From positions 1 through 64,000 of IMG/VR virus record IMGVR_UViG_3300035520_000529: a DNA stretch of 64,000 nucleotides. One strand, given 5' to 3'. The DNA is from a virus (Duplodnaviria > Caudoviricetes). How positions within the stretch are numbered: position 1 is the stretch's first letter; the number at the start of each line of letters is the position of its first letter. The translations under genes and the position numbers were made by a program. The notes beneath the pieces are model-generated. The model was not told the origin of the DNA, did no database searches, and saw only the letters and a program-made list of their open reading frames with translations. This document shows, one piece after another, positions 1 through 64,000 of this stretch.

Positions 1-81
1 AACACATATCCAGTTAGGCTTTAACTCTAATATGAGAGTTCAACTCTACACATAGGATTGAATTTTGATATTAGAGTTAAA

Positions 82-114
82 GGAATGCACAGAACTCCTA
101 TAAGCTGTGCAGAA
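82..114 (+). promoter_or_regulatory. Conserved leader hairpin, copy 1
   Basis: GGAA-T-GCACAG-AACTCCTATAAG-CTGTGC-AGAA; stem ends 16 nt before ATG 127. Confidence 0.8.
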
Positions 115-126
115 TTGAGGTTATTT

Positions 127-669
127 ATGCATTACATATCTATTACTGACAAAGCAAAAATGCTACGTTCTGAAATCAAAAGCAAACTAGGACTCAACTG
201 CCGTGAGGTTAGTGTCACTACTAGTGGCGGTGGTTATGATTCCAGTATCCACGTGTATTTAAAGACCCTTAAAGCTATGACTCACTATCAAGAGGTTGAA
301 AAGTTAGCTTCTAAACTTGAACATATCGACTATGACCCTTACTGTGGTGAGGTTCTATGTGGTGGCAATACCTACGTAAATGTGGGTTGTGACCGCTCTG
401 TGCTAAGAGAATTTAGCACTAAATATCTTGAACTTGCTACTAAAGTTTACAACGAACTTACTGAGGAAACTGGTGGCAAATGTGTTCTAACTATCAATGG
501 TGTTGACTTTCATTACATTCCTAAAAGCATTTCTCATTGTTACATTAATGGTATGTGCTTTATAGACACTAATGAACGCTCTCACAAGATTAGAAGAATT
601 GCTAATTCTGTAGAAGATATAGCATTTTCTATGGGTCAGTTTGAGCTTTGCGGATATTTCTTCTGCTAA
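127..669 (+). CDS. Hypothetical early phage protein (possibly LPD-type polyvalent-associated domain)
   Basis: ORF 58..669; start moved to ATG 127 behind GAGG RBS and leader hairpin copy 1. Confidence 0.6.
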   Translation: MHYISITDKAKMLRSEIKSKLGLNCREVSVTTSGGGYDSSIHVYLKTLKAMTHYQEVEKLASKLEHIDYDPYCGEVLCGGNTYVNVGCDRSVLREFSTKYLELATKVYNELTEETGGKCVLTINGVDFHYIPKSISHCYINGMCFIDTNERSHKIRRIANSVEDIAFSMGQFELCGYFFC

Positions 670-695
670 GATTTTGATTTGTAAATTTGATTTTT

Positions 696-722
696 AACTT
701 GTACCCAACTCGGGTACAAGTT
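696..722. repeat. 27-bp palindrome, candidate parS copy 1
   Basis: AACTTGTACCC-AACTC-GGGTACAAGTT; related copies at 33930, 38473, 45619. Confidence 0.7.
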
Positions 723-730
723 CTTTAACT

Positions 731-1123
731 ATGAAAGGATTTGATTGTATGAAAAAGATTACTAAAAAAGAATTTATCGCTAAAATGGTAGCAAATGAGA
801 CCTACTTTGTGAATGTTCATAAGTATATTAACAAGCCTATTCAATCTAAACTTGAGTTTATCAACAACGAAATAGTTGAACACAAGCCTGACCTTAGCGT
901 TATGAAAACACGTACTTGTGTACAACGCTCTGCTTTTCTAGAGTTTTCCATGGGTAGTAGACTCTACTTTAATCAACAAGCAGATTACTCTTACTATGAG
1001 TTTGAAATCGATTCTCAAGAGTACCTAATCATGGTAGAAACTACTGACAATTCTAAAATTAGCACTAACTCTTGGGATGACGCTATAAGCTACTTTATGG
1101 TTTACGCTGTGAAAGGAGAATAG
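731..1123 (+). CDS. Hypothetical protein
   Basis: ORF; likely start ATG 749 after GAAAGGA. Confidence 0.65.
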   Translation: MKGFDCMKKITKKEFIAKMVANETYFVNVHKYINKPIQSKLEFINNEIVEHKPDLSVMKTRTCVQRSAFLEFSMGSRLYFNQQADYSYYEFEIDSQEYLIMVETTDNSKISTNSWDDAISYFMVYAVKGE

Positions 1124-1125
1124 TC

Positions 1126-1356
1126 ATGAGAAGATACAACATTGCACCATGCAACATTAACAAGGAGTTAGAAACCAAAACTGACTATCTAGTTTGGTTG
1201 CTATCTCAAACTATTAACACTATAAATAGCCTACCCATTGACGGCAGAGAACGTGGAGACTTAGTCTCCATGTACATGGCTAACCTACTAAATGGTATTT
1301 CCGATGACGATATACCTCGTCAAATCTATGACCAAACTATTGGACGTAGCATATAA
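1126..1356 (+). CDS. Hypothetical protein
   Basis: ORF with AAAGGAG RBS, coupled to upstream stop. Confidence 0.6.
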   Translation: MRRYNIAPCNINKELETKTDYLVWLLSQTINTINSLPIDGRERGDLVSMYMANLLNGISDDDIPRQIYDQTIGRSI

Positions 1357-1372
1357 GAAAGGAGTTTTTATT

Positions 1373-1954
1373 ATGACTAATACTAATGTTATCACTTTAA
1401 ACGCTATGGTGGACTATCTAAAGTCCACCTTAACTGAACCTACTCAGCAAGAGTTCACATCCGCTGATACATCCGTAAACAGAAACCGCCTACCTAAAGT
1501 ATTTTCTGCTATCAAGAGTTGGAAAGCAGATTCCATAAATCTTGACCTCGGTGGTGGTAAGTTTGACAACGCTACTGAGTACCTATACTCTCAATACGGC
1601 TGTACAAACCTCATATTTGATAGGTTTAACCGCTCTGTTGATTGGAATACTCAAATACTAAATTACGTCACACAAGTGGGTGGTGCTGACACCCTAACTT
1701 GTGCTAACGTTCTTAACGTCATTGCTGAAAGTGAAATCCGTTTGGAGGTTATCGCTCAAGCTTACGCTCTACTAAAAAGTGACGGCATTGCGTACTTTCA
1801 AATCTATGAGGGTAACGGCTCTGGAGTAGGTTCTCAAACTAAGATTGATTGTTGGCAAAACAACTTAAAGGCTAATGAGTATATATCCGAATTGGAAACG
1901 TATTTCAATATCGAAAAAGTCTCCAATAAGATTATCGTTTGCACTAAGAAATAG
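1373..1954 (+). CDS. Class I SAM-dependent methyltransferase, probably DNA-directed
   Basis: NLDLGGGKFD SAM motif, CANVLNVI, YFQIYEG; RBS GAAAGGAG before ATG 1373. Confidence 0.65.
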   Translation: MTNTNVITLNAMVDYLKSTLTEPTQQEFTSADTSVNRNRLPKVFSAIKSWKADSINLDLGGGKFDNATEYLYSQYGCTNLIFDRFNRSVDWNTQILNYVTQVGGADTLTCANVLNVIAESEIRLEVIAQAYALLKSDGIAYFQIYEGNGSGVGSQTKIDCWQNNLKANEYISELETYFNIEKVSNKIIVCTKK

Positions 1955-1968
1955 TTGGAGATGTAATT

Positions 1969-2553
1969 ATGAACATTAAAGAAGAAATTAAAAAATACAA
2001 TGAGGGTCTTACTCATACCATAGACATTGACGATATTCACACTATATTCAATTCTATTTTAGAAATATTCAAGGAATATCTTCCTATGCCCGAAAACATA
2101 TATCTTAGTGATAAACCACTAAATTCCGCTACTAGACTTGGTCAATGCAAAAAAGAAGTTTGGACTATGCCTAATGGTAAAGTGGTAAATTGTGTGTACA
2201 CCATATACGTTAATAAGTGTTATATTGGCGCTCCAATTACTAAAGAGGTATTTTTTGATTTGGTAAACGTTATTGGTCACGAACTACTACACACCATTGT
2301 GCAATCTCATGATGCTAACTTTACAAAGTTAGCTAATATGCTAAATCAGTATCTAGGTTTTAAAATTGAAGCACACTATACACCATCCGAAACTACAAAA
2401 CTCCTAAATACAGTTAAGCCTAAATACGAAATTAGGTGTTCAAAGTGCAATCAACTTTTGGGTTGGAAATATCACAAATGCAAAATGATTAGCCACAGTC
2501 AAGATTATACTTCTCAATGCTGTTACGCTGATATTAAAATTATAAACCTATAA
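1969..2553 (+). CDS. SprT-like zinc metallopeptidase
   Basis: LGQC, HELLH, HD..F and C-terminal YxxxCxxC zinc ribbon. Confidence 0.75.
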   Translation: MNIKEEIKKYNEGLTHTIDIDDIHTIFNSILEIFKEYLPMPENIYLSDKPLNSATRLGQCKKEVWTMPNGKVVNCVYTIYVNKCYIGAPITKEVFFDLVNVIGHELLHTIVQSHDANFTKLANMLNQYLGFKIEAHYTPSETTKLLNTVKPKYEIRCSKCNQLLGWKYHKCKMISHSQDYTSQCCYADIKIINL

Positions 2554-2564
2554 ATTAAATTCAA

Positions 2565-2597
2565 GGAACGTGGAGAACTCCTATAAACTCCACAGAA
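2565..2597 (+). promoter_or_regulatory. Conserved leader hairpin, copy 2
   Basis: GGAA-C-GTGGAG-AACTCCTATAAA-CTCCAC-AGAA; 17 nt before ATG 2611. Confidence 0.8.
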
Positions 2598-2610
2598 AGT
2601 GAGTATTACT

Positions 2611-2913
2611 ATGAAAATTACAGGTATTAAAAAGGCAGTAAGCGACTATAAAAGAGCAAATGCTGGTGGTTATTATAGCCCTAGTTATGGTAGAATGATG
2701 TTAAACCGCTCTACTGGAGAAGTATGGACAGATGAATTCTACTGTGTAGGTCATACTGATTGGAACAAATATGATGACCCTGCAATCATCAACATAGTTA
2801 CAGCTATGAATAATATAGCTTGTGATGCAGTTACAGTAACTATGCAATCAATAAAAAAAATTGCTGTAAAACTTTGTGAAGAATACGCTAAGAATAAAAC
2901 TAAAAATTCTTAG
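2611..2913 (+). CDS. Hypothetical protein
   Basis: ORF 2599..2913; ATG 2611 preferred. Confidence 0.65.
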   Translation: MKITGIKKAVSDYKRANAGGYYSPSYGRMMLNRSTGEVWTDEFYCVGHTDWNKYDDPAIINIVTAMNNIACDAVTVTMQSIKKIAVKLCEEYAKNKTKNS

Positions 2914-2928
2914 GATATTCAATAATCA

Positions 2929-2996
2929 ACTCGTTGGAGCGAGTATAAAAAGTCCGTTAGGCTCTAAGCGTTCCGCCCAATTGGGCGGAGGTCGGA
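2929..2996 (+). ncRNA. Pistol self-cleaving ribozyme A
   Basis: P1 ACUCG/CGAGU with loop UUGGAG; linker AUAAAAAG; P2 UCCG/CGGA; UUAGG; pseudoknot strand CUCUAA; GCGU; P3 UCCGCCC/GGGCGGA; GGU (predicted cut G2991/U2992). Confidence 0.9.
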
Positions 2997-3004
2997 AAAT
3001 TAAA

Positions 3005-3037
3005 GGAAAGCACAGAACTCCTTTAAACTGTGCAGAA
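3005..3037 (+). promoter_or_regulatory. Conserved leader hairpin, copy 3
   Basis: GGAA-A-GCACAG-AACTCCTTTAAA-CTGTGC-AGAA; 17 nt before ATG 3051. Confidence 0.8.
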
Positions 3038-3050
3038 AGTGAGTATCGTT

Positions 3051-3497
3051 ATGAATAAGGAAACTAAAGTTATCAATGCTATCAAGGTTTGCACTGATGG
3101 TAATATGTACCCAGTGAAGTTTAAGGAAAATTCCCTCGCTGATATGTACTCTTTGCTAAACTGTTCTAACATTGAGATTGTACACGCTATGCGTTTGAAT
3201 GGCTCTTTCTGCTTAGTCTGTGATGGAGAAGCACTATTGAAAGATTCTCCTCAAATTAACCTTTATGCAAGTTATCTATATGGCTCTGAACAACATAGGA
3301 ACTACATTTATGGAGATGTGCTAATCTGTAAAGAATACAACTTCGATGAGGATTTCGAGGACGATGAAGATGAATCCGACTTCCAATCTATGACACAAGA
3401 TGAGATTGATTACTATTTTCTACAGAAACTTTTCCTAGTTGGTAAGTTAAAAAGTTTTGCTGATGATACTGAACGTTGGCTAAAAGGACTCTTATAA
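3051..3497 (+). CDS. DUF3846-like protein
   Basis: L..MY.LLNC..IE.V, CDGE.LLK...IN..AS.LY, IYGDVLI pattern. Confidence 0.6.
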   Translation: MNKETKVINAIKVCTDGNMYPVKFKENSLADMYSLLNCSNIEIVHAMRLNGSFCLVCDGEALLKDSPQINLYASYLYGSEQHRNYIYGDVLICKEYNFDEDFEDDEDESDFQSMTQDEIDYYFLQKLFLVGKLKSFADDTERWLKGLL

Positions 3498-3511
3498 TCG
3501 CTAGTTTTTAG

Positions 3512-3540
3512 TTGACAAAATAGTATAAATTTACTATAAT
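3512..3540 (+). promoter_or_regulatory. Sigma-A promoter
   Basis: TTGACA-17-TATAAT. Confidence 0.8.
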
Positions 3541-3565
3541 ATAGCTATCAAAGGAGAGGTTTTTT

Positions 3566-4027
3566 ATGAAAAAAGTTGGATATTGTAAGTACGTTCACAA
3601 GTCAAACTTAGCTGAACTTTTAAATTCAGTTTCGGATTTAGAAAGAGAACCCATTAAAGAGCTGATTAGTCAGCATAGCACATACTGGAATTTTGAGGTG
3701 GTTAAGTACGATTCTAAGACTAAAAATCTCTCCTTAATTCAGTCTCTAAATTGGAATACTGCTAATGAGCCAACTGTTGGTGACAGTTTAATAATCAACA
3801 TAGTTACGTTGAAAATCTCTATTTCAAAAATGAAAACCCGTGAACAGATTTACCATCAAAAAGAACTTTTCGTGTCCGAAAACTACAGTGGTTTTGACGT
3901 TCAAAAGGCTAAGGCTAGGACTCAACTTTGGAAGTCAAAAATACAAAATCTTAGCCAACACAAAACTAGAATGGGTTATCGTTGGTACTGGAATGAATTG
4001 CTAGATATGTATAATATTGAGAAATAG
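3566..4027 (+). CDS. Protein resembling the accessory domain of phosphorothioation-associated methyltransferases (TIGR04096-like)
   Basis: YVHKS, VVKYD, EP.VGDS, IYHQKELFV..Y, RMG...W pattern; recognised from memory. Confidence 0.5.
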   Translation: MKKVGYCKYVHKSNLAELLNSVSDLEREPIKELISQHSTYWNFEVVKYDSKTKNLSLIQSLNWNTANEPTVGDSLIINIVTLKISISKMKTREQIYHQKELFVSENYSGFDVQKAKARTQLWKSKIQNLSQHKTRMGYRWYWNELLDMYNIEK

Positions 4028-4041
4028 TTTCCATTTTGCAC

Positions 4042-4070
4042 TTGATTTTTGTGCAAATTTATGGTACAAT
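4042..4070 (+). promoter_or_regulatory. Sigma-A promoter with TTTGCAC/GTGCAAA inverted repeat around the -35
   Basis: TTGATT-17-TACAAT, extended -10 TG. Confidence 0.6.
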
Positions 4071-4091
4071 ATTCTTAAATTTAACAGTTTT

Positions 4092-4124
4092 GGAACGTGG
4101 AGAACTCCTATAAACTCCACAGAA
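4092..4124 (+). promoter_or_regulatory. Conserved leader hairpin, copy 4
   Basis: GGAA-C-GTGGAG-AACTCCTATAAA-CTCCAC-AGAA; 17 nt before ATG 4138. Confidence 0.8.
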
Positions 4125-4137
4125 AAGGAGAATTGCC

Positions 4138-4455
4138 ATGAAAGAATTATTCGTTGTTGATGTGGATAACGGCGGTAGTATGTGGATTCCAGACGGCTCG
4201 GACATCTACGGAGACCTTATAGAAAACTATATCGAAGCTGAAAATGAGGATGCTGTCTTTAAGTACCTCGTGGACTACTTCATTAAGGGCAGTTCTGAGG
4301 TCGACTGGGGAGAAGATGGTATGCCCGATTATAAGGTCGACTACGCTAAAAAACGCATAGATTGGTGCGAAGATGAGTATCAATACCACTACATTTTTGA
4401 GATTGAACCCGTCTTTGAAGCAGACGAAAATATCCCTATAACTACCATCGACTAG
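4138..4455 (+). CDS. Small acidic hypothetical protein
   Basis: AAGGAG RBS; very D/E-rich (DNA-mimic-like composition). Confidence 0.7.
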   Translation: MKELFVVDVDNGGSMWIPDGSDIYGDLIENYIEAENEDAVFKYLVDYFIKGSSEVDWGEDGMPDYKVDYAKKRIDWCEDEYQYHYIFEIEPVFEADENIPITTID

Positions 4456-4519
4456 GCGATGTAAAATAGTCCATTAAGCCTAGTGCGTTACTCCATCCGC
4501 AGGGGTGGAGTAGGTTGGA
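4446..4519 (+). ncRNA. Pistol self-cleaving ribozyme B
   Basis: P1 CAUCG/CGAUG with loop ACUAGG; UAAAAUAG; P2 UCCA/UGGA; UUAAG; pseudoknot strand CCUAGU; GCGU; P3 UACUCCAUCC/GGGUGGAGUA; GGU (predicted cut G4514/U4515). Confidence 0.9.
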
Positions 4520-4566
4520 AAGCATATTTTTAACTCTATTTTACAAATTTTAAGGAGGTCTTTTTT

Positions 4567-6450
4567 ATGAAATTGAAAGACAAATTGAAGACTTTTTGGA
4601 TGAAAGCAATTCTCATATTTTGTTATATCCAAGGAGGCATTATAGTCATAATAGGTGGGTTGTTAACGGCAATCCTCCCTCTTGCACTGAATTTGGCAGG
4701 GTTTCCACTGGCTATTCACTGGATGGCAGACAACGTTTTTATTGGTGGAATTAAGGCTATTTTATATGTAGTTTTCATTGGAGTGGGTTCTGTTAAGTTC
4801 TTTTTAAACTTTGGTGAATCTGGAACTCCACCTTTTTGGAAGTATGTTGTTGGTGGCATTTGCAGTATATACGATAAACCCGTCAACAAATTGGAATATG
4901 AACTTCAAGTGCATAAAATTAGAGAAAAGAATAAACTCGATTATGACAAAGACTATGTAAATCCAAATAAAAAATTATCATTACTTGACAAAATAAAAAT
5001 ACATAAAAATAAAGAGATTTTTAACAGAGTATATGATAACTTTTTCCTAAGTTATGACAGCTATTTTCACATTCAGTGGGATAGGTTTGGCGACTCTAAC
5101 TCATGGTACAGATGTATGAATTACAAAGATTACAGACTTTCTTTGATTAAAAATCCATACGTTTCAGCAACCAAAAAATACAAAGAAAATAAGAAGTTGC
5201 TATTTATGGGTAAGTGTTATGGACTCGTTTCATCGCCACAAAACCCTTACAAGGATAACAAAGTTCATTCACAATACGATTTTGTTTTCTATGACCTTTA
5301 TCAAGAAAGTAAGCGTAAGCCAAACGTCTTCGCACAAAGCATTGAAAATAATGTTGATGGTGTACTATACGAGATTTTGGCAATGTTGCAAATAATATCT
5401 TGTAAAGATTTTGACGAGTATTTTTACTACAATTTACATTTTCCAATTACAAAAGATAATGTATTTGAACAAGCCGTTAATCAACAAATGGAAAATTTGC
5501 TCTTTTGGATGTATATTGACCAAGCAATGACTGTGGATTTTATTGACATTCATACGCTCCATATTGAAGATAGGTTCATTTTAATGATTAATCAGCTACA
5601 CAAAATGCACTTACTTTTCACTAACAATAACTTCATATCTTCTCAAAACTCGTTCGATTGCGACTTCCTTTATAACGAATTAGAAATTGGCGAGTACGAG
5701 CAATCCCTAATTGCTCTCGTTGAAAAAGTGCCTAAGATTGAGGAAAGCATAAAGAACCTACCTCACAAAGATAACGTCCCTTTGATGTTAGAAAAGTCGC
5801 AAATATGCTCTGATGTGTGGCTTGAATGGTATCAAAGCAAACGAAAAGACGAACTCTCCGAAAATAGTTTGTACCATGAAATTGCCGAAAGGTTCACATC
5901 TTCAATCTTTGACAAAAGTACATTTCTCACTGCCATCGTTGTAGAAGATACGAAAACTAAAAAAAGACAATTATATTTTGTTGGCGAAAAGATTCTTTTT
6001 ATGTTGGATTCAGATGAAAATAATAATGTTTTATATGATGAAATTCATTATACTATGGATACTTATCTTTATGAGCAAACCTCACACGAACGAGATTTGA
6101 ACACTATAAACGATGACCAAAAATTGAGAGAGTTTATTTTTAAGAAAGAAGTTCCAAAGCATATCTATAGCGACTTTAAAAGGGTTTGTACTTTTTTCAA
6201 CCCAAAGTATGTAAAGTTTATACATAACTTGGATAATCTAAACTATATGATTTCTAACGAGTATAAAGCAATTTGCCGTTATGAATTTCAAATGAGTTAT
6301 TCACGTTTCTTAGAAGATACGCAAAAAGAATTTAAGGAAACCATTGAAAGGTTTAGAGAAAAGTGTTTGAAAATGTATGCTAATTATGAAGAAATATATT
6401 TAGAAATTTACAATGAGGATAAAAACCAAAATGTAAACTCTGTAAATTAA
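4567..6450 (+). CDS. Hypothetical membrane-anchored protein
   Basis: AAGGAGG RBS; 2-3 hydrophobic N-terminal helices followed by a large soluble domain. Confidence 0.7.
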   Translation: MKLKDKLKTFWMKAILIFCYIQGGIIVIIGGLLTAILPLALNLAGFPLAIHWMADNVFIGGIKAILYVVFIGVGSVKFFLNFGESGTPPFWKYVVGGICSIYDKPVNKLEYELQVHKIREKNKLDYDKDYVNPNKKLSLLDKIKIHKNKEIFNRVYDNFFLSYDSYFHIQWDRFGDSNSWYRCMNYKDYRLSLIKNPYVSATKKYKENKKLLFMGKCYGLVSSPQNPYKDNKVHSQYDFVFYDLYQESKRKPNVFAQSIENNVDGVLYEILAMLQIISCKDFDEYFYYNLHFPITKDNVFEQAVNQQMENLLFWMYIDQAMTVDFIDIHTLHIEDRFILMINQLHKMHLLFTNNNFISSQNSFDCDFLYNELEIGEYEQSLIALVEKVPKIEESIKNLPHKDNVPLMLEKSQICSDVWLEWYQSKRKDELSENSLYHEIAERFTSSIFDKSTFLTAIVVEDTKTKKRQLYFVGEKILFMLDSDENNNVLYDEIHYTMDTYLYEQTSHERDLNTINDDQKLREFIFKKEVPKHIYSDFKRVCTFFNPKYVKFIHNLDNLNYMISNEYKAICRYEFQMSYSRFLEDTQKEFKETIERFREKCLKMYANYEEIYLEIYNEDKNQNVNSVN

Positions 6451-6464
6451 TAGGAGGTATTATC

Positions 6465-7337
6465 ATGAAAGAAATTAAAATGACTGTTATGGGAAACGTT
6501 GCTCTTGAGGAAACTTTTGAAAAGACACAAGAGCCTACTATCGAACCACAAAGCACAAATGTACGTCAGTTGAAGAGCAACTATATACATCGTAAATCCG
6601 ATGGTGCAGAGTACATCAAGCCTACAGCAGGTGACCCTATTAGGTCTAAGGCGGACTTAAAAGCCATCTACAAGTACTTTGAAGATGGCAGAAGTTCACA
6701 GATAGAAACTCTTAATGCACGTAATTACGCAATCTTTATCCTAGGAATATCCACTGGATTGAGAATCTCCGACTTGCTAAAAATTAAAGTCAGAGACATA
6801 ATCGACCTTAGAAAGCTTAACGCAGTTTTGAAGTCCAAACCTAAATCAAAAATCACTAAAGAGGACGATATTTTCGTGGATAGAATTTACATCTGCGAAC
6901 AGAAGACAGGTAAAATTAACAAACCAGTAATGTCAAAAAGGTGTAAAGTTTTGATATTTGACTATTTAAAGTTGGTAAAAAAAGAAGTAAAGCTTAGCTT
7001 TACTGACTACCTCTGGGTGGCTGGTGGAAATCGCACGAGCGTTAAGGTTGTGAGTAAGCCAATCGCCATGCAGAACTACTACGATGTGCTCAAAAAAATC
7101 TCAAACGAGATTGAGTTTGAAACTCCAACCCACCTATCTACGCACAGTATGAGGAAAACCTTTGGTTATTGGCTCTTCAAAAACGCATCTTCTCAAGCCG
7201 AAACTTTGGCGATTTTGCAAGAGTTGTTCAACCACAGCAACCAAAGGGTGACCCTAAGGTACATCGGTATCACTGAGGACACCAAGCTCAAAACCCTTGC
7301 TGAGTTCAGTAATCTGCTCGATGACATTTTAGAATAG
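6465..7337 (+). CDS. Tyrosine recombinase (integrase/resolvase)
   Basis: TGLRISD, EQKTGK, HSMRKT, FNHS, TLRYIG: complete R-K-H-R-H-Y set. Confidence 0.92.
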   Translation: MKEIKMTVMGNVALEETFEKTQEPTIEPQSTNVRQLKSNYIHRKSDGAEYIKPTAGDPIRSKADLKAIYKYFEDGRSSQIETLNARNYAIFILGISTGLRISDLLKIKVRDIIDLRKLNAVLKSKPKSKITKEDDIFVDRIYICEQKTGKINKPVMSKRCKVLIFDYLKLVKKEVKLSFTDYLWVAGGNRTSVKVVSKPIAMQNYYDVLKKISNEIEFETPTHLSTHSMRKTFGYWLFKNASSQAETLAILQELFNHSNQRVTLRYIGITEDTKLKTLAEFSNLLDDILE

Positions 7338-7415
7338 CTAACACGCTCGTATTCAAACGGAAATGGGTCAAAATCAAGCGTTAGTGGTTTACCCTTGAAA
7401 TCATACCCCTAAATT

Positions 7416-7451
7416 TAGAACCCTCATTTTGAGCAGATTTGGAGGGTTCTA
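7416..7451 (+). terminator. Hairpin downstream of the recombinase
   Basis: TAGAACCCTC/GAGGGTTCTA 10-bp stem, T-rich downstream. Confidence 0.45.
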
Positions 7452-7931
7452 GAGCATTTTGCTTTTTCAACAAGTATTTCCAACTAATGACAGCCCGCAA
7501 ACCACGATTCTAGCTCTATACCATTATAATATATATTTACTATCTTGAAAATTAATAAAAAACTAAAATATTAATTAAACATTAAGTATTACAAATTAGT
7601 GTATATATTAGTAAAATAATAAATATATTTTTGCAACTCTTTAATTTTCGCTCGAAAGCTTCGCATTCGAGCGATGCTGTCACACTAATCACACTAATTC
7701 AACCAATTACGTACTATCAATCACCAATTTTCGTTCCTAGCGAAGTAACTAATCATATCATCCATTCAAGCAATCGTTAAATCAATTCCCCATTTCATGA
7801 GGAAGTCTAGGTTTAAACGTGAGTTTTGGATGGGTAAACCACCAAAATTTCTACTCTCAAATTGGTTTCTCAATAAACCATAATTGGAATTAATATCTAA
7901 AATATTGTCAAGATGCTCTAACTCTAATCTC

Positions 7932-7960
7932 ATTATATCACATTTTATCTCTTTTGTCAA
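7932..7960 (-). promoter_or_regulatory. Consensus sigma-A promoter firing into an ORF-free region
   Basis: Minus-strand TTGACA-17-TATAAT with TG extension. Confidence 0.75.
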
Positions 7961-8002
7961 GTCTTTTTTAAAAATATTTTTATAAAAAGTTAGAAAAATG
8001 TC

Positions 8003-8031
8003 TTGACTTTTTACCAAAAATATTTTAAAAT
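8003..8031 (+). promoter_or_regulatory. Sigma-A promoter for 8053 gene
   Basis: TTGACT-17-TAAAAT. Confidence 0.6.
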
Positions 8032-8052
8032 AAATAATAAAGGAGTGATTTT

Positions 8053-9945
8053 ATGAGTGATGTAATCGTTAATTTTGGTTCACATATAGTTCCATGTTCT
8101 AAGCTTGATGAAAACTTCTATTTGGGTAACATAAAGCTTAGAGATATTATCAAGTTAAAGACGTGTTTTCGTGATTTTAACAAGTATCCAATAAAAAAGA
8201 CTGAGGTTAAAACTCACTGTGAAAAGATACTTGAATGTGTAAAAAAAGGTACATTAAGACCTAATACTTTAAGCTTTCAAGCTTCCGAATTTTACTTCCA
8301 AGCTGAGAACGTTCTGCTCGTAAACAAGCTTGAGGTTGACTATCAAAAGTTGGTGCTTTTAAAAGTGTCTGAAGAGTGTGAATCCACACAAATATGTGTT
8401 CCCTTTGTATTAGAGTTGTATGATAAATCCAAAGCCTATGAGAGTATCGACAGTATCATAAATAGCAAAGATTTACAATTATTGAATGAAAAGACAACCA
8501 TGTTCAATGCCCTATTATCGAAGTCATACCTACTTACCGAATTTTACACTATGCTAAAAAACAGGTATGATTACAACATCGAAAACCAAGTAGTGGAAAT
8601 ATTGACATACTACCTCTCCCAGACAGATTTAACGAGAGAAACCCTTTATAACTACATAGATACGTTATTAGACAGTGAAACTTTCAAAGAGTATTTTTCA
8701 AATTGCAATCACTTAAACAATCCATCTATTACAAATTTGGAAAGTCTCACAAATAACGTAATTCTGTTTGTTTTTAAGTTTGTAGCTGTTAGCAAAGAAA
8801 ATTCAAAAAGCAACTTGGAGTTCATAACATCGCAGTTTATGGATGAAATCTTTAAAGAGGTTGACTATCCGAAGTCTAAAGTTGAAATTGCAAACATTGT
8901 GAAAGATATTTGCAATAACGAATCAGCGATTTTGAAAAGTTTAACAAATAAGAATCTCTATAACTCACACCAAAAAATCGAATTTATAGAAGACTCTTAT
9001 AGGCAAAATCCCGATAAGTTTTACAACTGCGTAATTGACCAAACTAAGTCCTTTGAGGAGATTTCTCGTCATGAAAAGAAACTCCAAAAGGATTTACTAG
9101 AGTTTTCTATTGAGGAGATTGTGGAACTCTTAAAGAACTTTAACTCTAGCATTACGATGGTTGCAAAGTACAAAACACTGATAAGAAAGTATTTTGAATG
9201 GGGTAAAAATCATAGGCTAATCGAACCCTCCAAGGTTATGGAACTTAATAATTTGAAAAAAGAAAAGTTTGTAAACTCACAAAATAGAAACGTTTGTAAG
9301 TTTTTCTTAACCGAAAATGACTACGCTTCAGCAATGGAGAGGATGTATCACCACTCGAACAACCTAAAAGTTAAGCAGTTTATAATTTCATTTTTCTTTA
9401 ATTCTGTTGGAATCTCTCAAGAGAACATCCGCACAGTTACGTTGTTTAACTATAAGGACATTCTAGAAAAAGGTCTCGCTTTGGAAATTAGAGGAGAAGT
9501 TTTTGAAATGAAAACCATTTTAAACTCTGCTTTGAGAATATGTGAATACTTTATTGAACATGACCGCAATGAGGACTATCGCATTAAGGATACCGACTTT
9601 TTGATATGTTCTCACGGAGTGAACAACAGCACAAAAAACACGCATTTTCCAAGCGTTTTGGTCGATTTAAACCAAAGCCACGTGATTCCTTACACAATCT
9701 CACCTAAAACGATAACTCCTAGTAACCTTGAACAATGTGTCAAATTCATCGCATTTGAGCAGTATCTAATCAAAAATAATTTGGATGTTCATTCCACAAA
9801 CAGTGATATTAGGCGAGAAATCTCTTTGACCTACAAAGAATTTTTTAATGTGAAAGAGTCCGTTTCAAACGCTTTAGTGTTCTCTGGGTACGTTAATGCG
9901 AGGTTTGTAAACGAGTTTCTCGATTTTAAAAATAGTGTTGATTAA
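8053..9945 (+). CDS. Putative lysogeny regulator: N-terminal YopQ/DndB-like domain fused to a YopR/MrpR-like degenerate recombinase fold
   Basis: N-term FYLG.I...DI...G.L.PNTLS; from aa ~302 LYN..QK.EF...E....KDL.EFS.EEI..LL..FN.S...Y...I.KYF.W; no catalytic RHRY. Confidence 0.5.
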   Translation: MSDVIVNFGSHIVPCSKLDENFYLGNIKLRDIIKLKTCFRDFNKYPIKKTEVKTHCEKILECVKKGTLRPNTLSFQASEFYFQAENVLLVNKLEVDYQKLVLLKVSEECESTQICVPFVLELYDKSKAYESIDSIINSKDLQLLNEKTTMFNALLSKSYLLTEFYTMLKNRYDYNIENQVVEILTYYLSQTDLTRETLYNYIDTLLDSETFKEYFSNCNHLNNPSITNLESLTNNVILFVFKFVAVSKENSKSNLEFITSQFMDEIFKEVDYPKSKVEIANIVKDICNNESAILKSLTNKNLYNSHQKIEFIEDSYRQNPDKFYNCVIDQTKSFEEISRHEKKLQKDLLEFSIEEIVELLKNFNSSITMVAKYKTLIRKYFEWGKNHRLIEPSKVMELNNLKKEKFVNSQNRNVCKFFLTENDYASAMERMYHHSNNLKVKQFIISFFFNSVGISQENIRTVTLFNYKDILEKGLALEIRGEVFEMKTILNSALRICEYFIEHDRNEDYRIKDTDFLICSHGVNNSTKNTHFPSVLVDLNQSHVIPYTISPKTITPSNLEQCVKFIAFEQYLIKNNLDVHSTNSDIRREISLTYKEFFNVKESVSNALVFSGYVNARFVNEFLDFKNSVD

Positions 9946-9991
9946 CCCCATCAAATATAGTATAATTATATTAAAACAAGGAGGAATGATT

Positions 9992-11566
9992 ATGGGAATA
10001 TATTTGAATCCAAACAATTCGGACTTTAAAGAGAGTCTAAACAGTGAAATCTACGTAGATAAGTCTATGCTTATCAGCAAAGTAAACAATATCATTGATA
10101 CTAAACAAAAATACGTTTGCATTAGCAGACCTAGACGTTTTGGAAAATCCATGACGTTAGAAATGCTCAACGCTTATTATAGCTCTGGTTGTGACTCTAA
10201 AGAACTATTCCAAGATTTGAAAATCTCTCAAGATGGTAGCTTTGAAAAACATTTAAATAAGTTTAACACCATTATGTTGAATGTTCAAGAATTTTATAGT
10301 GATAACAATAATTCCATCGATGAAATGATAGAAGATATTACAGAAACCCTAAAAACTGAAATGCTTAAACAGTATCCAAATCTTGACTACATTAGCAAAG
10401 ATAGGTTGGTTAGGGTAATGAATACTATATATACAGAAACTGGCACATCGTTTATCTTTCTCATTGACGAATGGGACTGTATTTTTAGAGTCAGCAAGAA
10501 TGACAGCAAGTCCCAAGAGAAGTATCTTGACTTCCTTAGAAACCTCTTAAAGGATAAAAAGTACGTATCTTTGGCTTATATGACTGGTATACTTCCCATC
10601 AAAAAGTATGGTGTACACTCAGCTTTGAATATGTTTACTGAGGTATCTATGACTGATGTTAGAGAGTTTGCGGAATACACTGGCTTTACTGAAGATGAAG
10701 TTAAGGAACTTTGTAATCGCTACAGTATGAGTTTTGAAGACACTAAAAAGTGGTATAATGGTTATAATTTGGAGGGTGTTGCTATATATAATCCTCGTTC
10801 GGTAGTTATGTCAATGACTGGCAGAAAGTTCAATAGCTATTGGACTCAAACAGAAACCTACGAAGCTCTAAAGGTCTATATATCCATGAACTTTGAGGGT
10901 TTGCGTGACGTAATCGTTCAGCTTATAGCAGGTGGAACTTACAAAATTGATACTGGAACGTTCTCCAACGATATGACTACCTTTAACCGCTTAGATGACG
11001 TACTTACGTTGTTAGTGCATTTGGGATACCTATCCTATAACTTTGATACCCAAGAAGTTAGGATTCCTAACTACGAAATCTCTAAGGAGTTTGTGAACGT
11101 AATCGAAATTTCAAAATGGAATGAGACTATCAAGGCTATTAAGCAATCCATGGATTTGCTAGAAGATACGTGGCTTTTGAAAGAGAATAAAGTCGCAAAG
11201 GCTATTGAAGACGTGCACCAAGAGAACACTTCCATAATTAAGTATAATAACGAAAACTCACTATCCTGCGTGGTTTCGTTGGCATACTACAGTGCTAAGG
11301 AATACTACAGTGTAATCCGAGAGCTTCCAACGGGTAAGGGTTTCGCTGACATCGTTATGATACCTCACAAGAACCACCTCGACAAACCTGCTATGGTGAT
11401 TGAATTAAAGTTTGACAAGAACGTAGATACGGCAATCAAGCAGATTTTGAGGAAAGAGTACACGCAATCACTTAAAAACTATAAAGGTGACATCTTGTTG
11501 GTTGGTATTAACTACAATAAAATCACTAAAGCACACACTTGCAAGATTATCAAGGTTACTAAGTAG
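9992..11566 (+). CDS. AAA-ATPase-like + PD-(D/E)XK nuclease protein (DUF1703/PDDEXK_9 type)
   Basis: RPRRFGKS, IDEWD, RELPTGKGFADI...IELK; own promoter TTGATT-17-TATAAT at 9938-9966. Confidence 0.88.
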   Translation: MGIYLNPNNSDFKESLNSEIYVDKSMLISKVNNIIDTKQKYVCISRPRRFGKSMTLEMLNAYYSSGCDSKELFQDLKISQDGSFEKHLNKFNTIMLNVQEFYSDNNNSIDEMIEDITETLKTEMLKQYPNLDYISKDRLVRVMNTIYTETGTSFIFLIDEWDCIFRVSKNDSKSQEKYLDFLRNLLKDKKYVSLAYMTGILPIKKYGVHSALNMFTEVSMTDVREFAEYTGFTEDEVKELCNRYSMSFEDTKKWYNGYNLEGVAIYNPRSVVMSMTGRKFNSYWTQTETYEALKVYISMNFEGLRDVIVQLIAGGTYKIDTGTFSNDMTTFNRLDDVLTLLVHLGYLSYNFDTQEVRIPNYEISKEFVNVIEISKWNETIKAIKQSMDLLEDTWLLKENKVAKAIEDVHQENTSIIKYNNENSLSCVVSLAYYSAKEYYSVIRELPTGKGFADIVMIPHKNHLDKPAMVIELKFDKNVDTAIKQILRKEYTQSLKNYKGDILLVGINYNKITKAHTCKIIKVTK

Positions 11567-11583
11567 GATTTAATTGTCAAATA

Positions 11584-12147
11584 TTAGTTACTTTCTATAA
11601 AACCTTTGAACTGTGCAAAGACTTCTTGCTCTAGTGGACTCGTAAGAAACTTGTTTCTATTGTACAATTCTTTCATGCGTTTGGCACGTTTTTTAGCTGA
11701 TTTTAGTGAAATGTTACAAGTCAAAGATATGTCTTGTGGTGAATGTAAATCTAATCCCCAAAGTACACAAGCTGGTGACAACAAGTTAATTGCAAATCGT
11801 TCGGCTTGATACTCCTGTAAGGCTGTGAATGAGAACTCAGACTGTTCTCTCATCAGCAATGGAGTTTCGAAAATGTGTTCCAAAGCTACGTGACCTATCT
11901 CATGAGCAATAGTGTAACGCTGTCTTTCAATCGACACAGTTCTGTCGATAATAGCGTATAGCTCTCCATCGATTTTAGCAACGCAACCCAACTGGTTATC
12001 TCGTAGTAGATTAACGTTTGTATTATCCTTTATTTGGATACCATAGTGCGTGGCAATAGGACTTAGCTTCACTGGTAAGCTAGTAACATTGCATTCCAAA
12101 AGGCATTCCCACGCTTTGTCACGTGCTTTTTTGTAAACATCATACAC
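11584..12147 (-). CDS. ImmA/IrrE family metalloprotease
   Basis: RQRYTIAHEIGH, EYQAERFA; GTG start at 12147 after GAGGTG. Confidence 0.9.
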   Translation of the reverse strand: MYDVYKKARDKAWECLLECNVTSLPVKLSPIATHYGIQIKDNTNVNLLRDNQLGCVAKIDGELYAIIDRTVSIERQRYTIAHEIGHVALEHIFETPLLMREQSEFSFTALQEYQAERFAINLLSPACVLWGLDLHSPQDISLTCNISLKSAKKRAKRMKELYNRNKFLTSPLEQEVFAQFKGFIESN

Positions 12148-12199
12148 AATAATCACCTCATGAGTAGTATGCCCCATGAGGTGATTATTATTATATCTT

Positions 12200-12643
12200 T
12201 TACAGCTCATCGTCTTCAACATTAGGTGCGTTTAAAATTTTTTGAACAGTTTCTCTCGTAATTGTCTTCACTGGATTTCCATCACTTGCAACCATTTCAA
12301 CAATGTAATTATCCTTGGAGTTAACTTTTTGATTTTCTTCAATCATGTCTTCTGCTCTAACAATCAACTTACACTGTTGATGAGGAGTCAATTGTCGAAA
12401 ATTATCAAGCATATCCTTTTCGCTTTCAGTCAAATTTTGAGTATCAGTATTGTTTAAAGTTTCACGTCCCAGAAGATAGTCTGTACTTACTTGAAAATAA
12501 TCAGCAATTTTAGACAATGCCATTGGATTTATATTTCCTTTTTTCCATGTGTTTAGATTACCGCTACTTCCGGTTATCTCTAAACATAAACTCGTTATAG
12601 ATATGCCTTTTTTCTTACACAATTCTAATAATAATTTATACAT
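12200..12643 (-). CDS. XRE-family HTH repressor (ImmR-like)
   Basis: WKKG..P..L.KIADYFQVSTDYLLG; directly upstream of immA. Confidence 0.88.
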   Translation of the reverse strand: MYKLLLELCKKKGISITSLCLEITGSSGNLNTWKKGNINPMALSKIADYFQVSTDYLLGRETLNNTDTQNLTESEKDMLDNFRQLTPHQQCKLIVRAEDMIEENQKVNSKDNYIVEMVASDGNPVKTITRETVQKILNAPNVEDDEL

Positions 12644-12706
12644 ACAAATTCCTCCTTTTTAAATACTTAATACCAAATATTAGACCAGTTTTTGTAGATA
12701 TTTAAC

Positions 12707-12816
12707 AAAATTCAAATTTTTGTATTGACAAATGCAAATTTTTGAATTATAATAAACTTGTGACTTACAAGTCATATTCATAACCAAAGTATAGCATATC
12801 TATACTAAAAAGTCAA
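12707..12816. promoter_or_regulatory. Face-to-face promoter switch 1 with repeated CAAATTTTTG operators
   Basis: + TTGACA(12725)-17-TATAAT(12748); - TTGACT(12816)-17-TATACT(12793). Confidence 0.7.
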
Positions 12817-12832
12817 TAGAAAGGGTAAAAGC

Positions 12833-13051
12833 ATGAAAGTTGATAACAACATTAAGAAACACAGAGTTTCTAAAAATCTTTCGCAGAAAGACCTAGCAAA
12901 CATGGTCGGTGTTGACCGCAGTTTCATAACTAGGGTTGAATCTGGCGAAAGGCAACTATCAGTTGCAAGGCTAATCCAAATTGCGGACATCTTAGAATGC
13001 TCCTTGGATGAACTGACTGGCAGAAATATTGACAATATAAAATCGACATAA
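12833..13051 (+). CDS. Cro-like XRE HTH protein
   Basis: LSQKDLANMVGVDRSFITRVESG. Confidence 0.88.
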   Translation: MKVDNNIKKHRVSKNLSQKDLANMVGVDRSFITRVESGERQLSVARLIQIADILECSLDELTGRNIDNIKST

Positions 13052-13202
13052 TATAATTCATCATTACGAAAAATCGCACACTTAATATTAATAATATTTT
13101 CACTACTATATTTAGGTTGTAATCAAAGCTACACATAGACAAATTATTAACCATCGCACTCTAGAAAAAATATGTGATAGAACAATAATAAACTAGGTAA
13201 CT

Positions 13203-13241
13203 AGGCTATTCCAACCTTGTATGGTAGGAGTAGCTTTTTTT
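13203..13241 (+). terminator. Intrinsic terminator
   Basis: AGGCTATTCC...GGAGTAGCTT followed by a T-run. Confidence 0.7.
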
Positions 13242-13256
13242 CGTACGCACAACTTA

Positions 13257-13357
13257 ATAATTGGAAACCAACTGGGAAATATTCAACATAGTAAATTTTT
13301 TATTGTGAATTATTTTGTAAGAAATCTATTGACACGCTTTATAATTTATGATATAAT
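13257..13357 (+). promoter_or_regulatory. 46-bp repeated box plus sigma-A promoter, copy 1
   Basis: 13257-13302 identical to 32764-32809; TTGACA(13329)-17-TATAAT. Confidence 0.85.
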
Positions 13358-13413
13358 TATAACATAAGAAGTAAGGGAAAATCACAACCAAACTTAGAAA
13401 GGAAGTTTTAATT

Positions 13414-14193
13414 ATGAATGAAATCATTATCAACAACAACGGAGGTACACTAACTGTATCCAGTATGCAAGTGGCAGAAAACTTTGAGAAAGACCATAAG
13501 AATATTCTAAGAGATATTGAGGAACTCAAAAAGGGTTGGCTCAAAATTGAGCAGACCCCCCAAGAACCACACAATATCGAAAGATTCTTCATCGAAAGCA
13601 CTTATGTACATCCACAAAATAAGCAGACCTACAAATGCTACGAACTAACTCGTGATGGCTTTAGCCTACTAGTAATGGGCTTCACTGGTAAAAAAGCACT
13701 AGAATGGAAACTAAAGTACATAGAAGCTTTCAACCTCATGGAGCAGAAACTCAAAGAGCAAAGCACAAAGATAGATAGCTACATGATTAATGACCCAATC
13801 CAAAGGGCAAATCGTTGGATTGAGGAGTATCAAGAAAAGGTAGCCTTACAAGAAAAGGTCACAGAACAAGCACCTAAAGTCGAGTACCATGATAAGGTTC
13901 TAAATCAAGCAAACCTCATAACACCAACAACTATTGCCAAAGACATGGGTTTAAAATCAGCAAGTGAACTTAACAAACTCTTACATAACAAAGGAGTAAT
14001 CTATAAGCAAGGCAACGTATGGCATCCATATGCACAGTACGAATGGTTACTCACCGAAAACTACATAGATTATAAATCCTACGATGATAAAGAGGTTGCT
14101 CCACAGTTACGTTGGACTGAAAAAGGTCGCAAATGGTTAATGGAAAATTTTTTAAACGAATATCGCTATAGTCAATTAGCATTTGGAGTTTAA
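13414..14193 (+). CDS. Rha-family antirepressor with KilA-C/ANT domain
   Basis: VSS..VAENFEK.HKNILRDI, TRDGFSLLVMGFTG; C-term PKVEYHD.VL...T.IAKD.G. Confidence 0.9.
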   Translation: MNEIIINNNGGTLTVSSMQVAENFEKDHKNILRDIEELKKGWLKIEQTPQEPHNIERFFIESTYVHPQNKQTYKCYELTRDGFSLLVMGFTGKKALEWKLKYIEAFNLMEQKLKEQSTKIDSYMINDPIQRANRWIEEYQEKVALQEKVTEQAPKVEYHDKVLNQANLITPTTIAKDMGLKSASELNKLLHNKGVIYKQGNVWHPYAQYEWLLTENYIDYKSYDDKEVAPQLRWTEKGRKWLMENFLNEYRYSQLAFGV

Positions 14194-14216
14194 GTTTTAG
14201 AAAGGAAGTTTTAATT

Positions 14217-15008
14217 ATGAATGAGTACATGAATGATTACAAAGTGTTAGTAAAAATTGACTACACAAAAGAAAACCCTACTGTTATGGGCAGAGAACTA
14301 CATACCGCACTAGAGATTAAGACAGCTTACAAGGACTGGTTTCCTAGAATGATAGCCTATGGATTCACTGAAAATGTGGACTATCAAGTAAGGCTCATTT
14401 TTGAGCCTAACTCAAATGGCGGAAAACAAAGCTACACAGACCACGAAATAACCCTAGACATGGCTAAGGAAATCTGTATGCTTCAACGTTCAGAAAAAGG
14501 AAAACAGTTCCGCCAATACTTTATCGAGGTTGAAAAACAGTGGAGAGCTTCTACAAAAATAGATGAGAGAACCTTAGCAATCTCAAAGATTATCAACGCT
14601 AAGAATGAACTAGAACAAGCTTATGCTTTGAGAGATTATACTGCTTTGGTTGAAAAACCACTCTTAAAAACTATCGAAGAACAAACACCTAAGGTTGAGT
14701 ATCATGACAACGTGTTAAACACTCCAAACCTCATAACACCAACAACTATAGCTAAGGATATGGGTTTAAAGTCAGCAAACGAACTTAATAAGATTTTGTA
14801 TGCTAAAGGAGTAATCTATAAGCAAGGTAACGTATGGCATCCATATTCCAACTATGAATGGTTATTAACTGAAAAGTATATGGACTACAAGTCTTATGAC
14901 GAGCAGAACGTTCCACCTCAACTTAGATGGACTGAAAAGGGTCGCAAGTGGTTAATGGAAGATTTTCTACTTGAATACAATAAAAGCCAATTAGCATTTG
15001 GAGTTTAG
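14217..15008 (+). CDS. AntA/AntB antirepressor with KilA-C/ANT domain
   Basis: GRELH..LEIKT.YKDWF, TLDMAKEICM..RSEKG; same C-terminal domain as 13414 gene. Confidence 0.9.
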   Translation: MNEYMNDYKVLVKIDYTKENPTVMGRELHTALEIKTAYKDWFPRMIAYGFTENVDYQVRLIFEPNSNGGKQSYTDHEITLDMAKEICMLQRSEKGKQFRQYFIEVEKQWRASTKIDERTLAISKIINAKNELEQAYALRDYTALVEKPLLKTIEEQTPKVEYHDNVLNTPNLITPTTIAKDMGLKSANELNKILYAKGVIYKQGNVWHPYSNYEWLLTEKYMDYKSYDEQNVPPQLRWTEKGRKWLMEDFLLEYNKSQLAFGV

Positions 15009-15041
15009 AAAACATTGAGAATTTTTTTCTTAAACGAAAAA

Positions 15042-15061
15042 TTCCCACTATAAAGTGGGAA
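15042..15061. terminator. Hairpin between convergent genes
   Basis: TTCCCACT/AGTGGGAA. Confidence 0.55.
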
Positions 15062-15394
15062 CTAAGATTCTTTATTTTTCATCTCATCAAGAGCAAGTAT
15101 AATTTTAGCACGTTCAACCAAAGGCAAATTGTTTATCAAGTTTAACAATTCTTCATCGTCTTTTGCTATCACCTTTGACTTTGTGGTTATTAAGTTTGGT
15201 TCATCGGTTCTTCCTAGTAGATAATCTACGGAGCAGTTAAATCGTTCAGCTAACTTTAGTAAAGTCTCTCCGTTAGGAATAGCACCATTTTTCCACTTAG
15301 TACAAGTAGCACTTGATATTCCTATTTCTTTTGCAATGGTATTAGGTTTTGTGTGATTTTTCTCACAAAGCTTATAGAACGTGTTCCAAAACAT
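15062..15394 (-). CDS. XRE-family HTH repressor 2
   Basis: AKEIGIS....KWKNG..P....L.KLA..FNCSVDYLLG; ATG 15394 after AAAGGAGG. Confidence 0.88.
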   Translation of the reverse strand: MFWNTFYKLCEKNHTKPNTIAKEIGISSATCTKWKNGAIPNGETLLKLAERFNCSVDYLLGRTDEPNLITTKSKVIAKDDEELLNLINNLPLVERAKIILALDEMKNKES

Positions 15395-15491
15395 AGTAAT
15401 GCCTCCTTTGGTTATAACATACAATTATTTTAACTGAATATGGTATTTATACAGTTGAATAAACAAACTTACTAAAATTAGATTTTTAATA

Positions 15492-15586
15492 TTGACTTTC
15501 TAATTAAAGTAAGATATAATGTAACCATATCAAAGAAATGAATCATTTCACACATATATTATAACATAAAATCGTTGAAAAGTCAA
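15492..15586. promoter_or_regulatory. Face-to-face promoter switch 2
   Basis: + TTGACT(15492)-17-TATAAT; - TTGACT(15586)-17-TATAAT(15563). Confidence 0.7.
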
Positions 15587-15648
15587 CAAAGGCTAAAAAA
15601 ATAGCCTTAAAATATATTTATCTTAAACTCAGAAAGGAAGTTTTGATT

Positions 15649-16413
15649 ATGAATGAATTAACAGTAATTGAAAAGAACAACGAGAGGGTGCTATTAACCT
15701 CTCAAATAGCTGAAAGCTATGGCACTACACCTAAGGTTATATCTTATAACTTTAACAGCAATAAGCAAAGATACGTGGAGGGTAAACACTATTATTGCCT
15801 TGAAAATGAGGAAAAGCGTGAGTTTTGTAACCGTCTTGAAATTCAAGATGGTGCAAAAGCTAGTAAACTTTACCTTTGGACTGAAAAGGGAGCATTGCTT
15901 CACGCTAAAAGTCTAGGCACTGATAAGGCATGGGAAGTCTACGAATGCTTAGTAGATAGTTATTTCCAAAAGGAAACTAGAAAGTCTATGTCCGAATTAG
16001 AAATGTTAGCTAAGGTTGTGAACGAAGCAATCAAGCTTGAAAAGAGAGTTGACCTCCTTGAGAGCAACCAAAAACAAGCCACTCAAAAAATTGATAAAGC
16101 AATAGACGTTTTCTCATCTCCTACTGAATCCGCATGGCATGATGGAATCATTAAGCAATTCAAAAAGATTTGCTACAACAATGACTTGAACTATCGTACC
16201 GAGTTAAATAACTTATACGCTGAACTTGAAACTCAACTAGGTTGTGACTTAGCGATCCGCCAACGCAACAAGGAAAAGCGTTTGAAACTAGCTGGTTGCA
16301 CAGTTAAACAAATCAAGGATAATACTACCAAAATCATGCTAATAGAAGACGATGACTCTCTAAGACTTGCCTTTGAAAACATCTTTAGAAAGTTCCAAGT
16401 TAGGTATATTTAG
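15649..16413 (+). CDS. ORF6N-domain antirepressor
   Basis: RVLLT.QIAE.YG, EGKHY, LYLWTEKGA..HAKSL.TD.AW. Confidence 0.88.
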   Translation: MNELTVIEKNNERVLLTSQIAESYGTTPKVISYNFNSNKQRYVEGKHYYCLENEEKREFCNRLEIQDGAKASKLYLWTEKGALLHAKSLGTDKAWEVYECLVDSYFQKETRKSMSELEMLAKVVNEAIKLEKRVDLLESNQKQATQKIDKAIDVFSSPTESAWHDGIIKQFKKICYNNDLNYRTELNNLYAELETQLGCDLAIRQRNKEKRLKLAGCTVKQIKDNTTKIMLIEDDDSLRLAFENIFRKFQVRYI

Positions 16414-16752
16414 GAATTAAAAGGGATTGAAATATCCATATACTGTAATAATTATGAACTATAGTTTACAATTCAATTACAGTTCGGAAACATATGCATA
16501 AAGACATACATAAAAACTACGTTTTTACCCACCTTACGAGAGGACTTTTTTAGAGCAACCCAAAAATTGGGGTTAAAATTAGAAGTGGTTTTTAGAAATA
16601 TTAAAGCTTATCCCAGAGACGTACGTTTGCACAAACTTGCAAGACACTTTTTCACAACCCTTTTTACTCTAGATAATGGCAACTAAAAGTTGAAATCCCT
16701 CTCCATTTTCTAGTTAACATAGATGATAAAACACATAGAAAGGACGTTTTTT

Positions 16753-17064
16753 ATGAAAAGTAGAATTACTGAACATTCAAAAAAAGAGATGCTCAAAAAA
16801 TTAATTCACAACCAAACACAAGGTTTAGCCAATAAGCAATACGTTTTAGGTTTATACTTTGGAAATACCGCTAGTGCGTTGGTTGTGCGTGAAAAGTTTG
16901 AGAAGTACAAAATATCTTTACAAGAAAAAGACAAGCTAGAAAAATTACAGAACCTATCAATTGAGGACAAAAATGCGTTATTAATTGATATTTTACAGTT
17001 TGTAGAAAAGACCCTATCAATCAAGCAAGAAGAATATTTAGAGCAAGTATATGCTCAAAAGTAA
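16753..17064 (+). CDS. Hypothetical protein
   Basis: GAAAGGA RBS before ATG 16753. Confidence 0.6.
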   Translation: MKSRITEHSKKEMLKKLIHNQTQGLANKQYVLGLYFGNTASALVVREKFEKYKISLQEKDKLEKLQNLSIEDKNALLIDILQFVEKTLSIKQEEYLEQVYAQK

Positions 17065-17084
17065 GAAAGTCGAGGTATATTTTT

Positions 17085-18077
17085 ATGGAAAGAATCGAAA
17101 ATAATGTTAGCTTTTACGCTGAACTAATCAAGAACAACCTAGTTCGTAAGACAAACACATCTGGAGTTGAAACCATATATGGCAACCTAATCTGTAGAGC
17201 TAGTGATGGCACAGAACAACCTATTAACGTATATTGTGAGGAAGTTCGCTCAAGATGGGTTAATGGTGTTAAGGAATATACTAATGAGGAAAACAAAGTC
17301 TTTAAAGGCTTATCTACTGTAGCAACCTATCAAGGAAAAGACGTTAATCCCAACGAAACTATTATATTACATTCAAATAGTGCTAATCTAAAGTGTAATG
17401 ATTACGTTAATAACAAGGGTGACTTATCCAACATTTTACAAATAAGTGCAAACTTTATCACATCAAATAAGGCATTATCTAAAAATGAGGATTTGAGTTT
17501 CAAGTTTACAGTAAACGGAATTATCGAAAACATGAAGAAAGAGTTTGACAAGAATGACCAACCTACTGGTAATCTATTAATCGACTTTTTGGTACTAACT
17601 ACTAAAGGTGGTTGGGGTTACAATTCCGTAGCCGAACTCAATAGTTGCTTCCCTATGGAACTATTAGTACCTCAAAATTTAGCCGAAGCGTTCACAAAAG
17701 CTGGATACTACGAGGGTTGTTATGCTACTCTAAGCGGAAATATGGTAAACACAAAGACCGAAACCAAAGAGGTTGAAAAGATGGCTTTTGGCGAAGATAA
17801 TGTAAAAATAGTAACTTCTTACAAGAGAGCCAATGAGGTAACAAGCGGTAAATCTCCAAAGGCATTAAATGAAATTGGTATCACAAAAGCACAGATTGAT
17901 GCTTTAAAAAACAAGCGTGACGTTGCTCTAAAACAGCTTTTAAATGAGGGTTACAAAGGCAGTAAAACTTCTACAGCATCAACAACACAAGCCAATCCTT
18001 TTGGGAATAATTCCACTACAGAAGCAGTTAACCCATTTGGTGGTAGTGAAATGGCGTTTAACCCATTCGTTAGTTAA
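17085..18077 (+). CDS. Putative ssDNA-binding protein (SPbeta replication-module type)
   Basis: Position before AAA_24 gene; beta-rich body; flexible tail with three NPF motifs. Confidence 0.5.
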   Translation: MERIENNVSFYAELIKNNLVRKTNTSGVETIYGNLICRASDGTEQPINVYCEEVRSRWVNGVKEYTNEENKVFKGLSTVATYQGKDVNPNETIILHSNSANLKCNDYVNNKGDLSNILQISANFITSNKALSKNEDLSFKFTVNGIIENMKKEFDKNDQPTGNLLIDFLVLTTKGGWGYNSVAELNSCFPMELLVPQNLAEAFTKAGYYEGCYATLSGNMVNTKTETKEVEKMAFGEDNVKIVTSYKRANEVTSGKSPKALNEIGITKAQIDALKNKRDVALKQLLNEGYKGSKTSTASTTQANPFGNNSTTEAVNPFGGSEMAFNPFVS

Positions 18078-18117
18078 TGAAAAACTTAATTCTAAACTAG
18101 ACTAACTTAGCATAATA

Positions 18118-19158
18118 ATGAAAGGAATTTTAAATATGAATCTAATGAAGAAAGAAAAAAACGTTGTAAGTACGAATATCCTACAGTATGGAATGCTAAT
18201 CTCTGGAGTAACGGGAGTCGGTAAGACTACCGCTCTCCATAAGATTCTAACCAAGAGTTCACCAGATGGAAAAGACCCACTTTTCCTAATGTTTGAGGAC
18301 AGATACCAACACATAGATGGCATCTGGGCAATTAAAATAAACTCTGTGGCTGATTTAGAAGAAGCAATATCACAATTACAGAACCCTAAGGTTAAAGACA
18401 TTTGTTCATGTGTGGTTATCGACACTGTGGATAAATACGAAGAAATGATGGAAGATTTTGTTGAAAAGTCCAAAAATGTAGAGATTCTAAAAGACGTTGG
18501 CGGATATGGTGAGGGTACTCAACGCTTTAGAACTAAACTAAGGTACATACAAAAAATTAGGAACTTAGGTTATCCAGTACATTTTACTGCACAGACTGTA
18601 ATCTCTACAGACCTATCCAACAAAGCCAATCCAACCTTAAAAAACTATACTCTAAAATTGAATAAGAACACACTTGCGTATGTTTCCGAGGGTATATCCA
18701 TGTTAGGATACCTTTTTGCTGAGAATGATGAGAGATTTCTCACATTTGAAAATAGCTACAATAACGAGTGTGCTTTCGGCAAAAATGACGTAATTGCGTA
18801 CTTAAAGAAGTCTTTCAAAGTACCAGTTAAAATATCTGTGGATGACTTTAACAACACTCTAACAGAGTCCATAAAGAGTGATAATAAGTCCACAACAGAC
18901 GTAAATACGTTATCTCCAAAGGTAGAGAGTGTTCCATTTGCCGAATTAAAAGCTAGGGGTTTATTACTAGGCAAAAATCTATTCAATAACCATTTAACCA
19001 ACGAAGTTACAGCAATTTTAGACTGTCAACTAGGTAAAGACGAAAACGGAAACTCTTTCAACTTTAATAACGTTATCGAGTCCCAATATGACGTTGTTAC
19101 TGTGATTGTCAAGCAGATGGAAGAGTTAGCTAAGAAGCATAACATCAAAATAGATTAG
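18118..19158 (+). CDS. AAA_24/Sak4-like ATPase (YorG-like)
   Basis: GVTGVGKTT, VVIDTVD, DVGGYG.G. Confidence 0.8.
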   Translation: MKGILNMNLMKKEKNVVSTNILQYGMLISGVTGVGKTTALHKILTKSSPDGKDPLFLMFEDRYQHIDGIWAIKINSVADLEEAISQLQNPKVKDICSCVVIDTVDKYEEMMEDFVEKSKNVEILKDVGGYGEGTQRFRTKLRYIQKIRNLGYPVHFTAQTVISTDLSNKANPTLKNYTLKLNKNTLAYVSEGISMLGYLFAENDERFLTFENSYNNECAFGKNDVIAYLKKSFKVPVKISVDDFNNTLTESIKSDNKSTTDVNTLSPKVESVPFAELKARGLLLGKNLFNNHLTNEVTAILDCQLGKDENGNSFNFNNVIESQYDVVTVIVKQMEELAKKHNIKID

Positions 19159-19197
19159 TCCCATATAAAGTATAAAAATCATTAGGAGGATTTTTAC

Positions 19198-19434
19198 ATG
19201 AAAAGAATTGCTCAAAATTTAAAGAATTTAAGAATTCATAACGGATTCACACTAACACAAGTTTCCCAAGCAACAGGTATTTCCGAGTCATCGATTTGGA
19301 ATTATGAAAACGGCAAAAGGAGTATTCCTGCCGAAAGAGTAATCGTCCTAGCAAACTACTTCAACGTAGACATTACAAAAATAATGCTTTCGACAATTAC
19401 AAACTTTGATAGCATTGGTGATAATCGTGAGTAG
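19198..19434 (+). CDS. XRE HTH protein
   Basis: LT.VS..TGIS...WNYENGKR. Confidence 0.85.
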   Translation: MKRIAQNLKNLRIHNGFTLTQVSQATGISESSIWNYENGKRSIPAERVIVLANYFNVDITKIMLSTITNFDSIGDNRE

Positions 19435-19915
19435 GCTCTCAACTTGTAAGGAATGTGGTAAAAAAATCACATCCGATGAGAAGAAAGTTCACAACAGTAA
19501 AACTCTTTGTAAAGAATGTTTCAAAAAAATCTCAATAGAGAGTGAACAATACAAAGAATTAATCACAGAACTACATAAAATGGTGTTTGAAGCACAACAA
19601 CAGTTCAACCCTTTAATCTACAAGCAGATTAAAGAGTACAAAGAAAATTATGGGTTTACACACCTAGGAATGCTGTACACTTTAAAGTACATTAAAAACT
19701 TCTTGAATAAACCTATAGACTTTGAAAACTACGGAATTGCGTTGGTTCAATATGAATATATAAACGCTCAAAAGTGGTGGAATCGTCAAATGGAGATTAA
19801 CAATTCCATCAAAAATATGTGTACAAACATCATTACAATTAATACGTTTGATAGAGTTAAGGTAAACGTCCAAACCACAAATTTGGACACCTTACTCCAA
19901 CTTAGGAGCGGTTAA
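19406..19915 (+). CDS. Zinc-finger protein (YorH-like, upstream of helicase)
   Basis: CxxC...CxxC, QIK.Y....G.T..GM..TL.Y. Confidence 0.6.
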   Translation: MIALVIIVSRLSTCKECGKKITSDEKKVHNSKTLCKECFKKISIESEQYKELITELHKMVFEAQQQFNPLIYKQIKEYKENYGFTHLGMLYTLKYIKNFLNKPIDFENYGIALVQYEYINAQKWWNRQMEINNSIKNMCTNIITINTFDRVKVNVQTTNLDTLLQLRSG

Positions 19916-19970
19916 AACCGCTTCTAAGCAAACTAAACCATGTAAAAATTTTATTAAAGGGGAAATTTTT

Positions 19971-21566
19971 TTGGACACTATTGTAAAAGTTCAAGATGTT
20001 AAGGGGCAGATTGATAAGCGTAACATTTACTTGCTGTTTGGTTGTTACTGCAATTCGCCTAGGTGTGTGCTTAACGAGGAGAGTAGCACTAAATTAGAAG
20101 ACTACCCCGAACTATTTCATAGCTTAATTTTTGGTGCAATTACGAACATTGTCAAAAAGGGAAATGTTACTAAAATAACTCCCATGGACATTGAAAATGA
20201 GGTTAGTGCTTTCCCAAACGCTTTAAAAGTTTGGAAAAACAATAACGGCTTTGAGTACGTTCAAAATGCTATTGAAGACAGTAAAAACGTAATTGATAAC
20301 GTAGTGCATTATCGTGATAATGTACGTAAATACAGCATTATTAGACATGCTACCAATGACTTAAAAATGAATCTAGACTTTATTTATGACGAAAACGATG
20401 ATGAGGTTTTATCTAAATTTAATAGCATGACAGCTAATGAAGTTTTAAATATCATCAACAACAAGATTTTAGACTTCAAAGACTGTTGGAGTAATCGCTC
20501 TGCTGATGTCAAAAACTTCGACATAGGAGATGGTTTAGATGAACTCATCACACAGTTTAAAACTAAATCTGGATATGGTTATCCCTTTCAATCTGGTTAC
20601 TTAACTCGTGTTTTTGGTGGACTTGAACCTAGACGTTATTACCTTTTCAGTGGTGGTACTGGTGTCGGTAAATCGAGGTTATCCATGGGTGATGCTTGTG
20701 ATATTTCCACCCTAGGTTACTATGATTGGGCATCTAAAGAGTGGGTTTCTACTGGTGAAGAAATGCCAGTTCTATTTATTTCAATTGAGTTAGAACAAGA
20801 CGAAATGCAACTCTTTGCATTAGCACACGTTTCTGGGGTAAACCCACATAAAATAAAACATTGGAAACTAACTGATGAAGAAGAACATATCGTTATGATT
20901 AGTAAAAAAATCCTAAGCAGAAGTAAATGGCACTGTAAATACATTCCCGAATTTGATATTAGCGACATTGAATTTGTAATTGAAGAACACGTTTCAAAGT
21001 ACCAAGTTTCGTACGTTTTCTTCGACTATATTAATGAGTGCATGAAACTAATGTCAGCTTGTGCAACTAAGATAAAGAACGTATCTTTGAGGGTTGACCA
21101 AGTATTATTCCAATTAAGCCAAACGTTAAAAACGCTTAGCAACCGATTTGAAATACCAATAGTTTCGGGAACTCAGTTGGTAACCGAAGACAAGTCGAAC
21201 TCTCTTAAAATTTGGAATCAAAAAGATGAGAATGATATCAAAGGAAGTCGAGCCATTGCACAAAAATTGGATTGTGGTTGTATAATCGCACGAGCAACCG
21301 ATAAAGAACTGAAAGCCCTAGAACCGATTATAAACAACTTTAAAAACAAAAATTTTATGTTTGAAGAGCCTAATTATGTGTATAACATCTACAAAGGACG
21401 TGGTTCAGATTACAATCGAGTTAGGATTTGGATACATCTAGATTTGGGTTGCTTTCGACTCAAAGACTGTTTTGTAACCGATTGGTATGGAAATCTTTTG
21501 AATGTAGAATCTGTAGACGTAAAGTTTGACGATAGAGAATTACAAAATTTTGTAGAATCTGTGTAA
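19971..21566 (+). CDS. dnaB: Replicative DnaB-like helicase
   Basis: GGTGVGKSR, FISIE, FFDYI, TQL, KGSRAIAQK.D, KGR. Confidence 0.9.
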   Translation: MDTIVKVQDVKGQIDKRNIYLLFGCYCNSPRCVLNEESSTKLEDYPELFHSLIFGAITNIVKKGNVTKITPMDIENEVSAFPNALKVWKNNNGFEYVQNAIEDSKNVIDNVVHYRDNVRKYSIIRHATNDLKMNLDFIYDENDDEVLSKFNSMTANEVLNIINNKILDFKDCWSNRSADVKNFDIGDGLDELITQFKTKSGYGYPFQSGYLTRVFGGLEPRRYYLFSGGTGVGKSRLSMGDACDISTLGYYDWASKEWVSTGEEMPVLFISIELEQDEMQLFALAHVSGVNPHKIKHWKLTDEEEHIVMISKKILSRSKWHCKYIPEFDISDIEFVIEEHVSKYQVSYVFFDYINECMKLMSACATKIKNVSLRVDQVLFQLSQTLKTLSNRFEIPIVSGTQLVTEDKSNSLKIWNQKDENDIKGSRAIAQKLDCGCIIARATDKELKALEPIINNFKNKNFMFEEPNYVYNIYKGRGSDYNRVRIWIHLDLGCFRLKDCFVTDWYGNLLNVESVDVKFDDRELQNFVESV

Positions 21567-21590
21567 AATATCGTTAAGATTTTTTTGTAA

Positions 21591-22637
21591 ATGAGGTGTC
21601 AAATGATGTTAAATTGTAAGGATATTAAAGAACAGCTTACAACCAACGATATTATTAGGATTCTAGAACTTTTAGGCTCTACATCTATCAATGATGAGAA
21701 TGAACAGTATCTAACCTCTGAAACGATTTGCCACCATGGAGACAGTCATAAATTGTATTATTATAAGGATACTAAAAGATTTCAATGCTATACCAATTGT
21801 GGCTGTATGGACATATTTACGTTGATTCAACAGTCTAAAAACGTTGAGTTGCAAGAAGCTATTCGTTGGATTAGTGAGAATGTTAATCTAACAGAAACTC
21901 ACACGCCTACGATGTGTATAACCGATTGGAACTTTATTAAAGGCTATAAAAAATCACATTTTGAGGTAAAAGAGTTTGAATACTACCCTACAAACATTTT
22001 AAACACGTTTCAAAAGGCATACTATAAAGGTTGGCTTGATGAACACATATCCTTAGAAAGCATGAAAAAGTACGATATTATGTACTGTGCTTACAACCAG
22101 CAAATAATAATTCCACACTATGACATTAACTGCGGGCTCATTGGAATTAGAGTTAGAAATTTAAACTATGAATCCAATAGTAGCCCAAAATATGCACCAT
22201 TCTACGATGGTTTAACCATGTACAACCATTCATTAGGTGGTAATCTTTACGGGTTGCACAAGAACAAAAATTGTATAAAAAATAGTATGAAAGTTATGCT
22301 AGTTGAAAGCGAAAAGTCTGTATTGCAATGCGACACCTATTTTGGTGAGAAGAACTTTTCATTGGCTCTCTGTGGAAGTAATTTGACTAAACAACAGATT
22401 AAAATTCTACGTGATTTAGGAGTAAATAAAGTTATTTTAGCATTAGATAAGCAATACAAACACGTTGGTGATGACGAATACGTTAAATGGATTGAACATC
22501 TTAAGCAAATGAAACAGAGTTTGATACCTTATTTTAATGTGAAAATTTTACTAGATTTACATGATGATTTAAACTACAAAGACTCTCCGACTGACAAAGG
22601 AAAAGACACTTTACTAAAAATCTTAAGTCAAAATTAG
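21591..22637 (+). CDS. dnaG: DNA primase (Zn-binding + TOPRIM)
   Basis: CHHG..H.LY..F.CYT.C; VESEKS; LALD; KDSP.DKG. Confidence 0.85.
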   Translation: MRCQMMLNCKDIKEQLTTNDIIRILELLGSTSINDENEQYLTSETICHHGDSHKLYYYKDTKRFQCYTNCGCMDIFTLIQQSKNVELQEAIRWISENVNLTETHTPTMCITDWNFIKGYKKSHFEVKEFEYYPTNILNTFQKAYYKGWLDEHISLESMKKYDIMYCAYNQQIIIPHYDINCGLIGIRVRNLNYESNSSPKYAPFYDGLTMYNHSLGGNLYGLHKNKNCIKNSMKVMLVESEKSVLQCDTYFGEKNFSLALCGSNLTKQQIKILRDLGVNKVILALDKQYKHVGDDEYVKWIEHLKQMKQSLIPYFNVKILLDLHDDLNYKDSPTDKGKDTLLKILSQN

Positions 22638-22653
22638 AAAGGATTGACGTTTT

Positions 22654-23289
22654 ATGGAATATAAAACTAATATAAATTATATTGACTGCAATTGGACAAA
22701 CATCAAAAACAAGTGCAGAACCACTGTCAACAAAGAGTACACTAGCAATTCTCCAACACAAGCCTTTAAGGAGAGTCTGCTAATTAGTGAGCACTCTCCT
22801 ATTAGATTAATCAACGTAGATTGGACATGGAAAGGCATTAAATACTGGGTTTCAACTGAATGGAGTAGACATAAGTTTGAAAAGTTTATCTCTACTCAGC
22901 GTAACGATAGAACACAAAATTCTGTAGATAGAAACGAATCTAGACAAGATACACCCGTCAATTTTGATGGCTATGCAAATGCTCAAAATCTCATAGATAC
23001 GTGTAGAAAACGTTTGTGTTACTGTGCAACCAACGAAGCTAGAACCTTAGCTGAAAGCTTAAAGCTTGAACTAAAAAAGAATGGTTGTGAAGTTGCAGAC
23101 ATTCTAGTGCCAAACTGTGTGTATCGTTGTGGCTGTCCCGAATTTAAAGAGTGCGGTTTTTGGAGTCACTTTACACAAGGCTTAACAGTTGAAACTCTAA
23201 GCAATGTAAAAAATAGGTACAAGGTTTACAATACACAATTCTATGAGAACCATGTAGAAAGTGAATTGGAGGTTGAAAGTGTTGAGTAG
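22654..23289 (+). CDS. thyX: FAD-dependent thymidylate synthase, phage ThyX-like
   Basis: EHSP, WV.TEWSRH, STQR, N...L....RKRLC..A..E.R. Confidence 0.75.
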   Translation: MEYKTNINYIDCNWTNIKNKCRTTVNKEYTSNSPTQAFKESLLISEHSPIRLINVDWTWKGIKYWVSTEWSRHKFEKFISTQRNDRTQNSVDRNESRQDTPVNFDGYANAQNLIDTCRKRLCYCATNEARTLAESLKLELKKNGCEVADILVPNCVYRCGCPEFKECGFWSHFTQGLTVETLSNVKNRYKVYNTQFYENHVESELEVESVE

Positions 23290-25036
23290 TTTAAGATATC
23301 AATTAGGAAAGTTTGAGTACGATGGATTCAATCCAATAGTTAGCATTTTAAAAAATCGTGGCATTGAGGATATTGAAGAGTTCATCAACCCAACTGGAAA
23401 ATATGTTGAGTCAACAAGTAAGTTTAAAAATATGGAATTTGGTAAAGACTTGATAGATTTGGCAGTGAAGAACCATCATAAAATCGCAGTTTTATTTGAC
23501 TGCGATGTTGATGGGTTTACCTCTGGTGCGATTGTATATCAAATGTGTTTGGAGTTAAAATTGGAAACTGAAATCATTTTACATAACGGAAAAGAACATG
23601 GTTTGGACTCCAACACTATGATTGAATTGGAAAAAATCAAACCTAACTTATTAATCATTCCCGATGCAGGTAGTAATGACTCTTCACAAATTGAAAAGCT
23701 TTTAGAAAATAACATGAATGTGTTAATTTTAGACCATCACGAAGTCGAAGAAAATACAAGCCTTAGACGTTGTTACTTTCCAAACAACACTGATTGCTTT
23801 GAGTCTGTAATTATTAACAATCAAGCTGAAAGTGACGTAATCGATAAAGCTATGACGGGTGTTGGTGTGGTTTACAAGTTTATCCAGTATTTACAAGAAA
23901 ACGGATATAGCTTAAACGCTGATGACTTTTTAGACCTAGTTGCAGTCGGAATGGTAGCGGATGTTTGTGACTTAAAGCAATTGCAATCACGATATTACGT
24001 AAATTGTGGCATTGAACAGATTCAAAACCGCACCAATAAGAATAAGTTTATAAAGCTTCTATTTGAAGAAATGTCTAAGGATACAGGCAAACTCAATTAC
24101 ACGAATATAGCTTTCAACTTTGTGCCAATAATGAATAGCCTTATAAGGTTTGGAACGTTAGAAGATAAGCAATGGTTAGCTTTGGCGATTTGCAATAGCG
24201 ACAAAACCATTGTAACTAGCGTGAGAGGTAAAGGTAAAGTTGAAATTACTTGTCAAGAATATGCTTACAAACTTTGTAAATCTTATCACACTAAGCAGAA
24301 AAAACTCGTAACGTCTAGTCGAACTGTTTTCAGTGAGCAAATCAAAAAGTTTAATTTGGATAAAGCTTCAATCCTAATCTGTAATGGTGAAGATATGGAA
24401 GTAAACTCTTTAGGGTTAATGTCTACAAACTTAGCAAATAAGTACAAAAAGCCTACTATCATCATGAGACAAGTTTCTGATGAGTACTATTCGGGTTCAG
24501 CAAGAGGATTTAAGACAAAAGATTTTAAGGAGATTTGCACAAATATTGGTCTATTTGATACTTTGCTCGGACACGCAAACGCTTTTGGAGTAACCATTCG
24601 CAAGGATAATATTTCAAAGCTTTATGACACCATTAATACTTTAAAAATTGAGCCTTTCACTCATGATATAGAACACATATTTATGCCCATTGAACTTAAT
24701 CCAAACATCATTAAATCTATCATACAGTATGACGATTTATGGGGTTGTGGTGTAGATTCTCCAAAGTTCTTAATCGAAAACATTCCTATAGGTGCAGACG
24801 ATTTCAAAATTTTAGGTAATAGTCAAGACACTATATGTTTTACCTACAACGGCATAAAGTACATAAAATTTCAATGTGGCATAGATGAAGTAAACAAGTT
24901 TACAAGATTAGCTTGTGACAATTCTATCACTTTGCTAATAGATGTGATATGCACTTTTAAGAAAAATAAGTTTGGCGGTAGAAGTCAGTACCAAGTAATA
25001 GTTGAAGAAATGGATTTAGACATAGTGCCATTTTAG
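23261..25036 (+). CDS. recJ: RecJ-like DHH ssDNA exonuclease
   Basis: DCDVDG, PDAG, LDHH, GSAR, GHANAFG. Confidence 0.9.
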   Translation: MNWRLKVLSSLRYQLGKFEYDGFNPIVSILKNRGIEDIEEFINPTGKYVESTSKFKNMEFGKDLIDLAVKNHHKIAVLFDCDVDGFTSGAIVYQMCLELKLETEIILHNGKEHGLDSNTMIELEKIKPNLLIIPDAGSNDSSQIEKLLENNMNVLILDHHEVEENTSLRRCYFPNNTDCFESVIINNQAESDVIDKAMTGVGVVYKFIQYLQENGYSLNADDFLDLVAVGMVADVCDLKQLQSRYYVNCGIEQIQNRTNKNKFIKLLFEEMSKDTGKLNYTNIAFNFVPIMNSLIRFGTLEDKQWLALAICNSDKTIVTSVRGKGKVEITCQEYAYKLCKSYHTKQKKLVTSSRTVFSEQIKKFNLDKASILICNGEDMEVNSLGLMSTNLANKYKKPTIIMRQVSDEYYSGSARGFKTKDFKEICTNIGLFDTLLGHANAFGVTIRKDNISKLYDTINTLKIEPFTHDIEHIFMPIELNPNIIKSIIQYDDLWGCGVDSPKFLIENIPIGADDFKILGNSQDTICFTYNGIKYIKFQCGIDEVNKFTRLACDNSITLLIDVICTFKKNKFGGRSQYQVIVEEMDLDIVPF

Positions 25037-25067
25037 ATAAATTTCACAATTAAAGGAAGTGTTTTTT

Positions 25068-27647
25068 ATGAATGATGTAAAACATGAAATAGCAACATAT
25101 AGTGACATCATCTTCTATGATTTTGAGGTATTTCCACACTATTGGTGTGTAGTCTTTAACTTTTATGATTCTAACGAATGCACCATTGTAGACACAAGAG
25201 ATGATTTGTTGGAATTTTACAACAAGTACAAAAACATGGTGTTTGTAGGATATAACTCAAGAAGCTATGATTTGCCCATTTTCCGCTCCATTTTGAGGGG
25301 TGTTGACCCTTACAGCGTTAGTACTGCGATAATCGGAAAACGTGCGAAAATAAGCGTCCTAGACCCTCAAAACGCAAGGATTCAGTATCCCATTAACAAC
25401 TATGATGCCTTTGATAATCAACATAGTTTAAAGCAATTAGAAGCGTTTATGGGTATGGACATTCGTGAAACTGAAGTTGATTTCAACTTGAATAGACCTC
25501 TTACTCCAACCGAGATAGAACAAACTCACTACTATTGCAAACACGATGTTATGGCTTTAAAGAAGTATTTTAAGATTAGAGAAGAACTCTTAGGTAGTTT
25601 TGAATCTCATGCCATGCTAATAAATGAGTATAATCTGCCAAGAGAGTACTTTAACAAAACTGGAGTGCAACTAACATCGATTATATTAGGAGCGGTTCAA
25701 CAACATACCATTCCAGATGAGTTTGACATAGAATTTCCATCTACGCTTAAACTAAATGCACAAAATCGTAAGTTGTTAGAGTTTTATCAAAAACCCGAAA
25801 ACAAATGTTATAGAAAAATCTTTGCTACCGATAAGGACTCCAACAGTAAATGGAAACGTGAACAACAATGCACAATCAATGGAGTACCGCACATTTTAGG
25901 ATATGGTGGTATTCATGGTAGCGTGGATAATTCTATATTTGAGGGTACTATATTCGTATGTGACGTTGCTAGTGAGTATCCTAATTTTATGGATAATTAT
26001 AACGCTTTATCTAGAAAAGTAGTAAATCCTAGAAAGTTTACGGAAATTAAAGAGAAAAGGCTTAAATATAAAGCTGAGGGAAATCCCAAAAATAAAGCTC
26101 TAAAACCTGTCATTAATGGAACTTTTGGAGCTACTAAGGATAAGAACAATCCAATGTATGACCCTATGATTGCCAACAAAATAACTGTTGGCTGTCAAGC
26201 TTTAATGCTCGATTTATTAGAAAAAGTCGAACCTTATAGTGATTTGATTCAATCAAATACAGATGGTATATATTTACAAATACACAGCACTGAAAATTTA
26301 GAAAAGGTTAAAGAAGTTGCTCATGAATGGGAAAAGAGAACTGGTTTTGAACTTGAATATGATGTCTATGATAAAATCGTTCAAGCGAACGTTAACAACT
26401 ATATAATGATTAAACACACAAAAGATGGCAAAACAAAGTACAAAGCCAAAGGTGGATTTTTCAAACCGAAAACACTAATAGACAACGATTTACCAATAGT
26501 TACAGAAGCCATCATTAACTACTTTGTATATGGCACGGCTGTTGAAGAAACTATTGCCAACTGCAATGAGTTAATAAAGTTTCAAAAGGTTATTAAACTT
26601 AGTGATAAATACCATAAAGTTGTGATTGGTAAGGTTAAGAGCATTCAAAATAAAGGTAGCTTTTCACAAGTTATCGAATCTGGTGAGATTTTAAAAGGCA
26701 AGGTTCATAGGGTCTTTGCAAGTACAAACCCAGATGATAATGGCATCTGGAAAATCAAAAAAGACAATGGTTTAGAAATTGCAGAGAAGTTGCCATATAC
26801 TTCTAAGCACGTATTTATCGATAATGGAGAGGTTACATCTAAAACTTGCCCTCCAAACCTTGATAGGCAGTTCTACATAGATTTAGTAAACGATAGAATC
26901 AAACAAATTCTAACCTCTGAAGAACCAACTATCGATGACACACCACAGTTTTTATGGCAATGTATGAAAGATAGTAATGGGAGTTACATAGAGTTTCTAA
27001 AGCTTGTGAGTACTAAAATCAACATAAATACTAAGGCTTTTCAACGCTATATCGTGGCTGATTGCTGTAAATGTTACGGCAATAACAAAAAGCTCCTAGA
27101 CTTCATTCCAATATTTAGTTATATCTATCAAAAGAGGAGCGTGAGCCTTGCAAACCTCAACAAAAAGTTTAGCCCCAAAATAGCCACTACAATAGCCCAA
27201 AATTCAACGCTTAATGTTGGGGGTAAAACTATATACCCTAACCATGAAAAGTGTCTTATTGAGGTTTATAACAGCCTTAGAAACGATTATCTACCTATAA
27301 AAGATATTTTACTAGAACAAGCAAACCTTTTTGGTAGATTAAAGTATACAGATTCCACACTAGATGGCAATGTATGGATAGTACAAAACTACTCTACAAA
27401 CATCAAGCCTACTGTTATACTATACCAGTTATCTACTGGAAAGATTGAATACTTTTTCGTTGAGGAATCTTTCTATAAGCTACTACCAATTGTGGATGGT
27501 GACATCATTAGAATCTTTGAAACCACCATAGAACCTTGCAAAATAGTCTCCCACAAGGACGAAAAAGGCATAAACGTCTTGACAGACAACCCTAAAAAAA
27601 GTAAAATCATTATTAATCGATATGAAATAATTCACAAAATTCTATAA
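25068..27647 (+). CDS. Family B DNA polymerase with 3'-5' exonuclease and an extra C-terminal ~235 aa
   Basis: YDFE, GYNS..YD, YC.HDV; DVASEYP, K..INGTFG, NTDG. Confidence 0.88.
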   Translation: MNDVKHEIATYSDIIFYDFEVFPHYWCVVFNFYDSNECTIVDTRDDLLEFYNKYKNMVFVGYNSRSYDLPIFRSILRGVDPYSVSTAIIGKRAKISVLDPQNARIQYPINNYDAFDNQHSLKQLEAFMGMDIRETEVDFNLNRPLTPTEIEQTHYYCKHDVMALKKYFKIREELLGSFESHAMLINEYNLPREYFNKTGVQLTSIILGAVQQHTIPDEFDIEFPSTLKLNAQNRKLLEFYQKPENKCYRKIFATDKDSNSKWKREQQCTINGVPHILGYGGIHGSVDNSIFEGTIFVCDVASEYPNFMDNYNALSRKVVNPRKFTEIKEKRLKYKAEGNPKNKALKPVINGTFGATKDKNNPMYDPMIANKITVGCQALMLDLLEKVEPYSDLIQSNTDGIYLQIHSTENLEKVKEVAHEWEKRTGFELEYDVYDKIVQANVNNYIMIKHTKDGKTKYKAKGGFFKPKTLIDNDLPIVTEAIINYFVYGTAVEETIANCNELIKFQKVIKLSDKYHKVVIGKVKSIQNKGSFSQVIESGEILKGKVHRVFASTNPDDNGIWKIKKDNGLEIAEKLPYTSKHVFIDNGEVTSKTCPPNLDRQFYIDLVNDRIKQILTSEEPTIDDTPQFLWQCMKDSNGSYIEFLKLVSTKININTKAFQRYIVADCCKCYGNNKKLLDFIPIFSYIYQKRSVSLANLNKKFSPKIATTIAQNSTLNVGGKTIYPNHEKCLIEVYNSLRNDYLPIKDILLEQANLFGRLKYTDSTLDGNVWIVQNYSTNIKPTVILYQLSTGKIEYFFVEESFYKLLPIVDGDIIRIFETTIEPCKIVSHKDEKGINVLTDNPKKSKIIINRYEIIHKIL

Positions 27648-27663
27648 TTTAGGAGGCTATATT

Positions 27664-30600
27664 TTGGAAAATTTTAGTGATAAAGAACATAAAGCAAAAA
27701 TCAAAGTTAAAAGAATATTCTTTCCAAAGGGTGTAACATCAGTACCTACTGGAGAGTTTGCCATATTTAAGGCTGTTAAAGTTGGTTCAGACGAGTCCAA
27801 CTTTGACAACTGCATCAACTTAAAAGGCAACGTTTGTCAACTAGATTTTAAGTCCGAATACAACGTAACCTATAGACTGAAAGAAGTTAATAAATGGGGA
27901 AAGACTTATGAGATTATCTACATTTCTAGGGATGTAGATGTATCGAACCTTGAGGGTCAAAAACACTTCTTGAAAATCTTTCTAAGTGACACCATCGTAG
28001 ATGAACTCTTTAAAACCTATGGCGATAACGTTAGAGACATTCTAGCCAATGGTGATGTTGAAAGTCTAAAAAAGGTTTATGGTATAGGCGAAGCAAAAGC
28101 TAACAAGATTATAAAAGAGTTTAATGACCACAAAAGCTATGAGTTAATCTATAGCGAATTACAAGAGTATAAGCTTTCACCTAAGTTAGTAACAAAACTT
28201 GTAAACCATTATAAGTCCCCCGAAAACGTTGTAAAAGTTATCAAAGAGAACGTGTATAAACTGGTTGAGGTTAAAGGAGTAGGTTTTAAAATTGCTGATG
28301 ATATTGCCATATCTAGTGGAATAGAACCCACAGACCATAGAAGAATTGAGGGCTTTATTATCTACTATTTGCAGAATGAATCCGAGGTTGGAAAGTCTTA
28401 CGTTATCTATTCAGAACTAGTCAATGCCCTAAAAAACACTTTAGGCGACATAAACATGAATGAAATTAATATCTGTGCTAATGCATTAGTATCTAGTGGC
28501 AAGGTTAAAGCCTTTAATGATGGTCGCATCATTGCACTAACTAGTATGTTTGAACTAGAAAGAGACATCTACTACGAACTAATGCGTTTAAACTCTTACA
28601 AGAGAGAAATCACTCAAGAAGACTTACAAAGAGTTGAAAGAGCAATACAAGTATCAGAGGATAAGCAAGGATTTGAATTTACTGATGAGCAACGTCAAGC
28701 GATTAGAGACAGTGTGAACCATAACGTTATAGCCATTACTGGTGGTGCTGGTTGTGTAGACTGTGATACTGAATACCTTAGCCAAAGCGGTTGGAAAAAG
28801 ATTTCCGACTATCAAGAGGGCGACCTAGTGTTGCAATATAATGATAATGGCACTACCGAACTAGTAACTCCCCTAGGTTACATCAAACAGCCTACCGATA
28901 CTTTAAACTACGTCCACAACGATGCATTGAATATGTGCCTTAGTGATAACCATGTATGTTATTACCTTAGTAGGGATAACCTCTTAATGTGTAACACTTT
29001 CCAAAATATAGCGGAAATTCACGCTAGTAGTAGTGGAAACTTTAGTGGTAGGTTTATTTGTGGATTTAGCAACCTTAGTAAAGGCTTAGAAATTAGCGAT
29101 GATATATTAAGGCTTTATACCATAATGGTTATTAAAGGCAAGTACTTATCCAATGACCCTACTAGTAAAGACTACCTACTCTACTCTGTGAGGTTGAAAG
29201 AACTTAACAATTACAAACGTAGTGTTTTAGTACAAACGTTAAATGCCTTGAAAATTAAGTATATTTCTAGGAATAGGTCTCATGGTTTCGAAGACATAAT
29301 GTTTTATGCACCTGCTAGACTAGACGAGTTTCCAAATGAGTGGTATAACCTCAATACTAGACAATTCTCAATAGTTTTAGAAGTAATTAGAAACTTTACC
29401 ACATCGCATAACCATTACACTCCCCTACGTGAGGACTTGCACTATACCACACAATGGTTCACTAGTAAACGCATTGCAGATTTTATTCAGTTTGCCATAG
29501 CTTCTACTGGTCATCGTGGTGAAATCATTGAAGAGCCTATAATAGATAATAGATATCATGATGTTATGCTTATAAAGTCTAAGAAGTATTGTGTTAGTTG
29601 GTATAACCATTGCACTGTAGGATTTAACTACAACCATACTAGTGAGAAGCTACCTATTAACGAATATCAAACTAAAGATGGTTTTGAATACTGTTTTACT
29701 GTGCCTAGTAACAAGCTAGTACTTAGACGTAAAAATAAAATCTTTGTTACTGGTAACTGTGGAAAGACTACTACTGCGAATGGTATCTTTGAAGTTTTTA
29801 ATAGAAACCAAATATTGGCTTGTGCTTTGAGTGGTAAAGCTAGTGTGCGAATTACGGAAGCTACTGGTTTACAAGCTAAAACCATTCACAAGACTTTAGG
29901 TTTTAACGGACATGGTTTTGAATACGCTAGTAATAACCAACTAAAGTGTAAGTGCTTCCTTATAGACGAAAGCACAATGGTTAATGGTACATTATTCTTA
30001 CAAGTATTGAAAGCTATTCCTACAGGTGCAACCCTTATCATGTGTGGAGACATTAAACAATTAACACCTATAGGCAACTGTCAAGTATTTTATGATATTC
30101 TAAGACATAGCGATATGCAAGTAATAGAACTTACAAAACCTCATAGACAAGCTTTGAAGAGTGGTATCATTACTACATCTTTAGCAATAAGTTCACAACA
30201 ACAGATATTAAACTACAATGACCATGGAGTTAAAGTCTTTGGAGAGTTGCAAGATATGGTGGTGAAGATACAACCAGATAGAACAACCATCTTCGATGAG
30301 GTTATCAATACCTTTATGGCTGAGCTAAAGACTGATGATATTATGGAGACTCAAATAATAGTAGCCGTTCGTAATCGTGGTGATGTTAGCTGTTATAGTA
30401 TTAACACAAAGGTTCAAGAGTTAGTTAATCCTAAAATAAAAGTAACTCCCACCAATGTGTTTGCAACCGATGAGCAAGAAGAAGAAAGTAATAACCAATT
30501 AGAGATAAAAGTATATTCTCATACATTAGCGAATGAGAAGTATTACTATTACATCCGTATAGGAGATAAGGTTATCAATGCTAAGAACAACTATGAATGC

Positions 30601-30993
30601 ATTAACACCTTTGAAGAAGTGACACCAGTATTCAATGGCAACATAGGTATAGTTAAAGATATTAATTCCAATGAGTGTGTGATAGACTTCGTTGGTATAG
30701 GTGAAGTAATCTTTAACAGTGAGGAGTGGTGTAACCTTGAACTTGCATACGCATTGACTTGTCACAAAACACAAGGTTCTGGATTTAACAAAGTCATAGT
30801 AGGCTTAGACTCTAATAGCTACCTTATGAACTATAGTGAGTGGTTGTATACTGCACTTACTAGAGCCAAAAAGAAGTGTGTGTTAGTTAGTACACAATCA
30901 ACTATCTATCAGACGATTATCAAAAAAGAGACTCGTAAGAAGCAAACTTTCTTAGGTAGTTTCCTAAAGCTGAAAGAAGAACCTCTCAATTAA
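27664..30993 (+). CDS. recD2: RecD2-like SF1B helicase containing an intein
   Basis: HhH motifs, GGAG|CGKTT, IDE, GD..QL, AYALT.HK.QGS, YTA.TRAK. Confidence 0.92.
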   Translation: MENFSDKEHKAKIKVKRIFFPKGVTSVPTGEFAIFKAVKVGSDESNFDNCINLKGNVCQLDFKSEYNVTYRLKEVNKWGKTYEIIYISRDVDVSNLEGQKHFLKIFLSDTIVDELFKTYGDNVRDILANGDVESLKKVYGIGEAKANKIIKEFNDHKSYELIYSELQEYKLSPKLVTKLVNHYKSPENVVKVIKENVYKLVEVKGVGFKIADDIAISSGIEPTDHRRIEGFIIYYLQNESEVGKSYVIYSELVNALKNTLGDINMNEINICANALVSSGKVKAFNDGRIIALTSMFELERDIYYELMRLNSYKREITQEDLQRVERAIQVSEDKQGFEFTDEQRQAIRDSVNHNVIAITGGAGCVDCDTEYLSQSGWKKISDYQEGDLVLQYNDNGTTELVTPLGYIKQPTDTLNYVHNDALNMCLSDNHVCYYLSRDNLLMCNTFQNIAEIHASSSGNFSGRFICGFSNLSKGLEISDDILRLYTIMVIKGKYLSNDPTSKDYLLYSVRLKELNNYKRSVLVQTLNALKIKYISRNRSHGFEDIMFYAPARLDEFPNEWYNLNTRQFSIVLEVIRNFTTSHNHYTPLREDLHYTTQWFTSKRIADFIQFAIASTGHRGEIIEEPIIDNRYHDVMLIKSKKYCVSWYNHCTVGFNYNHTSEKLPINEYQTKDGFEYCFTVPSNKLVLRRKNKIFVTGNCGKTTTANGIFEVFNRNQILACALSGKASVRITEATGLQAKTIHKTLGFNGHGFEYASNNQLKCKCFLIDESTMVNGTLFLQVLKAIPTGATLIMCGDIKQLTPIGNCQVFYDILRHSDMQVIELTKPHRQALKSGIITTSLAISSQQQILNYNDHGVKVFGELQDMVVKIQPDRTTIFDEVINTFMAELKTDDIMETQIIVAVRNRGDVSCYSINTKVQELVNPKIKVTPTNVFATDEQEEESNNQLEIKVYSHTLANEKYYYYIRIGDKVINAKNNYECINTFEEVTPVFNGNIGIVKDINSNECVIDFVGIGEVIFNSEEWCNLELAYALTCHKTQGSGFNKVIVGLDSNSYLMNYSEWLYTALTRAKKKCVLVSTQSTIYQTIIKKETRKKQTFLGSFLKLKEEPLN
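28753..29757 (+). mobile_element. Intein (335 aa) in the RecD Walker A
   Basis: Starts CVDCDTE, ends IFVTGN, +1 Cys; removal restores GGAGCGKTT. Confidence 0.92.
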
Positions 30994-31006
30994 GGTTGAG
31001 AGGTTC
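30979..31006 (+). terminator. Hairpin at the end of the replication operon
   Basis: GAACCTCTCAA/TTGAGAGGTTC. Confidence 0.55.
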
Positions 31007-31215
31007 ATTGAGGTTTCCTTTGGTGTAGCCGTTGAGGTTTTGGAAATTATCCTTGTGTGGTTCGAAAAAATCGTGGGAGCATATAAGTATAAGTGTTGCA
31101 ACGCATTGACTGGCTGTTAGCTTGTTTTTAGAGAGTGTTTTATATTCTTGTTTTTCCTCTTGTTTTAAGCTTGTTTTCGGAGCGGGAAACCCCACGTGCC
31201 TGTGTGGGTTGCGGA

Positions 31216-31323
31216 TTCAAACGTGAGGAGAAATAAATTAAATGTGAGGAGAAATAAATTCAAACGTGAGGAGAAATAAATTTAAACGTGAGGAGAAATA
31301 AATTTAAACGTGAGGAGAAATAA
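31216..31323 (+). repeat. Five iterons (plasmid replication origin)
   Basis: AAA(C/T)GTGAGGAGAAATAA at a 21-22 bp period, no spacers, followed by an AT-rich tract and the rep gene. Confidence 0.9.
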
Positions 31324-31434
31324 TTAGTTTATGAATAAATCATGAACAAATACTAACAAATATTTACAATTTTATTATTATATATGCACAACAATGTTGA
31401 AAAAATATTGTATATATGTAACAAAATTTTTCTT

Positions 31435-31475
31435 AAAAGTGAGGGTTGACAAACACTACTCACATATGATATAAT
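31435..31475 (+). promoter_or_regulatory. rep promoter overlapped by inverted half-iterons
   Basis: TTGACA(31446)-18-TATAAT; AAAAGTGAGG and CTACTCACAT arms. Confidence 0.65.
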
Positions 31476-31498
31476 AATAAAAAAATGAGGTGATTTAT

Positions 31499-32698
31499 AT
31501 GCTAGAAAAAGACGATATATCGTTGACTTTTAAGATTGAACGCTCGAATATTTTGAATGCTTTTACTCCAAAGGGAATGACTTTAACTGGAATTAGATTT
31601 TTGGCAATTTATCAGTCAAAAATTAACGCTAGAAATCCAGAAACTAGAAAAGTAATATTTGGATTGCAAAAATTTTGTGATATTTTGGAAATCAAAGAAC
31701 TTAACATCAAAAATATAAAAAATACTATAGATAGCATTCTTTGCAACCCAGTACACGTTCCAAATGGTAAAAATGGATTCACGGCATTTCCACTATTTAA
31801 TAAATGCAATGTGTTTAAAGATGAAAAGAAAGGGGATTGGTTGGTAGAAGTAGAATGTCATCCAGATGCATTGCCCTATATGTTTGAAATGAAACGTAAT
31901 TATTTCACTTATGAACTTTGGAACGCATTAACATTATCTTCTCTAAATCAAGTTCGTATGTATGAGATTCTAAAACAGTACGAGAAGATAGGTTCTAGGA
32001 CGATTCAACTCGATGATTTAAAGAGAATGTTAGGAATTTCTCATAGTAAACAGTCTGAATATCGTTATTTTCGTAGAGATGTACTTGAAGTATGCAAGAC
32101 TGCATTAGCTGAAAAGACCGATATAACGTTTACGTTTGAACCTATGCGAGTTAATAGAAAGGTACAAGCTTTAAAGTTTACTATTGAGAAGAACAAAGAT
32201 TTTAAAGACAATTTAAGGCTAAAAGAGTTTATAAACCCTAAAGACTTAGAGGACATTATGGACGAACCATATCAGCCAATTCCTATTCCAGAACCACAAC
32301 CTACAGAGAATGAGGTTAACGCTCATAGGGTAGCTAAATCTATTTGTGATGAGAGTCCGCTAGAGACGTTGTACTTGAGTTGCAATAAGGAGTATACTTT
32401 AGAGCAACTTTTTGCCCTTTCTGACTACGTTAGAAGTTCGGGTGTGCCTTTAAACGTTAGCGTTGAAAACTACATATACTCAATATATCGCAAGATAAAG
32501 ATTGAGGGGAATAAAGTTAACAGTTTGTATAAGTACACTTTTACCATTATTGAGAGCCAAATGAAAGAGTATATTTTTGGTAAGCCTAGCACTTCCGAAC
32601 CCCCTAAGCCATCTAACCCTCCTCAAAAGAGAAAAGAAACCTCTTATGACATTGAAGAGTTTAAACGATTAGTAGAAGTTCGTGCAGTAGATGAATAA
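31499..32698 (+). CDS. Rep_3 (RepB/RepE-type) plasmid replication initiator
   Basis: SN.LN, A.PY.F..K..Y..Y.L, L.S....R.YE.LKQY, F.R.VL, T.I.F.F. Confidence 0.9.
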   Translation: MLEKDDISLTFKIERSNILNAFTPKGMTLTGIRFLAIYQSKINARNPETRKVIFGLQKFCDILEIKELNIKNIKNTIDSILCNPVHVPNGKNGFTAFPLFNKCNVFKDEKKGDWLVEVECHPDALPYMFEMKRNYFTYELWNALTLSSLNQVRMYEILKQYEKIGSRTIQLDDLKRMLGISHSKQSEYRYFRRDVLEVCKTALAEKTDITFTFEPMRVNRKVQALKFTIEKNKDFKDNLRLKEFINPKDLEDIMDEPYQPIPIPEPQPTENEVNAHRVAKSICDESPLETLYLSCNKEYTLEQLFALSDYVRSSGVPLNVSVENYIYSIYRKIKIEGNKVNSLYKYTFTIIESQMKEYIFGKPSTSEPPKPSNPPQKRKETSYDIEEFKRLVEVRAVDE

Positions 32699-32726
32699 AT
32701 GTTAAGTGTAGAATAATTATGTGTTA

Positions 32727-32754
32727 AAAGCCATCCATTGCTGTGGGTGGCTTT
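32727..32754 (+). terminator. Hairpin after rep
   Basis: AAAGCCATCCA/TGGGTGGCTTT. Confidence 0.6.
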
Positions 32755-32763
32755 CCACGTGGC

Positions 32764-32863
32764 ATAATTGGAAACCAACTGGGAAATATTCAACATAGTA
32801 AATTTTTTAAATTAAAATATTTTATAAAAAAGTATTGACAATTATTATAGTTTATGATATAAT
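32764..32863 (+). promoter_or_regulatory. 46-bp repeated box plus sigma-A promoter, copy 2
   Basis: Box identical to 13257-13302; TTGACA(32835)-17-TATAAT. Confidence 0.85.
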
Positions 32864-32902
32864 TATAACATCAACTAAGAAAGAAGTGAAGTGCTTTGAA
32901 TC

Positions 32903-33091
32903 ATGGATATTAAGGGAAATAAAAGAGCAATTTGGCTAGAACGTTATTCTTATGCGGTTGAGCGTATGACTCAAAACGCAGAAATAACAAATCAGTTAGC
33001 AGATTGTATTACTGAAAATTTTGAATCAGCTGAAGATTTTGATTTAGCTTTTCAAAAGTTTCAGCAAGAAATATATAAAAAGTATAGATAG
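32903..33091 (+). CDS. Hypothetical protein
   Basis: First ORF after the promoter. Confidence 0.55.
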   Translation: MDIKGNKRAIWLERYSYAVERMTQNAEITNQLADCITENFESAEDFDLAFQKFQQEIYKKYR

Positions 33092-33108
33092 ATAAAGAAA
33101 GGAATAAT

Positions 33109-33417
33109 ATGTGCAACAAAACTAAGCAAGTGTTAACAGTTCAACTATTATTAGTTACAGATGTTCAAGATTTTATAGAATTATCTGCTAGTCTATGTGG
33201 CAAGGCTAGGCTAATTCAAGGAGAAACTAACGTTTCAATTAACAGCCGTTTAGGGGTTATGAGTTTGGCTTATTCCAAAGAGCCCTTTAACATCGTATTT
33301 ACAGAATGCAGTGACAACGAAATTGACAGATTTAAACGCTTTGAATATAAAGAACCTCTCGATAAGTTTTCGGAAGATTCTAATAATATTGATGTTATTT
33401 TTAAATTGGAGGGTTAA
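33109..33417 (+). CDS. HPr-fold protein lacking His15
   Basis: VSINSRLGVMSL aligns to HPr VNAKSIMGVMSL; no GLHAR. Confidence 0.55.
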   Translation: MCNKTKQVLTVQLLLVTDVQDFIELSASLCGKARLIQGETNVSINSRLGVMSLAYSKEPFNIVFTECSDNEIDRFKRFEYKEPLDKFSEDSNNIDVIFKLEG

Positions 33418-33421
33418 AAAA

Positions 33422-33907
33422 ATGAAAGAACAAGTACATCATCCTATGCACTATCAACATGGTAACTATGAATGCATTGAGGTATTAAGAGACGTATTAT
33501 CAGATTTAAATGGTATTGAAGCTTTTTGTATCGGAAATGCTTTTAAGTATCTTTGGAGGTTCAAAGATAAGAATGGCGTCGAAGATTTAGAAAAGTGTAA
33601 ATGGTATATAGAGTACCTCATAGGCAACGTATACGTAGGCTTTGAAGACGATGACGAAGAAGAGAACAAAAAGAGTTTTAATAGTGATGAAATTCCATTC
33701 GCTACTAACATCAAAGAATGTGATAAAGCACTTGAGGACATTTCTAAGCTATCTGAAGAAGATGCTGTTGCTCTCACTTTTTTAAATAGATTGTATCAAT
33801 CGTTTATAAAGACTAATGATGTTACATATTTAGCACAACTCAGTGAGGGATTATTACATTCAAAACCCATAGTTTCACAGTACTTTTACAAGTACTATTT
33901 CAACTAA
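33422..33907 (+). CDS. DUF3310 family protein
   Basis: V.HP.HY, ECI, FC.GNAFKY.WR...KNG.EDL.K..WY. Confidence 0.85.
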   Translation: MKEQVHHPMHYQHGNYECIEVLRDVLSDLNGIEAFCIGNAFKYLWRFKDKNGVEDLEKCKWYIEYLIGNVYVGFEDDDEEENKKSFNSDEIPFATNIKECDKALEDISKLSEEDAVALTFLNRLYQSFIKTNDVTYLAQLSEGLLHSKPIVSQYFYKYYFN

Positions 33908-33929
33908 TATTAACAGAAAAATCTAATTC

Positions 33930-33956
33930 AACTTGTACCCAACTTGGGTACAAGTT
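33930..33956. repeat. 27-bp palindrome, candidate parS copy 2
   Basis: AACTTGTACCCAA-C-TTGGGTACAAGTT, perfect. Confidence 0.75.
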
Positions 33957-34288
33957 AGAACCAGCATATAAAAATGCAATTAATATTTTTTTGTTAGACT
34001 CATATGGTAAAGCTTGATTTGGTTAGTAAAGAATCACATGAGACAATCTTATAAACAATACTCCGCAAGTTTTAAGATGAGTCTGTTCTCTATAGTGTTG
34101 AACCTTTACAAACCTTTCATAATAGATTTGAAAGAAGTGATTACTTTGAATGTTCTCACATTTCCAATGGTATATTTATTAGTAGTGGATTTTCACAAAG
34201 TTAATAAGGAACGCCATATAAAAATTAGTCATCCGCCGTAGCTTTTATTAACTCAGTAAGAAACTTTTTGGAAAGGATTGATTAATTT

Positions 34289-37200
34289 TTGAGTAAAGTT
34301 ATAGTAATTAAAAAAGACGGCACACAAGAATCGTTCAAGCCCGATAAGATTAGGTTAGCCGTCAAAAAGGCTAGTGATAGGGTGGTTTCAGACATTCCAG
34401 ATTGTAAGATAGAGTTTGTAATAGATTACGTTCTAAAGCATAATGACCCTAACACCAACACCTTAGAAGTTAATGAGATACACAATTTAGTAGAAAAAGC
34501 ACTCAGTGTAGTGGATGAGACTGTTGCAAATAGTTATAAAGAGTATCGCAATTACAAAAGAGATTTTGTTTCCATGATGGATGAAGTGTACAACGAATCC
34601 GAAAAGATACGTTATCTAGGGGATAGAGATAATGCTAATACTGATGCTACCATGGTTAGTACTCAAAGGAGTCTAATATATCAAAAGCTAAATAAAGAAC
34701 TCTATAAAAAGTTTTTTCTCAATAATGCTGAAAGACAAGCTATTAACGATGGTTACATATATATCCACGATATGGGAGCAAGGTTGGACTGCATTAACTG
34801 TTCACTATTCGATGTTGCCAACGTTTTAGATGGTGGTTTTGAAATGGGTAACCTATGGTATAATGAACCTAAATCTCTAGACGTAGCATTTGACGTTATT
34901 AGTGATGTTATCATCAATAGTGCAAGTTGTCAGTATGGGGGTATCACCATATGTGAAGTGGACAAACTTCTAAATAAGTATGCAGAGATGTCTTATACTA
35001 GGTACTATGATGAGTGTATAAACATTTTAAAACATGGTAATGATATTGAGTTATCTAAAGAGCAAACAGCCTATGCTAATGACTATGCTACTAAAAAAGT
35101 CTACCGAGATTTTGAACAAGGTTTTCAATCATGGGAAATGAGGTTTAATTCAGTAGGCTCTAGCCGTGGAGATTACCCCTTTATCGCCATAACAATTGGA
35201 CTAGGAACTAGTAAGTTTGAAAAGATGGCTACCGAAGTAGCATTAAAGACTAGAATGAATGGTCAAGGAGAGGACACAAAGAAAAAGATAGTATTATTTC
35301 CTAAAATATCTTTTCTTTATGATGAGGAACTTCATGGAGAGAATAAGACTAATGAAGACCTATTTAAGATAGCAATAGAATGCTCATGTAAATCAATGTA
35401 TCCCGACTATATTTCCCTTACTGGTGAGGGATATATACCATCAATATATAAGAAGTATAAAGTACCAATTAGTTTGATGGGCTGTAGAGCCAGTCTATCA
35501 CCATGGTATATAAATGGTGGTTTTACTCCTAACGATGCTGATGATAAACCAGTATACGTTGGTAGGTTTAACTGTGGTGCAATATCATTAAATTTACCTA
35601 TGATATTAGCTAAAGCACGTGAAGAAAATAAACATTTTTACGATGTTTTAGACTATTATTTAGAGATGATTAGGAGTCTTCATAAAAGGACTAAGAATTA
35701 TCTAGGAAATAAGAAAGCTTCCACAAATCCATTAGGGTTCTGTCAAGGAGGTTTCTTAGGGGGAACTCTCAATCCCGATGATAAGATTGCCCCACTACTT
35801 GAACCTATGACTTATAGTTTTGGAATCACTGCTTTGAATGAATTGAATCGATTATACAATGGTGAATCAATCTATGAAGATGGTGAGTTCCCATTGCAAG
35901 TTATGGAGTACATCAACAAAAAAGTTGAGGAATATAAAGAACAAGACCATATGTTATATGCAATATATGGTAGTCCAGCAGAAAGTTTGGCTAGTTTACA
36001 AGTTAAGCAGTTTCGCAAGAAGTATGGAATTATAGAAAATGTATCTGATAGAGAGTATGTTAGTAATAGTTTTCATTGTCACGTAACTGAGAATATTACA
36101 CCTATTGAAAAGCAAGATTCCGAATCAAGGTTTTGGAACTTATTTAATGGTGGCAAGATTCAGTATTGCAAATACCCAATTCAATACAACACAAACGGCG
36201 TAGCTACGTTGGTTAGAAGAGCAATGAAACTCGGCTTTTATGAGGGTGTCAACTTAGCATTGTCTTATTGTGATGATTGTGGTTATGAACAACTCCACAT
36301 GGATGTATGTCCGAAATGCGGTAGTGATAAGATAACAAAGATTGACAGAATGAATGGATTAGAGCCTAGATAGTCCATGTAAAACCACCTAAATTGCGGG
36401 GAAGTCCCCAAAACCTTAGTTCGCAACAACGTAACTGGAAACGGTAAGCGTGACTGCGGTATGAGTTCAAAACTTTAGAAACCATAAAAAGTAACTAAGT
36501 CAGGGATTACCGAGTGTGCAAGTCACTCCCACGCAACGAAGCTCCTAAACCACAAGGCATGGAGAACGCTCAACGACTATAATGGTGGGATATCAAAACG
36601 CAATTTAGAAAACTCATATAAAGGAGATGTTTTTTATGAATTGCAAGAGGTCACCAAAAATTACAAAAGACCAAGAAGAACGTGTTTTAAGATTACTTGA
36701 ATCCAACAATATGAAATGTACAGACATTGCAGAATTAGTAGGAGTAACCACCAATCAAGTTTATGAGGTTAAAAAGAGATATTCTCTTTCCAATAAAATC
36801 AATAAAACTTTTAAATTTTCAGCCTTACAAGAGCAAATTTTAATATCTGGTAAACTAGGAGATGGAAACTATAAAAGTAATGGTAAGATTGGATGTTATT
36901 ACAGAGAAAGTCATGCCGAGCCTGAATTAGATTATTTAAAATGGAAAGCAGACATTTTAAAAGAATTTTTAACTCCAAAAGGTATTATAAAGGTTAAAAA
37001 CTTTAAACATGATGGCTCTTATAATGTAAATCAAACTTACTATTTCATGACTAGAACTTCTTCCAGTTTTAATAGATTTAGAGACATGAGCATTGAAGAA
37101 TGTATAGAAAGTTTAAATCAATATGGTTTAGTACTACTGCTTTTGGATGATGGATGGACAAATTTTCATAATAACAAAAATGGTTATTCATTGGGTTTAA

Positions 37201-37574
37201 ACATTGCTGGTGGAACTTTAACCAATTCACAATTAAACCTACTGTGTGAAAAGTTCAAGCAATACGGAATTGAAAAAGTTAATATTGTTGGAAATATTAG
37301 GTGTAATTTATCAATATCAAGTAAATATACTGAAAAAATCTTAAATATGATTTTAGAAATTATGCCTATTGAAACGGATATTATACAAAAGAAGTTTAAG
37401 TACATGGTATAATGTAGTTTTTAAATTTGTGTTTTGATATCATTGTATAGTCTACTCCCTAAAAAATACTACGAAAGTAGGGGTATTAAGGATTTAGGAT
37501 ACACACAAATTAATGGTAAGTCACGCTTTAACGATGGTAAAACTATTGAAATTAAAGAGCGAGTAAGTATGTAG
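34289..37574 (+). CDS. nrdD: Anaerobic ribonucleotide reductase NrdD, join(34289..36359,37492..37574)
   Basis: ATP cone, YIHD, NC, MGCR, CxxC..CPxC; splicing restores RMNGYLGY glycyl-radical motif. Confidence 0.93.
36360..37491 (+). ncRNA. Group I intron (1132 nt) in nrdD
   Basis: 5' exon ends in U with P1 UGGAU|UA/UAGUCCA; P10 CCUAGAU/AUUUAGG; P AAUUGCGGGGAA, R CAACGACUAUA, S UAUAGUCU; terminal G. Confidence 0.93.
36627..37412 (+). CDS. Intron-encoded LAGLIDADG_2 homing endonuclease with N-terminal HTH
   Basis: ILISGKLGDG and LLLLDDG motifs; lies between R and S (P8 loop). Confidence 0.85.
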   Translation: MFFMNCKRSPKITKDQEERVLRLLESNNMKCTDIAELVGVTTNQVYEVKKRYSLSNKINKTFKFSALQEQILISGKLGDGNYKSNGKIGCYYRESHAEPELDYLKWKADILKEFLTPKGIIKVKNFKHDGSYNVNQTYYFMTRTSSSFNRFRDMSIEECIESLNQYGLVLLLLDDGWTNFHNNKNGYSLGLNIAGGTLTNSQLNLLCEKFKQYGIEKVNIVGNIRCNLSISSKYTEKILNMILEIMPIETDIIQKKFKYMV

Positions 37575-37585
37575 GTTAATGAAAA

Positions 37586-37624
37586 TTGTGTAAGGATAGT
37601 CTGTGAGTAATTGTCCTTACACAA
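37586..37624 (+). terminator. Hairpin after nrdD
   Basis: TTGTGTAAGGATAGT/ATTGTCCTTACACAA. Confidence 0.5.
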
Positions 37625-37663
37625 CAATAAATAAAATCATTATATATGTAAAGAGGTGTTTTT

Positions 37664-38248
37664 TTGGAAGATAGAGGGTTAAAAGTTCATGATGTTTTCG
37701 TAACTATGGGTGCTAGTAACCATGCTCAAAATATTCGTGAGATTAATGACTATTATGCTACCCATCCAACAGCAGTGGAAAAGCTTTTACAGAGGGAATC
37801 ATTTTCACACAAAATATTAGAACCATGTTGTGGTGGAGGTCACATATCGAAAGTGTTATTAGAACATGGTTATGATGTGGTATCCACAGATTTGATAGAT
37901 AGAGGTTTTGGTGTAGGTGGTATAGATTTTTTACAACATACCACAGTAGATTGTGACATAGTAACTAATCCACCTTACAAGATTGGTTTAGAAATAGTAC
38001 AACACGCATTAGAAATAGTTACACCTAATCATAAAGTAGCCATGTTATTAAAGATTCAGTTTTTAGAAAGCAAAAGCAGAAGAAAGTTTTTTGATATTTA
38101 TCCGCCAAAGTATGTTTACGTCTTTAGTGAAAGAACAAATTGTGCAAAGAATGGTGAATTTGAAAAATCTCCATCAAGTGCAATATGTTATGCGTGGTAC
38201 ATATGGGTTAAAGGTGAGCGTTCAGAACCTATTATTAGGTGGTTATAA
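37664..38248 (+). CDS. Amino (N6A/N4C) DNA methyltransferase
   Basis: DYYATHP, EPCCGGG, TNPPY. Confidence 0.85.
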   Translation: MEDRGLKVHDVFVTMGASNHAQNIREINDYYATHPTAVEKLLQRESFSHKILEPCCGGGHISKVLLEHGYDVVSTDLIDRGFGVGGIDFLQHTTVDCDIVTNPPYKIGLEIVQHALEIVTPNHKVAMLLKIQFLESKSRRKFFDIYPPKYVYVFSERTNCAKNGEFEKSPSSAICYAWYIWVKGERSEPIIRWL

Positions 38249-38472
38249 AGAAAGGAAATGGTTTTATGAATAATTGGAAAAGGTATAGTAAAAAGCAAAC
38301 GTCTAGTGGTTTTGCGGAAAGTTTGAACTCTATAAAGTGGAGCAATCCATTTTTGTCAATATCAGAAGAAGAAGTTTCTCAAAACGTAAAAGAAGCCACT
38401 GAAAACATAAGAGCAAAATATTACACTTGTTACAAAAATAAGAGATAGTGTTAGGATACAGTAAACTATCGT

Positions 38473-38499
38473 AACTTGTACCCAAGTTGGGTACAGGTT
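38473..38499. repeat. 27-bp palindrome, candidate parS copy 3
   Basis: AACTTGTACCCAA-G-TTGGGTACAGGTT. Confidence 0.75.
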
Positions 38500-38524
38500 A
38501 AATATTAGAAAGTGAGAAAAAATT

Positions 38525-39040
38525 ATGAAAATTTTAGGAAATGAGTTATACTTTTCAAAAGTTAAACCTAAAGCAATTATTCCAAACAAAACGGATGAGA
38601 ACGCAGGGTATGATATTTATGCGTGTTTTGATGAAGAGTACTTAGAAATCAAGCCACACACTACAGAATTAATTCCTAGTGGCATAGCTAGTGCTTTTAG
38701 CGATGATTATTATATTCAAATTCAAGAGAGAGGTTCTACTGGAGCGTTAGGAATTAAGTATTCCGCAGGAGTAATAGATTCCTCATATCGTGGAGAGTGG
38801 TTTATTGCAATTACGAATACAAATAGCAAGAGCGTAATTATTACAAGTTTAGACAAGTTTGAAGTTGCGGAAAGGTTTCCAAACTTAGATGATTTTATAT
38901 TATATCCTAAAAATAAGGCAATTGCACAAGCAATAGTACATAGAGTTCCAAAGATGGATGTTAAAGAAATATCATATGAAGAACTAAGAGAGTTTAAGTC
39001 TATTCGTGGTGATGGAAAACTAGGCTCAAGCGGAAAGTAG
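38525..39040 (+). CDS. dut: Trimeric dUTPase
   Basis: AGYD, RGS, GVIDSSYRG, IAQ, RG.G.LGSSG. Confidence 0.93.
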   Translation: MKILGNELYFSKVKPKAIIPNKTDENAGYDIYACFDEEYLEIKPHTTELIPSGIASAFSDDYYIQIQERGSTGALGIKYSAGVIDSSYRGEWFIAITNTNSKSVIITSLDKFEVAERFPNLDDFILYPKNKAIAQAIVHRVPKMDVKEISYEELREFKSIRGDGKLGSSGK

Positions 39041-39110
39041 ATATGATATTATATAAAATAAACTTATGTAAGTGTTTTAAAATCAAAGATAAAAAGAAAG
39101 GAAAATAATC

Positions 39111-39989
39111 ATGGCATTAGTAGAATACACAGCAAGTGGAAAAATAGACAAGGTAGCAAAGGCAATTGAGCGTATAAAAAATTTTGAGCCTATGGCAAAT
39201 GGGTTTGATGATAAACCTTATTACGTATGTTATAGTGGCGGTAAGGATAGCGACTGTATTAGGCTACTATGTGACTTAGCAAAAGTCCCATACGAATTAG
39301 TGTGCAATTGGACTGGTATAGATGCTCCAGAAACTTGGGAGTATATTCATACAATACCAAACTTAAGAATTGAAATGCCTAAAACGTCCATGTTTGAGTT
39401 GATAGTCAAGAAAGGTATGCCACCTACTAGGCTAATTAGGTACTGCTGTGCAGAACTTAAAGAACATGGCGGGGGGGGGCGTTTTTGTATGACTGGCGTA
39501 AGATGGGCAGAGTCAGTGAGACGTTCTAAGAACAGAGGTATGTTAGAAAGCATTGAGAAAAAACTTTCGGATAGAATTATCTTAAATAATGACAACACAC
39601 ACGATAGAAAAGTAATGGATGTATGTATGTCTCAACATAAACGTGTGTTAAATCCTATTATAGACTGGACTGATGAAGACGTTTGGGAATTTTTGCATTC
39701 GCAAGGTTGTGAGGGAAATCCATTATACAAGCGTGGCTTTAAACGTATTGGCTGTATTGGATGTCCACAACAGTATTATAAAGAACGTGAACGTGTGTTT
39801 GAGATGTATCCCAAGTATAAGAAGATGTATCTAAAGGCATTTGAGAAGATGTTAGAAGAACGTAAACGCATAGGTAAACCTTGTACATGGCAATCTGCTG
39901 AAGAGGTTTTTGACTGGTGGATGTATAGCGATGTTCGTAAACGTGCTAAGAAAAGAGAAGAGATGAAAAAACTTAAAAACAATGAGTAA
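39111..39989 (+). CDS. PAPS reductase family protein
   Basis: SGGKDS, RYCC..LK, GVRWAES, PI.DW, RIGCIGCP. Confidence 0.88.
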   Translation: MALVEYTASGKIDKVAKAIERIKNFEPMANGFDDKPYYVCYSGGKDSDCIRLLCDLAKVPYELVCNWTGIDAPETWEYIHTIPNLRIEMPKTSMFELIVKKGMPPTRLIRYCCAELKEHGGGGRFCMTGVRWAESVRRSKNRGMLESIEKKLSDRIILNNDNTHDRKVMDVCMSQHKRVLNPIIDWTDEDVWEFLHSQGCEGNPLYKRGFKRIGCIGCPQQYYKERERVFEMYPKYKKMYLKAFEKMLEERKRIGKPCTWQSAEEVFDWWMYSDVRKRAKKREEMKKLKNNE

Positions 39990-40005
39990 GGTAGTTTAAC
40001 AATGA

Positions 40006-40043
40006 TTGCCCCACCTCTAATAAGGGTGTAGGTGGGGCAGTTT
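40006..40043 (+). terminator. Terminator hairpin
   Basis: TTGCCCCACCT/AGGTGGGGCAG then TTT. Confidence 0.6.
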
Positions 40044-40073
40044 ATAACACGATAAAAAAAGGAGTGTTAACTT

Positions 40074-40262
40074 ATGAGTTTTGCTTGTATTAATGGCGGA
40101 GAGTGTAGTGGCTGTATGAAGTGCAGAGAGAGTAAAAATCATCTATTTTGTGATTGGTGTGGCAAAGAAATTTTTCACGATGAACGTTATTATGATATGG
40201 GTGACGAAACTGTTTGTGAAGATTGTATTGATGATTGTTGCAAAATTTATTATGGAGATTAA
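40074..40262 (+). CDS. Small Cys-rich zinc-binding protein
   Basis: Several CxxC pairs; AAGGAG RBS. Confidence 0.7.
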   Translation: MSFACINGGECSGCMKCRESKNHLFCDWCGKEIFHDERYYDMGDETVCEDCIDDCCKIYYGD

Positions 40263-40285
40263 AGTGTTTTGGAGGATAAATTATT

Positions 40286-40630
40286 ATGTATGAAGATAAT
40301 TGGAACGAAATTCATAATATGGTTTTAGGAAAATTTTACTACCTTAAGGATAAATTGCTTATCACTAAAAAGGAGCACTTACAAAAATTAGTGCATGATG
40401 ACATCATTAAAGAGATAGTTGCCAATCTTAACGCAGGATTTAAAAACTATTCTCAAAAAGAAATTATGGAAGCGTTAGAGGGGCTAAAACATAGAATTTG
40501 GAATATTTTGAGCAATATTAAAAATTGCACTCAATTTGTAGAAGTTGAAGCGTTGATGATAGTCAATGAATGGTATTTACTTTTACAATATCAAAATTAT
40601 AGTATAATTTCAATAGATGAAGATGAGTAA
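40286..40630 (+). CDS. Hypothetical protein
   Basis: GGAGG RBS. Confidence 0.6.
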   Translation: MYEDNWNEIHNMVLGKFYYLKDKLLITKKEHLQKLVHDDIIKEIVANLNAGFKNYSQKEIMEALEGLKHRIWNILSNIKNCTQFVEVEALMIVNEWYLLLQYQNYSIISIDEDE

Positions 40631-40632
40631 CG

Positions 40633-40896
40633 ATGGAGAAAATAATTATGAATAAGAGAATTACTAAAAGACATCAAAGCAAAGAGCAAGATTTCAAGTT
40701 AAATAGTAAAAATCACAAGTCAATTGCAGATACATTAAGGAATCCACATAATTGTAAGTATTGTGCTCACTGTAGTAATAAATTTCCTACATTTTGTATA
40801 TTGTATTGTTGTCCTTGTTGTGAAATTTCTAATTGTCAATCGTATTATTCTAACATAAAATATTTTAAATTATATGAATCTTTTTTTAAGAATTAA
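40633..40896 (+). CDS. Hypothetical Cys-rich protein
   Basis: ORF with CxxCxxC. Confidence 0.5.
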   Translation: MEKIIMNKRITKRHQSKEQDFKLNSKNHKSIADTLRNPHNCKYCAHCSNKFPTFCILYCCPCCEISNCQSYYSNIKYFKLYESFFKN

Positions 40897-40959
40897 AAAA
40901 GATTATTTTAAGTCAATCGTGTGACTATAAAAACTAATTTGAAAGGAAGTGTTCTAGAA

Positions 40960-42008
40960 ATGTTATTAGTAAATGAATTGTTTAGTGGTATAGGGAGTCA
41001 AAGACAAGCGTTGCAAAGGTTAGGAGTGCCTCATAGAATAGTAGGTATCAGTGAGATAGATAAGTACGCTATTCAGTCATACAATGCAATATTTGGTGAA
41101 ACTCGCAACTATGGGGATATTATGCAGATTGAAAAACTAGACTATGCTGACCTTTGGACGTACTCATTCCCGTGTACGGATATTTCAGTAGCAGGTAGAC
41201 AAGAGGGGATAATTAAAGGAGTAACACGTTCAGGATTGTTGTATGAAGTTCAAAGACTGCTAGAAAAGTCTAAAGAGTGCAATGAATTACCAAAGTATTT
41301 GTTATTAGAGAACGTCAAAAATTTAGTAGGTAAGAAGTTTAAACCTCAGTTTGATGCGTGGTTAGAATATCTAGATGCACTAGGCTACAATACATATTGG
41401 CAAGTGTTAAATGCTAAAGATTATGGAGTTCCACAGAATAGAGAGAGAGAGTATTCGCAGTAAGTATTCGAAAGGATATTGATACTAAGCAATTCACATT
41501 TTTGGAATATACTACATTTAATCCACCAGGTTTGCAATTATTACGATGTTTAGAACTTAATGTTGATGAGAAGTTCTATCTAAGTGAGAAAGTAGCTAGT
41601 AGGTTTAATCAAACCGATGCAACACTAACTAAGAATATCATAGGCACTGTAGTAAAGACTGATGATGGAAAAGAACGCATTGGACAAAGAGCGTTAGTAT
41701 ACAATCCCAGCGGAATAATTGGTACACTGACGGCTACTGATTATAAAGAACCTAAGAAAATTATTGAATTTTTACCACATGGTGGTTATAGACTTAGAAA
41801 ACTTACACCACTAGAATGTTGGAGATTAATGGGTCAATACGATGAGGACTTTTACAAGGCTAAAAATAGCGGTATTAGTGATAGTCAACTATACAAACAA
41901 GCAGGTAATTCCATAGTGGTCAATGTATTAGAATCCATCTTTACTGAATTAATTTTCGCTCAAGAGATAGAATTATCAGAAATCATATTCAGAAAGGAAG
42001 TTGTTTAA
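40960..42008 (+). pseudogene. C5-cytosine methyltransferase frameshifted at an (AG)6 tract (41440-41451)
   Basis: FSGIG, SFPC, ENV, QNRER in one frame; VFAVSIRKD...RKLTP.EC, YKQAGNS continue 2 nt out of frame. Confidence 0.85.
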
Positions 42009-43713
42009 AATGCTTGGAATAGAATATTATCCAACACCTAGGAAATTAGGAAAGTATTTAGTCAATGACATAGACTTTGCAAAGTTTAGCAATAAATACA
42101 TGACTATATTAGAACCTAGTGCAGGCGATGGAAATCTGTTAGAGAGTTTAATAGAAACTCATAATGAGTTTTGGAACGAAAAAGTATATTTTAAACCATA
42201 CGATAATTACGTTGAGAGAAAAGCCGTTAAGAAGCCTAATAGGTTTAACATAGATTGTATTGAGATAGACTCAAACCTTAAGAGCATTCTAAGGGGTAAG
42301 AAGTTTAAAGTAGTTAATGATGATTTTCTAAAGTTCAAAACGTTCAAACAATATGATTTAATTCTAATGAACCCACCATTCTCAAACGGCGACTTACATC
42401 TATTAAAAGCTATAGATGTAGCAGAAAGCGGTGGCTCTATTAGATGTATCTTGAACGCTGAAACCATAAAGAACCCTTATACTAATACTAGAAAACTACT
42501 ACTTCAAAAGTTAGAATGCTTAAATGCAAAAGTTGAGTATATGACAAGTGCATTTAGCAATGCAGAGCGTTCTACAGACGTTGAAATAGCAATCATTAGA
42601 ATAGACGTTCACAAAGAGTATGAGTGTGACTTATTAAAAAACCTTGAGAGAGATAAATCATTAGAAAAGTTAAGGGATATGATGTTTGAAGAAAATGTAG
42701 AAAATCAAATAATTGAACGTGAGGACACTGTCACTCAGTTAATTAACCGCTACAATGACGAAGTTAGAATGTCAGTTAAAGTTATAAACGAAGTCAACGC
42801 TATCAAACCACTGCTAACAACTGGTTTCAATGAATGTGATAGTCCAATATTAACTTTACACGTAAATGGTATAGACCGTAATTCGGCAAAAGATTATGAA
42901 TGCGATGGTGAAAACTTAATCAATTCAGTAATCAAAGTTATCCGAAAAAAGTATTGGTACGCACTGTTTGAAAGTGATGAACTATCGAAGTTGATGACTG
43001 ATGGTCTTAAGCAACAGTATTACTTACAATTAACCTCAATGAGTGACTATGATTTCAATAAACACAACATCTTACAATTAAAATTAGACCTAGTTAATAA
43101 CTTGCAAGTTAACTTAAACCAAGCGATAGTTTCATGCTTTGACAATTTTACCAAATATCATATGGATGAATATAGTAGTAATGTGCATTATTTTAATGGT
43201 TGGAAAACCAACAAATCATGGTACATTAACAAAAGGGTTATCATTCCAAAGAGCGGTTTAGTAGGTTACCAAGGAAATTGGGATATTTATTATGCTTTAA
43301 AGGATGAGCTGTCCACATTGGAAAAAGTGTTTAACTACCTAGATAATGACTATGACGGAATTTTAAATTCTGAGAATAACATAGTTAAAAAGTTATACGA
43401 TTTTCAGTTTTGTAATAGTAGTAATACTAGTAACGTCATAGTTGGAGAATATTTTGAGATTAAACTCTACAAGAAAGGTACATATCATATACACTTTACC
43501 AACTTGGAACTTCTAAAGAAGTTTAACCTCTACGCTTGTAAAGAAAAGGGTTGGTTACCATTTGGTTACGGCACTAAAGCATATAAAGACTTATCCAGAG
43601 AAGAGAAAGAGATAGTAGATAGTTTTGAGGGCGAGAAGTCTTATAACGAAACCTACGCAAACGCTAGTTACTATCTATCTAACAATAACGAAATTTTAAA
43701 GCTAATGGCTTGA
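42001..43713 (+). CDS. Amino DNA methyltransferase with DUF4942-like C-terminus
   Basis: YYPTP, LEPSAG.G, MNPPF, YKKGT.H..F. Confidence 0.82.
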   Translation: MFKMLGIEYYPTPRKLGKYLVNDIDFAKFSNKYMTILEPSAGDGNLLESLIETHNEFWNEKVYFKPYDNYVERKAVKKPNRFNIDCIEIDSNLKSILRGKKFKVVNDDFLKFKTFKQYDLILMNPPFSNGDLHLLKAIDVAESGGSIRCILNAETIKNPYTNTRKLLLQKLECLNAKVEYMTSAFSNAERSTDVEIAIIRIDVHKEYECDLLKNLERDKSLEKLRDMMFEENVENQIIEREDTVTQLINRYNDEVRMSVKVINEVNAIKPLLTTGFNECDSPILTLHVNGIDRNSAKDYECDGENLINSVIKVIRKKYWYALFESDELSKLMTDGLKQQYYLQLTSMSDYDFNKHNILQLKLDLVNNLQVNLNQAIVSCFDNFTKYHMDEYSSNVHYFNGWKTNKSWYINKRVIIPKSGLVGYQGNWDIYYALKDELSTLEKVFNYLDNDYDGILNSENNIVKKLYDFQFCNSSNTSNVIVGEYFEIKLYKKGTYHIHFTNLELLKKFNLYACKEKGWLPFGYGTKAYKDLSREEKEIVDSFEGEKSYNETYANASYYLSNNNEILKLMA

Positions 43714-43719
43714 TTTAGA

Positions 43720-45063
43720 ATGAGGAAATTCATATTGAAAGAAAGTAATAAATTAAAAGTAGTATCATTATTTTCGGGTTGTGGTGGATTAGACCTTGGG
43801 TTTATCAACGCTGGCTTTGAGATAATATGGGCAAATGACTTTTTCGAGGATGCTGTTAATTCATATCGTAAGAACATAGGACAACACATAGTGTATGGTG
43901 ATATTACTAAAATCTCCAGTTGTGACATACCTAACGGAGCTGATGTCATAATAGGGGGATTCCCTTGCCAAGGGTTTTCTGTCGCCAATATTAAACGTTC
44001 TATGGAGGACAAACGCAACTTCTTGTACAAAGAGATGTTAAGGGTTATCGCTGACAAAAAGCCTAAGTTTTTTGTAGCTGAGAACGTAAAAGGGTTACTA
44101 TCTATCGAGGGTGGAAGAGTGTTTGAGATGATAAAGTCCGACTTTGAGAACCTAAAGGATAGTGATGGCAACATAATCGGCTACAAAGTGGATGCACGAA
44201 TATTAAACTCTGCAGAGTACGGCGTGCCACAAGCACGAGAACGAGTTGTTATTATCGGTAATAGGATTGGAGTGGAGAACCCATACCCTAAGCCAACACA
44301 CTACGTTGTAGGCACATCCAGCAACACTAGTGGACTAATACAAGCAATAACTACAGAGCAAGCTATAGGCTTTTTGGCTAACAAGAAACTAACTAAGAAC
44401 GTCATACATATAAGCAAGGCGGAAATAAATGAACACATCCAAAAGACTGGATTACAAGACGTTGAGGGACTATATTCCATATTGGGGGTAACTCTTGACT
44501 GTGAAGAGATTCTTATAACTAACCACGTAGCATCCGAAAACGTTGCTGATACTTTTTGGGGACGTAAGTATGCAGTTAACCAATCTGACATTTGCGACTA
44601 TCTGCGATATTGGAGGGATAAGAGTGGTTGGACTACTAAGGCAGTTGACGAACATTTCGGATACTCTTACACTGCGGGGCATTGGTTTAGAAAGGATAAC
44701 AAGTCGGGTAGTATCCCCAAGCCTGAAGATTGGTGGGAGCTAAAGAAGATATTCGGCTTTGATGATACGTACGATAAAGCAGTTACTACGTTAGTTGAAA
44801 AAGAGATTCAGTTTGAACAGTCATTACGCATTACCAACTGGGACAGACCTAGCGACACCATCACTGCTACAAGTCCTGAAATACACGTTAACAAAATGCG
44901 TAGACTAAGTGCGAGAGAATGTGCTATCCTACAGACTTTCCCTCTTAGTTATGAGTTTACTGGTAGCTTGAACAAGATGTACACCCAAATTGGAAACGCA
45001 GTCCCAGTTAAACTCGCTACCAAGATAGCTGAGGGAATATATAATGTAATTAAGAAAGGATGA
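43720..45063 (+). CDS. C5-cytosine DNA methyltransferase
   Basis: FSGCGG, GGFPCQ, ENV, QARER, QIGNAVP. Confidence 0.93.
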   Translation: MRKFILKESNKLKVVSLFSGCGGLDLGFINAGFEIIWANDFFEDAVNSYRKNIGQHIVYGDITKISSCDIPNGADVIIGGFPCQGFSVANIKRSMEDKRNFLYKEMLRVIADKKPKFFVAENVKGLLSIEGGRVFEMIKSDFENLKDSDGNIIGYKVDARILNSAEYGVPQARERVVIIGNRIGVENPYPKPTHYVVGTSSNTSGLIQAITTEQAIGFLANKKLTKNVIHISKAEINEHIQKTGLQDVEGLYSILGVTLDCEEILITNHVASENVADTFWGRKYAVNQSDICDYLRYWRDKSGWTTKAVDEHFGYSYTAGHWFRKDNKSGSIPKPEDWWELKKIFGFDDTYDKAVTTLVEKEIQFEQSLRITNWDRPSDTITATSPEIHVNKMRRLSARECAILQTFPLSYEFTGSLNKMYTQIGNAVPVKLATKIAEGIYNVIKKG

Positions 45064-45069
45064 TATTTT

Positions 45070-45606
45070 TTGAACTATCATGATATTAAAGTAGACGATT
45101 TAAACAATGGAAGTGGTGTAAGAGTTACACTGTTTGTTAGTGGTTGTGAGCATAACTGTCTTGAATGTCACAACCCACAAACTCATGATGCTAATAGTGG
45201 ACGATTGTTTGATGAGAATGCAAAGAACTATATTTTTGAGTATTTAGCTAAAGATTACATAGACGGCATTACATTAAGTGGTGGTGACCCTCTCTATCCT
45301 ACAAATGTTGAGGATATTTTTGAACTAGTTAGTGAAATAAAAGATAAGTTTCATAACAAGACCATTTGGTTATATACTGGCTATACTTTAGACATTCCGA
45401 ATATATTTACTAGTAACAAGCCTAATTTATTAGAAAAACAGAGATATAATATTATTAGGTTATGTGATGTTGTAGTGGATGGTAACTTTGTTAAATCTTT
45501 AGCAGATATTAATTATCCGTATGCAGGTAGCACTAACCAAAGAGTTATTGATATTCAAAAGAGTTTCTTTAACCAAAAACTAACTCTCTTTGATAATACT
45601 CTATAA
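45070..45606 (+). CDS. nrdG: Anaerobic RNR activating radical-SAM protein
   Basis: GCxHxCxxCHN, LSGGDP, GSTNQR. Confidence 0.95.
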   Translation: MNYHDIKVDDLNNGSGVRVTLFVSGCEHNCLECHNPQTHDANSGRLFDENAKNYIFEYLAKDYIDGITLSGGDPLYPTNVEDIFELVSEIKDKFHNKTIWLYTGYTLDIPNIFTSNKPNLLEKQRYNIIRLCDVVVDGNFVKSLADINYPYAGSTNQRVIDIQKSFFNQKLTLFDNTL

Positions 45607-45616
45607 AAGGAAAAAC

Positions 45617-45647
45617 TTAACCTGTACCCAAGTTGGGTACAGGTTAA
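45617..45647. repeat. Palindrome, candidate parS copy 4, directly upstream of the parA promoter
   Basis: TTAACCTGTACCCAA-G-TTGGGTACAGGTTAA, perfect 15-1-15. Confidence 0.8.
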
Positions 45648-45664
45648 AAAGTTTAAAATAATTC

Positions 45665-45693
45665 TTGACAATCTGATAAAGCAATGCTATAAT
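45665..45693 (+). promoter_or_regulatory. parAB promoter
   Basis: TTGACA-17-TATAAT with TG extension. Confidence 0.85.
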
Positions 45694-45727
45694 TAAATCA
45701 TAAAAATTAATTTTGGAGGTGCTTTTT

Positions 45728-46546
45728 ATGATAATTACAATATGTAATTTTAAAGGCGGTGTTGGAAAGACTACAACTTGTCATGCACTAGCAACAGCAA
45801 AAGCATTGCAAGGCAACAAAGTCTTAGTGTTGGACTTAGACGGACAACACTCCTTAACCACATCTTGTGGTGTGGATGTTAAAAAGTTTGGCAATAGTAC
45901 AGTCACCATTAGTGACCTAATTATGGCAGATATTAAAAACATTGACTATGATGTTGATGATGTTCATGAAGCTATCATTGAGTTGAAGAACATAAACTTA
46001 ATTCCATCTACTAAAGTTCTATCATTCTGTGATAAAGAATTGACAATATCTAAAAAAGCAAACGTACTTGAAAATATTCTAAACAAAGTTAAAGATGAGT
46101 ACGATTACATATTTTTGGATTGCTCACCAACTAGAAATAGTCTTTGTGAGAATGCCCTATACGCTACAGATAGTGTTATTATTCCAGTAGAATCGTATTA
46201 TTTAGGTTCTGAGGGATTGTATGACTTTATAGAAATTGTAGATGAGATTAACAATAGGTTTAATAAAAATGTCTATATTGAGGGTATTATTTTAACTATG
46301 TTCCAAAATGCAAACCTTTGCAAGACTGTTAAGTCCTATATTTTAGATGCAATTAAAGGCAAAAATGTGAAGAACGCTATTAAAAGCTCTAAAGGAAACG
46401 AAATAAAAGTGTTTGAGCAGACTATTCCACGTTCCGTAAAGGTTTCCGAAGCTGGGTTATATGGTAAATCTATTATTGAGTATATGCCAAACAATCCAGT
46501 ATCTAAGCAGTATATGAAGATTGCAGAACAAATTAAGGTGGTGTAA
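45728..46546 (+). CDS. parA: ParA/Soj Walker-type ATPase
   Basis: KGGVGKTT, DLDGQ, LDCSP. Confidence 0.93.
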   Translation: MIITICNFKGGVGKTTTCHALATAKALQGNKVLVLDLDGQHSLTTSCGVDVKKFGNSTVTISDLIMADIKNIDYDVDDVHEAIIELKNINLIPSTKVLSFCDKELTISKKANVLENILNKVKDEYDYIFLDCSPTRNSLCENALYATDSVIIPVESYYLGSEGLYDFIEIVDEINNRFNKNVYIEGIILTMFQNANLCKTVKSYILDAIKGKNVKNAIKSSKGNEIKVFEQTIPRSVKVSEAGLYGKSIIEYMPNNPVSKQYMKIAEQIKVV

Positions 46547-46549
46547 ATT

Positions 46550-47467
46550 ATGGGATTGAAAGATAAACTATTAGAAAGCGGAAGTCTAACCGATTATATA
46601 GTGCAAACAAGTGTTGATAATGATGATATAGATATTATACAAATGATAAAGCTAACTAGTCTTGAAATTATCTCTAATCAACCTTTTAAGGAATATGTAA
46701 ACACATCTAGATACCAAAGCTTAAAGGAAAGTGTTAAACTTAATGGAATTACCAACCCTTTGATAGTTAGGCTCACTGACGATGGAAAGTATCAAATACT
46801 ATCGGGCAGACATAGGTATTTAGTAGCTAAAGAACTTAATCTTTTAGAAGTACCTTGTATAGTTAAGAAAAATCTTTCTGATGACGATGCAGAGATAATC
46901 TTACTAGACAGTAACCTATGTCAAAGAGAGGAACTATTACCATCAGAAAAGGCATTTTCATACAAGCAGAAGAACGATATTCTAAAAAGGAAAGGTGTGC
47001 GAACTGACCTATATAATGATAGTAATAAAGGCATAAAGTCGGTTGAAATTATTGCTAGTACTATGGGTAGTAGTAAGAGTGAAGTTATTCGTTACATAAG
47101 ACTTACTAACTTAATCCCTAAATTTTTAGATAGACTAGACAGTAAAACCATGCCAATTAGTGTGGGTTATGCTTTGAGTTTTTTGAGTGAAGATTCGCAA
47201 AAAATAGTCAATGATACTATCGAAAATAACGGTATAATAGTATCGTTAAAGATGGCGAATGCGTTGAAAGAACTATCTAACAATAGTATAAAAGTATCTA
47301 AAGAGGATATTGAGAGAGTGTTATTAAATAGCAGTCCAGTTTCAACCAAAACATCTCTAAAAAAACTTAGAACTGACTATCTATCAACATACTTTTCGGA
47401 TGATACCTCTGATGATGAAATGATTGAAACTATAAAGAAAGCTTTACAGTTGTACTTAAACAAATAG
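46550..47467 (+). CDS. parB: ParB CTPase/HTH partition protein
   Basis: NQPF, GI..PLIVR, LSGRHR, NL.QRE.L, RYIRL. Confidence 0.92.
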   Translation: MGLKDKLLESGSLTDYIVQTSVDNDDIDIIQMIKLTSLEIISNQPFKEYVNTSRYQSLKESVKLNGITNPLIVRLTDDGKYQILSGRHRYLVAKELNLLEVPCIVKKNLSDDDAEIILLDSNLCQREELLPSEKAFSYKQKNDILKRKGVRTDLYNDSNKGIKSVEIIASTMGSSKSEVIRYIRLTNLIPKFLDRLDSKTMPISVGYALSFLSEDSQKIVNDTIENNGIIVSLKMANALKELSNNSIKVSKEDIERVLLNSSPVSTKTSLKKLRTDYLSTYFSDDTSDDEMIETIKKALQLYLNK

Positions 47468-47475
47468 CGTGGAGC

Positions 47476-48633
47476 GTGAAAAATAAAATTATGCTATATA
47501 CTTTAATGCACCAAAATATTGAAGTTTTCGACCTAACTTTAGATGAAGATTCGGGTACGATAGTAGAGGTTGGAAAAGTTCACAATCCCGAACATATTCC
47601 TATAGGTGTGTGCTTTGATGGGCAGAACATACCTAAAAGAGAAGTTATACACTGGTGGAATGGTAGGTCTATACCTGTTAGCCGTTCGGGGTTGAGAAAC
47701 TTCATGTTGAAGTTAGACCTTACTGACGTCAACGTGTGGGTAAAAAAGAGCCTAGGTTTGAGTCTATCCGATCAGTATTGGATTAAGCCTAAAGATAGTT
47801 CAATACACTGGGAAGATGTGAACTTTTTCGACAACAACTTTTCGGAAGATATCGGCAAACTGTTAATGGGTTACAAGAGTGATTACGCAGTCTACGATTT
47901 TAAATCTCCTGATAGCACGTCTAATGGTTGGCTAAAAAAACGTTGGACTATCATAGATGGAAAGAGATATTTAATCAAAGGTAGCTCTACACTCTTTCAA
48001 GAGCCTTACAATGAGGTTATAGCTTCACACATTGCAGAAACTTTAGGCATACGCCATCAACCTTACAGACTAATCTACAACGAAAATAAGCCTTACTGCC
48101 AGTGTGAAAACTTTGTAACTCGTGATACCGAACTTGTGGATGCTAGTGCTATTGTGCATAGTGTAGAAAGACTTCCTAATGAGAGTAAGTTTGAACACTT
48201 TAAACGTAGTTGTGAACGTTGGAACATCCCAAACTTTAGTGAGCGTATGGACGAAATGTTAGTGCTAGATTACATTATAGCCAACCAAGATAGACACTTC
48301 GGAAACTTTGGGTTTATCCGAGACGTTAACACTTTGGAGTTCCTAGACTTTGCACCTATATTCGATTGCGGAACTTCATTACGTTATGACACACCCACTA
48401 AATATATTGATATCAGCCTTGACGTTGAGTCACAACCATTCTTAGACACACATTCCCAACAGATAACACTAATCAACGATTGGAGTAAGTTCGACCTATC
48501 CAAACTGGGCAACATCTCCAACTGGATACACAACTTCCTAACCTCGGGAGTAAACTCAATCTTCATAGATGAGGAACGCAGCGAGAAGTTGGCGACACTA
48601 GTCGAACGTAGAATAGACACACTAAAACAGTAG
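47476..48633 (+). CDS. HipA-family kinase
   Basis: G.L.KRW, LIKG, NEV, DRH.GN, APIFDCG. Confidence 0.85.
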   Translation: MKNKIMLYTLMHQNIEVFDLTLDEDSGTIVEVGKVHNPEHIPIGVCFDGQNIPKREVIHWWNGRSIPVSRSGLRNFMLKLDLTDVNVWVKKSLGLSLSDQYWIKPKDSSIHWEDVNFFDNNFSEDIGKLLMGYKSDYAVYDFKSPDSTSNGWLKKRWTIIDGKRYLIKGSSTLFQEPYNEVIASHIAETLGIRHQPYRLIYNENKPYCQCENFVTRDTELVDASAIVHSVERLPNESKFEHFKRSCERWNIPNFSERMDEMLVLDYIIANQDRHFGNFGFIRDVNTLEFLDFAPIFDCGTSLRYDTPTKYIDISLDVESQPFLDTHSQQITLINDWSKFDLSKLGNISNWIHNFLTSGVNSIFIDEERSEKLATLVERRIDTLKQ

Positions 48634-48649
48634 CTATTTTGCGAAAAAC

Positions 48650-48676
48650 AATCCCCTACCATAATGGTAGGGGATT
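48650..48676. terminator. Bidirectional terminator between convergent operons
   Basis: AATCCCCTACCAT/ATGGTAGGGGATT flanked by A- and T-runs. Confidence 0.8.
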
Positions 48677-48683
48677 AATTTTA

Positions 48684-49913
48684 TTATGTAGTGTACTTAG
48701 CAACATCACTCTTAGATAACCCAAAGTATGTGTAGAAGTCCGTCCACTTAGTGTTGTACTTCCAAATGGACGAGTTACCACGGATTTCATCACCACGATA
48801 CTTTGAACCAGTACGCACATCTACATGGGTGGCTTGATACTTACTCGAAATGTTCGCAACACCGCCAAAGCCTAAGTCACTAGCTACACAGCACACAATC
48901 TTAGCGGAAATGACACCACTAGAGTTTTTGCAAACTATGTCACTAGCCTTGCCTAAAACGTGCTGACCGCTACCCGAACCACCTACAGCCTTATCGTGGA
49001 CTGATGTTCTGTAGCCACTATTAACAGTGATTGAAGTGCATTTCAAAGTATCAAACAACTTTTCTAACATTTGCACCAAATCATAGGATATTAGCACGTT
49101 ATCGGAGTAGAGGTTACTACCGCTAATACTTGCGAACTCCTTAACTTGGAAATGCTTAGATACGTATGTGTTGCCGTCCTTAGCATAGCTAAACGTCTTA
49201 ACGCCCTCCCATGTGGGATAGCTTGTACTTGATGTTGTAGCGGTTACTGTTATGCTAGTAGTATCGCCATAGCCGTTAAGCTTTTTGGACTGTATCAAAG
49301 TAGGATAGTCTACATAGCAATAGTCGAGGTCTACGTTTCCAGTAATGCCACTAACAGAACCCTTTTCGGAATATTGCCAAACGCCATAGCTACCAGTGTA
49401 TGAACACGCATTAGCGTAGTTTGCTACCCATAGGGCATACCTAGATTTTATGGTATCAGTGTAGTAGTTTGTTAGATAGTTAGGGTTTGCGTAGAAACCA
49501 GCCCACCATCCTTGCGACTCACAGTACTTGCAGAACGCATTCGTCATATCGGAAACTAGTTGCTTAGTGGCTTTGATTCCGTAGGTCTTCTTGATGTATG
49601 TACAACTTTCATCTTCCCAGTCATAGTATACTGGTAGGTCTATCTTGCCACTATACTGGGATATGGTATCTATGCATAGCTTGGCTTCTTTCTGGGCTTG
49701 TGCCACAGTAGAAGCGTATCCAAACCAGTAAATGCCGATATGTAACCCTTGCTCAATAGCACCTTGCATATACTCATGGAGCTTCGTATCCACGTTAGAA
49801 TTTCCGTATCCCGCACGGATAATTACACCTTGTACACCACTATCTTTAACCTTAGCAAAGTCCACAGTGCCGTTGTGGTGCGATAGGTCTATAAGTTTGT
49901 ATTTAACTTCCAT
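48684..49913 (-). CDS. Endolysin: GH25 muramidase + peptidase M15 domain
   Basis: IDLSHHNG, YYDWE, WQYS, VDLD; then SGYR, QH..G.ASD, HVD.R. Confidence 0.9.
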   Translation of the reverse strand: MEVKYKLIDLSHHNGTVDFAKVKDSGVQGVIIRAGYGNSNVDTKLHEYMQGAIEQGLHIGIYWFGYASTVAQAQKEAKLCIDTISQYSGKIDLPVYYDWEDESCTYIKKTYGIKATKQLVSDMTNAFCKYCESQGWWAGFYANPNYLTNYYTDTIKSRYALWVANYANACSYTGSYGVWQYSEKGSVSGITGNVDLDYCYVDYPTLIQSKKLNGYGDTTSITVTATTSSTSYPTWEGVKTFSYAKDGNTYVSKHFQVKEFASISGSNLYSDNVLISYDLVQMLEKLFDTLKCTSITVNSGYRTSVHDKAVGGSGSGQHVLGKASDIVCKNSSGVISAKIVCCVASDLGFGGVANISSKYQATHVDVRTGSKYRGDEIRGNSSIWKYNTKWTDFYTYFGLSKSDVAKYTT

Positions 49914-49927
49914 AATGTCAATCCTTT

Positions 49928-50269
49928 CTATTCCGTATCATTTCGGAACTCTTCCAAAATGCTTTTTAACTTTTTGGGGAGAGGTACTCCCAGTTTGCCT
50001 ACATTTTCTGTAATGCTTATTGCCTCGTTGAAGATAGCCCATGTACACACCATCGTGTATAGTACATCCTTGCCAAAATAGATTCTATCAATAGTGGAAC
50101 ACATTACTATTATTAGCATGATTAGATACTTTTTGTATAGCCCTTTAGTCATTACAGCACTCTTTAATGTGTGACGTTTGGTGGCTTTTAGTACTCCAGT
50201 TAGCACATCCAAGCAGATAAGCACAAACACTAGGTATATTAGCTTGTTGATAATTAATAAATCGCTCAT
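49928..50269 (-). CDS. Phage holin (holin_4 type)
   Basis: D.LTG..KA, GL.KK, NE.ISI.EN..KLGVP.P. Confidence 0.9.
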   Translation of the reverse strand: MSDLLIINKLIYLVFVLICLDVLTGVLKATKRHTLKSAVMTKGLYKKYLIMLIIVMCSTIDRIYFGKDVLYTMVCTWAIFNEAISITENVGKLGVPLPKKLKSILEEFRNDTE

Positions 50270-50287
50270 GTAATCATCCTCTTAGTA

Positions 50288-51076
50288 TTAGTATGTGTAG
50301 TTATACCTTATTGTGGCACTAGTTAGAGGTGTGTTGCCAGTGCTACTAATAGAAATATTACTCCATTGAGCTGATGTACCAGCATAATAAACGTTTTTGA
50401 GCGAGGTAGATAGATAAAAAGCATAGCTATCAATAACAGAAATAGTGTTAGGTATGTATATACTAGTTAAGCTTGTACACTCTGAAAAAACATTTTTTGA
50501 AATAGAAGTAACACCGCTAGGAATCTTTATAGTAACTAAGCTTGTGCAACCATTAAAAGCACCACTACCAATACTTGTAACACCACTGGGAATAACTACA
50601 CTAGTTAAGCTTTCACAACTAGAAAAAGTGTTTTGTTTAATGTATGTGACACCATTTGGGATAATTGCATTAGTTAAGCTTTTGCAACCACTAAAAGCAT
50701 ACTCATCAATAGAAGTAACTGTGTTAGGTATGTCTATATTAGTTAATTTTGTGCAAGATGCAAAGGCTCTATTACCAATAGAAGTAACACCATTAGGAAT
50801 AGTTATACTAGTTAAACATGCATAATTTAAAAAAGCATAACTTCCAATAGAAGTAACACCATCTGGAATATTAGCTTCTATACTAGCACCCGTTAACGTA
50901 CCGCTACTATCAATAGTGTACTCAAAGCCCCCACTAGCATCTATATTTTGCAACTTACTCACAAGGCTATCGAAACTTTCGCTTTTGGAAGCTTCCACAT
51001 CAAAGGAATTAAGCTTGTCTACAAGATCGCCTTTAATGGCAACCAACTTTTCTAAATATTCAGCAATAGTTTGCAT
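50288..51076 (-). CDS. BspA-type leucine-rich repeat protein
   Basis: About seven 23-aa C..LT.I.IP.GVT.IG..AF repeats. Confidence 0.88.
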   Translation of the reverse strand: MQTIAEYLEKLVAIKGDLVDKLNSFDVEASKSESFDSLVSKLQNIDASGGFEYTIDSSGTLTGASIEANIPDGVTSIGSYAFLNYACLTSITIPNGVTSIGNRAFASCTKLTNIDIPNTVTSIDEYAFSGCKSLTNAIIPNGVTYIKQNTFSSCESLTSVVIPSGVTSIGSGAFNGCTSLVTIKIPSGVTSISKNVFSECTSLTSIYIPNTISVIDSYAFYLSTSLKNVYYAGTSAQWSNISISSTGNTPLTSATIRYNYTY

Positions 51077-51079
51077 TAG

Positions 51080-53284
51080 CTACCCTCCATTCACTATATT
51101 ATCTAATGCGGATTGCACATCGCCTAGGGTGGTAGTAATATCATCAATAGCGGACTTTACTACCTTATTCTGCACTGCATTGGTAGACGTGTCGCTAAGT
51201 GCGGAATCGAATCCTAATTCTACAGTATTAGACAACTTATTCATGTGACTTTCAAGATAGTTTAACTCATCTACAACAGTAGCAAAACCATTTACAGATT
51301 TCAACACAAAGTTAGTAATAATGTTTTCCTCATCATCTGTAGTTTGATATGCTACATCATAAGTAGTAGATGGATTCAACGTATAGAGGTAACCCTCAAT
51401 CTTACCAGAAGACACTGTTAGTAGCTCATCGTTTATGGTTATGGTGTAGTTATCGTCACTAGCAGTAAAAGAGTATTTAACTAGTTTAGTATCCGCATTA
51501 GTAATAAAAGTAGTGTTTTCAGTTTGAGATAGTTTATCTTGAGATAGTAGCACTATGTTCTCATCCTCGGAAACTTCAAAGTCTCCCAAAGTAGATAAGT
51601 CAACTTTAGTTTCCAAAGCAGAATAAACTCCACCACTAGTTACTAAATTTTCACTAAGCCTAGTAGGAGTTTTGTCAATTTCTTTGTCAAACTTGTAATT
51701 TAGAAGTTCCCAACCATTTTCGTTATGGATATAGTACTGAGTAGAACTTTCTGCACCAGTAACTACATAGATAACACCATCAATTATGTCTTTTTTAGGT
51801 AGTTCATCCACTGCAATCCTTTTTACATAGTCCAAATTGTCTAAAGCTAAGCAATCTATAGTACCCTCAACTGATAGATTACCCATAATGAATGTGTTAC
51901 CATTCCAGTCTATGGTTAAAGCGTTTGAACGTGTAATTGTATTCTCATTAGTATCTTCATTAGTTTCTTTAGTGCCATTACCAATAATGAATGCATATTG
52001 GTTATTTTCATCCGATAGATTATAACGTCCTATAGTGGTTTGTGCTTCACCATTTGCTATAGTTCCAATACCACTACTATGAGAATAGTGTGAAATTGCT
52101 TGTGTATTATAGCCCTCAGCGTGTGATGATAGACCATTTGCAATACAACCAGTACCCTCAGCATGAGAACCCTCACCTATAGCTTGTGTATAGATGTCTC
52201 CCAAGTTACCATTATTCTGTGTAGGAATAAAGTAGCCCTCAGAGTGAGAGCCTAAACCCGAAGCTATTGAAGAATATCCCTCAGCATGAGACTGTGCGTT
52301 GGTAGATTGTGTATAGAAGCCCTCCGCATGGGAGTAGTCTCCTAACGCTTTAGAGCCTATTCCCTCAGAGTGGCTGTTATCACCTATAGCAACAGTATGG
52401 TAGCCCTCAGCGTGAGAATGACTACCTATTGCAACAGAACTATTTCCCTCTGAGTGGGTACACGTACCAATAGCATATGTATTAGCACCCTCACTATGTG
52501 CATTTGGAGCAGAGCCATCATTTATACTAGTAATGTCTTCTAATGTAGTACCCCACGTTGTAAGTAGCTCATCGGATATTGTTAAATCGTCAGAAAATCC
52601 AGACACTGTTTTATAACCCTCTGCGTGTGAGTTACTAGAGTGTGTAGTAGTTGAAGCACCCTCAGTATGTGAGGTGTTACCATAGGCAATAGTGTTACTG
52701 CCCTCTGCATGAGAGTACTTTCCTAGTGCAACGTTTAAGTTTGAATCTGCGTTGTTGCGTTGAGAAACGTTAAAGACTTCTGCTCCAATATTAGCTGTTT
52801 TAGATATACCACTTACATTATAACTTTTTCCAGTAATATCTGCACCTGCACCATATATAGTACCATCCTCTTTTTCTAGAATGGTAAAATCATCAATTTT
52901 TACACCGCCAAGTGTAGTACTTGTTGCAATTGGTAGAGTGTAAGTATCTACTAGGTCAGTAACTAGTATATATATGTGTTTGTTGTTGGAATTAGCTATT
53001 ACCAAATCAATATATTTATCTCCAATATTATATCCATCTACTGGAGAATTATCTTCGGTACATTCTTCTACTGAACCACTTTCTACTACTAAATCTTTAG
53101 GAATGTTTATCTTTTCACCGATAGCAACGTCATTGTTATATAATTGATATGTAGTAGAATATCCATCTTCAGCAGTGTCTTGCTTTTTGATAGTATAGTT
53201 TATCGTTTCTAATGAATCTCTTGCTACAGTGTCTCTAATATCTAACTTTTCACCATTTAGATTAATATGCGAAACCCATGACAT
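51080..53284 (-). CDS. Tail fibre/adhesin with YadA-head-like repeats
   Basis: Tandem 14-aa SHAEG..T.A.G repeats; YTLP.AT..TLGGVK. Confidence 0.8.
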   Translation of the reverse strand: MSWVSHINLNGEKLDIRDTVARDSLETINYTIKKQDTAEDGYSTTYQLYNNDVAIGEKINIPKDLVVESGSVEECTEDNSPVDGYNIGDKYIDLVIANSNNKHIYILVTDLVDTYTLPIATSTTLGGVKIDDFTILEKEDGTIYGAGADITGKSYNVSGISKTANIGAEVFNVSQRNNADSNLNVALGKYSHAEGSNTIAYGNTSHTEGASTTTHSSNSHAEGYKTVSGFSDDLTISDELLTTWGTTLEDITSINDGSAPNAHSEGANTYAIGTCTHSEGNSSVAIGSHSHAEGYHTVAIGDNSHSEGIGSKALGDYSHAEGFYTQSTNAQSHAEGYSSIASGLGSHSEGYFIPTQNNGNLGDIYTQAIGEGSHAEGTGCIANGLSSHAEGYNTQAISHYSHSSGIGTIANGEAQTTIGRYNLSDENNQYAFIIGNGTKETNEDTNENTITRSNALTIDWNGNTFIMGNLSVEGTIDCLALDNLDYVKRIAVDELPKKDIIDGVIYVVTGAESSTQYYIHNENGWELLNYKFDKEIDKTPTRLSENLVTSGGVYSALETKVDLSTLGDFEVSEDENIVLLSQDKLSQTENTTFITNADTKLVKYSFTASDDNYTITINDELLTVSSGKIEGYLYTLNPSTTYDVAYQTTDDEENIITNFVLKSVNGFATVVDELNYLESHMNKLSNTVELGFDSALSDTSTNAVQNKVVKSAIDDITTTLGDVQSALDNIVNGG

Positions 53285-53301
53285 ATTCTTTCACATCCTT
53301 T

Positions 53302-54618
53302 CTAATATATTTCTTCATCATCATCAGCAAATATATACAATGTATCCTCATCTACTGTATTGCTTTCAACTAGAGCATTCCACTCATCTTGTGTTATGAC
53401 TTGATAACACTTGAAATGTGTAGTAGTAGAATTACTATTGCTCTCACTATTACCACCATTTGAATTAATGTATAACGTTTCTTCATCTTCTACATACCAA
53501 ATAGATGGGAGTAGTTGGTCTACTTCTTCTTTAGTGTAGTAGTTTTGGAAAATTGCTGTGATTTGGTTGATAGTATAGTAGTTTTGCAAAATTTCAGTAA
53601 TTTGTGTAATGGTATAGTAGTTATTAGTTAAGATATTATTAATTTCCTCGTTAGTGTAATAATTTTCCAAAATATTAGTTATTTCTTCTTTGTTGTAGCA
53701 ATTTTCAAAGAATTGGTCTATTTCTACTTTGGTGTAGTAATCATTGATTATTTCGATTAGCTTTTCAGTAGTAACATACTTTTCTAGTATCTTTTCAATT
53801 TCTTCTTTAGAATAGTAGTTAGATAGTAGTTCAATAATTTCTTCTTTTGTATAGTACTTTTCAATAAGTTTGAGTAGTTCTTCAGTAGTAGTATACTTTT
53901 CAAATAGTTTATCTATTTCTTCTTTAGTATAATATTTAGACAATAATTCTGTAATTTCTACCTTAGTATAGTAATCCTTGAGAATTTCAATTAACTCCTC
54001 TTTGGTGGTGTATTTTTCTAGGAGTTTATCTATTTCCTCTTTAGTATAATACTTAGACAATAACTCTGTTATTTCCACCTTAGTGTAGTAATCCTTAAGG
54101 ATTTCAATTAGTTCTTCGGTAGTAGTATACTTTTCTAATAGTTTGTCAATCTCTTCTTTAGTATAGTAGTTGCTTAAAAGTTCGATGATTTCCACTTTTG
54201 TATAATACTCTTTAAGGATTTCGATAAGTTCTTCTTTAGTTTGATACTTTTCCAAAAGCTTGTCTATTTCCTCTTTAGTATAATATTTAGATAGTAGTTC
54301 GATAATTTGCACTTTGGTGTAGTACTCATTAAGAATCTCAATTAACTCTTCTTTGGTTTCATATTTTTCTAAAATTTTGATAATTTCATCCTTAGTATAA
54401 TAATTGGATAAGTCTATATCTATACCAGAACCTCCACCAGTGCCACCAGTACCACCTAATTGAATATACTTGTTATCGTTCCAAATGTAGATAATCTTAG
54501 TACTCAAATCCACATATATTAGCGAAGAGTTTCCCTCTGTAGGAAACTCCTCACTAGTTGCATATTTTTTAATAGCACATTTGCACTTAAGCAATGCGTA
54601 TAATATTAAATTGCTCAT
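53302..54618 (-). CDS. Tail fibre stalk/adaptor with ~23 YYTKEEI 13-aa repeats
   Basis: Repeat visible in the translation; C-terminal T..EW.AL....DE.TLY.F motif. Confidence 0.75.
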   Translation of the reverse strand: MSNLILYALLKCKCAIKKYATSEEFPTEGNSSLIYVDLSTKIIYIWNDNKYIQLGGTGGTGGGSGIDIDLSNYYTKDEIIKILEKYETKEELIEILNEYYTKVQIIELLSKYYTKEEIDKLLEKYQTKEELIEILKEYYTKVEIIELLSNYYTKEEIDKLLEKYTTTEELIEILKDYYTKVEITELLSKYYTKEEIDKLLEKYTTKEELIEILKDYYTKVEITELLSKYYTKEEIDKLFEKYTTTEELLKLIEKYYTKEEIIELLSNYYSKEEIEKILEKYVTTEKLIEIINDYYTKVEIDQFFENCYNKEEITNILENYYTNEEINNILTNNYYTITQITEILQNYYTINQITAIFQNYYTKEEVDQLLPSIWYVEDEETLYINSNGGNSESNSNSTTTHFKCYQVITQDEWNALVESNTVDEDTLYIFADDDEEIY

Positions 54619-54629
54619 AAAATATCACC

Positions 54630-54899
54630 TCAAGTTGTAGTGGTAGAATTATTACAGCAACAATCACAACCTAATTCAACCCATCCATCCTTGGTCAATA
54701 TAAACACTTGTGATGTTTTCATTATTAGACACACAGAACCTAATGATGGAATATGTCCTTTACACTCATCCGTTTTACCTTTAACCAGTACACCATTTTT
54801 ACGAGTAGGCAAAAGTTCTAAATCAGAGAGACTGTCTACGCAATATTCATACGCATTAGTAGACGTTCTGTGTCCCATTACTATTAAACTACCAGCCAT
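54630..54899 (-). CDS. Small tail-associated protein
   Basis: GAAAGGA RBS; D...DL..LP...GS.C pattern in the tail cluster. Confidence 0.6.
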   Translation of the reverse strand: MAGSLIVMGHRTSTNAYEYCVDSLSDLELLPTRKNGVLVKGKTDECKGHIPSLGSVCLIMKTSQVFILTKDGWVELGCDCCCNNSTTTT

Positions 54900-54932
54900 T
54901 GGTTAATCAAATCCTTTCTAAATACTTAATTA

Positions 54933-57900
54933 TTAATTAGCAGTTTCCCAGTCAAATAAGTCTGTAAACGTAGTTGTTTTATCGTTACAGATTATTTTAT
55001 TCGCACCAATACTTCCTATATTATATCTGCTTGATGTCTTATACGTTCCATCATCAAGATATATATACCATTGCACAGGTGTATTATTTGGTTCACTTGG
55101 AACATGAGGTAAACGTACATCATAACTAGTAACTAATTTAGCACCCAAATCTATACCATAATCCTCAGATATTTTTTCTTCTTTATTTACTAAATACGCG
55201 TAAGTTGGTCTAAAATAGGTTTCATTTATAGGGTAGCTATATATTAATGAATACGTTTGATTTAATGCGTTTTTAATATCATCATAATTGCCTTTATAAT
55301 GAATAGTGTCTAGTGCATCCATTAATTCAAACTTTACTTTATATAAATTTTCAACGTCTATTTCAAAATTTTCTTTAAATCTTGAAGAAGCACTTATAGT
55401 TAAATCTAACTTGTAATCTTGAATAATATGCTTATCACTGTTAACACTCTCGTCTATTCTATAGAATAAACTTTCACCAATTTTAAAGTTACGCATTATA
55501 AATGGTATGGCTAGTCCTTTAATTGCAGTTTCATTCGTACCATAAGGTTCTGTTACTATAATTTGTCTAGTGGGTCTATAATAATTAGAATTATGAGTTG
55601 CTGTTAAGGACTCTGCCAATATGGCACCATCATATACATTTATATTATCTGGAAACGTATAAGTTTGCGTAACTTCATCATATGTATAGCGATAGACATT
55701 ATCAGCATTTTCTAATAATTTTGATTGAGAAGTAAAATTGATTAAACTACTGAACCATTGTGAATTATGACGGATACTCGCAATTTCACTGCTCGTCAAA
55801 TGTGGGAACATTTCAGTTATATAGTTTGAACCAGAAGTAGTGGTTCTTGGTAAATATCCTCCACTTCTACTCGTTCCAATACTTAATGTTAATACGTCAT
55901 CTTCATCAATTGAGGTGTTTTTACAACCACACGCAGTTATGATAATATCATAATCACCACCAGTCTCATATGTGTGTGATTTACTTATCATGGTTGAATC
56001 TTCATAATCATTTACTAGTTGTGTACCATTAAAACTTCTGCCATGAATTAGTGTGGCATTGTTATTACTACCATAAATTTGTGAATAAAAATTTCCCGAA
56101 CTTGTACTGTATGAACTTAACAAATCGTATCTAATTACTTTCATGGTATCATTGAATGAGTAGATGTCAAAAGTTCCGTCTCCCCAATACACATAACCTA
56201 TTGTGCTTACGCTTTCTTCTCTTATGTACCTATCGCCCTCAAAAGATGAATATTCGCCATATGGAGTATTTTTTTGGTACTTATCATCATCAACACTTTT
56301 ACTAAAAATATTATCTAATATTACAGTAGTGTTGTTATTATATGATATTTCAGAGTTAACGTTTCCATTGGAATCAGTATATGTACATTCAGAGAGATAT
56401 TCTAGAAAATCATCTTGAGATTCAAAGAAATCAGCCGATACTAATCTGCCATCACTACAAGCTGAAAGTGAATACGTTCCACCATTTGGGTCTTCAACAC
56501 TCTTGTATACAGTTGTAGTTTCAATTACGGGGTTTAAGCAAGGCACTCCACGATATGTAAAGTAATGATAATGACCAGAACCCTCAATTACATCTTTTTC
56601 TGTTATAAGTTCAGTGTTAAACATATCAGTAGAACTTGTCCAATCAAAAGCCTCTAATGGTACACTTACAATATAGCTACCATAGTACTGATTTTCATAA
56701 CCACTATCTTCAACAGTAACACCTAAAGTAAGTGGAGAAATATCTTTTCTAATAATTCCATCTTCTACTAATGAATTTCTCTCATCATAGTATGGTCTAA
56801 TATTAACGATTATTTCTTCGTCCCAATTCTTTCCTGCATTAGAGGTATATGTTAATTGAACAGTTTGACCTTCACCAAACTTATACCTAGCGTTTGAGAC
56901 ATTAGGAAATTCATATTTTGTAGTTGTAATAAGTAAATTTTGTTCTTGTTTATCTTGAACTAATTCCTTATTATTGTTATAACACTGATAATGTAACGTT
57001 GCAGTTGGAAAAACCGCTTCACAATTGACATATTGAATCTCTGCCCACAAATATCTAAATGGATACCAATCGAGTTCAGATTCGTTCATTGTCATACTAA
57101 TTTCTTCTAAATAATATATAGGATATTCTATTTTTAAAATATTTCCACTATCGGGAGAAGTATATGTTATCTTCATGGTGTGTTCACCATATCCACTATT
57201 ACAAGGTGTATTATAATATTGTACTTTGTTAAATAAAGAATATGATTCAAGTGTATCACATTCCCATGAATTTAATTTATCTACGGATAAACTTGTTCCT
57301 ACCATTTCACCATCGACTTCATGAAACCAATATACACTAGTTGTAATTTTTTGAGCGAAGTACGTTTCTAAGAATTTTTCTCCTATGCAGTTGTCGGCAA
57401 CCTTTAAATATTCATTAAATTCTTTAGGTTTGTTTAAATTCCAAATAATTTTACTACCTAAAGCCATTTTCCAAATAACATTACTATCCCTGCTTATGTT
57501 TAGATATTTAAAACTAGGCATATGTGAGCCTATTCTCATACTTCTAATTTCTTCACTAGCATCATACCCACCAAATAATACTTTGGCACAAGATGATGAG
57601 TCTATGTGAAAATATGAAGAATTAGTAGTGCCTATTAAAGAATCGTCATCAATATAATAATTTATTTTTTTTAAATTTGAACATCCTACAAACGCACTTG
57701 ATGATTGTTCTTCAAGTGACACTACTGATGGTTTGGTTTTAGAACCAAAATTAACAATTTCTAATCCACTGTTAGAACATGAACTATTTTCTACTATTGC
57801 CATATATGGAACGTTCAATTTTTTAAGATTAGTAGCACCATAAAAAGTACCCGAACTAATACGTTTAAGATTATCATCTAACTCACAGTTTATTAAGTAT

Positions 57901-58133
57901 GAGTTATTTGCACAAAAACCATATCCAATTTGTTCAAAATCAGTAGTGGTAAATGTAACAGTATATGTGCCACCACTTGCATAACTATGTGAACTAGAAC
58001 CATATACATAGTCACTAGTTGTATCATCACCCCAATCTATAGTACCTGTAATTGAATTGCTTGTGGATATAGGTGATAAACTAAGACTAAATGCATCAGT
58101 TGAACTAAATGTAAATTTATTAATCATGCTCAT
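54933..58133 (-). CDS. Large receptor-binding-like protein with PKD-like and LRR segments
   Basis: IDWGD...HSY...G.Y.V and a second WGDG...HTY..GG.Y; short LRR stretch. Confidence 0.7.
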   Translation of the reverse strand: MSMINKFTFSSTDAFSLSLSPISTSNSITGTIDWGDDTTSDYVYGSSSHSYASGGTYTVTFTTTDFEQIGYGFCANNSYLINCELDDNLKRISSGTFYGATNLKKLNVPYMAIVENSSCSNSGLEIVNFGSKTKPSVVSLEEQSSSAFVGCSNLKKINYYIDDDSLIGTTNSSYFHIDSSSCAKVLFGGYDASEEIRSMRIGSHMPSFKYLNISRDSNVIWKMALGSKIIWNLNKPKEFNEYLKVADNCIGEKFLETYFAQKITTSVYWFHEVDGEMVGTSLSVDKLNSWECDTLESYSLFNKVQYYNTPCNSGYGEHTMKITYTSPDSGNILKIEYPIYYLEEISMTMNESELDWYPFRYLWAEIQYVNCEAVFPTATLHYQCYNNNKELVQDKQEQNLLITTTKYEFPNVSNARYKFGEGQTVQLTYTSNAGKNWDEEIIVNIRPYYDERNSLVEDGIIRKDISPLTLGVTVEDSGYENQYYGSYIVSVPLEAFDWTSSTDMFNTELITEKDVIEGSGHYHYFTYRGVPCLNPVIETTTVYKSVEDPNGGTYSLSACSDGRLVSADFFESQDDFLEYLSECTYTDSNGNVNSEISYNNNTTVILDNIFSKSVDDDKYQKNTPYGEYSSFEGDRYIREESVSTIGYVYWGDGTFDIYSFNDTMKVIRYDLLSSYSTSSGNFYSQIYGSNNNATLIHGRSFNGTQLVNDYEDSTMISKSHTYETGGDYDIIITACGCKNTSIDEDDVLTLSIGTSRSGGYLPRTTTSGSNYITEMFPHLTSSEIASIRHNSQWFSSLINFTSQSKLLENADNVYRYTYDEVTQTYTFPDNINVYDGAILAESLTATHNSNYYRPTRQIIVTEPYGTNETAIKGLAIPFIMRNFKIGESLFYRIDESVNSDKHIIQDYKLDLTISASSRFKENFEIDVENLYKVKFELMDALDTIHYKGNYDDIKNALNQTYSLIYSYPINETYFRPTYAYLVNKEEKISEDYGIDLGAKLVTSYDVRLPHVPSEPNNTPVQWYIYLDDGTYKTSSRYNIGSIGANKIICNDKTTTFTDLFDWETAN

Positions 58134-58154
58134 ATTTTATAAACACACCCTTTC

Positions 58155-58709
58155 TTAATACATTTCTTCGTCATCATCTAAAAAGACATAAATCATATTT
58201 TCGTCTACATTTCCATTACTCACAAGTGTACTCCATTCACTTTCGGCAATTAATGTAAAACATTTAGTTACATTACTATCACTATTGTTATTATTATTTC
58301 CACCTTTAGGTTTAGCTTTACCATTTCGCATAGAAATCCAACCATTTGTAGGCGTTTTCCTATACTCTAAATAACCATATTCACCGCTGGAAATTATTTC
58401 ACCGCTTTTATTTAGTGCTTTGAATGGTTCATCGACTTCGCCTAGCAGTGTAGTGACCTGCACATATCCATCATCACCCTCATCGGATAAGAACTTTATG
58501 GGTATTCTATGAACTATTTTAAACTCGTCTAGACATTTGCTTATCATAGTTTTAACAAATTTTTTCAATGTGAGTACAAACAAAACACACTTATATTTGA
58601 TTTCGGCTTGTTCATAGCTACCATTTGTTGTAGAACCACTACTTATATTTACAGTCTTATTTTTAAATGCATTGGGGTTTTCACTAGGTAATTGTGATAA
58701 AATTGCCAT
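58155..58709 (-). CDS. Tail/baseplate adaptor protein
   Basis: C-terminal motif shared with the 53302 protein. Confidence 0.65.
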   Translation of the reverse strand: MAILSQLPSENPNAFKNKTVNISSGSTTNGSYEQAEIKYKCVLFVLTLKKFVKTMISKCLDEFKIVHRIPIKFLSDEGDDGYVQVTTLLGEVDEPFKALNKSGEIISSGEYGYLEYRKTPTNGWISMRNGKAKPKGGNNNNNSDSNVTKCFTLIAESEWSTLVSNGNVDENMIYVFLDDDEEMY

Positions 58710-58725
58710 AAATAATCACCACCTA

Positions 58726-59907
58726 TTATAAGTTATCGCTTTCAGCGTATGCAGGAAGATATTTGATATTGCATACTGATACTGACATATCGTCTAAGCC
58801 TATTGGAATGGTTAATGACGTTATTAAGCAGTTTTCTTGTGTCCAATCTAAATATGCTGACGTTACAGAAACTATTCTATTAACGTCTAAGTGTGGTATT
58901 AGTGGGCAACTAAAACTAGTACTCATAGTTACTGCTGACTTTTGATTTAGTTGATAGTATGCATAATCGTGACAGTGTTTGTCATCGTAACACATATCAC
59001 TTTCCTCAACTTTTTCGCATTTTTCACCAATTAGCGAAATTCTAGTAGGTGAAGCTGGATTTGTATTTTTAGCAGTGTAACTGTGTATTAGACCATCTAC
59101 GTCAGTACCATATACTTTACAAACATTTATTATAGCACCTAAATCATAGTTTGCACTTAGGTTAGAAATTTCTGGCTTGGAAGTATCAAAGAACCAACTA
59201 GGTGCTTCTCTTATATATGTATCTATCTTTGATTCTGTGAAGTTTAAACAACCATATATATCGTAAAACACATCAGCATTTAGCGATGTTCCTAATTCCG
59301 TTAAAATATCTCCTAAGTAACTATCTGCATCTTTTGTAATATCGTAAGGTAATAGAGTCTTACACATTGACATATCCACTAATGGTTCTATAGGGTCTAT
59401 AGGAACTCCATGCCCCATATCTAATGCTAAAGTTCCAGTGATAGCAGAATATGCGTTAGTATTGTATGGTATTTGATATGTTCCTTGTAAACAATGTTGA
59501 TTCAAGTCTTCGGTAAAAAATCCAAATTTATCTACTCCCTCTATTTGAACCTCATGTGGAGTGACGTTTAAACTTTTAATTACAAACACTCCTTGACTCC
59601 ACCAATAAGTGTTTTCGCTACTTTTAACACCTAGCCATATCTTAAACTTTTGATTTATCCAAATTAAAGAACTTTCATTTGGTAAAAATTCGTTGTCTAG
59701 ATTTCGTAAAGTTAAACTACACGTTCTTCTAACTCCTTGTTGGTACGTTACACTAATAGAGCCTTTAGTATCCGTTGAAACTTCTTTAGAAATCTCCTTT
59801 AACGTTTCCTCAAAATGGTCTAGTAGTTCTAGTTTAAGATACAAGTTATACGTTGATGATTTTAACGTGTTTTCGTATCCAGTATTGTATATATTAAAAT
59901 ATTCCAT
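58726..59907 (-). CDS. Baseplate hub/tail protein (DUF5048-like)
   Basis: RRT.SL.L, GVFVI, FYD..G.L, PHLD pattern; tail cluster position. Confidence 0.6.
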   Translation of the reverse strand: MEYFNIYNTGYENTLKSSTYNLYLKLELLDHFEETLKEISKEVSTDTKGSISVTYQQGVRRTCSLTLRNLDNEFLPNESSLIWINQKFKIWLGVKSSENTYWWSQGVFVIKSLNVTPHEVQIEGVDKFGFFTEDLNQHCLQGTYQIPYNTNAYSAITGTLALDMGHGVPIDPIEPLVDMSMCKTLLPYDITKDADSYLGDILTELGTSLNADVFYDIYGCLNFTESKIDTYIREAPSWFFDTSKPEISNLSANYDLGAIINVCKVYGTDVDGLIHSYTAKNTNPASPTRISLIGEKCEKVEESDMCYDDKHCHDYAYYQLNQKSAVTMSTSFSCPLIPHLDVNRIVSVTSAYLDWTQENCLITSLTIPIGLDDMSVSVCNIKYLPAYAESDNL

Positions 59908-59940
59908 AATATGCCTCTTAATTATTGATAAATAATACCA

Positions 59941-62694
59941 TCAATTCTTTTTTACATAAATGTTATGTATATCGTTTATTTGTGTATATGAGAACGATAT
60001 TGTTGTGTATAGACTCAACTCTTCGTCATAGTTGGTAGTAGGGTTATCCGATATGCTTACTTGCCAAACATCACCTTTTTGTGAACGTAGTATATAAGAA
60101 TCATACTTAATTATAAAGTCTCTCCATTCAGATACTTTTTGAAAATCGTCTACAAAATTATCAGTATCACAATCTATAGTGCCTAGCATTGCTGATAAGC
60201 TACCACTAATATAGTTGTTGCCTAGTTTACCTACTTTAGGATAATTACTATATGATTGGTGTACTTGTGTATTAATATTTTGTACAATGTCTGCTGATTC
60301 TAATTGAGAATATAGTCTCCACGTATCTTGAATGTAGTATACGTCTTTACCACATTCGGTAGCAGAAGTCTTTTCTAAGCCAGTAATAGTCCAACTACCA
60401 TTATCGTTACAGTACCAGGGTGTTACATACTTATAATATTTGTAACTTACTTCTCCATTAATATCACCAGTGGCTTTAACTTGCAATAGTATAACATATC
60501 TATAACTTACATTATTTCCAACACAATAGTCGGTACAGTTTAAGATTTTAGACATATTCTCATATACCATACTACTATGTATTAAGTCTATTTGGTTTCT
60601 ATTTTCTTCTTCTCGATATACACAAACAGATTGTGTATTGGTAATATAAGTACTTTTAAACAGCCAATTGAAGCTAAAACTACCATCCTCAGAATTGAAA
60701 TATGTTTTAATCTTTGTGTATTTATTAGTGATTTCGTTTTCTACCTCTTCTTCTTCATCAAGAACGATTATATTATTATTATCATCTAGGTATTGTAAAA
60801 TGTCTAAGGCGTTGCCGTTTTCATCTTTTTCAGATTTAGGAAAAGTTATAGTTTTACTTAGAGTAAACGTTGAATCGTTTTCTGTCCTAATGTTTATTGT
60901 GCCTTTTAATACTTTATCTATTGCTAAATATGAGTTTCTATAAAACGTATTCATTTTATAAAAATCTTCTGTTTCGATTAGAGTTGAAGCGTTATCCTCA
61001 AAAATGTGATAAGTTGCTGATTCACTAGGATACTTTGAATATCCGCTAGATAGCGTAATAACACCAGTGTTGGAATCATATCCAATGATATTTCTAGAAG
61101 AAATGTCGAATGAAGTATCACCAACATAAAACTTTTTACCAATTACGTTGGATAATCCTTTATCTATGTATAGCGTTTGTGAGTTATAAGTAACACTCGA
61201 TGAATATTCGTCATCATCTTCTATTGATATGGTTTCTTTCATTTTCCAAATAATATTCAACTCTTGTTCAGCACCTAGACAGTAATATCTATCATATGCA
61301 AATCCTTTAAAAGTTTGTCCTTGAATGATTATAGTTAATTCCTTATCTAAAGTACTTTGTGGAATATCAGACATTTTAACAATGCTCATATTAGTTTCTT
61401 TAGCAGAAGAGCTTCTATTGTTTTGACTAATGCTAAATTCATAGCAACCACCACTTTTTATTTTAGAACTAGACAGTTTACATTCACCTAACAAAGTTCC
61501 CAAGGTATCGTAATATCCTACAATTATATCTTGTGTAGAAGAATCGCTATCAGTAACGCCAGTAGTAAAACCACTTACATAACAGATAGAATCTGTTGTG
61601 CCTGAGTCATTGTATACCATAAAATTTGCTTTAGTTAGTTTGATAACATCATCTGAGCCATAGGTATGCTCTTTTGTACCATATACGTATACATAGTTAT
61701 AATCATCGTTAGGTAAAGTGTTTGTATTGTCTACAATATCACTCCAACACACTCTTAAATACACATTATTTCCATCCAGTTCTTCTTCAACAACGTTATT
61801 ATAATCATTTATTAAATACCTCATATTTGCTTTTGTGGTTAGCGTTTGGGTTTCGGAAACTTCCTTAGTTATAGTAGAAGATTCAGTAGTTGGTCGAAGT
61901 ATATTACCACTGTATAATTCACTTTTCATATTTGTGTAATCTTCTATTTTCCACTTATAACTTTTGATTAAAATACCATCCTCTTGGCTATAGTTACAGT
62001 ACCATGCACTACCTCCATTAGATAAATATTGATTATCTAATGTGACTATTTCAGTAGTGGGATTCTTTCTAGTTTTGAATACGTATTCTGGTGACTTTAC
62101 ATAGTTACTATACACTCTATATTGTGTACCTATAGATAGGCTTTGAGTAAAAGGTTTATCAAAAACAAGGCAATAATTAGAACCATCATAATTATATGAA
62201 TTGACTATTTGTCTTCTTTCGTTTCCAATATCTACAGCTAAATAATAACCAAACGTCATAAATTCATTAGAATATTCCCTAGGAGAATGCAATAAACTGT
62301 TGGCTGTTACTAACAAAGAACCATTACCTAAAATACCTGTAATACCACCTTGAAATAAAAATTGATTAATTTTGCTTTGTGAAATCATTAGATAGTACTT
62401 ATACTTTCTGCCATTTTCTAAATAATATGACTTAGTACCTAATTGTCCAAAATTTATTGAAGTGCGTTGCATATTTAATACAGTAGTACTAGCCTCTTCT
62501 ACAGACAAAGCACTAGAATTTCTACCAAAACTATATCCCATACAAATACACTCATTAGTTATAGCATCGAATAAATATATTTCCGTTCCAGTCATATCAT
62601 CGCCGTAAAAATCGAATGAATAACATTGTTGAATGTCCGCATCGACAGTAGTCATATGTGGAGATACATTTATTGGATATTTCAAAATTATCAC
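59941..62694 (-). CDS. Distal tail/baseplate protein
   Basis: Large beta-rich ORF downstream of the tape measure; NY.SG.L, LR..KGD C-terminus. Confidence 0.6.
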   Translation of the reverse strand: MIILKYPINVSPHMTTVDADIQQCYSFDFYGDDMTGTEIYLFDAITNECICMGYSFGRNSSALSVEEASTTVLNMQRTSINFGQLGTKSYYLENGRKYKYYLMISQSKINQFLFQGGITGILGNGSLLVTANSLLHSPREYSNEFMTFGYYLAVDIGNERRQIVNSYNYDGSNYCLVFDKPFTQSLSIGTQYRVYSNYVKSPEYVFKTRKNPTTEIVTLDNQYLSNGGSAWYCNYSQEDGILIKSYKWKIEDYTNMKSELYSGNILRPTTESSTITKEVSETQTLTTKANMRYLINDYNNVVEEELDGNNVYLRVCWSDIVDNTNTLPNDDYNYVYVYGTKEHTYGSDDVIKLTKANFMVYNDSGTTDSICYVSGFTTGVTDSDSSTQDIIVGYYDTLGTLLGECKLSSSKIKSGGCYEFSISQNNRSSSAKETNMSIVKMSDIPQSTLDKELTIIIQGQTFKGFAYDRYYCLGAEQELNIIWKMKETISIEDDDEYSSSVTYNSQTLYIDKGLSNVIGKKFYVGDTSFDISSRNIIGYDSNTGVITLSSGYSKYPSESATYHIFEDNASTLIETEDFYKMNTFYRNSYLAIDKVLKGTINIRTENDSTFTLSKTITFPKSEKDENGNALDILQYLDDNNNIIVLDEEEEVENEITNKYTKIKTYFNSEDGSFSFNWLFKSTYITNTQSVCVYREEENRNQIDLIHSSMVYENMSKILNCTDYCVGNNVSYRYVILLQVKATGDINGEVSYKYYKYVTPWYCNDNGSWTITGLEKTSATECGKDVYYIQDTWRLYSQLESADIVQNINTQVHQSYSNYPKVGKLGNNYISGSLSAMLGTIDCDTDNFVDDFQKVSEWRDFIIKYDSYILRSQKGDVWQVSISDNPTTNYDEELSLYTTISFSYTQINDIHNIYVKKN

Positions 62695-62724
62695 TTCTTT
62701 CTATGTATCATTGCTATATATAGC

Positions 62725-62747
62725 ATCCCCACCTACTAGGTGGGGAT
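62725..62747 (-). terminator. Hairpin after the tape-measure gene
   Basis: ATCCCCACCTA/TAGGTGGGGAT. Confidence 0.5.
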
Positions 62748-62757
62748 AGTTTGTAAT

Positions 62758-63999
62758 CTATAAGTTTTCTTTAAGTAAGGTTGTTAATTGGTCTATGAAT
62801 TGTGTAGGATTGTCAGTGGCTACTTTGTCTATATTTATAGTTAAAGTTTGTGCTACTTGTGTGGATGATTTTAACAAACCATTACTTAATGCAGACGAGT
62901 TTTTTAAATCCGTTAATGCTTCGTTAGTAACGTCTACAGAGTTCTTTAAGTTATTAACTGGTTCGGCAACAGTTGTGGTCAAACTAGTATTAAAATCTTC
63001 GGGTAGTCCTAAAATTTTATTAATGCTTTCTTGAGTTAGCTTAGTAAACTCATTAACGCTATTTGTAAGACCAGTAAGTTCATCAGTGTGAGTAGAGTTC
63101 ATTTGTTCTTCTAACGCACTGATTTGCTTATCCAAAGCTTCTTCTTGTTTGTCAATAGCATCTATTTCTTTATCTATAGCATCTTGTTGGTCTTTAAGAA
63201 CGTCTATTTGATCATCTAAGCCATCAATAATATCATTTATGCCGTCTATTTGGTCATCTAAAGCATCAATTTGGTCATCAAGAGCATCAATTTGCTTTTC
63301 AAGTTGAGCAATTTCTTCTTCTTGTAAAAGTTCATCGAGTTCTTGTTGAGCCTCCTTGATTTCATCTTTATCCGTTTCCCATTGCCAACCAAGTTCCTCA
63401 GTAAACACTCTAATAGTTTTTTGATTGAGTGCATTTTGTAATCTGATTTGTGCTTCTTGGATTTTTAAAGCACGTTCTTCCTCTTCATTCTTTTCTTCTA
63501 ATAAATCTATTTGGTCTTGGATAGCATCCTTTTGCTTTTCGATAGCTTCCTTTTGGTCTTCGATTAAGTCTATTTGGTCATTCCAATAGTCTTTCTGGTT
63601 TTCGATAGCATCAATTTCATCATCTAGGGCATCTTTTTGAGCATTCCAATATTCTTTAGTTTCTTCTAAAGCTTCTTTTTGACTTTCCAGCAGTTCCTTT
63701 TGAGCATCTAATAGACCTTTATAAACTTCTTCTTCATATTTACGATAGTCATCAAGATACTCTATCTTATTGGCATAATATTCTTGATTTAGTTCATTGA
63801 GGTACTTATAATAGTTCGCATCGTCTATAACGTTCATGTTGTGTAGATGTTCAAGGTATGCAAATTGTTCTTCAGCTTCTGCTTTGTAATAGTCAGTATC
63901 ACTGCCGTAATTACCCGTAGTAACCATAGCTAAATTATTTTTCAATAATTGTAAAGCTTGAATTTGAGCATAAATTTGTTCTGTAGCTTGTCCTCTACT
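62758..63999 (-). CDS. Tape measure-like protein, C-terminal part (5' end outside window)
   Basis: Frame open to the window edge; acidic heptad coiled coil. Confidence 0.7.
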   Translation of the reverse strand, partial: SRGQATEQIYAQIQALQLLKNNLAMVTTGNYGSDTDYYKAEAEEQFAYLEHLHNMNVIDDANYYKYLNELNQEYYANKIEYLDDYRKYEEEVYKGLLDAQKELLESQKEALEETKEYWNAQKDALDDEIDAIENQKDYWNDQIDLIEDQKEAIEKQKDAIQDQIDLLEEKNEEEERALKIQEAQIRLQNALNQKTIRVFTEELGWQWETDKDEIKEAQQELDELLQEEEIAQLEKQIDALDDQIDALDDQIDGINDIIDGLDDQIDVLKDQQDAIDKEIDAIDKQEEALDKQISALEEQMNSTHTDELTGLTNSVNEFTKLTQESINKILGLPEDFNTSLTTTVAEPVNNLKNSVDVTNEALTDLKNSSALSNGLLKSSTQVAQTLTINIDKVATDNPTQFIDQLTTLLKENL

Positions 64000-64000
64000 A

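Follow-up and report, generated by a model that had tools for sequence, protein, structure and literature searches.

We propose that two separate cis-acting RNA layers lie over a co-directional block of early, establishment-type genes in an uncultured gut phage, and we give this proposal a little better than an even chance of being correct. One layer is a pair of pistol ribozymes, a self-cleaving class reportedly described by Weinberg and colleagues in 2015, and the other is a repeated hairpin leader held at a nearly fixed distance before the start codons of a subset of the genes. The window is the whole 64,000-nt stretch of phage DNA that was analysed, and both elements are restricted to about the first 4.5 kb of the 108-kb contig.

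Results

Both ribozymes were found on the coding strand by a covariance-model scan with Rfam RF02679 (gathering score 34.5), pistol A at 2929–2996 (+) with 72.7 bits and pistol B at 4446–4519 (+) with 60.9 bits. Each spans model positions 1–68 of 68, and neither the rest of the window nor that of the full 108,209-nt contig gave a further match, which bears out the earlier claim, made from the sequence alone, of two pistols and none beyond the first 4.5 kb. In the alignment P1, P2 and P3 were made up of standard pairs in both pistols with zero mispair marks, and the six-nucleotide pseudoknot complementarity between the P1 loop and the P2–P3 junction could be read off the sequence. The scissile bond of pistol ribozymes lies within the two-nucleotide P3–P2 junction, usually GU (Harris 2015, PMC4604425), and from this rule the cuts are predicted between G2991 and U2992 in pistol A and between G4514 and U4515 in pistol B, the positions given originally. 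Pistol A starts 15 nt past the stop codon of a 100-aa ORF, the stop codon of the 105-aa ORF (4138–4455) falls within the P1 loop of pistol B, and the distances from cut to next start codon are 59 and 52 nt. This spacing is similar to that in a comparison set of 36 other distinct phage pistols, of which 31 were used for spacing bins and product hairpins: the median from cut to next ORF was 44 nt, with 26–44 nt in 16 of 31. The product of 13 of the 31 opens with a hairpin made from the P2 strand itself, a feature absent from both window pistols, and folding of the pistol B product, for which the next ATG is at 4567, gave neither a leader nor any other 5′ hairpin. Both pistols have the marks of genuine self-cutting RNAs placed between genes and should cut read-through transcripts.

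Conservation of the two ribozymes was followed in two relatives, R1 and R2. Pistol A is 100% identical in R1, where the flanking ORFs differ by 6–11%, and a 124-nt block made up of the spacer, pistol A and leader 3 (2914–3037) shows 0 differences from R1 between adjoining ORFs that differ by 6–15%. The R1 version of pistol B scores only 29.1 bits and carries five pair-breaking or core G-to-A changes; therefore, at least pistol B is not under strong constraint. No pistol was found within 18.8 kb in R2. Judged from these comparisons, pistol A appears strongly conserved and pistol B decaying in the same operon, and one relative appears to have lost both.

RNA evidence for cleavage comes from low-depth assembled contigs of one run. 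A contig of gut metatranscriptome run X2 stops exactly at 4514, with no word crossing to 4515, and this supports cleavage at pistol B. Other contigs in RNA libraries cross both cut sites uncut, one of them crossing pistol A; these may be DNA or precursor. Record 11 of run X2 (193 nt, depth 3.7) reads 4352–4514 (+) and then 4352–4381 again, so that a 163-nt segment is joined head-to-tail (4514 to 4352), and a 30-nt overlap of this kind marks a closed path for words of size 31. The back-join hints at ligation or template switching, and 4352 falls in a run of A within two lysine codons. It is improbable, in our judgement, that the cell links the cyclic-phosphate end made by pistol B to a 5′-OH 163 nt upstream, giving a small circular RNA. 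Such a circle could not re-open, because it would keep the whole ribozyme and lack the substrate strand.

The leader is a 6-bp hairpin with a conserved 12-nt loop, present in four copies on the plus strand whose GGAA starts at 82, 2565, 3005 and 4092. Copy 1 (82–114; 60.1 bits) is composed of GGAA at 82–85, stem 87–92/105–110, loop 93–104 and AGAA at 111–114; copy 2 (2565–2597; 68.1 bits) has its stem at 2570–2575/2588–2593, copy 3 (3005–3037; 62.6 bits) at 3010–3015/3028–3033 and copy 4 (4092–4124; 60.0 bits) at 4097–4102/4115–4120. A degenerate pattern gave 4 matches against 0.04 expected, and under a covariance model the four copies scored 60–68 bits with the next best site in 108 kb at 14 bits, so the four hairpins reported before are well founded. 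In the stem, pairing holds in 100% of cells, three of the six base pairs differ between copies in both partners, and every slid control loses pairing; as the stem exists in two haplotypes only, the three compensatory pairs may represent one event. Within the invariant loop is CUCCU, the anti-Shine-Dalgarno core of 16S rRNA, and the purine tracts that flank the hairpin, GGAA 5′ and AGAA 3′, are invariant as well. Because loop and flanks never vary, loop-to-flank pairings are beyond the reach of covariation; window copy 4 has lost, with no compensating change, pair four of the 5′-flank pairing. The hairpin is weak on folding (about −8 to −11 kcal/mol), and the repeat units are 59 nt long and run through the start codon. 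A search of positions 1–8000 against Rfam at E up to 5 returned no match apart from the pistols, and an antisense partner sought in 108 kb was not found besides ordinary ribosome-binding sites. Only three closely related strains have the motif, and leader 3 is identical in R1.

Across the window phage and the two relatives, the hairpin ends 17 nt before the ATG in six of seven instances and 16 nt before it in the seventh; the window ATGs lie at 127 (16-nt gap) and at 2611, 3051 and 4138 (17 nt each). The ribosome-binding segment in between diverges by about 45%, yet the gap holds; its constancy could come partly from recent duplication of the 59-nt cassette. The leader has a single orientation, always on the coding strand and just before a ribosome-binding site, and that site is weak in three of the four genes served. 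What lies upstream differs: a long stem before copy 1, whose first G (82) still belongs to the 64-nt hairpin 19–82 as its final paired base; a stop codon 12 nt before copy 2; pistol A before copy 3, whose GGAA lies 13 nt past the cut; and a promoter before copy 4, whose GGAA lies about 15 nt past the start implied by the promoter-like site at 4042–4070. The spacings first described for copies 1, 3 and 4 were reproduced on recomputation. Copy 2 is preceded by neither a ribozyme nor a stem, and the one promoter-like site in its vicinity matches at 9/12 positions, which is chance level. The sequence-only reading had left out this setting of copy 2, and also pistol B with no leader after it. A leader follows a ribozyme in only one of four copies, and a ribozyme is followed by a leader in one of two cases.

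In R2 the single leader separates two cistrons of a terminator–promoter–three-gene arrangement (a tricistronic message), some 650 nt past the sole promoter of this unit, and no promoter-like site or ribozyme was found directly before it. The leader is thus independent of ribozymes in this relative; co-occurrence of the two across related phages had been suggested as a check. The R2 leader combines the 5′ flank of window copy 2 with the 3′ flank of copy 3, and R1's copy 4 carries a copy-2-type ribosome-binding segment; these hybrids therefore indicate exchange at the leaders. On account of the fixed gap to the ATG, the variable upstream context, the R2 setting and a pistol B that lacks a leader, we read the element as a start-codon module and recombination seam, and not as a cap.

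All features of the block lie on the plus strand. The imperfect hairpin at 19–82 adjoining leader 1 (15 perfect basal pairs, about 28 in total) has a folding energy of −30.4 kcal/mol (z = −9.0; 0/200 shuffles as good) and is a possible double-strand RNase site or 3′-end protector. RNA contigs from two different runs both end at base 82, and the A37G variant in these runs turns an A–U pair of the hairpin into G–U. Leader 1 serves a 180-aa ORF (127–669) that resembles the LPD29 polyvalent-protein domain, with an atlas feature score of 0.92 and TM 0.67–0.70 against LPD29 clusters, a likeness to be taken as a lead only. After it comes a terminator-like 11-bp hairpin with a T-rich tail (696–727), found by folding and tentative because it is missing from the consensus scan list. 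The 100-aa ORF between leader 2 and pistol A (2611–2913) has no family match. Next is a DUF3846 gene (3051–3497; Pfam PF12957, E = 4.6e-12), which has a leader in all three strains, its homologues being 89% and 85% identical. A perfect sigma-70-type promoter-like site (3512–3540; 12/12 matches) sits in a segment of about 45 nt that is missing from R1 and R2, and is followed by a 153-aa ORF (3566–4027) with a strong ribosome-binding site and no leader. The promoter-like site at 4042–4070, with an extended −10 in the consensus scan, is conserved in R1 and closer to consensus there (L063 1405–1440). Leader 4 precedes the very acidic 105-aa ORF (4138–4455), for which no homologue was found outside this phage group, and pistol B is followed by a 627-aa ORF (4567–6450) and a tyrosine integrase gene. 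The two pistols thus bracket three ORFs of the same orientation (3051–3497, 3566–4027 and 4138–4455), with integrase genes beyond. The proteins encoded near leaders are DUF3846, LPD29-like or orphans, and no candidate for a cognate RNA-binding factor was found among them.

Discussion

We propose that, in the first layer, each pistol, lying just after a short ORF and 52–59 nt before the next start, would cut read-through transcripts, leaving the whole folded ribozyme and a 2′,3′-cyclic phosphate at the 3′ end of the upstream message and a 5′-OH with a short leader at the beginning of the downstream one. The cuts would uncouple the fates of neighbouring cistrons, as proposed for clustered prophage ribozymes. 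In the second layer the repeated hairpin would be part of the translation-initiation region in a subset of genes: the covarying 6-bp stem would display the invariant CUCCU loop and, ending 16–17 nt before the ATG, would coincide with the 5′ edge of the 30S footprint. As expected of a translational operator, the hairpin occupies a fixed spot relative to the ribosome-binding site in 7/7 instances and 3/6 of its pairs are compensatory. It most probably serves as an operator-like site by which one trans-acting factor, or pairing of the loop with a purine tract, sets translation or stability jointly, and the copies, because they are alike, would also serve as seams for swapping gene cassettes. The motifs and their positions, the stem covariation, the conservation and the independence from ribozymes in relatives are observed, whereas cleavage in vivo, at which one RNA contig hints, and any effect on translation are inferred.

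Another explanation, put forward in the sequence-only reading, is that the transcript is cut into pieces whose new 5′ ends are each protected or regulated by the leader hairpin. Blocking of an RNase J1-type 5′-to-3′ exonuclease would be one example. Such enzymes attack 5′-OH ends, as with the glmS ribozyme product in Bacillus. The processing half of this idea has gained ground, as the ribozymes are real and one contig ends at 4514, but the capping half is unsupported and the explanation as a whole is unlikely. It would account for the short distances of copies 3 and 4 from the pistol A cut and from the start at a conserved promoter, for the stem at copy 1 with its RNA ends at base 82, for the conservation of pistol A and leader 3 as one block, and for a purine tract before the hairpin that recalls Bacillus 5′ stabilizers. 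However, no ribozyme, stem or credible promoter precedes either copy 2 or the R2 copy, and the R2 copy is far inside its message; the pistol B product is without a leader, and neither window pistol offers the P2-strand hairpin seen elsewhere. The weak hairpin begins 18–20 nt from the putative ends, and its distance to the ATG is the tighter constant. The further suggestion that cleavage by both pistols would release a 1523-nt RNA (2992–4514), to be circularized by an RtcB-type ligase into a three-gene circular message, is very improbable. The length and the three ORFs were confirmed, the ends (5′-OH and 2′,3′-cyclic phosphate) would be chemically compatible, and the back-joined contig shows that joining at the pistol B 3′ end may occur, but the junction observed is 4514 to 4352, and no 4514-to-2992 joint was found in four RNA runs. 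Transcripts would also start inside the segment at two promoter-like sites, one RNA contig crosses pistol A uncut, and circular products of ribozyme-flanked prophage genes have been sought and none found (Perreault et al. 2011, PMC3088659). The search for rtcB that had been called for gave no RtcB or RNA-ligase family match (PF01139, PF09414) in the 108-kb contig; the search covered this contig alone, with a completeness of about 64%, so a host ligase could still act.

It is also conceivable, if improbable, that the leader has no RNA function and is a duplicated cassette boundary or recombination scar that persists by mediating gene shuffling. The 59-nt units that extend through the start codon, the hybrid leaders and the restriction of the motif to three close strains would all fit this, and T4-type phages have repeated promoter–stem-loop cassettes. 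A scar would not be expected to show three compensatory pairs with complete pairing, an invariant and asymmetric loop, leader 3 with zero differences amid diverged flanks, or a constant coding-strand orientation just before a ribosome-binding site. The same asymmetric centre, being the conserved part, speaks against an operator in the DNA to which a dimeric repressor of early promoters would bind, a reading that we find scarcely credible: the 6-bp arms 12 bp apart do resemble two half-sites, and copy 4 is just downstream of a promoter, yet the arms differ at three positions while staying complementary, so that the hairpin and not a half-site sequence is kept. All copies are, in addition, oriented alike relative to genes, and three of the four are not beside a credible promoter.

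The start-codon module and the pistols each have precedents. Clustered hammerheads flank prophage genes, and gene-length processing has been proposed for them and circles considered (Perreault et al. 2011, PMC3088659). As in those clusters, at least two self-cleaving ribozymes of one orientation flank single genes or short blocks of variable identity in a phage context, with anti-restriction-type genes included and integrase genes nearby (PMC3088659). Unlike the hammerhead clusters, there are only two ribozymes here, both pistols, with a start-codon hairpin interleaved, and one metatranscriptome contig ends at a predicted cut. The early transcript of phage T7 is processed by RNase III between cistrons, and there too an early polycistronic RNA is cut at structured intercistronic sites with the structure staying on the 3′ end of the upstream fragment. 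Here, however, the RNA would cut itself, giving 5′-OH and cyclic phosphate rather than the 5′-phosphate and 3′-OH of T7, and only the predicted stem 19–82 resembles a double-strand nuclease site. The SAS/ESAS elements of Cluster K mycobacteriophages, which have no assigned function and are suspected to bind a host or phage factor (Pope et al. 2011, PMC3203893), are likewise lineage-specific, one-orientation repeats, placed a few nucleotides from the start codons of some non-structural genes that belong to different families. The 13-nt SAS box lies on the ribosome-binding site itself, and its inverted repeats show no RNA covariation (PMC3203893). By contrast, the leader is a covarying hairpin upstream of that site with an anti-Shine-Dalgarno-like loop, and the sequences are unrelated. 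Hairpin operators by ribosome-binding sites are known from threonyl-tRNA synthetase, phage Mu Com–mom and MS2 coat–replicase; the leader shares with them a conserved loop, a stem free to vary, a position at the edge of the 30S site and a loop that mimics another RNA, but there is no sequence similarity and several unrelated genes share one leader. Bacillus messages have 5′ stabilizers, such as the SP82 polypurine element and cryIIIA STAB-SD, which also combine a purine-rich Shine-Dalgarno-like tract with structure near a processed 5′ end, although the tract here is only GGAA-centred and two of the leader instances have no 5′ end near them.

The locus is a clean example of a known, unexplained phage arrangement rather than a novel system for capping RNAs or making circles. 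The description of phage genes flanked by ribozymes dates from 2011, and it already raised the processing and circle ideas (Perreault et al. 2011, PMC3088659). What resembles a cap tied to ribozymes is better taken for a start-codon module, and this reading guards against over-interpretation of similar loci. Should the back-joined RNA prove real, phage ribozymes would be connected with bacterial RNA-repair ligation, and the 163-nt circle would be the first circular RNA in nature to be traced back to a self-cleaving ribozyme of a phage, of the kind sought in vain in 2011. With a strongly conserved pistol A and a decaying pistol B, a relative without both, and public RNA data that point to a predicted cut, the locus provides a compact test bed for the natural role of pistol ribozymes.

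Results

The IMG/VR record, of which the window is the first 64 kb, is a linear contig of 108,209 nt and was judged to be about 64% complete. The window has a G+C content of 33%, and its genes include those for integrases, a DnaB-type helicase, a RecJ-like nuclease, a DNA polymerase and an anaerobic ribonucleotide reductase. At the DNA level, the first 4.7 kb matched none of 50,697 phage records, and the nearest catalogued polymerases, from Bacillus, Paenibacillus and Staphylococcus phages, were 39% identical. No relatives emerged when viral_contigs was scanned with one protein at a time, namely the DUF3846 protein, the product of the 105-aa ORF or the DNA polymerase; two diverged relatives, R1 (Logan contigs L063 and L056) and R2 (L057, 18.8 kb examined of a 32-kb contig), were reached through two protein searches. 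The host may belong to Clostridia or to Gastranaerophilales, NrdD being 61-64% identical to gut Clostridia and to Gastranaerophilales genomes alike; the runs containing window sequence are gut metatranscriptomes.

Rfam identified exactly two pistol ribozymes, A at 2929-2996 (72.7 bits) and B at 4446-4519 (60.9 bits), and no others in the window or the whole contig. Pistol cleavage happens in the GU junction (Harris et al., 2015; PMC4604425), and the GU junction between P3 and P2 of the model places the scissile bonds between G2991 and U2992 and between G4514 and U4515, so both ribozymes and cut sites of the sequence-only reading are borne out. A start codon lies 59 nt past cut A and 52 nt past cut B, the latter preceded by a plain 52-nt leader free of any hairpin. 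These distances fit the spacing in other phages: a pistol-core pattern pulled 118 viral contigs, in which 43 sites (36 distinct) also had P2, P3 and the GU junction, and the next ORF with a ribosome-binding site began a median of 44 nt past the cut. There was no homology between the two ORFs preceding the pistols. The window pistols are ordinary phage pistols, each just ahead of one gene and just behind another.

The four leader copies, with GGAA at 82, 2565, 3005 and 4092, are also real. A degenerate pattern matched four times against 0.04 expected, and a covariance model built from six instances gave the window copies 60-68 bits and no other site in 108 kb more than 14 bits. The 6-bp stem comes in two haplotypes; three positions differ between them, each on both strands, and pairing is 100%. 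In addition, the nearly invariant 12-nt loop contains CUCCU, the anti-Shine-Dalgarno core. On the coding strand, the leaders precede genes for an LPD29-like protein (127-669), a 100-aa orphan (2611-2913), the DUF3846 protein (3051-3497) and a 105-aa acidic orphan (4138-4455); among the neighbouring gene products are a methyltransferase-like protein and one with an HExxH motif. The latter, a 194-aa ORF (1969-2553) missing from R2, also has a cysteine-rich C-terminal part suggestive of a SprT-like zinc protease, which Pfam does not confirm. Such a gene set is typical of early or leading regions of mobile elements, which fits the putative label 'early' given to this region.

The distance from the stem end to the ATG is 17 nt in every copy (16 nt in copy 1), and the ribosome-binding segment in between has diverged (copies 2 and 4 differ at 6 of 13 positions) and shows a single 1-nt indel only. 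The upstream context varies. Copy 1 adjoins a long stem, the 64-nt hairpin at 19-82 (z = -9.0), copy 3 starts 13 nt after the pistol A cut and copy 4 about 15 nt after the start implied by a promoter, all as previously described. For copy 2, the preceding gene's stop codon lies upstream and a credible promoter is lacking. Two other roles for the hairpin were rejected: a split Shine-Dalgarno sequence, in which it would bring GGAA near the ATG, since 17 nt still separate hairpin and ATG, and a preQ1-type or other riboswitch, for which Rfam gives no support. No antisense partner of the loop was found within the phage, where its matches are ordinary ribosome-binding sites only.

R1 retains leader 2, pistol A, leader 3, the promoter with leader 4, and pistol B. 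A 124-nt block (spacer, pistol A and leader 3) is identical between R1 and the window, while the ORFs on either side have diverged at 6-15% of sites, which argues for constraint or for recent exchange of the block. The R1 pistol B (L056 332-405) scores 29.1 bits, under the Rfam threshold; five damaging changes, all G to A, disrupt pairing in P1 (two pairs), in the pseudoknot (one) and in P3 (one) and hit one highly conserved G, and two P2 changes keep pairing as G-U. This pattern looks like decay with a mutational bias.

In R2, the DUF3846 protein is 89% identical to that of the window and its gene is preceded by the only leader there, which scores 64.7 bits and has an additional U in its loop; the 18.8 kb contain no pistol. 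The unit runs terminator, perfect promoter, methyltransferase-like gene, leader, DUF3846 gene and 153-aa ORF. As the leader is internal to this unit, with no promoter-like site directly before it, it would lie about 650 nt from the 5' end of the message. It joins the 5' flank of window copy 2 to the 3' flank of copy 3, and copy 4 of R1 bears the ribosome-binding segment of copy 2; these hybrids indicate that leader copies recombine and that the genes between them come and go. The R2 early region (L057 1-18809) also carries two families of near-identical consensus promoters, one with 12 members and the other with 6, and a conserved leader of its own goes with each. It further contains a RAGATH-18 RNA (76.6 bits) at 2394-2468, shortly after the end of an IS605 OrfB/TnpB-type gene (1279-2340).

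Outside this lineage, the exact degenerate pattern found nothing in viral_contigs or metagenome_contigs, and a relaxed pattern nothing in genome_contigs; its one match in metagenome_contigs sits in a coding region and was attributed to chance. Across 1.03 Mb of other viral contigs that carry pistols, the leader model found no leader; its top match (22.5 bits) was dismissed for its unrelated loop.

Discussion

Assembled RNA contigs from four gut metatranscriptome runs cover only parts of the stretch, and the gaps in this cover carry no information on expression. In run X2, a 193-nt contig comprises 4352-4514 followed by 4352-4381 again, the form of a closed path at word size 31; another contig stops at 4381, which would follow from 4352 having two predecessors, and no words cross from 4514 to 4515. 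That the contig ends at the predicted bond speaks for cleavage by pistol B in this sample. One explanation for the joint between 4514 and 4352 is that a cyclic-phosphate end was ligated to a 5'-OH end, and the product could be a small circular or tandem RNA. It could also be reverse-transcriptase template switching onto an RNA ending in GG; depth was 3.7, and a single fragment sequenced from its two ends could be enough to produce it. The joint falls at 4352 in AAAAAA, two lysine codons of the 105-aa ORF (4138-4455), and a look-up of the 33-aa fragment encoded by a contig starting at 4352 found nothing on record. Contigs also cross the cut sites uncut, at B in run X1 and at A in run X3, and may represent precursor or DNA. 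Run X2 contigs diverge from the window by 6% over 2680-3294 and by about 1% over 4201-4514, so this run contains either several strains or a mosaic relative. Contigs of two different runs share an end at base 82, which is the final paired position of the 19-82 hairpin, and there may be an RNA end at the foot of this stem; an A37G variant in these runs preserves the stem pair as G-U. The contigs ending at 82 reach up to 198 nt beyond the first base of the window, so the viral contig is cut short at its 5' end.

The sequence-only reading also proposed that the 1523-nt RNA between the cuts (2992-4514), with its RtcB-compatible ends, could circularize. Several results count against this: no gene for RtcB or an RNA ligase was found in the phage contig, about 64% complete, the interval 2992-4514 contains two promoter-like sites, and the predicted 4514/2992 joint was not seen in the RNA contigs of the four runs. 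One of these two promoter-like sites, a perfect TTGACA-17-TATAAT within 3498-3565, sits in a segment of about 45 nt that is missing from both relatives and has the appearance of a promoter recently inserted between two cistrons. The idea of a circle is not new, as processing, splicing and circularization were raised for ribozyme-flanked prophage genes, for which circles were not detected (Perreault et al., 2011; PMC3088659).

The original observation is confirmed and its reading as one system is partly supported: ribozymes, leaders and spacings are real, but the leader is not tied to cut ends, as the contexts of the copies vary, the R2 leader is internal and pistol B lacks a leader. The best-supported account is of two independent layers, pistols and a start-codon hairpin module. 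In the first, ordinary phage pistols would sever read-through transcripts between cistrons. In the second, a lineage-specific hairpin module at start codons would double as a recombination seam, and we infer that it acts through factor binding or through base pairing between its anti-Shine-Dalgarno-like loop and a purine tract. Neither of the two window pistols has a further feature seen in 13 of 31 pistol families from other viral contigs (L150-L267), in which the 3' product opens with a 5'-terminal hairpin that the released P2 strand makes with the bases immediately following (shuffles: mean 5.3, maximum 12 in 500). Such a hairpin would hide the new 5'-OH end and block its re-pairing with the ribozyme.

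Follow-up and report, generated by a model that had tools for sequence, protein, structure and literature searches.

The window, i.e., the whole stretch of 64,000 nt that was analyzed, belongs to a 108-kb contig of an uncultured phage, which carries a leader cassette of ∼55 nt in four copies, all on the same strand. In all copies the order of the elements is the same: a GGAA-containing purine tract, a hairpin with a 6-bp stem and a 12-nt loop, AGAA, the ribosome-binding site, and ATG. The features of the locus are as follows.

19–80, plus strand: long near-perfect hairpin of about 28 bp (z -6.1)
77–129, plus strand: cassette copy 1 (covariance model, 70.2 bits); purine tract with GGAA 82–85, stem 87–92/105–110 (GCACAG type), loop 93–104, AGAA 111–114, GAGG 117–120, ATG 127
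2560–2613, plus strand: cassette copy 2 (84.8 bits); GGAA 2565–2568, stem 2570–2575/2588–2593 (GTGGAG type), loop 2576–2587, AGAA 2594–2597, GAG 2601–2603, ATG 2611
2929–2996, plus strand: pistol ribozyme A (72.7 bits)
3000–3053, plus strand: cassette copy 3 (80.3 bits); GGAA 3005–3008, stem 3010–3015/3028–3033 (GCACAG type), loop 3016–3027, AGAA 3034–3037, GAG 3041–3043, ATG 3051
4042–4070, plus strand: sigma-70-type promoter with extended -10 (TG)
4087–4140, plus strand: cassette copy 4 (74.4 bits); GGAA 4092–4095, stem 4097–4102/4115–4120 (GTGGAG type), loop 4103–4114, AGAA 4121–4124, GGAG 4127–4130, ATG 4138
4446–4519, plus strand: pistol ribozyme B (60.9 bits), after the gene led by copy 4

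The four hairpins lie where an initial annotation of this DNA had placed them (GGAA at 82, 2565, 3005, and 4092). Its spacing of 16–17 nt between the end of the stem and the start codon was recovered as well, with 16 nt in copy 1 (ATG at 127) and 17 nt in copies 2–4 (ATG at 2611, 3051, and 4138). AGAA adjoins the 3' side of the stem in 4/4 copies. Ten of the 12 loop positions are invariant; copy 3 has U at the variable position, and one relative, L120, has a 1-nt insertion. The upstream tract is AAAGGA in copies 1 and 3, AAGGA in copy 2, and UGGA in copy 4. The conserved block stops 12–13 nt upstream of the ATG, and the core of the Shine-Dalgarno (SD) sequence is variable (GAGG, GAG, or GGAG); in copies 2 and 3 it is only GAG, and no other core is as weak in the eleven early genes that were read. 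Similarity between the copies extends through the ribosome-binding site up to the start codon, forming repeat families of 38–52 nt. The repeat is thus longer than in the initial description. When the covariance model was applied to the whole 108-kb contig, the four copies scored 70–85 bits compared to 14.6 bits for the next best place, and no further copies were found there. We estimate that chance alone would give about 0.03 exact matches to the loop pattern in 64 kb.

The four proteins encoded downstream are not paralogues. Since these genes are unrelated, the leader must have been kept or spread independently of them. Copy 3 leads a DUF3846 gene (ATG at 3051); the setting of the led genes further includes an LPD29-like fold (a lead only), a small acidic protein, and a neighboring methyltransferase-like gene, and the led genes look like stand-alone early counter-defence modules. 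The stop codon of the gene at 1969–2553 is 12 nt upstream of the start of copy 2. Scans of the neighboring genes against Pfam and PHROGs yielded neither an informative family nor a candidate RNA-binding protein. The contig, estimated to be 64% complete, yielded no gene for a sigma factor or CsrA, and no match to RNA polymerase, for which the control for the family also matched nowhere. The closest cultured relatives of the DNA polymerase are those of Bacillota phages, and the host is probably a member of the Bacillota. Integrase-like genes are located near the cassettes.

The stem had been described as having two versions with three compensatory pairs. This is correct: three pairs distinguish the GCACAG from the GTGGAG type, with both bases exchanged in each, and a ∼90%-identical relative has a third version with one further, independent two-sided change. 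Across nine copies, the stem is paired in 54 of 54 cells (100%), and 3 of the 6 pairs are altered on both sides, which reflects only about three independent stem versions, in relatives that are ∼90% identical. None of 500 shuffles reached the observed pairing or covariation score, and controls slid along the sequence were paired at only 24–51%. The hairpin energy is -6.3 to -6.5 kcal/mol for every stem version; the folds of whole leaders are no more stable than shuffles (z from -0.97 to +0.90). The complete pairing in 9/9 copies, the covariation of half of the pairs, and the location in 5' leaders of unrelated genes support a structured RNA element rather than a simple DNA repeat, as initially proposed.

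The cassette has no counterpart in Rfam, consistent with the earlier failure to recognize its family. At the gathering score, Rfam 15 yielded only the two Pistol matches in the whole window. With E-values up to 10, bases 1–5000 yielded these two and chance-level hits, none of which fits the hairpins; in particular, an OLE match at 4045–4121 overlapping copy 4 scored 11.9 bits (gathering score 50, E 5.5). The RAGATH motifs and preQ1-I from Rfam 15 did not match the cassette, and by the same scan it is not a member of the ribozyme families.

Outside a narrow phage lineage, the cassette family was not found, and no gene was found to occur only where the cassette does; in the relative L127, the neighboring genes are present and the cassette is absent. 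The copies look mosaic among themselves, and the gene content varies between relatives. The leader of L120 is chimeric, as its upstream flank and stem are of the copy 2 type, and its 3' end and gene are of the copy 3 type; this relative lacks the gene following copy 2 and pistol A. Thus, the cassette has been used as a patch in recombination as well.

Three of the four copies (1, 3, and 4) directly follow elements predicted to make 5' ends. The long hairpin at 19–80 runs up to the copy 1 purine tract, is also present in the relative L126 (z -6.3), and is a possible site for a double-strand RNase. Pistol A presumably cuts between G2991 and U2992, as placed from the known pistol consensus, with a predicted 3' product starting 13 nt upstream of the GGAA in copy 3. 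The promoter at 4042–4070, conserved and closer to consensus in the relative L128, has a predicted start near 4077, about 15 nt upstream of the GGAA of copy 4; as copy 4 is downstream of this promoter, it is part of the 5' leader of its gene. No end-making element is evident upstream of copy 2, the covariance model found no intact cassette after pistol B, and the cassette occurs without a ribozyme in 3/4 copies. Self-cleaving ribozymes between single small genes have been described in phage operons (Perreault et al., 2011, PMC3088659); similarly, two pistols are present here, and the cassette leads the 3' product of one of them.

The loop core, CUCCU followed by U/A and U, is similar to the tail at the 3' end of 16S rRNA. 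Purine tracts flank the hairpin on both sides, each potentially complementary to the loop: pairing with the upstream tract would involve 4–8 bp (-3.3 to -8.5 kcal/mol), pairing with the SD region has an energy of -2.8 to -8.2 kcal/mol, and in the minimum-energy fold of copy 4 the loop pairs with the SD. The initial annotation had suggested that UCCU pairs with either flank. The complementarity indeed exists (8 bp in copy 3, AGGAG in copy 4), but the 8-bp form of copy 3 is incompatible with the hairpin, because only 1 nt would span the 8-bp helix. Several observations count against pairing in cis. The upstream tract of copy 1 is mostly locked inside the long hairpin, that of copy 4 has UGGA in place of AGGA, the loop–flank duplex energies are mostly not better than those for shuffled flanks, being clearly better in only some copies, and any SD is by definition complementary to an anti-SD-like loop. 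The GGA/UCC pairing is invariant in all copies compared; as it never varies, covariation is neither for nor against it. The AGAA that follows the stem may form the 5' portion of an extended SD; neither this reading nor the link to the predicted 5'-end-making elements was part of the initial annotation.

Phages often tag early gene sets with repeated start-associated elements such as SAS/ESAS and PeSL, none of which, to our knowledge, has a proven reader or mechanism. The cassette is a new example of this kind, and a small and clean one, with a 24-nt hairpin, three stem versions, and four genes, next to pistol ribozymes. In Cluster K mycobacteriophages, SAS is a 13-nt asymmetric motif with AGGAG that contains the SD and is located 3–7 nt from the start, and in ESAS, imperfect inverted repeats of 17 bp are conserved and the spacer varies (Pope et al., 2011, PMC3203893). 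Like the cassette, these short repeats all have the same orientation and keep a constant, small distance from the starts of some non-structural genes of different families; in both cases a role in translation initiation has been proposed, and neither has a known reader. Unlike SAS, the cassette is 16–17 nt from the start, its conserved block ends 12–13 nt before the ATG, and the SD core varies. Unlike ESAS, its 6-bp arms vary and the 12-nt spacer (the loop) is fixed. There is no sequence similarity between the systems, and the host groups differ.

We tentatively favor a reading in which the cassette is a shared RNA operator beside the ribosome-binding site that tunes ribosome access and maybe shields the 5' end. 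The initial annotation had offered a pseudoknot or switch, a protein-binding operator, or an RNase J block as candidate mechanisms. One ∼55-nt leader, joined to the ribosome-binding sites of four unrelated early genes, would act as RNA. Its 6-bp hairpin of fixed stability would present the 12-nt loop resembling the 16S tail, with the extended SD (AGAA, then GAG or GGAG) directly after the stem and, directly before it, a second tract, (A)AAGGA, that could pair with the tail of 16S rRNA. The loop may pair in cis with one of the purine tracts, forming a small H-type pseudoknot, which would set the ease of 30S loading and thus impose one translational setting common to four messages. The folded 5' region might also guard the ends made by the promoter, the pistol cut, or the long hairpin. 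If the loop is truly a mimic of the 16S tail, the cassette would be a compact portable part for translation control, linking ribozyme cutting to ribosome loading; if not, it would be one more lineage-specific leader motif.

It is also possible, if on the unlikely side, that the hairpin is a dock for a single trans-acting RNA-binding protein, encoded by phage or host, by which all four messages would be jointly repressed or activated. Operator hairpins are bound in this manner by T4 RegA and the coat proteins of RNA phages, and in such translational operators (T4 RegA targets, MS2 and PP7 coat-protein operators) the hairpin is at or over the ribosome-binding site and the loop sequence matters, whereas the stem sequence does not. 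The cassette likewise has an invariant loop and flanks on a stem that varies freely with its pairing kept (three covarying pairs), the classic signature of a protein-read hairpin; it has a fixed place beside the ribosome-binding site and would be one signal for several early messages. Moreover, the entire 12-nt loop is conserved, beyond the CUCCU core. On the other hand, the cassette hairpin ends before the SD and is not over the start codon, and its loop is much larger. The scans of its neighbors provided no informative family and no candidate RNA-binding protein, the contig yielded no CsrA, and no gene was found to be restricted to the carriers of the cassette, L127 having the neighbors without it.

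Alternatively, the cassette could be mainly a stabilizer of 5' ends, where the SD-like tract and the hairpin would block 5'-to-3' decay by RNase J, with most relevance to the 5'-OH ends made by ribozymes; we consider this unlikely. RNase J1 is known to degrade the 5'-OH product of the glmS ribozyme (PMC3997798). The location of three of the four copies directly or 13–15 nt after predicted end-makers fits such a role, as do the Bacillota phages as nearest cultured relatives by DNA polymerase and the purine tracts directly after strong promoters in other early leaders of L120. In Bacillota, the STAB-SD and 5' stem-loop stabilizers similarly combine an SD-like purine tract and structure near the 5' end of the message, upstream of the real ribosome-binding site (Agaisse and Lereclus, 1996, via PMC3997798). 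By contrast, the complementarity of the cassette tract to the 16S tail covers only about 6 nt (close to predicted 5' ends), and the hairpin is weak (-6.4 kcal/mol) and begins about 18 nt from the end, off the very end. An invariant 12-nt loop is not needed for stabilization, nor is an invariant loop a known feature of stabilizers. Finally, copy 2 has no evident end-maker, and the message after pistol B has no cassette.

A self-contained two-state switch appears distinctly improbable. Here, the loop mimicking the 16S tail would toggle between the upstream tract as a decoy SD and the real SD, with 5' processing (pistol cut, cleavage of the long hairpin, or transcription start), a small ligand, or a factor setting the state. 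The preQ1-I riboswitch (Rfam RF00522) is a small H-type pseudoknot leader that hides the SD, and the cassette resembles it in having a hairpin, an A-rich tail, and SD bases able to pair with the loop. However, the cassette has no Rfam hit up to E 10, and its loop–SD pairing has no covariation support. If such a switch were real, ribozyme cleavage would directly license translation of the downstream early gene, the pistol ribozymes would gain a defined natural job, and the cassette would be a new tiny class of regulatory RNA.

There is also little likelihood that the cassette has no dedicated RNA function and is a mobile regulatory or homology patch spreading with gene modules, in which template-switch repair of the DNA would maintain the perfect inverted repeat. 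The L120 chimera, the mosaic-looking copies, and the gene content differing between relatives are in line with this. However, three stem versions with perfect pairing, equal stability, and fixed loop and flanks are hard to explain unless the fold is under selection, template-switch correction would have only a short arm of 6 bp to act on, and use in recombination is compatible with an RNA role. The model for such a patch is the PeSL of T4-type phages, in which a GC-rich hairpin acting as terminator accompanies a sigma-70 promoter (Arbiol et al., 2010, PMC2839356; Comeau et al., 2014, PMC4122927). Both are repeated stem-loop regulatory cassettes before small early orphan genes, and recombination between PeSL copies adds or removes such genes, as in the L120 chimera. 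Unlike PeSL, the 38–52-nt unit has no promoter (only copy 4 has one nearby, outside the unit), shows no terminator features (6-bp stem, -6.4 kcal/mol, 12-nt loop, no U run), and is joined to the ribosome-binding site.

A DNA-level signal is very improbable, be it a promoter that a modified or phage-encoded RNA polymerase would recognize, with TATAAA or TTTAAA of the loop as the -10, or an operator to which a dimeric DNA-binding protein or a recombinase would bind: operators typically contain inverted repeats and integrase-like genes are nearby, but the distance from GGAA to the -10-like hexamer is about 12 nt, unlike sigma-70 spacing, the contig (64% complete by estimate) yielded neither an RNA polymerase nor a sigma gene, a promoter right after a ribozyme (copy 3) or 20 nt past a good promoter (copy 4) makes little sense, and a dimeric protein would read the arms, which vary here, and not the asymmetric spacer, which is fixed. 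The 12-nt loop also sets the cassette apart from the N4-type hairpin promoters of the virion RNA polymerase (5–7-bp stem, 3-nt loop) and from the lambda-type nut sites (5-bp stem, GNRA-like pentaloop, boxA upstream). The latter are not tied to a start codon, whereas the cassette has a fixed spacing of 16–17 nt to the ATG and similarity that continues into the ribosome-binding site.

The contig is a linear IMG/VR phage sequence of 108,209 bp, estimated to be 64% complete, and the window is its first 64 kb. It carries four copies of a hairpin cassette, each leading one early gene, all in the same orientation, as well as two pistol ribozymes:

77-129, + strand: cassette copy 1, stem GCACAG
2560-2613, + strand: cassette copy 2, stem GTGGAG
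2929-2996: pistol ribozyme A
3000-3053, + strand: cassette copy 3, stem GCACAG, leading the DUF3846 gene (ATG at 3051)
4087-4140, + strand: cassette copy 4, stem GTGGAG
4446-4519: pistol ribozyme B

The four hairpin leaders are exactly where the initial annotation had placed them. Each copy is comprised of GGAA, one free base, a 6-bp stem, a 12-nt loop, the return strand, and AGAA; the stem is followed by an ATG at a distance of 16 nt in copy 1 and 17 nt in copies 2-4. The hairpin and its flanks had been described correctly, but the repeat is longer than was thought, as the repeat finder yielded families of 38 and 52 nt that take in the upstream purine tract and the ribosome-binding site and reach as far as the first codons. 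A script searching for the loop and stem with the flanks found only these four copies in the contig. Nine copies were used to build a covariance model, which scored these four at 70-85 bits, the next best place in the contig having 14.6 bits. The model detected no extra copy, not even a degenerate one, in the 108-kb contig or its relatives.

Single-protein searches for close relatives in viral contigs and GenBank phages yielded nothing useful; a few relative contigs (L120-L128) with 85-89% identical early proteins came from the protein index only. L126 and L128, both from one sample and with DNA ∼90% identical, have orthologues of all four copies, and the copy 1 orthologue carries a third stem version, GCAGAG/CTCTGC, with one more pair altered on both sides. 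Contigs L120-L125 are mutually identical in the cassette region and have a single copy with a 13-nt loop ahead of the DUF3846 gene. The more distant L127 (DUF3846 protein 56% identical) retains the neighboring genes and has no cassette.

In the nine-copy alignment, which contains only three effectively independent stems, pairing holds in 54 of 54 stem cells, and three of the six pairs are altered on both sides. None of 500 shuffles matched the observed pairing or covariation score, and sliding the partner strand as a control left only 24-51% of pairing. The three stem versions require at least three double changes, with no mismatched or wobble intermediates seen. All stem versions give hairpin energies between -6.3 and -6.5 kcal/mol, which suggests that a modest, set stability is kept. 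Leader conservation among orthologues is no higher than in the flanking genes, and the predicted folding of whole leaders is not better than that of shuffled sequence. Template switching in DNA can in principle keep inverted repeats perfect. A good extended -10 promoter lies at 4042-4070 (its L128 version is nearer consensus), and copy 4, about 20 nt downstream, therefore belongs to the 5' leader of its gene. We conclude that the hairpin cassette is a genuine feature whose fold is under selection, an RNA leader located next to the ribosome-binding site in four early genes. The idea of a leader peptide was discarded: short GUG frames are confined to the GTGGAG-type copies, and the in-frame ATG at 85 is confined to copy 1, with no counterpart in the copy 1 orthologue.

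The initial annotation could assign the hairpin to no known family, and Rfam agrees, as none of its families fits the hairpins, either at gathering thresholds across the window or, for bases 1-5000, at E values up to 10. The sole match touching a hairpin, OLE at 4045-4121 over copy 4, is at chance level (11.9 bits vs. the gathering threshold of 50, E 5.5). The two pistol ribozymes came from the same scans. Scans for the exact pattern in viral, metagenome, and species-genome collections, including one that was flexible in loop length, gave only chance matches without stems, so the family is rare and narrow; the cassette is confined to one phage lineage. The most similar kind of element is the start-associated sequences (SAS) of Cluster K mycobacteriophages (PMC3203893); PeSL cassettes (PMC2839356), STAB-SD-type stabilizers (PMC3997798), and leaders of ribozyme-punctuated phage operons (PMC3088659) are also close. 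The cassette lacks the defining features of SAS/ESAS, PeSL, N4 promoters, nut sites, and every Rfam family. It adds to a kind already known, with a single lineage as its range.

The best mechanism we can propose, a tentative but quite possible one, is that the cassette would serve the four early genes as a common translational operator, with a loop that would imitate the 16S tail and pair in cis. From its sequence, the AGAA that follows the stem can, with the GAG, GAGG, or GGAG beyond it, be interpreted as an interrupted extended Shine-Dalgarno (SD). Such an SD is complementary to the Bacillus-type 16S 3' end; the closest cultured relatives by DNA polymerase are Bacillota phages (39% identity). 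In copies 2 and 3, the core SD is only GAG, the weakest of the eleven early genes read. The loop core (CUCCU plus U/A and U) is similar to the 16S tail, and (A)AAGGA, upstream of the stem, provides another sequence that is complementary to this tail; hence the loop can pair with either flank. By computation, the loop could form 4-8 bp with the upstream flank and at most 6 bp with the downstream flank (at least 4 in all but copy 1), and the minimum-energy fold of copy 4 employs the loop-SD pairing. Held to 4-5 bp, either pairing would make a workable H-type pseudoknot. The full 8-bp upstream pairing in copy 3, formed alongside the hairpin, would leave one base to span an 8-bp helix; thus, of the pairing proposed in the initial annotation, the complementarity to either flank stands, but the 8 bp together with the hairpin do not, on steric grounds. 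As GGA and UCC never vary in the nine-copy alignment, covariation cannot back the loop pairing and gives it no support. Loop-flank energies are more favorable than those of shuffled flanks in some copies only. No trans antisense partner of the loop was found elsewhere in the contig except ordinary ribosome-binding sites.

It is somewhat unlikely that the cassette is instead a docking site for a protein. Operator hairpins recognized by RegA or by coat proteins are close in kind, and the cassette has their structural signature, although no CsrA was found in the contig (64% complete).

A role as a 5' stabilizer is unlikely.

Three of the four copies are located at predicted new 5' ends, given a pistol cut, a transcription start, and a long hairpin upstream. 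In particular, copy 3 starts 13 nt past the predicted pistol A cut, which we take from the pistol consensus to be G2991/U2992, and copy 4 starts ∼15 nt past the predicted transcription start. Copy 1 adjoins a near-perfect hairpin of ∼28 bp at 19-80 (z -6.1), also present in L126 (2380-2480), where changes preserve wobble pairs and a second hairpin of 14 bp lies further 5' (z -6.3). The 19-80 hairpin has no Rfam family beyond chance microRNA-like matches; it looks like a substrate of a double-strand RNase, resembling the processing sites of T7 early RNA. Copy 2 lies 12 nt past a stop codon, and the region upstream has no evident structure or good promoter. The two pistols have different compensating helices; pistol A is 100% identical in L128, and pistol B overlaps the stop codon of gene 4138-4455. 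Past pistol B, the stretch 4513-4566 opens with GGAAAGCA as in copy 3 and contains the loop-like AACTCTATTTTA without a stem. It could be the decayed remnant of a fifth cassette or have arisen by coincidence; as a fifth copy it is unsupported, since the covariance model gives no match there.

That the cassette is a recombination patch without an RNA role is very unlikely.

The four downstream proteins are unrelated to one another, which rules out paralogy and means that the cassette spread, or was kept, independently of the genes. The L120 leader corresponds to copy 2 in its upstream flank and stem and to copy 3 in its 3' end and gene; the copy 2 gene and pistol A are missing, and the upstream gene is the methyltransferase-like gene (91% identity). 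This chimera is the product expected from recombination between two cassettes, as described for PeSLs of T4-type phages (PMC2839356).

A DNA signal is barely credible, as the stem arms vary and the asymmetric centre (the loop) is fixed, which disfavors a dimeric DNA-binding protein that would read the arms, and the spacing of GGAA to a TATAAA-like hexamer is unsuited to sigma-70. Genes for a T7-like RNA polymerase or sigma-70 region 2 were not found in the contig (64% complete).

Neighboring proteins have no informative family except DUF3846. As a lead only, the first cassette-led gene, 127-669, has an LPD29-like fold (feature score 0.92, TM 0.67); LPD29 domains occur in polyvalent proteins of phages and plasmids. 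Combined with DUF3846 and the methyltransferase-like gene, this suggests, again as a lead, a possible early counter-defence block. Past gene 127-669, a stem-loop of 9-10 bp at 696-722, in a region 95% conserved in L126, may serve as a weak terminator or as protection of the 3' end. The 124-aa gene at 749-1123 is missing in L126, which has an extra 154-aa gene ahead of its counterpart of gene 1969-2553; indels of this sort typify a plastic early region. A perfect sigma-70 consensus promoter (12/12) at 3512-3540, ahead of gene 3566-4027, is replaced by a short spacer in L128, so promoter content varies between ∼90% identical phages.

Just past the early block are a tyrosine-recombinase-like gene (6465-7337, 290 aa) and a protein of 630 aa that matches an integrase family (8053-9945). 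Three paralogous genes of ∼260 aa at 13390-16413, two of them at 78% DNA identity, have a common 33-nt leader which, unlike the hairpin cassette, is explained by gene duplication. In L120, a RAGATH-18 RNA (2394-2468, 76.6 bits) lies just past an IS605 OrfB/TnpB-like gene, with an adjoining resolvase gene. In addition, strong sigma-70 promoters that are nearly identical, with a conserved spacer of two types, serve more than 10 early genes at L120 3700-18400, and each promoter is followed by a purine-rich tract near the predicted start.

Follow-up and report, generated by a model that had tools for sequence, protein, structure and literature searches.

What would a self-cleaving ribozyme do between two co-directional genes of a phage, where any message for the second gene might have to pass through it? 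The question is raised by a 68-nt element, here called pistol A, near the left end of the window, by which we mean the whole stretch of DNA analysed (bases 1–64000 of a 108,209-bp IMG/VR virus record with a CheckV completeness of 64%). Pistol ribozymes were described in 2015, with hundreds in the original alignments, and occur mainly in Firmicutes, their phages and environmental DNA (PMC4604425), a habitat that pistol A fits, coming as it does from an IMG/VR virus record whose nearest phages are of Bacillota type. We argue below that pistol A is an intact member of this class and that it probably acts in constitutive processing of the message between two cistrons.

Pistol A is a full-length, canonical pistol ribozyme

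A search of the whole window with Infernal cmscan and Rfam 15 matched RF02679 (Pistol) on the + strand at 2929–2996 with 72.7 bits, more than twice the gathering score of 34.5, over model positions 1–68 of 68 (E = 2.5e-11, calculated for 64 kb, both strands and 4,227 families). A sequence-only reading of this DNA had proposed a pistol ribozyme there, matching the pistol consensus, and had named the Rfam model as a check; the match begins and ends at exactly the nucleotides that it gave. Only one other Rfam match in the window exceeded its gathering score, and it too was to Pistol (4446–4519; pistol B). A permissive Rfam scan of the window, with E up to 1, returned no further ribozymes and no degenerate or permuted pistols, no third copy was found in the whole 108-kb record, and the exact core TTARGC-N5-GCGT occurs in the window at the two pistols only. 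Degenerate pistols in the window were rejected as candidates because the core pattern with one mismatch occurs there at chance level.

All of the structural elements that had been read from the letters were found in their places and in order, both in the sequence and in the alignment to the model (Table 1), and the six pairs of the proposed pseudoknot between UUGGAG and CUCUAA are present, one of them G–U. Unconstrained minimum free energy (MFE) folding of the 68 nt with ViennaRNA recovered the three stems P1, P2 and P3 in canonical order. In the core, purine-32 and G33 correspond to 2960 and 2961, and G40, C41, G42 and U43 to 2968–2971; together with the AAA of the linker, all of these match the model consensus and are invariant in four aligned pistols. 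In env25 numbering, G40, G33 (with its N7-bound Mg2+), G42 and A32 have catalytic or active-site roles (PMC10946891). Pistol A has G at position 32, as do 56 of 108 IMG/VR cores among the matches listed, the other 52 having A.

In element order and core, pistol A is the same as canonical pistols (RF02679; the L. sphaericus and A. putredinis constructs, PMC4604425; env25, PMC10946891), and it shares with them the 6-bp P1-loop pseudoknot and the placement of the scissile bond in a 2-nt GU junction. We found no structural difference from them; pistol A has the one G–U pseudoknot pair and one linker nucleotide more than the Rfam consensus, a variant present in 47 of the 108 cores among the matches listed. 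Cleavage by pistols falls inside a strictly 2-nt GU junction leading from P3 to P2 and yields one product with a 2′,3′-cyclic phosphate end and one with a 5′-OH end (PMC4604425). The cut that the sequence-only reading had predicted, between G2991 and U2992, agrees with this rule. It had also placed a triplet, GGU, before P2′; the cut site is the same, but in the Rfam structure the first G closes P3 with U2971, and the junction proper is GU. We conclude that 2929–2996 is a genuine canonical pistol ribozyme, its cleavage being predicted from the sequence, and that it is an ordinary copy of a known and common ribozyme class.

Table 1 Pistol A, its parts and neighbouring features, in window coordinates.
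Feature	Position	Strand	Description and basis
Pistol ribozyme A, whole element	2929..2996	+	RF02679, full-length
P1 hairpin	2929..2944	+	5 bp, ACUCG 2929-2933 with CGAGU 2940-2944; sequence and MFE fold
P1 loop, pseudoknot 5′ strand UUGGAG	2934-2939	+	6 nt; sequence
A-rich linker AUAAAAAG	2945..2952	+	conserved AAA within; cmscan alignment to consensus
P2	2953-2956 with 2993-2996	+	4 bp, UCCG with CGGA; cmscan, MFE fold
Catalytic core	2957..2971	+	UUAGG 2957-2961, CUCUAA 2962-2967, GCGU 2968-2971; model alignment
Pseudoknot 3′ strand CUCUAA	2962-2967	+	6 pairs with UUGGAG, one G-U
P3 hairpin	2971-2978 with 2983-2990	+	8 pairs, outer one U-G; loop AAUU
Predicted scissile bond	G2991/U2992	+	2-nt GU junction between P3 (ends 2990) and P2′ (2993-2996)
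Pistol ribozyme B	4446..4519	+	RF02679, 60.9 bits, all 68 model positions; predicted cut G4514/U4515
Leader hairpin, copies 1-4	82-114, 2565-2597, 3005-3037, 4092-4124	+	sequence pattern
Leader copy 3	3005..3037	+	stem 3010-3015 with 3028-3033; starts 13 nt after predicted pistol A cut
Candidate flank helix (weak evidence)	2906..2921 with 3040-3056	+	MFE fold of 2890-3056 (167 nt)
Upstream co-directional ORF	2611..2913	+	100 aa, no family; leader copy 2 sets ATG at 2611; UAG stop 2911-2913
Downstream gene, DUF3846 protein	3051..3497	+	148 aa; Pfam PF12957, E 4.6e-12
Perfect sigma-70 consensus promoter TTGACA-17-TATAAT	3512-3540	+	5′ of ORF 3566-4027; between the two pistols
TG-extended -10 promoter-like site	4042-4070	+	5′ of leader 4; between the two pistols

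Compensatory changes in pistol B and in IMG/VR pistols

Pistol B has the same orientation as pistol A and lies 1.5 kb from it. Its P1 (CAUCG/CGAUG), its pseudoknot (ACUAGG/CCUAGU) and its P3 differ from those of pistol A with every pair kept, and this independent support from compensating changes, along with the E-value, argues that pistol A is more than a chance match. To these two copies we added an IMG/VR search with a degenerate pattern that fixes conserved core letters only, which gave at least 119 loci; pairing was analysed in 108 distinct cores among the matches listed. Pseudoknot pairs 2–5, which the pattern leaves unconstrained, were paired in 106–108 of these 108 listed cores, with 3–6 pair types each, and P1 pairs 2–5 were paired in all 108, pairs 3–5 being fixed by the search pattern. 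Pistol A fits the family covariation pattern at every position. A rare P2 sequence, UCC, is common to pistols A and B and occurs in 4 of the 108 cores among the matches listed, which hints that the two may be paralogues.

The downstream gene has to be transcribed through the ribozyme

All ORFs in the first 11.5 kb lie on the + strand, which is that of the ribozyme. The UAG of the upstream ORF is 15 nt 5′ of P1, and the ATG of the downstream DUF3846 gene, confirmed as the start by homologues at 89, 85 and 56% identity, lies 54 nt beyond the ribozyme 3′ end and 59 nt beyond the predicted cut. A consensus scan of 1–7500 found no promoter-like or terminator-like site on the + strand between 2914 and 3050, so transcription of the DUF3846 gene must in every case run through the ribozyme. 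A further open frame, ORF 2876–3058, overlaps the end of ORF 2611–2913 and the start of the DUF3846 gene. The sequence-only reading had called it spurious, plausibly so: it has no Pfam hit and no Shine–Dalgarno (SD) sequence, and since it spans the ribozyme, overlaps both neighbours and lacks a family hit, it is best read as spurious. We rejected it as a coding frame, the stretch being accounted for by the ribozyme and a leader hairpin.

The same reading had described the genes around the ribozyme as early, a label drawn from position and gene content, which are consistent with an early or accessory arm. Directly right of this small-gene region lies a tyrosine integrase (6465–7337, +), followed by a 630-aa protein with an MrpR-type core-binding domain (8053–9945, +) and an AAA-ATPase_like plus PDDEXK_9 nuclease-family protein (9935–11566, +). 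A second recombinase-like gene and replication genes (DnaB-like, RecJ-like and RecD2-like) also lie to the right of the pistols. By the RecD2-like protein, the nearest cultured phages infect Enterocloster, Brevibacillus, Thomasclavelia and Staphylococcus (26–33% identity), and the host is probably a Bacillota, as judged from these nearest phage relatives. Searches with two proteins, that of the DUF3846 gene and the 627-aa one encoded 3′ of pistol B, across viral, metagenome and genome contigs found no loci related to that of pistol A, INPHARED held no near-identical phage records, and no RtcB was found in the phage record.

The record is rich in mobile RNA elements. It has three RAGATH-18 RNAs of 61.8–78.4 bits (C1 71489–71559, 91642–91712 and 99833–99907 (−); as locus coordinates, L127:7489–7559, L128:7642–7712 and L128:15833–15907), RAGATH-18 being the guide-RNA scaffold of IS607 TnpB nucleases (PMC11061315). 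A tRNA (L128:11155–11225) and a group I intron (L127:6291–6670) are also present.

A repeated leader hairpin follows the predicted cut

Between pistol A and the DUF3846 gene lies one of four copies of a leader hairpin (Table 1) that follows the pattern GGAA-N, a 6-bp stem with a 12-nt loop AACUCCU(A/U)UAA(A/G), and AGAA, and is succeeded by an SD. The stem comes in two versions, GCACAG/CUGUGC or GUGGAG/CUCCAC, which differ by three compensatory pairs, and the distance from stem end to ATG is 17 nt in 4/4 copies. The 108-kb record has exactly four instances of the near-invariant loop motif, always on the + strand and within the first 4.2 kb. In copy 3, the one next to pistol A, the 8 nt before the stem (UUAAAGGA) are perfectly complementary to the loop, a match that is less good in the other copies; a pseudoknot between the loop and these 8 nt is possible, judging from this complementarity. 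Leader 4 follows a TG-extended −10, with the expected transcript start 13–15 nt before the leader; leader 2 has a weak promoter candidate only, and leader 1 no convincing promoter. The exact degenerate leader pattern found nothing in metagenome or genome contigs. Its lone viral-contig match was set aside as chance, having no stem and lying in a record that has no pistol.

MFE folding also predicted an interrupted helix of 15 pairs that encloses both pistol A and leader 3. The 5′ strand of this candidate helix is the end of ORF 2611–2913 plus spacer, and its 3′ strand (3040–3056) takes in the AUG of the DUF3846 gene and part of its SD. The duplex, which was noticed post hoc, has −12.1 kcal/mol, with z −2.7 and p ~0.01 against shuffles. 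That pistol flanks generally pair to mask the next ribosome-binding site was not supported: the mean z over 36 pistols was +0.12, and the value of −2.7 was seen in pistol A only.

Surveyed pistols lie close to the upstream stop codon

Gene layout was surveyed around 54 distinct complete IMG/VR pistols, among the matches listed, that have the GGU triplet before P2′, ORFs being taken simply as frames of at least 50 codons from their first start. The figures in this paragraph all refer to matches listed. A co-directional ORF stops within −25 to +30 nt of the pistol 5′ end in 43 of 52 cases; the median gap is ~5–5.5 nt to the upstream stop and ~42–45.5 nt to the next start downstream, and where both neighbours were present the upstream gap was the smaller in 35 cases versus 6 (n = 41; binomial p 5e-6). 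Coverage of the flanks by open frames of at least 80 codons is greater on the ribozyme strand than on the opposite one, in 29 loci versus 6 upstream and in 28 versus 7 downstream. Negative stop gaps cluster at −10, −20 and −24 and fall in the P1 loop and the conserved linker, the stops at −20 and −24 being the UAA and UAG of that linker. Co-oriented multiples recur, with three pistols in 1.7 kb of one contig (L107) and two each in two others (L053 and L054). A gene family shared beside the pistols was rejected: on each side, 37 of 41 neighbours drew no Pfam hit, and ArdA, ArdC-N, phi29 SSB and a few others were singletons. Re-pairing of P2′ in a 5′-terminal hairpin of the 3′ product was not supported, being found in 19 of 54 compared with 17.2 ± 3.3 in shuffles. 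Pistols thus abut the upstream stop codon and leave ~40 nt before the next start, a general and testable regularity, and pistol A, with 15 nt and 54 nt, fits this layout as an average member.

In pistol B the UAG stop of ORF 4138–4455 falls inside the P1 loop, and its offset of −10 matches that in Bacillus phage Vinny. On the 3′ side of pistol B come a plain, A/U-rich 52-nt UTR, which has a strong SD and lacks the leader hairpin, and a 627-aa ORF for which no Pfam or PHROG family was found. The pistols of Bacillus phages Vinny, CAM003, Evoli and Hoody T and of Microcystis phage MaeS are 84–89% identical in their 5′ half. Like pistol A, they lie between two genes of their own orientation and begin at the upstream stop or shortly after it; this stop lies 10 nt inside the ribozyme in Vinny and 20 nt before it in MaeS, where an antirestriction gene comes next. 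These phages have one pistol per genome, compared with two here, and none has the leader hairpin of pistol A.

Discussion

We consider it probable that pistol A is a functional element for constitutive intercistronic mRNA processing, and we infer that it is cleaved in vivo and affects expression. Pistol A would be transcribed within a polycistronic + strand RNA at the left end of the phage genome, would fold into P1, the P1-loop pseudoknot, P2 and P3, and would sever its own backbone by internal transesterification at the bond joining G2991 to U2992. The upstream message, carrying ORF 2611–2913, would keep 63 of the 68 ribozyme nucleotides in a 78-nt 3′ tail that ends in the folded ribozyme, giving it a compact 3′-terminal fold and a 2′,3′-cyclic phosphate. 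The downstream message would start at U2992 with a 5′-OH and a 59-nt 5′ UTR, and would consist, in order, of 5 nt of ribozyme, the leader hairpin beginning 13 nt after the cut, the SD and the DUF3846 gene. A characterised pistol cleaves at >10 per min under near-physiological conditions (PMC4604425); such a rate and the obligate read-through of the ribozyme imply that the mature DUF3846 message would begin at U2992. In this way the cut could uncouple the stability and translation of adjacent cistrons, with no need for a terminator and a promoter between them. The tight placement behind the upstream stop and the retention of nearly all of the fold by the 5′ product are consistent with protection of the upstream message at its 3′ end, and the 40–60 nt before the next start fit a clean 5′ UTR for the downstream one.

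Bacterial hammerhead and twister ribozymes have been proposed to act in intercistronic processing (PMC6765202). Polycistronic RNAs around ardA are cut by tandem hammerheads, with processing shown in part there and for HHphage (PMC3088659), and the triple hammerheads of A. tumefaciens resemble the present locus in that co-oriented ribozymes punctuate an operon of small genes of phage or anti-restriction type (PMC3088659). In haloviruses HF1/HF2, the HHphage hammerhead cleaves no more than 3 nt from a mapped early-transcript 5′ end (PMC3088659), a precedent for a ribozyme-made mRNA 5′ end. Hammerheads are a different class, and these cases have in vitro or in vivo cleavage data; for pistol A cleavage is predicted from the sequence. 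The glmS ribozyme of Bacillota also cleaves in cis, in a 5′ UTR, and leaves a 5′-OH on the coding fragment, as predicted for pistol A, but it needs GlcN6P and is a metabolite-sensing off-switch that works via RNase J1, whereas pistols are cofactor-free and pistol A is followed by a hairpin.

The comparison with glmS also supplies an argument in the other direction. In B. subtilis, RNase J1 degrades the glmS product that bears the ribozyme-made 5′-OH (PMC3328962), which makes attenuation a live rival to processing; by analogy, a 5′-OH that serves as an RNase J1 substrate might mean that the cut lowers, rather than preserves, downstream expression. Pistol A would then be an attenuator that destabilises the distal message by exposing the DUF3846 mRNA to this 5′-to-3′ exonuclease, in keeping with nearest phage relatives that infect Bacillota and with a phage record that encodes no RtcB. 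We consider such an attenuator unlikely, as we do its expected outcome, that promoter-distal genes are expressed less than the upstream gene, because a 6-bp hairpin and an SD within 18–50 nt of the new end could block the exonuclease and because a weak SD would be a cheaper way for a phage to lower expression. An alternative interpretation of the gene spacing is that pistol A is coupled to translation: ribosomes ending at UAG 2911–2913 would reach approximately the base of P1 and open the flank helix that masks the SD and AUG. The stop 15 nt before P1, the median of ~5 nt between stops and pistols among the matches listed, the stops that lie inside pistols (pistol B and Vinny) and the predicted flank duplex (−12.1 kcal/mol, z −2.7, p ~0.01) are all consistent with this. 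However, the flank helix is post hoc, A/U-rich and, with a mean z of +0.12 over 36 pistols, not general; tight spacing may reflect compact phage genomes, and a terminating ribosome at 15 nt may not touch P1. We regard a switch of this kind as quite unlikely, and hold the same of its consequence, that cleavage or DUF3846 translation depends on translation of the upstream ORF.

Two further explanations were weighed. Pistol A could be a selfish or neutral passenger: still intact, it would travel with small accessory genes and do nothing of consequence for the phage. Pistols abound in phage contigs (at least 119 IMG/VR loci), the literature gives them no settled biological role, and, among the matches listed, their flanking genes share no family, Pfam giving no hit for 37 of 41 on either side. 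We nevertheless think a passenger very unlikely, since both copies retain a fully intact core and differ by compensatory changes, and since placement relative to genes is strongly non-random among the matches listed (35 versus 6, p 5e-6). The pairing of two co-oriented pistols 1.5 kb apart, and of co-oriented multiples in other phage contigs among the matches listed (three in L107, two each in L053 and L054), might instead point to an excision cassette, in which pistols A and B would release a 1523-nt RNA from U2992 to G4514, bearing a 5′-OH and a 2′,3′-cyclic phosphate, that a host RtcB-type ligase could circularise. We take this to be highly improbable: a search of the phage record for RtcB found none, we saw no helix that would join the ends, and the interval contains promoter-like sites at 3512–3540 (perfect consensus) and 4042–4070, so that many transcripts would miss the 5′ cut end.

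The leader suggests a further and less probable function, which we put forward tentatively: the ribozyme may substitute for a promoter, self-cleavage giving an internal cistron a message that starts with the leader, can be translated and is buffered against exonucleases. Four genes of the leftmost region share a leader that is private to this phage, and leader 3 has no promoter of its own. There the 5′-OH end made by pistol A would fall exactly 13 nt before the leader, compared with the 13–15 nt that would separate the transcript start from leader 4, and the cut would also part the two strands of the flank helix that masks the SD and AUG. The link between ribozyme and leader is drawn from one convincing promoter-driven comparison, leader 4, and pistol B has no leader.

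In itself pistol A is a minor find that Rfam-based annotation would call, pistols being abundant in phage DNA. [quoted passage not shown]

Follow-up and report, generated by a model that had tools for sequence, protein, structure and literature searches.

Overlap of a phage pistol ribozyme with the stop codon of the preceding reading frame: a probable case of intercistronic RNA processing

When a phage reading frame runs into a self-cleaving ribozyme and terminates inside it, does translation of that frame govern cleavage, or does the overlap reflect the way in which such ribozymes are packed between genes? The question is raised by a short segment of the window, by which we mean the whole 64,000-nucleotide stretch of viral DNA analysed here, where a predicted pistol ribozyme carries the stop codon of the upstream open reading frame within its first loop and is followed by the gene for a putative membrane protein. 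The preliminary description of the locus proposed that a terminating ribosome would unfold P1 and the pseudoknot, so that both cleavage and what becomes of the downstream message would be coupled to translation of the upstream gene.

The virus record to which the window belongs is estimated to be 64% complete, has a G+C content of 34%, and encodes an anaerobic ribonucleotide reductase as well as a RecD-like helicase whose nearest relatives are those of Enterocloster, Thomasclavelia, Brevibacillus and SPbeta-like Staphylococcus phages. Its source is likely a large, temperate-type, SPbeta-like phage of Bacillota that is uncultured; pistols were found in none of the four genomes searched of phages distantly related by this helicase (Enterocloster, Thomasclavelia and Brevibacillus). 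Positions 1-4566 hold a series of small same-strand genes, mostly orphan and one with a DUF3846 domain, and two tyrosine recombinases come next, namely a phage integrase of 290 aa (6465-7337) and a 630-aa protein with an MrpR-type core-binding domain (8053-9945), after which an AAA-ATPase with a PD-(D/E)XK nuclease domain is encoded at 9935-11566.

Identity and architecture of pistol ribozyme B

An Rfam cmscan search assigns positions 4446-4519 (+ strand) to the Pistol family (RF02679) with 60.9 bits (E = 1.2e-08; curated gathering threshold, 34.5 bits) and an alignment that spans the model completely, from position 1 to 68, and the same element is recovered by a structural descriptor. Across the entire 108-kb virus record Rfam detects two pistols in total, this one (pistol B) and pistol A at 2929-2996 (+; 72.7 bits). 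No other RNA family is matched by Rfam in the 64-kb window, and a permissive sub-threshold scan of positions 1-8000 likewise returned nothing besides the two pistols.

With P1, the pseudoknot, the roles of the core letters and the cleavage site defined as published for the class (PMC6154101), P1 of pistol B pairs CAUCG (4446-4450) with CGAUG (4457-4461) and closes the loop ACUAGG (4451-4456), which forms a 6-bp pseudoknot of six Watson-Crick pairs with the 3' strand CCUAGU (4479-4484). Between the two pseudoknot strands, downstream of P1, lie an A-rich linker (4462-4469, which contains AAAUAG), the 5' strand of P2 (UCCA, 4470-4473, which pairs with UGGA at 4516-4519) and the segment UUAAG (4474-4478), and the pseudoknot is followed by GCG (4485-4487) and by P3 (4488-4495 with 4506-4513), for which the Rfam alignment gives 8 pairs and a nested fold up to 11. 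P2 and P3 flank the G4514-U4515 junction, the predicted scissile step, which by its Rfam alignment columns is equivalent to G53-U54 of env25. The core letters align to uppercase consensus columns throughout: the UUAR element is UUAA (4474-4477), the purine at position 32 is A4477, and G33, G40, C41 and G42 correspond to G4478, G4485, C4486 and G4487, respectively.

The same elements, in the same order and with the same catalytic-core letters, are found in the RF02679 pistols of env25, Lysinibacillus sphaericus and Paenibacillus polymyxa, and known pistols likewise occur in Bacillota phages beside genes without assigned functions (PMC4604425, PMC6154101). Pistol B departs from them in two linker letters, UA at 4462-4463 where the Rfam consensus has AU, and in a longer P3 loop, and is otherwise structurally unremarkable. 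Judged by its sequence, 4446-4519 is a genuine member of the pistol family, an identification that we regard as secure, and it is an active-looking one, with cleavage predicted between G4514 and U4515.

Pistol A provides the natural comparator. There, P1 is ACUCG/CGAGU, the pseudoknot UUGGAG/CUCUAA, P2 UCCG/CGGA and P3 UCCGCCC/GGGCGGA; every one of these helices is changed on both strands in pistol B and pairing is nonetheless kept throughout, so that the designation of pistol B as a second, fully compensatory pistol is correct. With a score 12 bits below that of pistol A and a longer P3 loop, pistol B shows two features that would suit an inactive relic, a decaying copy or a structured spacer; set against such a reading, its helices, its pseudoknot and its core letters are all preserved, at 60.9 bits, and decay would be expected to break these features. 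Folded in isolation, the 74-mer has a nested minimum-free-energy structure in which an extended pseudoknot-helix hairpin is favoured over P1, so the order of folding could matter.

The upstream reading frame and the transcription unit

The open reading frame at 4138-4455 (+) encodes a 105-aa orphan protein of pI 4.05, and its last codons and stop lie within the ribozyme. As the preliminary description had it, the UAG stop sits in the pseudoknot-forming loop: TAG 4453-4455, in frame with the ORF, occupies P1 loop positions 3-5 and is part of the pseudoknot, and most of the 5' strand of P1, together with the first two loop bases, is made up of the final sense codons, ACC AUC GAC.

It is this geometry that brings translation-gated cleavage into consideration, a reading in which ribosomes travelling to the UAG or halted at it would hold P1 and the pseudoknot open and only ribosome-free or untranslated RNA would be cut. 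How much membrane-protein mRNA is present, or how stable it is, would then be tied, by a link that we also consider unlikely, to translation of the acidic upstream protein. A ribosome with a stop codon in its A site covers, within its mRNA channel, ~11-15 nt past the first base of the P site. By these established footprint and helicase positions, a ribosome with the UAG of ORF 4138-4455 in its A site would cover the RNA to ~4461-4465 and hence all of P1, so that neither P1 nor the pseudoknot could form at that moment; the competing nested structure, moreover, could make the folding of pistol B sensitive to such a hold on the 5' strand. The geometry is therefore plausible, but the predicted cut is 59 nt 3' of the stop codon (with a further 52 nt to the start codon of the next gene), and on the balance of this and the evidence given below we judge gating of cleavage by translation to be unlikely.

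ORF 4138-4455 looks like a real gene. Its ATG is preceded by an AAAGGAG Shine-Dalgarno sequence and stands in register with the ATGs of three other leader-bearing genes, a promoter-like site lies upstream, the ORF is the sole long coding-strand frame at that place, and a 105-codon open frame is unlikely to arise by chance at 34% G+C. The predicted product is strongly acidic (28 D/E versus 7 K/R) and matches no Pfam or PHROG family. No homologue was found in IMG/VR by pattern scan and tblastn, a word-indexed protein search returned the protein itself as the single match, and a full HMMER search against 1.8 billion representatives retrieved merely two long repetitive proteins; there were no relatives in cultured phages, nor in metagenome contigs. 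An AlphaFold model computed without an alignment is poor (mean pLDDT 53). This orphan status and the poor model are also what an untranslated frame would give, in which case, just as with an inactive ribozyme, the overlap would be meaningless; weighed against the good Shine-Dalgarno sequence, the register of the ATG, the promoter-like site, the improbability of so long an open frame and the intact ribozyme, we hold this to be very improbable.

Two observations on the protein are noted in passing. Its gene lies in an early-type region, next to the DUF3846 gene at 3051-3497, and its acidic composition recalls, by analogy, that of DNA-mimic anti-restriction proteins.

The upstream gene was also said to carry the fourth copy of a leader, and it does. 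Leader hairpins are found at 77-114, 2560-2597, 3000-3037 and 4087-4124, with stems that covary between copies (GCACAG/CUGUGC or GUGGAG/CUCCAC), a conserved loop that contains AACUCCU and a fixed distance to the start codons. A 59-nt repeat family aligns copies 2-4 through the ATG and a 38-nt family brings in copy 1 (77-114). Copy 4 (4087-4124, +; stem GUGGAG/CUCCAC; repeat families D1 and D2) precedes ORF 4138-4455 in register with the other copies. The hairpin matches no Rfam family, even at E values up to 1. Copy 3 begins at position 3000, 9 nt past the predicted pistol A cut, and would therefore sit near the new 5' end created there.

Further upstream, a consensus scan identified a promoter-like site at 4042-4070 (+; TTGATT, 17 nt, TG-TACAAT; 9/12 matches, with an extended -10 TG), 5' of leader copy 4. 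The site, a pattern match, likely marks the start of a bicistronic transcript. The same scan found no promoter-like or terminator-like site on the + strand of 4070-4891. Given that none intervenes between 4070 and 4567, the downstream mRNA should always include the ribozyme and begin at U4515 once cleaved; in other words, the downstream gene apparently has no promoter of its own, and the ribozyme should make the 5' end of its mRNA.

The downstream gene (4567-6450, +) encodes a 627-aa product without a family match, and the expectation of a membrane protein is upheld in the form of predicted N-terminal membrane helices, with hydrophobic segments at approximately residues 9-85. Its AU-rich 5' UTR after cleavage would be 52 nt long (4515-4566) and contains a strong AAGGAGG Shine-Dalgarno sequence at 4552-4558. 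No homologues of the 627-aa protein were found in IMG/VR or cultured phages, and megablast of 2500-6500 against phages gave no match. The 27-nt AT-rich segment between pistol B and this Shine-Dalgarno sequence (4525-4551) shares 74-81% identity with 2043-2069 and 7952-7978, a likeness that may be due to chance in AT-rich DNA.

Pistols and upstream stop codons across phage sequences

A 23-letter pistol pattern matched at least 119 loci in IMG/VR against ~0.1 chance matches expected, so that the pistol match is not due to chance, and a structural descriptor based on complementarity in P1 and the pseudoknot yielded 143 pistols, 124 of them non-redundant. The survey covers pistols with UCG...CGA in P1, and its reading frames are raw, uncurated ORFs no shorter than 60 aa. 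When 18 of the loci were sampled, all of the descriptor-found pistols were confirmed by Rfam, which detected additional ones.

For 97 of the 124 pistols, an ORF of 60 aa or more ends nearby on the same strand, and in 75 of the 124 (60%) the stop falls at -15 to +29 relative to the first base of P1, as against 8.4% for random positions on the same loci and strand; abutment or overlap with an upstream stop codon is thus ~7 times more frequent for phage pistols than for random positions. Of the 97 upstream ORFs, 23 terminate within the ribozyme, with the three frames used about equally: seven stops are at +7, as in pistol B, four at +17 (the linker UAA), five at +21 (the linker UAG) and the others at +2, +5, +16, +28, +29 and +64. 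Another 15 stop codons enter the first one or two bases of P1 (offsets -2 and -1) and five are flush against it (offset -3). The stop precedes the cut in all surveyed cases bar one, so that the upstream ORF survives cleavage, and among the 76 pistols for which a next ORF was found within ~400 nt, it starts no more than 60 nt past the cut in 48, mostly at a distance of 20-50 nt.

The overlap of pistol B with a stop codon is therefore real but recurrent among phage pistols, and a single overlap of this kind is ordinary. In the literature searched, we found no earlier description of an upstream stop in a pistol P1 loop.

The seven ORFs with a +7 stop are mutually unrelated, with ends that are encoded by P1 (V, I or L, then D or V, then the stop), and no PHROG family was found for upstream ORFs that stop inside pistols. 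Unrelated upstream frames without a PHROG family, as well as the occurrence of pistol arrays amid small orphan ORFs in many phage contigs (L207, L197 and L192), would also be accommodated if pistols marked the borders of exchangeable cassettes, with the ORF-end overlaps as recombination junctions and RNA cleavage as a secondary matter. We find this scarcely credible: covarying helices and conserved catalytic letters point to selection on the RNA fold rather than on DNA identity, the contiguous identity between pistols A and B is too little for homologous exchange, and cassette swapping was not observed.

The survey bears on translation gating from both sides. The ACUAGG/CCUAGU pseudoknot is present in ten pistols, eight of them from phage contigs (pistol B included) and two from Bacillota genomes, and in 3 of the 10 only does its UAG terminate an ORF of 50 aa or more, with the upstream stops of the other seven at -77, -62, -14, -2, -2, +21 and +21; this pseudoknot, in other words, mostly does without its TAG as a stop. 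Nor does a conserved or preferred stop position within the ribozyme emerge from the 97 pistols, as the stops range over -15 to +29, occur in every frame and show no strong preference for the loop; for pistol A, which belongs to the same operon, the upstream stop (TAG 2911-2913) lies 18 nt 5' of P1, at offset -18. All of this speaks against gating by translation. Ribosome contact with P1, on the other hand, is the rule: the upstream stop falls at -12 to +29 in ~70 of the 97 pistols and within ribosome reach of P1 in ~56%, and clustering of stops near P1 is predicted by a family-wide interplay of ribosome and ribozyme as well. In a softer form of gating, the ribosome would act as a folding chaperone or timer. 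That a terminating ribosome times or chaperones folding across the family, with the cut made only once the upstream cistron has been read, is in our view improbable; if it were true, pistols would be translation-sensing mRNA processors, and the class would have its first defined biological logic.

Stop triplets in the loop were also counted on their own. Loop positions 3-5 read TGA, TAA or TAG in 49 of the 124 P1 loops (~33 expected from per-position base use), with TGA alone accounting for 34 versus ~19 expected; we set this enrichment aside as a signal, as the excess is modest and the statistic ignores kinship.

Probable intercistronic processing and its known parallels

Pistol B is probably a constitutive intercistronic processing ribozyme into which the end of the upstream ORF happens to read, and the locus represents a clean case of a typical layout, with an upstream stop, a ribozyme, a short leader and the next gene. 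The family-level placement statistic supports such a role. Family membership, the integrity of the helices, the overlap and its recurrence across the family are established, and from the sequence we infer cleavage, co-transcription and the fates of the two products. Transcripts would probably start at 4042-4070 or farther upstream and take in the ORF for the acidic protein, the pistol and the gene of the membrane protein, whereupon the ribozyme would fold and cleave its own chain between G4514 and U4515. Of the two products, the upstream one would retain the full ORF with its stop codon, followed by the folded P1/pseudoknot/P3 body and a 2',3'-cyclic phosphate end, and the membrane-protein mRNA would begin with a 5'-hydroxyl at U4515 and carry the 52-nt leader with its strong Shine-Dalgarno sequence. 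Since such a self-cut yields two separate products, each cistron would acquire its own stability and expression level.

In this constitutive processing scheme the stop codon in the loop is best explained as a by-product of packing rather than as a dedicated sensor. An upstream frame without an earlier stop would run into the ribozyme and end at the first in-frame stop triplet that it meets; the linker UAA and UAG cover two frames and a third-frame stop is present in ~40% of loops, and pistols that combine a loop stop with the linker UAA and UAG close all three frames before the cut. Because pistols cut near their own 3' end, creep of an ORF into the ribozyme would be harmless.

RNA polymerase in Bacillota tends to outrun the lead ribosome, a general property that counts against translation gating, as does the speed of the reaction. 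Pistols, a phage-associated class, cleave at ~10 per min or faster under physiological conditions (PMC4604425), and at such rates the departure of a ribosome would be followed by cleavage within seconds. The RNA can thus be expected to fold and cut between ribosomes, and translation would probably delay the reaction by seconds only. The placement statistic defines a direct experiment on the influence of ribosomes over cleavage.

Precedent for coding sequence that enters a ribozyme comes from phage group I introns, in which ORF ends overlap the ribozyme core, a phenomenon termed 'core creep' (PMC3073962). As in the T4 td intron with I-TevI, the 3' end of a coding frame extends here into ribozyme sequence, and in introns of that type in-frame stops exclude ribosomes from the core, where their occupancy can disturb folding (PMC3073962). 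That splicing is blocked when ribosomes move into the core, and that folding is helped by those translating the upstream exon (PMC3073962), favours the gated reading by precedent; group I introns, however, are large, self-splicing and intragenic, whereas pistol B is a 74-nt, predicted self-cleaving, intergenic element.

A second parallel is the glmS ribozyme: in B. subtilis, RNase J1 degrades its 5'-hydroxyl product (PMC11780869, citing Collins et al. 2007). Pistol B would likewise leave a 5'-hydroxyl on the downstream mRNA, an end that in Bacillota is known to give RNase J1 access, and the strong Shine-Dalgarno sequence may counter such entry. Attack by RNase J1 is a plausible means for pistol B to adjust membrane-protein mRNA levels. 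The glmS ribozyme is metabolite-dependent and resides in a 5' UTR, whereas pistol B is intercistronic. To our knowledge, pistols have no known ligand.

A third parallel is that of bacterial and phage hammerhead and twister ribozymes, for which processing of polycistronic transcripts has been proposed (PMC6765202). Like pistol B, these occur between co-directional genes near phage genes, and differing stabilities of the separated cistrons have been put forward for them (PMC6765202); they belong to other ribozyme classes, and the processing role is likewise a proposal there.

Several of the surveyed phage contigs carry arrays of ribozymes on a single strand between small orphan ORFs, with seven pistols in 4.3 kb at positions 306-4313 of L207, five at 2399-4650 of L197, four at 2110-4229 of L220, and two pistols together with two type-P5 twisters in 2.2 kb at 2993-5135 of L192. 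At 5992-6497 of another contig, L225, the TGA of a 167-aa ORF starts at the U just past the predicted pistol cut (+64); if this ORF is real, cleavage would strip the stop codon and leave a non-stop message.
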